A DNA stretch of 24,608 nt. Source: a virus. Its lineage: Duplodnaviria > Caudoviricetes. The translations under genes were made by a program, and so were the position numbers. The notes beneath the pieces are model-generated. The model made no database searches. It was not told the DNA's origin and saw only the letters and a program-made list of their open reading frames with translations. Positions 1 to 24,608 of the stretch are shown piece after piece. The stretch is from the IMG/VR virus record IMGVR_UViG_3300020042_003394, positions 1-24,608 of that record; one strand, written 5' to 3'. Numbering within the stretch: the stretch's first letter is position 1; each line of letters begins with the position of its first letter.

Positions 1-1
1 G

Positions 2-2212
2 ATCATGCCATCCTCCTGTATAAGTTTGGAAGTCCTGAATAGATACGTTATTATAGTGCAGTGTATCCATTGTGATATTACCCTCTATAGCGTAATCATA
101 AAACTCCTTATTAGTAGCAGAGATGAACCTCTTATCATCTGCATTAATAGCTATTGCTTTTACAAGTCCTAGAGTTAAGAATTTCTGCAGGTTAGATATC
201 ATATAATTATCAAAGATCATCCAATCTACCACAGTCCAGTGATCAAATAAAAGCCTACCGTACTCATCTAATGGGTTACGCTGAGCATTGAAGTACTGAT
301 TGAACTCTATTTCATGCCTTCTCCTATCATGGCTACCACCTGCCCCACCTATCACATAGTTAGTAGTGATGACTATCTTAGGGCTTCTCTCAAATGGGAT
401 AAAGATCTCATCCTTATTTTTTCTGTTTACTGTAATACCTTCTGAGATCAGTGAGAATAATTGCTCAAAGTCAAAGTTCTTTTTTACATCATCAAAGGCC
501 AGGATCTGACTATCTAAGTTTACTCGCTGATAAACAAAGTCTGACTTTTGTGGGTTGAATGCTTTACCATCTATTTTTACTATATTTCTAATCTTACCTA
601 TGGCAGTTAATACTAAGCTCTTACCACTTCCTCCATTAGGATTATCATCTATCTCCTGATCATTAAATATTATTGCTTTTTGGTCAGTCTTATCCTTATA
701 GGTATGCAGTAGATATCCTAGGGTAGTCTCTAATGCATTTACCCTCTGCTCATCATCAGCTGATACCTTGGACACAAAGCTCTTAAAATCATTTTCAATA
801 GTAGGAGTAGGTTTGTAGTCCCTATCAATTATCTGCCTATCCCATATATAGCCATCTATATCAATGTAGGGCACAATGTCAATTTTGTTCTTAGTAATCT
901 TAACTACTCCATTACGATAAGGGATGAAGCTCACATCCTTAGTATCCTGCAGCATCATTAAGCCGATAGGCTCTAGCATAGATAAGTGACCATCTGTAAA
1001 GAGGTAGGGTGACTTACTGCAGTAGTTCCAAACTTCAACCTGCTTTTGCTTCATCAAGTAAGCTAGTACAAAGTCCTTTACCTGGTCCACTGAGGATAAA
1101 TTAACTTTGTTCTCTATCACCCTCACAAAGGTGGGTTTTTCTGATCTCTCAGGGTAATACTTATTAAACCCATATTTGTACAGGAAATCTCTATACTTCA
1201 TAGGATCTACACTAACCCCCTTCTTATCACTAAAAGTCCAAAACACATCCTCACTATTAGCTACATCCTTCTTAACATCCTCTACCACATCAGGCTTAAT
1301 GTCTAACTGCTTAGAGATATCACCAGGGGAGATGCCTTCCTTTAGTTTAGACTTAACCTTTATAATTGTTTCTTTATCCTCAAAGTATTTAGTAGACTTG
1401 TTAGCACTTTTGTAAGCAGATCCTACAGCTGTATTAATTTCTATTTGTGTAAAGTCCTTAGCACTATATTGGTGCAGGTACAGCTTAGCAGTATTCTCAC
1501 TTATGCCATACTCAGCAAAACAGCAGGCCACCTTAAACACCCAAATGTTTCTACCATTGGAAACTTCTCCATGGTTAAACTTCATTATATTCTCAATGAT
1601 ATTAGCTTCATTAGTCATTGGTAGCACTGGCACCCTTTCAAATGAGCTATGGCCCTTCTCCTCTTCTATAAGATTAAATACCTCAGCATCTATATTGATA
1701 TAGGCAGTAGGATCATAAGACTCAAAGCACACCCTGCTAACATTACAGCTACTAGCATCAAAGTAATCACTATCAATAAACTCCTGAAAAGCCTTAAAGC
1801 GTCTCTTATGCGTGAATTTATCTGATGCTGGTATCTTTATCACACATTTTAGCCCTTTACCTGATGGTGATATGAATATCATAAACACATTAGGGCACTC
1901 CATTAGTCTAGCCTTCTCAGCTTTCATTACCTTACTGCTAGGGTAATCATCAAAATCTAATATACAAAGCCCTGAGTGCTCAATAAGGCCATTATCATTA
2001 CGTTCATTAAAGGTCCCATTAAACATAATAGCCCTGAGGCTGTTCTTTAGGCTGCTGTATGCAGGATCATCCTCCTCCATAGCTCTAAGAGCAGTTATTT
2101 TATCAATAAGCTCAGGGTAGCCTTCCTTTATCCTATTGTAAACATCCACCACATCTTGTGTGTAGGGAGTTTCTTTAGAATTGAATAGGCTTTTAAATAC
2201 AGATATCTTCAT
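2..2212 (-). CDS. Primase-helicase (BT4734/VirE-N-like primase domain plus SF3-type P-loop helicase), 3'-truncated by the window edge
   Basis: Absent from the ORF track; translated by hand from the ATG at 2212 (MKISVFKSLFNSKETPY...). Motifs HSGLCILDFDD and FISPSGKGLK (primase), NPNGGSGKS (Walker A), ILAFDD (Walker B), IVITTN (motif C). The frame appears open to the window start. Confidence 0.85.
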   Translation of the reverse strand, partial: MKISVFKSLFNSKETPYTQDVVDVYNRIKEGYPELIDKITALRAMEEDDPAYSSLKNSLRAIMFNGTFNERNDNGLIEHSGLCILDFDDYPSSKVMKAEKARLMECPNVFMIFISPSGKGLKCVIKIPASDKFTHKRRFKAFQEFIDSDYFDASSCNVSRVCFESYDPTAYINIDAEVFNLIEEEKGHSSFERVPVLPMTNEANIIENIMKFNHGEVSNGRNIWVFKVACCFAEYGISENTAKLYLHQYSAKDFTQIEINTAVGSAYKSANKSTKYFEDKETIIKVKSKLKEGISPGDISKQLDIKPDVVEDVKKDVANSEDVFWTFSDKKGVSVDPMKYRDFLYKYGFNKYYPERSEKPTFVRVIENKVNLSSVDQVKDFVLAYLMKQKQVEVWNYCSKSPYLFTDGHLSMLEPIGLMMLQDTKDVSFIPYRNGVVKITKNKIDIVPYIDIDGYIWDRQIIDRDYKPTPTIENDFKSFVSKVSADDEQRVNALETTLGYLLHTYKDKTDQKAIIFNDQEIDDNPNGGSGKSLVLTAIGKIRNIVKIDGKAFNPQKSDFVYQRVNLDSQILAFDDVKKNFDFEQLFSLISEGITVNRKNKDEIFIPFERSPKIVITTNYVIGGAGGSHDRRRHEIEFNQYFNAQRNPLDEYGRLLFDHWTVVDWMIFDNYMISNLQKFLTLGLVKAIAINADDKRFISATNKEFYDYAIEGNITMDTLHYNNVSIQDFQTYTGGWHD

Positions 2213-2230
2213 ATATGGTTAGTTGGGGTG

Positions 2231-2238
2231 TAAATATA
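2231..2238 (-). promoter_or_regulatory. Putative host-sigma -7 element (TATATTTA) for the primase-helicase
   Basis: One mismatch from the Bacteroidota TAnnTTTG consensus, near-identical to the TATATTTG at 4939-4946, and 18 nt upstream of the ATG. Confidence 0.5.
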
Positions 2239-2252
2239 ACTATAATTTTCAC

Positions 2253-2432
2253 ATGACGACTCTATGACGCAAAATGACGCAAATTTTAACCACTTGTCAT
2301 AACTAATAACCATACTGCTATTGACTTTCAGCGTTTTTATGACGCAATGACGCAAAATAAAATAAAAAAAATTATTTAGAAAATGCAAAAAGTTACAGAG
2401 AGTGCTAATAAGAGAATGTGTCATAGCGTCAT
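2253..2432. repeat. Iteron-like ATGAC(G/A) repeat cluster, putative replication origin
   Basis: ATGACG at 2253, 2264, 2274, 2339 and 2347; inverted copies at 2295, 2419 and 2426; A-rich tract at about 2354-2391. Lies between the DnaA-IV-like gene and the primase-helicase. Confidence 0.65.
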
Positions 2433-2435
2433 GGC

Positions 2436-2792
2436 TTAGTAATAATTTCTTTTAATCTGCTCCTTAATCCTATCCAATTTCTCCAGGTCATTGCACTCTA
2501 GTACCTTAACTCTCAATGGCTTATAGTATCTCGGTGATGCAAACAGCCCACGCAGCTCTAGTGTGTAGTACAGATATAACGGATCCTTTACTTTGTACCA
2601 AGCGTCATGGTTAGCTATGCCATGGATGACAGTAGAATGGTTCTGATGGAACAGTGCACCTATCTCTGTTAGTGGCATCCCTTGGTTTCTGAGCAGTGCA
2701 TAGAGGTAGTACCTTTTGTAAGTGTACTGTCTTAACCTGCTCTTTTTTGTAAGCTCATGCTTCACAATATACTCCTGTATCTGATCAATCAT
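2436..2792 (-). CDS. DnaA C-terminal (domain IV)-like HTH DNA-binding protein
   Basis: RYYLYALLRNQGMPLTEIGALFHQNHSTVIHG resembles the DnaA domain IV signature (SLxxIGxxFxxRDHTTVxH). Confidence 0.7.
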   Translation of the reverse strand: MIDQIQEYIVKHELTKKSRLRQYTYKRYYLYALLRNQGMPLTEIGALFHQNHSTVIHGIANHDAWYKVKDPLYLYYTLELRGLFASPRYYKPLRVKVLECNDLEKLDRIKEQIKRNYY

Positions 2793-3853
2793 AATGGTAA
2801 TTTTTTAATTATTTTTTCTAATACTCTAACTACTATACTATTGCCTGCTTGCTTGTATGCTTGGCTATCAGATACAGGCCAAGTAAAAGTATTAGGAAAA
2901 TCCATTAAACGGAAGCATTCTCTAGGGGTTAATCGTCTTATTCCATAAGTATTATTATTTTGTAAATATTCATAATTATCACCGTCATCACAAGTATCAC
3001 AAAAATTATATTTAAAGTTACCACAAGTGTTAAAACTAAATTTACATAATTCTATTTTTATTGTATTATCAGTAGGACATAATGCTGAATTTGCTCTTAG
3101 GCAATTAGCTATATCATTTTCATTTTTAGGTTCAAAAATAAATCCTGTTTTCTTTTCGTTATGATTTTTATTATGAACCATAAATCCATTTATAAGAGTT
3201 TCACTTAAAAAATACTTATCATCTATACTATCCTCTAGCACATCCTTAAGTCTTTTTGTTAAATGCTCCTCTACTGGCCACCTAAAAGTGTTATCTTGAT
3301 CATCTCTAATACCTATTAAAAATACTCTTTCTCTATTCTGAGGGACTCCGTGCTGTTTTGCATTTAATACTTTCCAATACAAATGATAAGACACACTATC
3401 ATCATAAGGAAATATAACAGGGTTACCATTAACTGATTTACCACCTAGCATATTAACCCATTCACTAAATGTCTTACCACCATCATCTGAAAGCAAGCCT
3501 TTTACATTCTCGAATATAAAAAAACGAGGTTTATTAACTTGGATAAATTCTAAGCTATTAAAAAATAAAACACCTCTTTTATCATCCTTTCCTAATCTAT
3601 TACCTGCCATACTAAATGATTGACAAGGTGGCGAAGTCATATAGATATCTAAACTCTCTGATGGTATCTCTCTATCATATACATTTAATGGGTAGTATTT
3701 AGGCTCTCCATAATTATGTATAAATGTTTGCCTTGCGTACTTATCCATATCACAGGCATATACTTCCTCATAATCTATACCTAATCTAGTTAGTGCTTGA
3801 TTAAATGCTCCTACTCCTGAGAAGTCACTTCCTACTTTAATTGTTTTTTTCAT
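2789..3853 (-). CDS. DNA (cytosine-5)-methyltransferase
   Basis: Motifs I (FSGVG), IV (PPCQSFS), VI (ENV), VIII (QNRERVF), IX (RRLTPRECFRLMDF) and X (QAGNS). Start placed at MKKTIK (3853); 3862 is an alternative. Confidence 0.95.
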   Translation of the reverse strand: MKKTIKVGSDFSGVGAFNQALTRLGIDYEEVYACDMDKYARQTFIHNYGEPKYYPLNVYDREIPSESLDIYMTSPPCQSFSMAGNRLGKDDKRGVLFFNSLEFIQVNKPRFFIFENVKGLLSDDGGKTFSEWVNMLGGKSVNGNPVIFPYDDSVSYHLYWKVLNAKQHGVPQNRERVFLIGIRDDQDNTFRWPVEEHLTKRLKDVLEDSIDDKYFLSETLINGFMVHNKNHNEKKTGFIFEPKNENDIANCLRANSALCPTDNTIKIELCKFSFNTCGNFKYNFCDTCDDGDNYEYLQNNNTYGIRRLTPRECFRLMDFPNTFTWPVSDSQAYKQAGNSIVVRVLEKIIKKLPL

Positions 3854-3995
3854 ACTGCTCAACTTTTAGTATTAGTTTTGGCCACATAGCCATTAGCATT
3901 ATTGCATGATCTCTATCCAGGGCTTCTAAGATCCTGATGCCTATCCTCTTTTTCCCATTTTCAAAATAGTTGTAGGTTACTTTATAGCGTTTCAT
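3837..3995 (-). CDS. Small hypothetical early protein (~52 aa)
   Basis: MKRYKVTY...; overlaps both neighbours. Start moved from the ORF-track position 4049. Confidence 0.65.
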   Translation of the reverse strand: MKRYKVTYNYFENGKKRIGIRILEALDRDHAIMLMAMWPKLILKVEQYEKNN

Positions 3996-4179
3996 TGATA
4001 TAGTATTTATAGTTATCATCTCTTTGCACATTATATCCAATCTTTTCATACATCTTCAAGTACCGGTAAACTGATCTAGTGCTTATGCCTAAGTATCTAG
4101 CCATTGAGTGGATGGGCCTAGGCTTCACCTGTAAAAACTGTATTAGCTTTATTACTCTCATCATTCTATACTGGTTCAT
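3982..4179 (-). CDS. Stand-alone winged-HTH protein (HTH_11-like, resembling the N-terminus of WYL regulators)
   Basis: RVIKLIQFLQ...MARYLGISTRSVYRYLKMYEKIGY fits the YafY/PafB-type wHTH pattern. Confidence 0.7.
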   Translation of the reverse strand: MNQYRMMRVIKLIQFLQVKPRPIHSMARYLGISTRSVYRYLKMYEKIGYNVQRDDNYKYYINETL

Positions 4180-4349
4180 TGCTCTTGTTTTATAGGGTTA
4201 AGATATTCATCCTGTGCATCTAGGTAGTCTAGGTACAGCTCCAGGTTGAAGCTGCCCCCTTTGTCCTCTTCTATAGATTGCTCTCTCCACCATAGCATCT
4301 TACGCTTAAGGCTGTACGTGGTGTAGGTGTATTGGTTATCAGTACTCAT
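4176..4349 (-). CDS. Small hypothetical early protein
   Basis: 4-nt overlap with the downstream gene. Likely start MSTDNQ (4349); 4370 is an alternative. Confidence 0.6.
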   Translation of the reverse strand: MSTDNQYTYTTYSLKRKMLWWREQSIEEDKGGSFNLELYLDYLDAQDEYLNPIKQEQ

Positions 4350-4641
4350 TGTAAGCGTCTCTATCAGCATCCTCTAAGTCTTGATATCCCCATCCATCAG
4401 TATCTTGCATCACTCTGTAGATCAATAGATCTTCACAAGCTAGCTTTTCATTGTCAGTCAATGTGTATGGTGATATCACACCATGATCCTGCTTAATGCA
4501 GTACAGTAGTTCTGCATCTATCTCTCCTAGTAATAAGAAGCTGTATCTCCACTCGGTTGTGTAGCATATACCTCCATCCTCAGAGTAAAAGTATACGTTT
4601 GCGAGCCCTGGGCTCTTGTATTCAATGTCTAATTCGTACAT
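4339..4641 (-). CDS. Acidic hypothetical early protein (100 aa)
   Basis: ORF in a tightly packed operon; D/E- and Y-rich. Confidence 0.7.
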   Translation of the reverse strand: MYELDIEYKSPGLANVYFYSEDGGICYTTEWRYSFLLLGEIDAELLYCIKQDHGVISPYTLTDNEKLACEDLLIYRVMQDTDGWGYQDLEDADRDAYNEY

Positions 4642-4644
4642 AGT

Positions 4645-4734
4645 TTAAAGATTAGAGATAAAACAAATTAAATAAATTCCTACCCAAAGGGCTGTAAAGG
4701 CAATGATGCCCTCTAGTATCTCAGAAGCTCTCAT
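4645..4734 (-). CDS. 29-aa single-TM peptide
   Basis: Hand-translated MRASEILEGIIAFTALWVGIYLICFISNL*. ATGA overlap with the upstream ORF; stop 3 nt before the next ATG. Confidence 0.6.
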   Translation of the reverse strand: MRASEILEGIIAFTALWVGIYLICFISNL

Positions 4735-4910
4735 TTTCTTTTAATTTTATAAAGGTCATCAATAGCTTTGATTTCTGCTTGTGTAAGTTGTGATCTTTCC
4801 ATAGCTAGAGCTAATTGGCAGACACTATCCCACTCATCTACACTGAAGGCTTTGTTGCTGTTAATTTGCTGGAGTAGGTACTCAACAGCTGTTAATTTTT
4901 GATCATTCAT
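4731..4910 (-). CDS. 59-aa first gene of the early operon
   Basis: Hand-translated MNDQKLTAVEYLLQQINSNKAFSVDEWDSVCQLALAMERSQ...KRK*. Below the ORF-track cutoff; directly follows the promoter. Confidence 0.7.
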   Translation of the reverse strand: MNDQKLTAVEYLLQQINSNKAFSVDEWDSVCQLALAMERSQLTQAEIKAIDDLYKIKRK

Positions 4911-4938
4911 AATTGGTTAGTTTAATAAGTTAGTGAAG

Positions 4939-4972
4939 CAAATATACGGAGTTATTTCATATATGTTCACAA
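4939..4972 (-). promoter_or_regulatory. Bacteroidota primary-sigma promoter for the early operon
   Basis: TATATTTG (-7 element, 4939-4946) with a TTG 23 nt upstream. Confidence 0.75.
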
Positions 4973-4989
4973 GTTTACAAAAGTTTTCG

Positions 4990-5012
4990 TTATCAATAAT
5001 CATTCTAAATAA
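4990..5012. promoter_or_regulatory. Fur/PerR-box-like imperfect palindrome
   Basis: TTATCAATAATCATTCTAAATAA contains ATAATCATT, the core of the Fur box. Confidence 0.45.
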
Positions 5013-5015
5013 GGA

Positions 5016-5185
5016 ATGTGTACATATAAGCCTATCATGTATAGAAAATGCAATAATTTGAACATGAAAAATAAGGGCATAGCCTTAATGTATACATGAG
5101 AAGTAAGGGGATAACCTTAAATAGGTAATATGTTAGCTATATCTTACATTATGGTAGAATTATAGCTATTATGTTGGTTATAACC
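5016..5185. repeat. Cluster of operator-like palindromes
   Basis: TAAGG-N6-CCTTA twice (5072-5087, 5104-5119), ATGTATACAT (5088-5097), ATGTTAGCTATATCTTACAT (5130-5149), GGTTATAACC (5176-5185), ATGTGTACATAT (5016-5027). Confidence 0.6.
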
Positions 5186-5200
5186 GTCACAAATGTTGGC

Positions 5201-5245
5201 AAAAAAATAGCCCCCCTGCCAAACTAACCAAAGATACAGAGGGGC
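5201..5245 (-). terminator. Intrinsic terminator ending the late operon and the candidate sRNA
   Basis: GCCCCUCUG/CAGGGGGGC stem followed by UAUUUUUUU. Confidence 0.85.
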
Positions 5246-5270
5246 CTGGTCTCTAATACGAGACCTGATG
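5201..5270 (-). ncRNA. Candidate antisense small RNA (two hairpins, seed in the terminator loop)
   Basis: Hairpin GGUCUC/GAGACC (5248-5265), then a 9-bp stem with an 18-nt loop and a U7 tail. Loop UUGGUUAGUUU is complementary to the leaders at 4913-4923 and 2216-2224. Confidence 0.6.
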
Positions 5271-5278
5271 CAAACTTA
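5271..5278 (-). promoter_or_regulatory. -7 element TAAGTTTG for the candidate sRNA
   Basis: Exact TAnnTTTG match overlapping the TAA stop of the phosphoesterase gene; no clear -33 TTG. Confidence 0.55.
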
Positions 5279-6151
5279 CAAATTAAATTTATGACTATCT
5301 ATATATTTAGTAGTTTTTCTATCTCCTGTAGTTTCTCTGACACATTTTATAGTAAGTATCCTGCCACCTAATGGCTTAATGGGAGCTCCTCGCTCTACGT
5401 GCCACCCTTGTGAACCATCTCCGTACTCTTCCTTATAGGTGCCTGTAAGCATGAGGTGTAGATGTTTTTGCCTAAGAGCGTAGCCTGATTGTGGATGGCT
5501 TTCTACTGTATCTCTGACATCATTTCTGCAGCTGTTCTCATGGATGTGGCCCATCATAAACACATCAAAGTTCTCATAAGTCTCTAATGCCCTGGTTAAA
5601 TTGATAGCACCTTTGGTAACTATACCACCACCACCTGATCCATGGAAGTATTTGATTTTAGTAGTAAAGCAGGAAGTGCTTCGGCCTCCAGGTGATTGCT
5701 TAATGATTAGCCACCCACCATAACCACCTACCTGCACATTAGATTGTGCTTTAAAGTTTAGGATGTCTACAAATCTCTGCAGTATGTCAGTTTCTTGCCA
5801 TTTAATTATAGCAGTCTCATGGTTACCGTATCCTATTAGCTTAATGATATGTGCATAGGGTAGAAACCACTCTGCTGCTGTATTAATTATACTATCTAAG
5901 TACATAGCATTGTTATGCTCAGGCCTAATGTCAGACTTGTTTCTCCTATTATCGCCTCTCCCCTGCATGCAGCAAAATAGGTCCCCATTTATCATTACAG
6001 GTATGTTTTCAGCTAGGCAATAGTCCAGGTGCCTCTTCAGCATCTCCCTATTACAGTGAGGGTTATCCCAGTGTATATCAGATAGCATAGCTATCCTTAC
6101 ATCAGAACCTTCTAGTAATAGCTCATGCACATTCTTTGAATGTCTTATCAT
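5276..6151 (-). CDS. Calcineurin-like metallophosphoesterase
   Basis: Motifs SDIH, GDLF, GNHE, FHG and GHIH. Confidence 0.9.
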   Translation of the reverse strand: MIRHSKNVHELLLEGSDVRIAMLSDIHWDNPHCNREMLKRHLDYCLAENIPVMINGDLFCCMQGRGDNRRNKSDIRPEHNNAMYLDSIINTAAEWFLPYAHIIKLIGYGNHETAIIKWQETDILQRFVDILNFKAQSNVQVGGYGGWLIIKQSPGGRSTSCFTTKIKYFHGSGGGGIVTKGAINLTRALETYENFDVFMMGHIHENSCRNDVRDTVESHPQSGYALRQKHLHLMLTGTYKEEYGDGSQGWHVERGAPIKPLGGRILTIKCVRETTGDRKTTKYIDSHKFNL

Positions 6152-6615
6152 AAATATATCTTTAGTAGTAGTCTAGTGATGAATGACAGGAGTACTCCTG
6201 CTATGAAGCCCCACACTAGAAGCATCCAATTTGTTTTTGATTTTTGTATCTTAGCCTCTTTACGTTTCTCCTTAGCTTCCCTATATATGTACTTATACTT
6301 AAGCACATCTTGCTTTAGCACCTTAGTCTTATACCTATATTCTATCCTGGTCTGATACCTGGTCTTAGGAATGTATACGTTCTTGAAGCTAATGATAGTA
6401 TCTTTAGTGGTGATCACCTTTTCCCATACTATTGTATCATTAATTATGACAGCCACACTATCCACTGATGTTATCCTGATAGTATCACTATCCTGCACCA
6501 CTTTAAGCCCAAACTTAACAGCTTTGTTATAATGTCGTATAGCCCTCTTAGAAGAGTCACAGCTATTGAGTAGTATTAATATACCACAAATGTATAAGAG
6601 TGTCTTAAAATTCAT
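6148..6615 (-). CDS. Putative unimolecular spanin (lipoprotein with C-terminal TM)
   Basis: Signal peptide and lipobox ILILLNSC; C-terminal TM WMLLVWGFIAGVLLSFI; follows holin and endolysin. Confidence 0.65.
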   Translation of the reverse strand: MNFKTLLYICGILILLNSCDSSKRAIRHYNKAVKFGLKVVQDSDTIRITSVDSVAVIINDTIVWEKVITTKDTIISFKNVYIPKTRYQTRIEYRYKTKVLKQDVLKYKYIYREAKEKRKEAKIQKSKTNWMLLVWGFIAGVLLSFITRLLLKIYL

Positions 6616-6626
6616 ATAAAGTAGGT

Positions 6627-7274
6627 TTAAAGTGATTTTAGCATTTCAATCATTCTAGGACAGGGATATATATCACTCTTATCCTTTCTTACTGAATTGT
6701 GGGTAAATATACCACGATCACCCTGCAGAGCTCTCTTGTCTATATCAAATATACTAGCACAGTAGTCTCTAGGGATCTTATAAGTATCGCACAGGTACAC
6801 AAGCAGCTGCCGAGTAGACTCTATCTGAGCATCTGTGTACTTCTGCCAATAGATATGCCCTTTGTACTTCTTATCTAAAAATTCTACTTCCGTATAGTCT
6901 ACCCTTGCACCTAGATAGTTGTAGTAGTAGCCATTCTTTTTAGTAAGTGGGCCATAGTTGCATATCTCTATACCTACAGAAATTTTATCTAAACTTTGAT
7001 AGGTCACTCCTGCCTCTGTGAATACTTCCTGATTAAGGCCCAGGTGATATGCCCAATGTTTTGAGCTGAAGCACTGCACTATTGTACCCTTAGCACCAAT
7101 GATAAAAGCAGTGGCTACCCTACCAGGCTGACTGTTGAAGAATTTAGCCACATTAGTGGCTGATGGTCCTCCTGCAGTATGGTGTAGGTATATTTGTCTC
7201 TTTGGATGCTCTTCATGGTTGTACTGGTTACTATCCAGCCTCTCCTGTACTATCTTTGTTAGATCTAACTCCAT
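6627..7274 (-). CDS. Endolysin, N-acetylmuramoyl-L-alanine amidase (Amidase_2-like)
   Basis: IYLHHTAG, WAYHLG, SVGIEI, FTHNSVRKDKSDIYP. Confidence 0.9.
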   Translation of the reverse strand: MELDLTKIVQERLDSNQYNHEEHPKRQIYLHHTAGGPSATNVAKFFNSQPGRVATAFIIGAKGTIVQCFSSKHWAYHLGLNQEVFTEAGVTYQSLDKISVGIEICNYGPLTKKNGYYYNYLGARVDYTEVEFLDKKYKGHIYWQKYTDAQIESTRQLLVYLCDTYKIPRDYCASIFDIDKRALQGDRGIFTHNSVRKDKSDIYPCPRMIEMLKSL

Positions 7275-7722
7275 CTATGTCTTTTTTAATTTCTTTGGAT
7301 CGTTGTAGTAAATTCTTTAGTGCACTCCATATATCTATACCCTTCACACTCTTATAATTTTCTGAAATAGAAATAGCCTCGATGCTTACAAGCACCAGGG
7401 ATAATATCTTAGTTAGCATTAAAGGTACTGAGAAGAATTGCAGGATGATATCATTAAGGATAAACTTATCTATCAGGTAGGTTAAAATGACAGCCACTTC
7501 ATATAGAAATAACTTAGACACAATAGCACTCAAGCCTCGTGATGTAATTTTAATCTTTAATTTTTTAGCCTTCCAAATACCAGTTATTGTGTCCAATAAA
7601 ATAGCAAAGCCAATTAAAAATAGGATGCCTGAGATAGGCAAAAAGAAAGCTGAGACCACTGCTAAAAGTTGAACAATATACTTTTGGATTGAGGATAATA
7701 GGATGGCTAACTGTACTTTCAT
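7231..7722 (-). CDS. Holin
   Basis: Several TM segments, LDTITGIWKA and EAISISEN motifs typical of holin family 4; directly upstream of the amidase. Confidence 0.85.
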   Translation of the reverse strand: MKVQLAILLSSIQKYIVQLLAVVSAFFLPISGILFLIGFAILLDTITGIWKAKKLKIKITSRGLSAIVSKLFLYEVAVILTYLIDKFILNDIILQFFSVPLMLTKILSLVLVSIEAISISENYKSVKGIDIWSALKNLLQRSKEIKKDIDGVRSNKDSTGEAG

Positions 7723-8288
7723 TATAAGATCAGTATACTATTATTATATCCATTCTCTCTAAAGTTTCCACAGTTGCCTATGCAAGTTAGTTGGTATTGA
7801 GTGATGCAGCTGCAGTTATTGAACATTGGCCTTAAATCAGTATCTAAATTAGTGGTAGAAATAAAGATAGGGAACAGTGCTCTGTTAGTTAGCAGCCATC
7901 TGATTAGTCTCTGCTCAAAGAAGCTAGCTTTTTGAGCGTAGTGCTCCATCCCGAAGGCTACCTCATTACGTGATACACTAGCAGAGTAGTCCCCTGATTG
8001 AGTCTGCAGTCCTTTGTTCTTAAGTTGGTAGGTCAAGCCGAAGACAGCATCCTCAGCACTTCTCCAAGCTATCACTGGCTGTATAAATTCTACTAGCAGG
8101 ATCTCATTAGGGTTAAGCGTCTGAGCATTGTACACTGTGAGCATGTGATTATAGAAAGTAGTCCCTAGTATAGGTTGTATCCTTAAGGCTGCCTGAGTAG
8201 CTATGTATGGTGTTACATCTGTTACATCCACATTAGCAGTGATGGGTGTATTAACCTTTAAATAAGTTTCTGTGATGAAATATAGCAT
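7722..8288 (-). CDS. Head-tail adaptor/connector (putative)
   Basis: Follows the portal; size and the IQPILGTTFY segment fit Bacteroidota phage adaptors. Confidence 0.6.
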   Translation of the reverse strand: MLYFITETYLKVNTPITANVDVTDVTPYIATQAALRIQPILGTTFYNHMLTVYNAQTLNPNEILLVEFIQPVIAWRSAEDAVFGLTYQLKNKGLQTQSGDYSASVSRNEVAFGMEHYAQKASFFEQRLIRWLLTNRALFPIFISTTNLDTDLRPMFNNCSCITQYQLTCIGNCGNFRENGYNNSILIL

Positions 8289-9574
8289 TATACAGTAGGA
8301 TTAGTAAGTGGAGGTAAATCAGCTAGAGCTCTTATTTCGTTTGGTGTCATATTATCTAGTATCTTCTGAGCTACCGTAGGATGCATAGCACTGATCAGGT
8401 TATTAATTCTAGAAGCATCACCCTCTAACTCTACTATTGACTCATCTATTACCTGAAAGTTATTGATAGTGAAATCAGCAGGTATCTTAGAGATGGTTAG
8501 TAACTCATTAAAGATGTGCTCTACACAGCTGCGTATTTCCATTACTACATTTTTCTCAAATATCACATAGGCCTGCTTAATATCTGCACCACCACCTAAT
8601 GATCCTGTGGTCCTTACACCCATTAAGATAGGATCTATTGTGTGAGCGAAACATATTTGCTCAGTGTTAAGTTGTGATGCCTCCTGGAATAGCTTATCAT
8701 TATTATTAATAGGAATAGACTCTATCGTAGGCAGCTGCTCAGCAGAGTTCGCAAAAAATGCTACACTACGGCCTGCATTGGCTGCTCCTTTCATTCGATC
8801 TAGTGTGTCCTTAATCATGTGCTTCTCTTCCTCACTTTGTGGCCTCTTAGGGAACATCATAGCAAAGCTAGGAAAAACACTATTTTGGATGTTAGACTTA
8901 GCAAAGTACGAAAGCTCGCCTGATAAGAAAGCAAAGTTAAGACAGCTAGTATATTGTGGTAGTGAGTAGTAGTCCTGGCCTATGCTCTTAATCTCATAGC
9001 AGTATAGTTGCTCAGCGTCAGTATTGGCTATATGGTATGGCTTAATCATAGAGATGCCTATCCTAGTGCTCCAGTCATCAGAGATGAAATAAGTTTTACG
9101 ATCTAAAGATACTCTTACCTTCTCAGGAGATATATTCTCTATCCTGCTAATTTTTCGGTTAGGTCCATAGCATATCCTAAAGTAAATTCTATTATGCACA
9201 ATCAGCTGCTTAGTGACAGCCTTAACAATATGCTTAAGGTTAATCTTTCTTTCAAAAGTATATAGCTCTAGCTTCTCAATAGTAGTAAGCAAATCAGTCT
9301 TAAGAGCGAAGCCACCACCTATCACTGCGTTAGTCTTAAAATCTACTATAGCACCATGAAGTGGTGAGCTGTAGTACATTTGGTTAAGCATCTCAGGGTA
9401 TAGGTTCTCAGCTCCAAAATTTATCCACTGATTAGCACTATATCTATTGCTTACATAGGGTAGCGTTAAGTTACCTTTACCTACAGGTAGGAATGGAGTG
9501 CTGAATGACTGATATCCCTCTACTACCTCATGTGTAGTATCTGATTTTTTAAATATATTGTTATACCATGCCAT
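8288..9574 (-). CDS. Portal protein
   Basis: 428 aa; FGAENLYP...SSPLHGAIV, YYSLPQY, GAANAG and ICFAHTIDPILMGV are portal-like motifs. Confidence 0.85.
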   Translation of the reverse strand: MAWYNNIFKKSDTTHEVVEGYQSFSTPFLPVGKGNLTLPYVSNRYSANQWINFGAENLYPEMLNQMYYSSPLHGAIVDFKTNAVIGGGFALKTDLLTTIEKLELYTFERKINLKHIVKAVTKQLIVHNRIYFRICYGPNRKISRIENISPEKVRVSLDRKTYFISDDWSTRIGISMIKPYHIANTDAEQLYCYEIKSIGQDYYSLPQYTSCLNFAFLSGELSYFAKSNIQNSVFPSFAMMFPKRPQSEEEKHMIKDTLDRMKGAANAGRSVAFFANSAEQLPTIESIPINNNDKLFQEASQLNTEQICFAHTIDPILMGVRTTGSLGGGADIKQAYVIFEKNVVMEIRSCVEHIFNELLTISKIPADFTINNFQVIDESIVELEGDASRINNLISAMHPTVAQKILDNMTPNEIRALADLPPLTNPTV

Positions 9575-9575
9575 A

Positions 9576-9926
9576 TTAGTCGTATATTGAAGTTCCTACT
9601 GGCCCACTTACCACCATTCTACCCTCTTCTATCACTACACCTGTAGATTGTGCAATGGTTAAAGGTAGTACATAGGGTACTGAGCTCTGATAAATTTGAT
9701 ATATAAACTGCCCTTGTAATAATGGAATATCTACAGGCTCATCAAGTACAAAGAGATTGTATCTCTCAGGGTATAAGCTAATATCTGCAGTTGTGAATAA
9801 CTCAGTAACTGATAGAGTATTCATCTCATTTGTAAAAGCAAATAGATAGTTAGGGGTGGGTACAGTTGTGACCTCTGTTAAGGTTAAAACTATTTGATTA
9901 ATAACTCCCTGCTCAATGTATATCAT
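9576..9926 (-). CDS. Hypothetical virion protein (116 aa)
   Basis: Start moved to MIYIEQG (9926), which directly follows the late motif; the longer ORF-track start lies inside a terminator. Confidence 0.7.
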   Translation of the reverse strand: MIYIEQGVINQIVLTLTEVTTVPTPNYLFAFTNEMNTLSVTELFTTADISLYPERYNLFVLDEPVDIPLLQGQFIYQIYQSSVPYVLPLTIAQSTGVVIEEGRMVVSGPVGTSIYD

Positions 9927-9938
9927 ACCTATATTGTA
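9927..9938 (-). promoter_or_regulatory. Late promoter motif TACAATATAGGT
   Basis: AATATAGGT immediately 5' of the ATG, just downstream of a terminator. Confidence 0.75.
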
Positions 9939-9964
9939 TGATAGCTTGTAAATAATTATAAATA

Positions 9965-9989
9965 AAAAAAGCCCCACATCTGCAGGGCT
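9965..9989 (-). terminator. Intrinsic terminator after the tail-tube gene
   Basis: AGCCCUGCA-GA-UGUGGGGCU followed by a U run. Confidence 0.8.
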
Positions 9990-10008
9990 AAATTTTTAGG
10001 AGTTTACC

Positions 10009-10554
10009 TTAAACTAAACCTAAAGCAGTGTAAGCAGCAGAATTTAGTAAATTTACTTCTAAGGCTAAAGCCTCATTCTCAGCTACCAAAGTAAGCGTGT
10101 ACTTAGAACCATCAGCTCTGGCTGTGCCAGATCCTTCACCTGTAGCAGTAAGCTGCATGAAAGGGAAATACCAATATTTACCATTAGCATCTAATACTAC
10201 CACTGAAAGATACTGCTGTCCTGATCCTAATATCTTCAGAGCATAAGACTTAGCCATCTCACGTCTATGGAAAACTAGATTGACTGTTTGAGTTACAAAA
10301 GTAGAGCCATTGATTAGATCAGCAGCTGTATCTTCTGTATAGTTTGATGTATTTCTGCGTACAAATAAATTAACAAATTGAGCAGCAGGAGTTCCAAGAG
10401 TAGTTATAGCTGTTACCTCGTAATCAGGATAGACAGTATTTTCAGTCACTACATTTAGCTCATCCATAGCTATAACCCATGCTTGGTAAATACCTCCTGT
10501 GTTGTTGTCGCAGTTTTTTAAAATGGCCTCGAGGGCCGTACATAAATTGGGCAT
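10009..10554 (-). CDS. Major tail (tube) protein, putative
   Basis: C...C..NTGGI N-terminus, NGSTFVTQTV, VVLDANGKYW, GTARADGSKYTLTL; follows the capsid gene. Confidence 0.7.
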   Translation of the reverse strand: MPNLCTALEAILKNCDNNTGGIYQAWVIAMDELNVVTENTVYPDYEVTAITTLGTPAAQFVNLFVRRNTSNYTEDTAADLINGSTFVTQTVNLVFHRREMAKSYALKILGSGQQYLSVVVLDANGKYWYFPFMQLTATGEGSGTARADGSKYTLTLVAENEALALEVNLLNSAAYTALGLV

Positions 10555-10571
10555 ATTTTTAAGTTTTATAT

Positions 10572-10592
10572 AAAAGGGGTTGCCCCCCTCTA
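10572..10592 (-). terminator. Weak terminator or attenuator hairpin after the capsid gene
   Basis: GAGGGG-GGCAA-CCCCUU followed by UUAUAU. Confidence 0.5.
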
Positions 10593-10602
10593 TGAATTTA
10601 TA

Positions 10603-11550
10603 TTAAGAATAGTAAACTATATCCTGTGGATTGACATAGTCAAAGCCAATTTTCATGTTTGCACGAGTTCTTAAGAAAGGCTCAGCAGTTGTCTCAGACA
10701 AGTTCACTGCACGTAAATCAGATGGATCACCTTCACCATCAAACGCATAAAGCAAGTTATCCTTTAAAGTCATCACAAAAGTATCATTTGACATCCCTGG
10801 ACAAAGAACAATCTTGATACCTAAGTAAGTTAAAGATAGATCTTGTGTGATAAATGCATTAGTGTTACCTTGTGCTACACCTAAACGGTAGATATTAACC
10901 AATTGTGTTGGTAAATAGAAACGTAAATCTGCAGTTCTAGAAGCAATAGCTGCAGGAACCAAAGCAAAAGCTGCATTTAATTTAGTAAGTAAAGTAGCAA
11001 AAGTAGCAATACCACCTGTACCACCATTGATAACAGGAGGTGTAGGAGGAACCGTTACAGGAGGAACTAAACCATTACCAAGTAAAACCTCATAACCATC
11101 ACATAAATTAAGTGGAGCACTACCACCTGTATCACCTTGCCATCTTAAAGTTTCAATAGATCCATTGATAGAGTTAGCCATCTCAGACCAGTAAAATTGC
11201 ATGAAAGATGCTACAGTGAAATCACCGTTTGAACCTTGTGCCATTTGCAAAGCAACGAAAGATTGCTCTAGATCAAATTGACAGATTTGTGCCATTGCAG
11301 ATAATGAACATACCGTTACCTCTTTTGAGCTTAAGTTATCTGTAGGGGCATTCCACCCACATAAAGCAGTTTGTAATATGTCTCCGAATGTGACAGCACC
11401 AATTTTCATTGCATATTTTACACCAGGTAAAGTACGAAAGTTGTCAGTGATCTCAGATGATCCTAAATACGCTTGAGCGTAGAAGCTGTCAGCGTTGGGT
11501 GTTAATTCTGCACTTGGCAGGGTAACTAAATCGAATTTTAATTTTCTCAT
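10603..11550 (-). CDS. Major capsid protein
   Basis: 315 aa, after the protease/scaffold; LRWQGD, CDGY and YLGIKIVLCPGM are capsid-like motifs; A10 run before the ATG. Confidence 0.8.
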   Translation of the reverse strand: MRKLKFDLVTLPSAELTPNADSFYAQAYLGSSEITDNFRTLPGVKYAMKIGAVTFGDILQTALCGWNAPTDNLSSKEVTVCSLSAMAQICQFDLEQSFVALQMAQGSNGDFTVASFMQFYWSEMANSINGSIETLRWQGDTGGSAPLNLCDGYEVLLGNGLVPPVTVPPTPPVINGGTGGIATFATLLTKLNAAFALVPAAIASRTADLRFYLPTQLVNIYRLGVAQGNTNAFITQDLSLTYLGIKIVLCPGMSNDTFVMTLKDNLLYAFDGEGDPSDLRAVNLSETTAEPFLRTRANMKIGFDYVNPQDIVYYS

Positions 11551-11561
11551 TTTTTTTTTTA

Positions 11562-12515
11562 TTAGTAATTATTATTAAATTTGTTAAACATACTTAATTT
11601 TTGTTGTGCACTCAAAGCCACAACCTCCTCAACCTCCTCAGCTTGCTCATCCACAGCCATTGACTCCTCTAATTGAGCCTTAAGATCTGCGATCATTGCT
11701 ACAAGTGCATCCACTTGCTCTGTAATAAATGGCCTTACTATCTCTAGTATTGCCTCTGCATCTAAAGCAGGATCTACAGCCATAGTCTCCTCTTCTACTA
11801 CTTCCTCCTCTTCTACTACTGTATCTGCTAGTGTGGCCTCAACCACTTCTGCATCACGTATCTCAGTAATCTCTCCGTCAACTACGACATAGATCTTACC
11901 ATCAATCGTGTGTTCTCCGTCTGGTAATTTGTTCATTTTTATATCTGTTTTTAATTGTGTTACCTCTTTTAATTTCATGCCTAAGTATCCCTCAATGCTG
12001 AAACCTACCTGGTCATTATCTACTAAGTAATTATAGTACTCCTGATCAGTGACCTGAGCTGTTACCATTAATGTACCTGTAGGTACTTCTATGCCAAAGC
12101 TAGAGTAAGCCTTATCTTTAGTAGGGTTGTCTACTATCCACGCTTCAAGTACATAAGCAGGTACAGTCTCATTGGTATCATGCTCTAGATTGAACAGGTC
12201 CTTATTAGACATATCCTTCATAAACTTAGAATGGATCTTCTCTATCTCCTCCTTAGTAAACTTAACATAGTACTCCTTGCCATCCTCATCATCCTTCCTA
12301 TAGATTTCCATAGGGATAAGAGCAGGTGCCACAATTCTATATTTGACATTGTCCTTAAATATCATTGGCTTAGCCTGACTATTGAATGCCATCCCCATTA
12401 CTTTGATAGCAGGAGTAGAGGTAAAAGCAATCTGCTCTATACCTAAGTCCTCCCCATTTTCAGAGTATTCAGGATCAATCGTAATTTTGTATATTGGTAA
12501 ATTATCTTTAGCCAT
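11562..12515 (-). CDS. Prohead protease (XkdF-like) with acidic scaffold C-terminus
   Basis: PALIPMEIYR, NLEHD, EAWIV, GFSIEG; E-rich coiled-coil tail. Confidence 0.8.
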   Translation of the reverse strand: MAKDNLPIYKITIDPEYSENGEDLGIEQIAFTSTPAIKVMGMAFNSQAKPMIFKDNVKYRIVAPALIPMEIYRKDDEDGKEYYVKFTKEEIEKIHSKFMKDMSNKDLFNLEHDTNETVPAYVLEAWIVDNPTKDKAYSSFGIEVPTGTLMVTAQVTDQEYYNYLVDNDQVGFSIEGYLGMKLKEVTQLKTDIKMNKLPDGEHTIDGKIYVVVDGEITEIRDAEVVEATLADTVVEEEEVVEEETMAVDPALDAEAILEIVRPFITEQVDALVAMIADLKAQLEESMAVDEQAEEVEEVVALSAQQKLSMFNKFNNNY

Positions 12516-12545
12516 ACCTATATTATAATTATTCCTATATTTGTA
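12516..12545 (-). promoter_or_regulatory. Late promoter motif TACAAA-N15-AATATAGGT
   Basis: Abuts the ATG of the head operon. Confidence 0.75.
12536..12543 (+). promoter_or_regulatory. Host-sigma -7 element TATATTTG for the + strand gene pair
   Basis: Exact TAnnTTTG match 14 nt upstream of the ATG at 12558. Confidence 0.65.
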
Positions 12546-12557
12546 AAAAAATTAACT

Positions 12558-13112
12558 ATGATAACTATTTTAGGTAGGGACATTCCCAACAGAGTGGATG
12601 AGATGACTATAGACCAGTTCGAGCTCATCACAGAAATCAGTAATAATCAGAACATTGATCCTATAGATAGGCACCTGCAGATCTTTATAGCTCTAGGCAT
12701 CCCTGAAAAGGAGTTCTTTGACTATGATGTGGCTGACTTTATTGATATAGTAAAGGAGTTTAATGATGGAAATAAGCTAGCTGAGCTTTCTGATCCTGTG
12801 ACTACCCTAGAGCTAGATGGTTATGCTTACTCGGCAGAGTTTAAACTTACAGTTAGAGAGACAAAGCTAATAGAAAAGATTGCTATTACTAAACCAAAGG
12901 GATACATCTCTGATATACTAGCTGTTATGTTTAAGAGGGATGATCTTACCAATGCTGAGCACTATGCTGAGGCACATCTTAAGCTAAAAGCAAAATTAAT
13001 CAAAGGCCTAACTGCAGATATAGCCATCCCTTATCTTATGTTCATAGCAAATAAAATCAAAGCACAAGTACCTGAAGCTGATGAGTCTATTATTACCGAA
13101 GAGGTGGAGTGA
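12558..13112 (+). CDS. Tail assembly chaperone-like protein (G-like)
   Basis: IPNRVDEMTIDQF N-terminus; appears paralogous to the next gene. Confidence 0.5.
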   Translation: MITILGRDIPNRVDEMTIDQFELITEISNNQNIDPIDRHLQIFIALGIPEKEFFDYDVADFIDIVKEFNDGNKLAELSDPVTTLELDGYAYSAEFKLTVRETKLIEKIAITKPKGYISDILAVMFKRDDLTNAEHYAEAHLKLKAKLIKGLTADIAIPYLMFIANKIKAQVPEADESIITEEVE

Positions 13113-13821
13113 TATCTCTGTTCAAAAGTTTATAGAAATATCTGAGATAGACAAAGAGCTAGGACCTTGGCATTACAATAGTGAGATACTATCTATAATC
13201 ACAGATGAGCCTATTGATGATATTGAGGATCTAGAGATAGAGGTGCTTAACGATTATATGGATCAGTGCAAGTGGGCCATGTCTCAACCATCTAAACAAT
13301 ACAAGCAAAAGCTTTTAGGGATGCAGCTAAAGCCACTAAGTAAGCTCACTCTGTTTGAGTATATAGATCTTGATCACTTCTTTAATAATAACTACCTAAC
13401 TAATATAGATAAGATCTGTGCTATACTATATAGGCAGGCTAAAACTAGTAGATGGGGTGAGGATATCCTGGAGCCTTATGATTATGATATCAATACTAGG
13501 GCTGATAAGTTTTTAGACCTACCCATTACAGATGTGTATGGTATTATTAATGAGTTCCTAAAGTTTAGAGAGAATTTTTTAAATGTATATGCTAATCTGT
13601 TTGGTGAGGTAGATGGTGAAATTACTGAGGAGGAGAAAGCTACACTAGATCCTGAAGAAATAAAAGAAATTGAGCAGGAAAAAAAAGAGAGCAAGTGGAG
13701 CTGGGAGCGTATGATCTATGGATTGACTAATGGGGATATCACTAAAACTGAAGCAGTAGGATCTTTGCCTCTTGTCTATGTATTTAATGTTATGGGCATG
13801 AAAAAAGAATTAAACATCTAA
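13081..13821 (+). CDS. Tail assembly chaperone-like protein (GT-like)
   Basis: LPKRWSDISVQKF N-terminus plus a C-terminal KWSWERMIYGLTNGDITK..V..LP extension. Confidence 0.55.
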   Translation: MSLLLPKRWSDISVQKFIEISEIDKELGPWHYNSEILSIITDEPIDDIEDLEIEVLNDYMDQCKWAMSQPSKQYKQKLLGMQLKPLSKLTLFEYIDLDHFFNNNYLTNIDKICAILYRQAKTSRWGEDILEPYDYDINTRADKFLDLPITDVYGIINEFLKFRENFLNVYANLFGEVDGEITEEEKATLDPEEIKEIEQEKKESKWSWERMIYGLTNGDITKTEAVGSLPLVYVFNVMGMKKELNI

Positions 13822-14262
13822 AGGATACCCATCAGTCCAGGTAGCAGGAGCTGCAATCGGAAAGAATGAGTACACTATTGACTTATTACCTTGGAAAATT
13901 CTAGCTATATCCATAATTGGATACTTTTTAGTGAGCCATTCAGTATACTGTGCGTAGATTTCAGTAGTAATACCTGCCGAGTCTAGCTCTTGAGTGAACT
14001 GTCTGACTAGATCATAGGGCTCTATTCTACCACCATTCCACAAATCAGCACCATTGTTGAGGTACATAAAGTAATACATAGCTATTATCTCTATTTCTAT
14101 GTTACCTAAAGCAGGCACTTTGGCATTGATCCTGATACTATCTACTAGTGTACCCTCTTGAAATAGGCCATTAGACATGATTATATTCTTTAATATGGCT
14201 GCCATCTTCCTACGAGTAGGATACTTGACCATAAAAGTAGCAGAAATAGGGTAATTTGCCAT
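13810..14262 (-). CDS. Tail completion/neck protein, putative
   Basis: GTLVDSI and YFMYLNNG resemble HK97 gp10-type neck proteins. Confidence 0.5.
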   Translation of the reverse strand: MANYPISATFMVKYPTRRKMAAILKNIIMSNGLFQEGTLVDSIRINAKVPALGNIEIEIIAMYYFMYLNNGADLWNGGRIEPYDLVRQFTQELDSAGITTEIYAQYTEWLTKKYPIMDIARIFQGNKSIVYSFFPIAAPATWTDGYPLDV

Positions 14263-14292
14263 ACCTATATTATATTAGAGTATATATTTAGT
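14263..14292 (-). promoter_or_regulatory. Late promoter motif ACTAAA-N15-AATATAGGT
   Basis: Abuts the ATG at 14262. Confidence 0.75.
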
Positions 14293-14726
14293 TATATTGG
14301 CACTGCACAATCAGTCCAATCATTGACAGTAAGCGTGATGCTCATCTGATACCCTGCAGCGTAGTCTAGCAAATCATTGTTGAGGGGTGTAAAAATTGGC
14401 AGGCCTATTACATCAAAGCTATAGTCATTACTATCCGTATAGTAGATAAACAAATCATTAAGGATCTGCTGAGTGTCACTTAGAATTGTGATGATATTAG
14501 CTCTATCCTTCTGTATGATATCATAGCAGTAAATATCGAAGGTAAATTCTGTAGTATTTTCTGTAGGTGATACTGAGCTAGGCACGATATATACTAGGGG
14601 ATACTTCTCATTTGCAGTAGCAAAGTTGTACAGCTGTTCCTTGAAATCACTGCCTACTTTAAAGACTTGCTTGTGAGCTGTGTAGAAGGTGATGATGTGG
14701 TTTGTTATTGCTTGAAGGCTGTTCAT
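14292..14726 (-). CDS. Tail terminator-like protein
   Basis: KYPLVYIVP, ILSDTQQILND, AAGYQMSITL; size and context fit. Confidence 0.55.
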   Translation of the reverse strand: MNSLQAITNHIITFYTAHKQVFKVGSDFKEQLYNFATANEKYPLVYIVPSSVSPTENTTEFTFDIYCYDIIQKDRANIITILSDTQQILNDLFIYYTDSNDYSFDVIGLPIFTPLNNDLLDYAAGYQMSITLTVNDWTDCAVPI

Positions 14727-16921
14727 AGTTCTGAGTTTTTATTAATACGATTGATTTTGTCCTGGACTGATGTAACCTGTGACTCACTTACTATAGCTGT
14801 CACTGTCATAGATGTACTACCTGTAGATGTACCTCCTGCACTCATTGTGCCACCTGTATTAGCTGAGCCAAATAGCTGAGCTGCTTGAGGCACTACCTGA
14901 GAAGTGGATGAGCTTCCACCACCACCTGTATCACCACCATCACCACCACCACCTGCTGAAGGAGTACTACTAGGTGATGATAATATCTGCTTAGCCTTAG
15001 CCACGTTAGTAGCAATCTGTATGATCCCTGCTGTGAATTGTGCTATACCTGCACCACCTGCTGTAACAGCATTGGCAGGGTTAAGGTTGGAAGCTGCTAC
15101 TAAAGCTGAGATAGCCTTAGCAGTATCAATACCTATTTGTATCAATGCACTGGCCTTGTTAAACTTCTCTAGTTTCTTCTGATCCTTTATAAGCATACCA
15201 CCTAAGTTAGTAAGCCCATCCACTGTATCCTTAGCAAATGTTAATTTAGCATTCATAGCTTTTTGGCCATCATCAAACTCCTTTTGCTTAACTGCAGTAT
15301 CCATAGCTGTTATCTTTTCATCATACTGCTTTTTGAGTAGTGCTAGTGTTTCAAAGTTTGCATTAGCCATCTCTTGGTCCTTAAGATACTTTGCCTCTAG
15401 AGCTGACCTTTCTATTACATCTGCTGACTGCAAACTAGCTAACAGATCTGTCTGTGCTTTTTGTTTGTCTAGTAGCTTCTTATCTGCCTCTGCTTTTTCT
15501 AGTGCATCATATTGGGCTGCTAGCGTTTTCTTTTGTTCAGCTGTTAGGGTGAGATCAGCAATGGCTGCAGCTCGTAGCTTATCATACTTATCCTTTTGTA
15601 TAAACAATTCCTTTTCAGTTCCCTCAGCCATTAGCTGTAGGTTTAGAGCTGCGATAGTTTCATTTCCTTTCTTAAGATTAGTCTCTTCTATCGTTCTCTT
15701 ATCTGTGGCAATTTTGTCTAGCTCAATCTTCTGCTGTGTAATAGCTTGCTCTCTAAATTTAGCTTTCTCCTCTTTAGTCTTTTTATCATCATTGACCAAA
15801 TCAGCTAATACCCTCTTGTACTTTTCATTGATTATAGCTATCTCCCTTTCTGTTTGTTCCTTTATCTGAGATAACTCAAAGTCTTTCAATGCTCTTGAAG
15901 CTGTCAATCTATTAGCTCTATACTCCTTTGCTTTGGCTGCTGCTTCTTTAGCTGCTGCTGCTGCATCCGTTGCAGCCTTAGCCTCATCTGCTGTAACTTC
16001 TTTAGCAAAATTGGCCCTGATGATTTCACGATCATTAACTCCTTTTGATATTAAGTCATTCTCAGCTTTTATATCATCTTTTAACTTTTGCTTTTTCTTT
16101 TTTGCATCCTCATCAGTCTGATGGGCAATAGCTTTAAGTGTTGCATAGTTATTTCTTACTCTTTGCTGAGCTTCTTTCTGAGCAGTATAGCTTTTTTCTA
16201 TTTCTAAGTTTACAGTAGTTTTACCTGCTATCTTAGCCATAGCTATCTCATGATCGTAAGACTTACCCATATCTTCTGCTCTATCCTTACTGGCAGCACT
16301 TGCTTTCTCCATCGCAGCTGTTACCTTCTCGGCATTTTCATCAGCAGCAAACGAGGTAATACCCATCCAATCAGTTAACATCTTAAAGCCATCTATCAGA
16401 GCTCGTATAGGGATCATTAAGACATCTAGCACCTTTTGGAGTACTCCGAATTTATTTAACACTAAAGCAACAGCAGCCACAATAGCTACTATTACTACTG
16501 TGAGTAGGAAAATTGGGTTCATCAATATCTGTAGTCCTAGCTTCATGAAGGCCATCCCTAAATTCTTAACTGTACCACCTAGTCCTTTAAGTGCCTTGCT
16601 TATGTCATCCTTGCCTAAGCTACCCATAGTAGAAACTAAAAGCTCAGACTTCTTGTTAGCCTCCTCAAAATCTAGCGACATTAACGATCTCTTAATACCA
16701 CCTAAGCCATTAGAGACTGCTTCGAATTTAGATCCTGTAGCAAACATTTTTACCTGCTCATTAGCATCCTTAATCTTATCAGATAGTACACCTGCTGCCT
16801 TAGATAACCTAGCAATCTCTGCAGGATCTGTAGCGTTAATTAATTCACCTTTTAACATTTTTAGCTCGGCCTTGACAGCTGCTAGTCCTCCTATTTTGAG
16901 AGGTATCTCTACTTCATTCAT
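14723..16921 (-). CDS. Tape measure protein
   Basis: 732 aa, Ala/Lys-rich helical sequence, hydrophobic MNPIFLLTVVIVAIVAAV segment, Gly/Ser-rich C-terminus. Confidence 0.85.
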   Translation of the reverse strand: MNEVEIPLKIGGLAAVKAELKMLKGELINATDPAEIARLSKAAGVLSDKIKDANEQVKMFATGSKFEAVSNGLGGIKRSLMSLDFEEANKKSELLVSTMGSLGKDDISKALKGLGGTVKNLGMAFMKLGLQILMNPIFLLTVVIVAIVAAVALVLNKFGVLQKVLDVLMIPIRALIDGFKMLTDWMGITSFAADENAEKVTAAMEKASAASKDRAEDMGKSYDHEIAMAKIAGKTTVNLEIEKSYTAQKEAQQRVRNNYATLKAIAHQTDEDAKKKKQKLKDDIKAENDLISKGVNDREIIRANFAKEVTADEAKAATDAAAAAKEAAAKAKEYRANRLTASRALKDFELSQIKEQTEREIAIINEKYKRVLADLVNDDKKTKEEKAKFREQAITQQKIELDKIATDKRTIEETNLKKGNETIAALNLQLMAEGTEKELFIQKDKYDKLRAAAIADLTLTAEQKKTLAAQYDALEKAEADKKLLDKQKAQTDLLASLQSADVIERSALEAKYLKDQEMANANFETLALLKKQYDEKITAMDTAVKQKEFDDGQKAMNAKLTFAKDTVDGLTNLGGMLIKDQKKLEKFNKASALIQIGIDTAKAISALVAASNLNPANAVTAGGAGIAQFTAGIIQIATNVAKAKQILSSPSSTPSAGGGGDGGDTGGGGSSSTSQVVPQAAQLFGSANTGGTMSAGGTSTGSTSMTVTAIVSESQVTSVQDKINRINKNSEL

Positions 16922-19770
16922 TATGGTTGGTAGTATTTAATTTCTAGTGTGGTATTATTTAAGTAAACATCTACAAAGCCTACACCTATCTGTGAAGTGG
17001 TGACATATATTGCATTATTACTTATTGCATATTGTGCAGAGACTATCCCATCAATCTGCATATTATTAATCATGACGGTAATCTCAGGTAGAAGTATTAC
17101 TCCTAGAGCAAAGTCATCTATATATCCATAGTATTCACCAACAGCGAACCTAGTCCAGCTGATAGTACTAAAGCTGTTATTAATCACTGCAGCTGTAGGA
17201 GCTGCTACACCTAACTGCGTTAGATTAGCAATGTATACTAGTGGAGTGATGCCGACAGGTACACCATTGAAAGTGGTAGTTCTAATTCTATCCCCTACTA
17301 TTTCATTCTCACTAACTATATAACCATCACCTACTATCACTGATCTAGTGCCCCCTACTATTGTATTACCCCTGCCCATTACAGTGGCTGTAGCTTGGTT
17401 GCCGAATACATTAGTATTCTGAATTTTCTTAATGTTGATGTGGTTAGTAGCTAAGACTTGTAGAGGACCTATACCAGGGATGGGATCAGGTACTTCAGGA
17501 CCACTAGGCCCCATGAATGGTGTGAAGTTAATCTCGTTGTCTACACTGATGAGCTCTACCTTGGTGAGCTTGTTAGCATTGGCATCATAATCTATGACCT
17601 TGTTTATATTCCACCATGAGTTATCTATCCGTATCTTATCATTCAACTGCAGCCTCTGTATATCATTCTCCTTAAGATTGAACATAGCACTAAGCATCTT
17701 ACCACTATTAATCTGCCCCATGGTCCTCCTCCAGTATCTGTTATACAGGTTGTTGCTTGTTAGGCTAGTAGGTTGGTAATAGTAAAAGTCGCAGATGGCG
17801 AAGTTGATATCAAAGGTAGGAGTTAATGGATCATCAAAGTGACCTACTAGTGGGTAGCTAGTTTGGTTAATCATACCTACACTACCATAGTCATAGATAT
17901 AGAACTGGCCACAGGTAGCTAATGGCTGACCTACTTCTGTCTTATCGTATAGGATCCTTATGTTTGTTTCAGGAGCTGAGCCTGCTATCATAGGAACAAA
18001 AGCACCAAACAAAGTTTTAATAATAGGTGTAGGCGAGAATAGTATAGGCTTAGTGTCTACCTCCTTTACATATTCATTGTCGAATATAACCTCAGCCTGC
18101 CCATAGATATTGTTAGTGGCATTGGTGTAGGTTGTGTTAGGTGCATCCTTGTCAGGTGCATAGGTTAAGATTAGTTTCTTTGCTGTTAGCTCAGGTAGGA
18201 AGGATAAGTTCTGCTCATCATCCTTAGCTAGCTTATCAGTCCAATCTACCTCAGCACCACTATCGTAAAAGTCATCCCTATTCTGTAGCAGTAGCTTGTT
18301 GGGTTGATCAGCATCAATGGTAGCGTAAAGGTTGTACATATTAAATATGCTCTTAATAAAGTCACTCTGCTTTATTTTCTTAGGCACATAGTCATTAACA
18401 TCTATTATCCCTGGTATAGCTATCACATTACTGCTAGGCAATATGGTTAAAGATATACTTGTTATCACAGCCTCTAATGTGACAAGGAGACTATTTAAAC
18501 CTGCTGCAGATCCTGTTCTCCAATATACCTGTGATGTATTTTGTCCTGACAAAGGAGGAGATACATTTAATGCATTAAATCCTATTCTAGCAGTAGATAA
18601 AGCAAGTACCTGGGGATATGTAAGTGTTATCGTTGTCTGCGCTACTTGACTTAAGATAGTAGTTATGCCTATAGGAATAGACAAGGGAGCCTCTACAGCA
18701 TTGTTAGCTATGTTAGTACCTGCAGGTGGTAATCCGTTTGTATATAAGTTGCTAGCTATTTGTGCCTGCCCTGAACCTTGTACTATTATGGTAGGCTTAT
18801 AATAAGTAGGGTTAGCTCCACCAATACTATCACCTGAAAACAAAGTACCTCCTGATGTATTATTGAGTTGTAAGCTGTAGTTAATTACTACACTATAGTC
18901 ATAGCTCTGACCATTGGCATTGCTTATGTTAAATGGTATTGTATATATACCTGTTACAGGATCAAAGATATTTTGAATATCAGTTATCTCTGTCCATGTT
19001 GTGATAAATTGTGCAGGGTTAATAGCAGTTATACCTGCTCCAAATGTAGCCCCTACTATAGTGGTTGGTACATTCTTTTCTGCCTCAACTATAAAGTCCT
19101 GGTTATCCTGATTATCTACCCCACCGTTATAGGGGATAATTAGTTTATCAAATCTATCATAGGATAGACTAGGCCAATCATATTGGAAGCCTGCATCAGC
19201 GAAGATACGATCAAAGTATACCTTAGCAAATATAGCAGGTTTAAATTCTTGAGTGTTGTAGGTGGCATCACCTGATCCAGGGAGAAAGTACTTAAAGCCT
19301 TCTACTATTGTATTACTAAATCTAGCAACCACATTGGTAGCATCATAGGTGTGGTTAAAATCGGAGAAGTCTATAGCAGTAAGTTCCTTGTTCGTTATTG
19401 CTGTGAAAAAGTCTGCCTTACTATCCTTGATTAGTACCTCATAGTCTACGTGCTCCTCATAGCCATCTGTGAGCTGTACTTTCTTAATTGAAGTAAGCTG
19501 CATCGTAGCATTTTCCATGATAGGTATCCCATTCTCAATGACTGAGCAGATAGTGATAGCATTGATATTGAACGTACCCTCCACTATATTAATATCGTAG
19601 TAGTGGTTGAGCAGGTTGTTGTTTACCTTGGTACCTGGTAGTGTAATAGTCTTAGAGAAGTTACCCTGTCTCTTACTAATATCCCTGATATCTCCTACCT
19701 GAAAGTTTAAAGGAAAGGCAGTGCCCTCCTTGACATCTAGGTATCCAGTAGTGAGTTGTATCTTAACCAT
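16921..19770 (-). CDS. Large tail-tip/baseplate hub protein
   Basis: 949 aa; FPLNFQVGDIRDISKRQGNFSKTITLPGT N-terminus, LNDKIRID, beta-rich central insert. Confidence 0.7.
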   Translation of the reverse strand: MVKIQLTTGYLDVKEGTAFPLNFQVGDIRDISKRQGNFSKTITLPGTKVNNNLLNHYYDINIVEGTFNINAITICSVIENGIPIMENATMQLTSIKKVQLTDGYEEHVDYEVLIKDSKADFFTAITNKELTAIDFSDFNHTYDATNVVARFSNTIVEGFKYFLPGSGDATYNTQEFKPAIFAKVYFDRIFADAGFQYDWPSLSYDRFDKLIIPYNGGVDNQDNQDFIVEAEKNVPTTIVGATFGAGITAINPAQFITTWTEITDIQNIFDPVTGIYTIPFNISNANGQSYDYSVVINYSLQLNNTSGGTLFSGDSIGGANPTYYKPTIIVQGSGQAQIASNLYTNGLPPAGTNIANNAVEAPLSIPIGITTILSQVAQTTITLTYPQVLALSTARIGFNALNVSPPLSGQNTSQVYWRTGSAAGLNSLLVTLEAVITSISLTILPSSNVIAIPGIIDVNDYVPKKIKQSDFIKSIFNMYNLYATIDADQPNKLLLQNRDDFYDSGAEVDWTDKLAKDDEQNLSFLPELTAKKLILTYAPDKDAPNTTYTNATNNIYGQAEVIFDNEYVKEVDTKPILFSPTPIIKTLFGAFVPMIAGSAPETNIRILYDKTEVGQPLATCGQFYIYDYGSVGMINQTSYPLVGHFDDPLTPTFDINFAICDFYYYQPTSLTSNNLYNRYWRRTMGQINSGKMLSAMFNLKENDIQRLQLNDKIRIDNSWWNINKVIDYDANANKLTKVELISVDNEINFTPFMGPSGPEVPDPIPGIGPLQVLATNHINIKKIQNTNVFGNQATATVMGRGNTIVGGTRSVIVGDGYIVSENEIVGDRIRTTTFNGVPVGITPLVYIANLTQLGVAAPTAAVINNSFSTISWTRFAVGEYYGYIDDFALGVILLPEITVMINNMQIDGIVSAQYAISNNAIYVTTSQIGVGFVDVYLNNTTLEIKYYQP

Positions 19771-21220
19771 TTATGATATCGTTGTTAGCTAGTTTAATTG
19801 TGATATTCTGCTTAATTAAATTCTTATTCCTTTGGTTGTATACCTGAAAGTCTGAGGTTATGATGTTGCAGCTGATATAGTCAGTGCTAACAGGATCATC
19901 ACAATCTACTGCATAGCTTGCCTGCTTAACAAAGGTAAAGGGTGAACTGATGAGCTCAGTAAAATAGTTAGCCATGTCTAGTGTCATGAAGTCAGTAGCT
20001 AAGTCTATGGTGGTCTCAGTGCTCACATAGGTATTAGTCATCCCTCTATCTGTAAGGTCATAGCTCCACTGGTTCACTCCATTGATATATCCTGCCACAT
20101 CTCTATTGAATTGCTCACGTGTTACGGTACCCTTCTCATAGCTGTTAAGCGTAAAAGCAAAGCTGCCCCATGAGCCGAGCTTGTCCAGGAATAAGATGCT
20201 GTACTCTGTAGTACGTATCCTCCTATCTATGTTGATCCTGTAAGTTGCTGAGCTTACTACTCCATTTCGTTCATAGTGAAAGTCATAGTACTCAGTAGTA
20301 GGTTCAATCAATAAGCCTGTACCAAATACCAAAGTAAGCACCCCAAAGTTGTTAGGCCCTACTGATATACCACTCACATGGTCCACAGCTGTCACCACCT
20401 TCTCAAAGATATTACCTCCATCATTCTCAAATACCATGGTATCAGGTGCAGTAGGTGAGCTATTAGCCACAGCATCCACCCACATATCTTGTGATAGGGT
20501 GCAGTACATATTTAGGTTAGCTGCAGGGAAGCTAGTAAGGAACTCATCAGCTATACCATTGAGCATGTAGTCTTGGTAGTCATAGCTCGGCCAATCTACC
20601 CACTTGAATGCTCCGTTGAATACAAAGTTATTGGTATCTAGCACTAGGTCCCTAGTCACAGTCTTACGGCCATCTGCATAGGTGATGTCACCATCTATAT
20701 TGGGATTGGTTACATTTGCCCATGGTGAGTTAACCACTAGAAAACCTGGACCAATAGATAAGACTGTGAACAGCCCCTCTAGGTTAGGGTTGGCTACACC
20801 TAAGTCAGCTTGTGTAATGTTGATCTGATCACCTGCCACAAATGTATTGACCACGTTTATCTGCACATTTGCACCACTCTGTGTAAGAGCATTTATATAA
20901 GTAGTGGTAGTCAGATACTCCTCACCTACATGAAGATCATACTCGTAGTGGCTATCCGTTGCATTGTAGACAGATGTGTTAGTCAGGTTAAGGTCATAGC
21001 TCACAAATGACTGCAGCAGCTTACTCAGATCTATCTCACCAAAGCCAGTGCTATAGGTAGGCATCACCCTATACTCAGCTATCTTGTTAAGCGTGCCACT
21101 TTCATAAACATCAAAGATATATTTAAAGCCACTTAGCAATACATTCGTACTAGAGTAGATGTACTTGATAGGATTGTATGCAGGCATTAAGGGTTGAGCT
21201 GAGGCTTGGGCTATGATCAT
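19763..21220 (-). CDS. Tail structural protein (distal-tail-like)
   Basis: 485 aa; PAYNPI N-terminus and FLDKLGSWGSFAF motif; coupled to the hub gene. Confidence 0.6.
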   Translation of the reverse strand: MIIAQASAQPLMPAYNPIKYIYSSTNVLLSGFKYIFDVYESGTLNKIAEYRVMPTYSTGFGEIDLSKLLQSFVSYDLNLTNTSVYNATDSHYEYDLHVGEEYLTTTTYINALTQSGANVQINVVNTFVAGDQINITQADLGVANPNLEGLFTVLSIGPGFLVVNSPWANVTNPNIDGDITYADGRKTVTRDLVLDTNNFVFNGAFKWVDWPSYDYQDYMLNGIADEFLTSFPAANLNMYCTLSQDMWVDAVANSSPTAPDTMVFENDGGNIFEKVVTAVDHVSGISVGPNNFGVLTLVFGTGLLIEPTTEYYDFHYERNGVVSSATYRINIDRRIRTTEYSILFLDKLGSWGSFAFTLNSYEKGTVTREQFNRDVAGYINGVNQWSYDLTDRGMTNTYVSTETTIDLATDFMTLDMANYFTELISSPFTFVKQASYAVDCDDPVSTDYISCNIITSDFQVYNQRNKNLIKQNITIKLANNDIING

Positions 21221-21230
21221 AATTCTATTT

Positions 21231-21260
21231 ACCTATATTATCTATCCGTTATGTTTTAGT
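21231..21260 (-). promoter_or_regulatory. Late promoter motif ACTAAA-N15-AATATAGGT
   Basis: 10 nt upstream of the ATG at 21220. Confidence 0.7.
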
Positions 21261-21419
21261 TCTAAAGTCACCCATGGCTACCTGATAAGCTCTGTCTAAT
21301 AACTGAAGGTGCTCAGCCATTCTATCAGGTCGGTTAAATACTATCCTCACCTGCTTACCTGTCTTATGGTGGATGTAGGCCTGCACCACTTGTATCTTAT
21401 GTAGTATCTCAGAATGCAT
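21249..21419 (-). CDS. Small hypothetical protein (~56 aa)
   Basis: MHSEILHKIQVVQAYIHHKTGK...; overlaps the terL stop. Confidence 0.6.
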   Translation of the reverse strand: MHSEILHKIQVVQAYIHHKTGKQVRIVFNRPDRMAEHLQLLDRAYQVAMGDFRTKT

Positions 21420-22557
21420 AGTACACATCATCACTATAGTACTGCTGCCTTATGTGAGTAGTGGCATACCTAATGGCATCCATTGCATCATCAAACAGCT
21501 TGACTGGTTCGTCTAGAATTTGATCACCAACTTTCTTCCATTTATAATTCTCATACTCTCGCTTAAGTGCTTTGTGGTCCTGGCATATTACTCCGAAGGT
21601 CTTAAGGTTATCTATCCCTTTCTTAACTACCTTGTTAGCGTTGAGTACATCATACCCTGCTATGTTCATCTCCTGTATTATCTCAGGCCTTGAATGGTCA
21701 GCAAGTATACTAACAGTCTGCTCTATGTTTAGGGTGGCTAGTCTTTCAATCAGCATGGTAGTGGTTAGGTAGCTCTCGTATATGACAGGCTCAATGTAAA
21801 TGTCATTATCACAGTAGTACACCCTGATCAGAGCAGTGGGGTGATTGTATCCAAAGTCAAGGCCATATACAAACTTAACAAACCTTGAGGGCCTATGAGC
21901 TATGAATGACCAGTTACTATAGATGTTACTCTTACTGATAGCCTTCTCACCCAGCGCATAGATCTGATACAGTGCCTCATCTGTTCTAGATAGATCCTCT
22001 ATCTGTGCCTTGATGCTTTCAGGTAGGAATGGGTTATCTCGGTAGGTAGACTTAATCTTTATTGACTCCTCAGCAGGTAGCTCATACAGCCATGATGCAG
22101 AGTCAGATGGGTTGTAGTCAAAGATTAGCTTGTCCTCGGTTCTCATGTTCAGCTGCGTGAAGTCATCGAAGTACAGCTCATTGGCTTCATTGCACCAGGC
22201 TATGTCCCTTTTTCTACCCCTTATCTTTTGCTCATCATCCACACTAAAAAACTCTACCATGCTGCCATTAGCAAAGGTGTAGATGTGCTCACTCTTATTA
22301 TGGCTCTCCTCATTATACAGCCCCATGTCTCTTAGTATCTCTATGAAGTCCCTGAGCACTGTAGCTCTTAGAGCAGGAAAGGTTTTGCGTATCACTGACA
22401 CCACCTTATTATTATTCTGCAGGCAGTAGATGATCATGAGCTGGCAGAGGCTGTAGGTCTTAGAGCTCCTGCTACCTCCCTCATTAATGATGAACCTCTT
22501 ATCTCCTAAGATGGCCTCATAGTTCTTTTCAAAGATTGCAGTCGCTTTTATCTCCAT
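21409..22557 (-). CDS. terL: Terminase large subunit (PBSX/Terminase_3-like)
   Basis: Walker A GGSRSSKT, Walker B IAWCNE, coupling motif DYNP, nuclease GLDFGY and DDAMDAIRY. Confidence 0.95.
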   Translation of the reverse strand: MEIKATAIFEKNYEAILGDKRFIINEGGSRSSKTYSLCQLMIIYCLQNNNKVVSVIRKTFPALRATVLRDFIEILRDMGLYNEESHNKSEHIYTFANGSMVEFFSVDDEQKIRGRKRDIAWCNEANELYFDDFTQLNMRTEDKLIFDYNPSDSASWLYELPAEESIKIKSTYRDNPFLPESIKAQIEDLSRTDEALYQIYALGEKAISKSNIYSNWSFIAHRPSRFVKFVYGLDFGYNHPTALIRVYYCDNDIYIEPVIYESYLTTTMLIERLATLNIEQTVSILADHSRPEIIQEMNIAGYDVLNANKVVKKGIDNLKTFGVICQDHKALKREYENYKWKKVGDQILDEPVKLFDDAMDAIRYATTHIRQQYYSDDVYYAF

Positions 22558-22607
22558 AGCAAAGCTACCCCCCTCTCAGAGAGTCTATTGTTATTATTAT
22601 TATTCTA

Positions 22608-23018
22608 CTACTTAACTATAGTAACAGTTATAGCAGATATCTTCTCATCACCACTGGTAACATCTGTGTGCTCTTTCAGTGCATTTATTCTTTGAGTGAT
22701 GGATGCATTATACTGTCCTACCATTCCACCCTCTATCTGATCCATTCTAATTGCTTCCTCTATGCGCGAGCAGATTGTCGCATACTCAGAATATCTCCCA
22801 TCAGTATTAGCAAAGTAATCTTGCACACTACATTCTTTATCAGCAGCATAAGTCCTAAATCCTACCTGAGTTAAAGGTCTCTCTAATGGGATAGCTGTAG
22901 CCTCACCTGTTTTAGTAGATAAGCTGTAAGAGTATCTAGGTGTAGACTTACACCAGGATCTGTATCCATCAAATAGCTCCCACATTTTCTCAGGAGTTTC
23001 TATGTGCTTAGGTCTCAT
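22608..23018 (-). CDS. terS: Terminase small subunit (P22 gp3-like)
   Basis: ETPEKMWELFDGY, RPLTQVGF, GGMVGQYNASITQR; directly upstream of terL. Confidence 0.85.
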   Translation of the reverse strand: MRPKHIETPEKMWELFDGYRSWCKSTPRYSYSLSTKTGEATAIPLERPLTQVGFRTYAADKECSVQDYFANTDGRYSEYATICSRIEEAIRMDQIEGGMVGQYNASITQRINALKEHTDVTSGDEKISAITVTIVK

Positions 23019-23491
23019 TTTCTTTTTAGTTTATGATAAAGGTACTCACTCTCTGCTGTATGGGTTGCCCCTGTCATTAGCTTACCCTCTGCATTTTTGT
23101 GCGTAGGTCCAGTGTACAGCTTACCATCTTTAGTGTAGTGGGGCTGCCCTTCTACTAGACCAGTTTTATCTATTGTCTTAAGTTTACGTTGAGCCCACTC
23201 TATCCCTTCATCACCTCCCCAACATAACCACATTAACCTACCACATCCATCACCTAGTTCCTTCTGTGAGTTCTCTCTATGCCTTTCAAATGCAGCCATT
23301 CTAGCTATCGTGTCTCTACTGATGGGCTCACCCTTACTGAGCTGATACATACGAGCTTTACCCACAGCTGTGCCACATTCACCCCATCCATTCTCCTCTA
23401 CCCACCTTAATGCTATTTTAGCATTTTCAGTAGCAGCTGCAGGATAGTCTGTGTAAGAATTAACGAATTGAGCTCTGTATCTATTTAGCAT
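23015..23491 (-). CDS. Conserved phage hypothetical protein with two modules
   Basis: DYPAAATENA...CGTAVG...LMWLCWGG module plus PHYTKDGKLYTGPTHK...LMTGATHT module. Confidence 0.75.
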   Translation of the reverse strand: MLNRYRAQFVNSYTDYPAAATENAKIALRWVEENGWGECGTAVGKARMYQLSKGEPISRDTIARMAAFERHRENSQKELGDGCGRLMWLCWGGDEGIEWAQRKLKTIDKTGLVEGQPHYTKDGKLYTGPTHKNAEGKLMTGATHTAESEYLYHKLKRK

Positions 23492-23675
23492 TTTCTTCGT
23501 TCTCTACACCTTTATACTTTACCTTTGGTGCTTTCTCTTCAAATAAGTAACCTAGACCTATAGAGGTGTAATACTTGTGCTCTTTAGCAGTCTGTTCTGT
23601 TACTGTAATAGTTCTTGGATAGTTACCATGGTAAGTAGTCACTGTTGTCCCTAAAAATTCATTCTTTGTTTTCAT
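23481..23675 (-). CDS. Small hypothetical protein
   Basis: ORF overlapping both neighbours. Confidence 0.65.
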   Translation of the reverse strand: MKTKNEFLGTTVTTYHGNYPRTITVTEQTAKEHKYYTSIGLGYLFEEKAPKVKYKGVENEENAK

Positions 23676-23823
23676 ACTCGTCTAAAATTATAAAACTGTA
23701 ATAAAATAAAACCCATAACCCTGCTGCTTTACTAGCCCACTCATACTCCAATCTAAATAAAGCATAACCAGTGAACATGCCACAGAATAATGCTAAAGTA
23801 CTAATAAATCGGCTCACTTTCAT
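23659..23823 (-). CDS. Small two-TM membrane protein (54 aa)
   Basis: Start moved to MKVSRF, which abuts the late motif; two hydrophobic segments. Confidence 0.65.
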   Translation of the reverse strand: MKVSRFISTLALFCGMFTGYALFRLEYEWASKAAGLWVLFYYSFIILDEYENKE

Positions 23824-24334
23824 ACCTATATTGTAATTCATTCAAATTTTGTTTTATCTCCTTGATCAGATAGTAGGCTGATGTAGTTGTTATCCCAAAG
23901 TATTGGGCCATGCTTTTAGCTGTGATATATCCCCTATCAATGTATGCCTCATAAACTATCTTCTGCACCTTATCTGTTATCTCATTCCTGTAGATCTCTA
24001 TTAGTGCCTTATTAAAAGAATAGATCCTATCCTCTTTGAGCTTGTAGTATAGATCATCATTATCTTCAGGCTCATTCAATGGGTGTTCAATGGCTGTGAT
24101 CCTATCATCCTTATTACTCTTCGAGCAGGACCATAGCACCTGATACTTAATTGTGTTTAGCAGATAGCTCTTCACCTTACCAGGATCCCCATCTATATTG
24201 ATAACGTGTAGGTAGGAGTTATTAATGACTGTGTCAGCGTCTATGTAGCTACCCATCTTTTTTAGAAAGTAAGTAGTATAGGCTCTCACCTCAGCATAGT
24301 TGCTACTAATGTAGTTGTCTAAGGCTCTTCTCAT
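23801..24334 (-). CDS. ECF sigma-factor-like late transcription regulator
   Basis: Region-2-like DADTVINNSYL...KSYLLNTIKY and region-4 HTH TAKSMAQYFGITTTSAYYLIKEIK; about 177 aa from MRRALD. Confidence 0.7.
   Translation of the reverse strand: MRRALDNYISSNYAEVRAYTTYFLKKMGSYIDADTVINNSYLHVINIDGDPGKVKSYLLNTIKYQVLWSCSKSNKDDRITAIEHPLNEPEDNDDLYYKLKEDRIYSFNKALIEIYRNEITDKVQKIVYEAYIDRGYITAKSMAQYFGITTTSAYYLIKEIKQNLNELQYRYESEPIY
23824..23853 (-). promoter_or_regulatory. Late promoter motif AACAAA-N15-AATATAGGT inside the 3' end of the sigma-like gene
   Basis: Abuts the ATG at 23823. Confidence 0.75.
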
Positions 24335-24521
24335 ACCATTGCATAAAGTCCTTTGACCATATCCTCCTCCTCGTAGATGCACAGAAGCACTCTCTCGGTT
24401 GTCTACCCTCATACTTCTCTCGAATCTTATAAAGTTTTATGCAGCTATACTTAGAGTACCTTGTGCTATCAGGCATCTTCTCTATTGCATCAATCAGATC
24501 TATCTCAGCTTGTTCAAACAT
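24306..24521 (-). CDS. Small hypothetical protein with a CxC motif
   Basis: ORF overlapping both neighbours. Confidence 0.65.
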   Translation of the reverse strand: MFEQAEIDLIDAIEKMPDSTRYSKYSCIKLYKIREKYEGRQPRECFCASTRRRIWSKDFMQWYEKSLRQLH

Positions 24522-24607
24522 TCATCTAGTATATAAGCGAGCAGTGCAGCCTGACAAGCTAGGATAAAATCAAAGGTACAAAATATAGTAAGCCAAAAAG
24601 CCACACA
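24500..24607 (-). CDS. 5'-truncated small membrane protein
   Basis: Hand-translated ...CVAFWLTIFCTFDFILACQAALLAYILDECLNKLR*. Confidence 0.55.
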   Translation of the reverse strand, partial: CVAFWLTIFCTFDFILACQAALLAYILDECLNKLR

Positions 24608-24608
24608 T

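Follow-up and report, generated by a model that had tools for sequence, protein, structure and literature searches.

A Candidate Small RNA of Bacteroidota Phages Whose Seed Is Complementary to the Leaders of Early Genes

In a group of phages predicted to infect Bacteroidota, a compact unit at the end of the late genes contains a short seed that is complementary to a tag located just before the start codons of early genes, and this match between seed and tag is real and conserved. The unit probably encodes a trans-acting small RNA which would keep the first gene in each early operon from being translated and so act as a delayed brake. It was analyzed in a 24.6-kb fragment of a virus record (the whole stretch of DNA, hereafter the window) and in relatives of this virus.

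Genomic Setting and Predicted Host

Nearly all genes of the window lie on the minus strand: those for terminase, portal, capsid, holin, amidase and metallophosphoesterase are followed by small early genes, a DNA methyltransferase gene, and a primase-type gene. The genes referred to most often below are:

5276..6151, minus strand, metallophosphoesterase, final gene of the late block and anchor for finding relatives
4731..4910, minus strand, first early gene, hypothetical protein of 59 aa, ATG at 4910
2..2212, minus strand, primase-type replication gene, truncated by the window edge

The 59-aa protein belongs to no PHROG or Pfam family, and its matches are unnamed viral clusters only (0.86). The sequence-only reading had named the third gene a primase-helicase. 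The first half of this name is supported by a BT4734-like N-terminal domain and a weak PriCT_1 match, whereas no helicase domain was detected by Pfam or PHROGs.

The host is probably a member of Bacteroidota, based on the presence of TAnnTTTG boxes, the promoter consensus of this phylum (PMC6847099, PMC9723704), and on the binning of related sequences: three of the five matches of the phosphoesterase in genome collections are found in bins labelled Flavobacteriaceae or Flavobacterium, as binned contigs that do not imply integration. Because GenBank phages contain no close relative of this anchor protein (two matches, both below 35% identity), no cultured member of the group was found.

Several other features of the window were observed. 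An ORF of 203 aa at the end of the early region (23801-24412, minus strand) has sigma-70 region 2/4 as its nearest named Atlas clusters (0.96) and a weak Pfam HTH_11 match, and its homolog in the complete relative G007 is located downstream of a tagged ERF gene; it is possible that this sigma-like protein is a late activator. The motif ATGACG(C) occurs approximately six times at 2250-2435, just upstream of the primase promoter, with one copy inverted and the other five on the plus strand. The adjoining ORF of 118 aa (2436-2792) matches the DnaA C-terminal HTH domain (E = 1.3e-8), and the repeats together with this ORF may form a replication origin with its own binding protein. The C5-type DNA methyltransferase of the early block (2789-3862, minus strand, PHROG 116) is shared by some relatives but not all.

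Anatomy of the Unit

The unit comprises 78 bases of the minus strand (5278-5201), with the following elements in order of transcription:

5271..5278, minus strand, -7 promoter box TAAGTTTG, host sigma-A type by comparison with the TAnnTTTG consensus
5248..5265, minus strand, 5′ hairpin of 6 bp with a 6-nt loop, kept in relatives with variable sequence
5209..5246, minus strand, terminator stem of 11 bp (arms 5246-5236 with 5219-5209) around a loop of 16-18 nt
5221..5231, minus strand, seed UUGGUUAGUUU inside an invariant 13-nt loop core, computed opening cost 1.6 kcal/mol
5201..5207, minus strand, U7 tract and predicted 3′ end, kept as a T-run in relatives

Such a unit, with its -7 element, 6-bp hairpin and large-looped terminator, had been proposed from the sequence, and all of its coordinates were confirmed; the loop counts 18 nt as proposed, or 16 nt in the MFE structure, in which U5236-G5219 closes. 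The TAA within TAAGTTTG is the stop codon of the phosphoesterase gene, so that the box overlaps the gene end. Relatives such as L013 and L016 have a separate TATATTTG box downstream of that stop.

The predicted fold of the unit has an energy of -33.4 kcal/mol (z = -4.4), and none of 200 shuffled sequences was equally stable. Given the spacing of 4-5 nt between -7 box and start reported for F. johnsoniae (PMC6847099), an RNA of 62-66 nt starting near position 5266 is predicted. The unit contains no ORF, and the sequence features of its own promoter and intrinsic terminator are present and conserved, their activity being predicted. An automated terminator scan missed the hairpin because it allowed loops of at most 8 nt. 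Rfam (release 15) gave no match at the gathering threshold in the window, and the best of seven chance-level matches in the region 4800-5500 had E = 0.94; no C4-type match was found in the window or in this region. An explanation by a mini-ORF on the plus strand, following the mirrored leader, was rejected, since its ATG is found in some relatives only (the window has ATA) and no plus-strand terminator is present.

Complementarity to Early Leaders in the Window

Two tags in the window are complementary to the seed:

4913..4923, minus strand, target 1, at -13..-3 of the first early gene (ATG 4910), 11-nt pairing, loop duplex -15.2 kcal/mol
2216..2224, minus strand, target 2, at -12..-4 of the primase gene (ATG 2212), 9-nt pairing, loop duplex -13.6 kcal/mol

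Both pairings had been described in the sequence-only reading, the second one with 2 nt more after a bulge, and were reproduced at these positions. The two targets had also been placed in short leaders after a host-type promoter element, and this holds: target 1 lies within the 28 nt that follow a TATATTTG box at 4946-4939, and target 2 within the 18 nt that follow a TATATTTA box at 2238-2231 (one mismatch).

The motif AAACTAACCAA has exactly two copies in the window (minus strand, 4913-4923; plus strand, 5221-5231) and AACTAACC has three, the third being located at 2217-2224 before the primase ATG. These counts by themselves are not significant (14/100 and 5/100 shuffles, respectively). When the loop was compared with all 33 gene starts, the two targets were the best matches, with 11 nt for the first early gene and 9 nt for the primase gene, followed by 7 nt for the next start. 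In a test devised after the match had been seen, shuffled loops reached 11 nt against these starts in 19 of 3000 cases, and the combination of 11 and 9 nt in 7 of the 3000. A chance origin of the loop match is removed by the conservation of the unit in relatives.

Cofolding, a method unable to model the pairing of a strand within a hairpin loop, gave no heterodimer, and whole-genome duplex energies for two relatives (G001 and G004) did not single out the targets among the matches listed. A helix of 11-12 bp within a loop of 16-18 nt is strained, which counts against the pairing model.

Conservation in the Close Lineage

From 301 relatives of the phosphoesterase, 80 loci were retained, 30 of which share at least 81% protein identity (lineage A). 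The 13-nt loop core is unchanged in all 29 close relatives with DNA over the unit (the 30th locus ends short). It is invariant in 27 distinct units, whereas the four-fold sites of the neighboring gene average only 62% identity to the window. The 5′ hairpin varies in both sequence and length, and still folds in full-length units. In the terminator stem, 99.3% of cells are paired (8 pairs, 17 sequences); two pairs are altered on both sides and 12 changes are one-sided C-G/U-G replacements, counts which are inflated by relatedness. The C-G/U-G changes fit folding of the minus strand.

The hairpin is located directly 3′ of the last late gene and the unit is missing from some relatives, both of which would suit a mere terminator of the late operon, built from an inverted early leader and carrying a functionless match. 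We consider this highly improbable, as the loop remains invariant while the adjoining hairpin and the four-fold sites change, and as it tracks changes of the leader across lineages (see below).

The motif ACTAACCA is present 8-11 nt before an early ATG in 27 of the 30 close loci; of the other three, one ends right after the motif and two lack it in the short stretch examined. A search for the tag before start codons was extended to four genomes that are at least 90% complete. All seven copies of the 11-mer outside the unit were found in leaders, beginning at positions -10 to -13 relative to a gene start, and a third target was added by this search: an ERF family gene of the complete relatives, which belongs to a part of the genome missing from the window. 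The tag is present in the leaders of three promoter-proximal genes and therefore marks the first gene of three early operons. The window and four near-complete relatives each have the seed unit itself as a single copy.

The longest complementary run to the seed averages 10.1 nt in the three promoter-proximal leaders of lineage A (n = 46; 85% with at least 9 nt), versus 5.7 nt at other early starts (n = 275) and 5.4 nt at late starts (n = 220). The CAU/UAU variation within this lineage was considered as an anti-AUG wobble and rejected, since the stem pair alone accounts for it. A scan of viral contigs with a 15-nt pattern yielded mostly chance matches in coding DNA, and a hairpin context was found in members of lineage A only. 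In one locus (L116:2005-2085), the same loop is accompanied by a second copy of the seed in place of the 5′ hairpin, and four tagged genes are present within 7 kb.

Seeds and Leaders in Other Lineages

Two further scans resulted in 218 oriented loci (repeats counted). One of ten seed types was found right after the phosphoesterase stop in 174 of them, and 44 are without any. Each seed type is flanked by a -7-like box and an intrinsic terminator, and the terminator sequences differ. The location of the seed in the terminator loop is specific to lineage A; elsewhere, the seed mostly lies in single-stranded sequence preceding an ordinary terminator, and a complement of AUG is usually part of it. 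The seed types correspond to lineages in a quick tree built from 80 proteins, with D and F as sisters, so the collection represents a handful of independent switches and not hundreds.

Promoter-proximal leaders contain AACTAACCA in lineage A, AAAACAAC in D, ACACGCTAA or ACACAC in F, and ATCAAAACTAA in H. A cross matrix of seeds and leaders, built from 122 non-redundant loci (159 before removal of repeats; four, with no terminator in the stretch examined, were left out), is block-diagonal; the automatic 5′ boundary shortened some lineage-A units in this matrix, their seeds being retained. Covariation of loop and leader in related phages, suggested earlier as a test of the pairing, was observed: the true pairing of seeds and leaders ranks 1/120 across five lineages. 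This ranking includes a 173-aa gene of lineage I and a 281-aa gene of lineage H that was picked by position, not homology. Since the lineage I gene is no ERF and was picked after the match had been seen, the ranking with the first gene alone is the cleaner test; it gave 1/120 by run length and 2/120 by energy. With D4 added, the true pairing ranks 1 or 2 of 720. Mirror and tag thus differ together by lineage, and therefore one RNA likely brakes the early operons.

Promoter-proximal leaders also exceed other starts in D1 (8.0 nt versus 5.8 nt for early and 5.2 nt for late starts), D3, F1, F2 and H, whereas such an excess is barely seen in D4 (n = 3) and is absent in E (n = 2). The seed of lineage I, a lineage found after the cross matrix was made, matches its own AAAAACAAAA leaders. 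For lineage J, no clear target was found in the DNA examined, and for lineage B there is no leader match of at least 10 nt in a 94%-complete genome, an A-tract excepted.

Lineage B differs in other respects. Its unit (L031-L037 and L045), located 15-100 nt after the phosphoesterase, is about 85 nt long and contains three separate anti-AUG modules; these phages are larger, up to 64 kb, and their early leaders end in AACCAAA-ATG. In L207 (G003), the lineage-B terminator hairpin recurs elsewhere in the same contig, as a copy with 19 identical nt on the minus strand at offset 17305.

The three anti-AUG modules of lineage B, which come without clear targets of its own, raise the question of whether these RNAs are broad anti-start-site RNAs acting mostly on host mRNAs. 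A/C-rich leaders are general in Bacteroidota (PMC6847099). In a related version, pairing would protect or activate the phage leaders. Both versions together appear very unlikely to us: the seeds follow the promoter-proximal leaders of the phage itself and not its other starts, and pairing over -13..-3, often with the AUG, should block initiation.

Four near-complete genomes without a unit at the phosphoesterase were read as a whole. Two of them have a unit before the sigma-like gene (L345:17410-17480, plus strand, in G013; L347, minus strand, offset 15410-15480, in G014), with the same layout of promoter, seed and terminator, and its best matches among the 45-47 starts are early leaders of the respective genome. 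The other two yielded no unit, and thus the unit is not universal among the relatives. A similar U/G-rich promoter-terminator unit was also observed after the phosphoesterase in a contig binned with Flavobacterium sp. (L338:8873-8950).

Transcript and Wobble Tests

No discrete RNA was seen in one RNA run (X1), whose assembled contigs are unable to show transcript ends. The share of words in this run was 0.06, and contigs of relatives had a depth of 3-4 and continued beyond the U tract by about 60 nt, without any peak. Seed-target mismatches have no G-U bias: three are compatible with wobble, eight are of the opposite type, and 22 are transversions.

The wobble test thus gave RNA pairing no favor. 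In a reading based on protein, the tag could be a binding site for a phage or host protein, either an operator or a site at the RNA level as for RegA/RegB of T4, and the copy in the unit could be a DNA site or decoy with no RNA-RNA pairing involved. The tags lie just downstream of -7 boxes, a frequent position of operators, and small HTH proteins are encoded in the window. On the other hand, the unit copy is always antisense, on the strand that carries the promoter and the U tract, most seed types mirror the AUG as well, which a DNA site would not need, and the flanking stems evolve as RNA. On balance, a protein site seems quite unlikely as the explanation.

Proposed Mechanism and Physiological Role

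Initiation in Bacteroidota relies on unpaired, A-rich bases in the region from -13 to -3 (PMC6847099), and FopS-10 blocks translation by pairing in this same region (PMC11697453). The tagged leaders here are about 13-24 nt long and predicted to be unfolded, and the seed covers this region; translational repression of the first cistron is therefore proposed. The RNA would be transcribed from the -7 box after the phosphoesterase, and its seed in the terminator loop would pair in the cell with the tags before early ATGs. Covering -13..-3, and often the AUG in other seed types, it would block initiation, and through polar effects the downstream genes of each early operon would likely be silenced too. 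Because the RNA and its targets use the same host-type promoter, a stable RNA would build up while unstable mRNAs turn over, so that early and replication genes would be braked with a delay. Late transcripts, which would terminate at the hairpin of the unit as well, may add to the dose of seed.

The physiological role of such an RNA might be shut-off, exclusion or persistence. The sequence-only reading had envisaged a multi-target RNA switch for early-to-late shut-off, copy control or immunity. Its core, a stand-alone RNA unit whose exposed seed mirrors early leaders, agrees with the lack of an Rfam match, with the further targets in full genomes and with the matching of seeds and leaders across lineages. 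In the complete relative G007, 18 early proteins were scanned by Pfam, with no match to an integrase, repressor or antirepressor, and the remaining ORFs, as listed, were read as late-gene homologs. Since no integrase or repressor is seen in this relative, lysogenic immunity of the P1/P4 type would be the least supported of the three roles.

A different main job is conceivable for the same RNA and the same pairing, namely silencing of a related superinfecting phage or quiescence in a starved host, with the seeds defining exclusion groups. Seeds and tags diverge jointly between lineages, as does c4 between P1 and P7 (PMC12197685), and owing to the host-type promoter no phage protein would be needed to keep the RNA on. 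The lack of a recognizable integrase or repressor in G007 argues against this, as does the invariance of the seed across a lineage of many distinct genomes, which makes diversification slow for an exclusion race. We assign exclusion or persistence a minor share of the probability and retain the delayed brake as the preferred reading.

Relationship to Known Systems

The conserved seed is complementary to start regions at distant loci, as in trans-encoded base-pairing small RNAs. By analogy, the proposed RNA would work like FopS/GibS of Bacteroides thetaiotaomicron (PMC11697453, PMC7366714). However, FopS/GibS RNAs are chromosomal and multicopy (14 FopS) and target glycan-use operons of the host, whereas the unit here is phage-encoded and single copy, and is predicted to target the phage's own early operons, which share a lineage-specific tag. 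FopS/GibS RNAs are also tied to RbpB. In terms of layout, not sequence, their seed is in a single-stranded 5′ part, and that of lineage A is in the terminator loop.

Phage antisense RNAs are the other point of comparison. The P4 CI RNA is of the same general type as c4. The sar RNA and OOP have long complementarity at the same locus, not a short tag shared by distant loci. Similar to the RNA proposed here, sar (P22) and OOP (lambda), of 68-77 nt, repress a phage gene by pairing, but each has one target tied to lysis-lysogeny control (PMC12197685). The c4 RNA of P1/P7 (PMC12197685) is likewise phage-encoded and trans-acting near the ribosome-binding site of the phage's own mRNA, its pairing bases are likely in loops, like the predicted seed of lineage A with its low opening cost, and its specificity differs between related phages, as do the seeds here. 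However, c4 acts on a single antirepressor operon in a temperate enterobacterial phage, whereas the predicted targets here are the first genes of three early operons (the 59-aa hypothetical gene, the primase and the ERF gene), and the unit has no Rfam match. The proposed RNA would work like FopS/GibS and P1 c4 and appears to belong to neither.

For Bacteroidota phages, no description of such an RNA was found in the full-text literature, a scope which mostly lies outside subscription papers. Six motifs had no match in the supplement files searched, which are part of the whole, of a collection of 10,000 viral candidate RNAs (PMC10690425).

Implications

These results address how small Bacteroidota phages switch off early genes without an obvious repressor. 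A more speculative and rather doubtful extension is that repressor-less phages of this kind have an RNA-only regulon, in which each early operon bears a private lineage tag in its first leader and one mirror RNA is encoded, and that this code of tag and mirror times shut-off and excludes kin sharing the tag. If the proposed brake is correct, an RNA of 65 bases that acts on three tagged operons through one 11-base seed would be a simple answer to early shut-off. It would also add a class of a phage's own genes to the reach of multi-target small-RNA control, illustrate the action of such RNAs where Shine-Dalgarno pairing is absent, and provide natural orthogonal seed/tag pairs for gene control in Bacteroidota.
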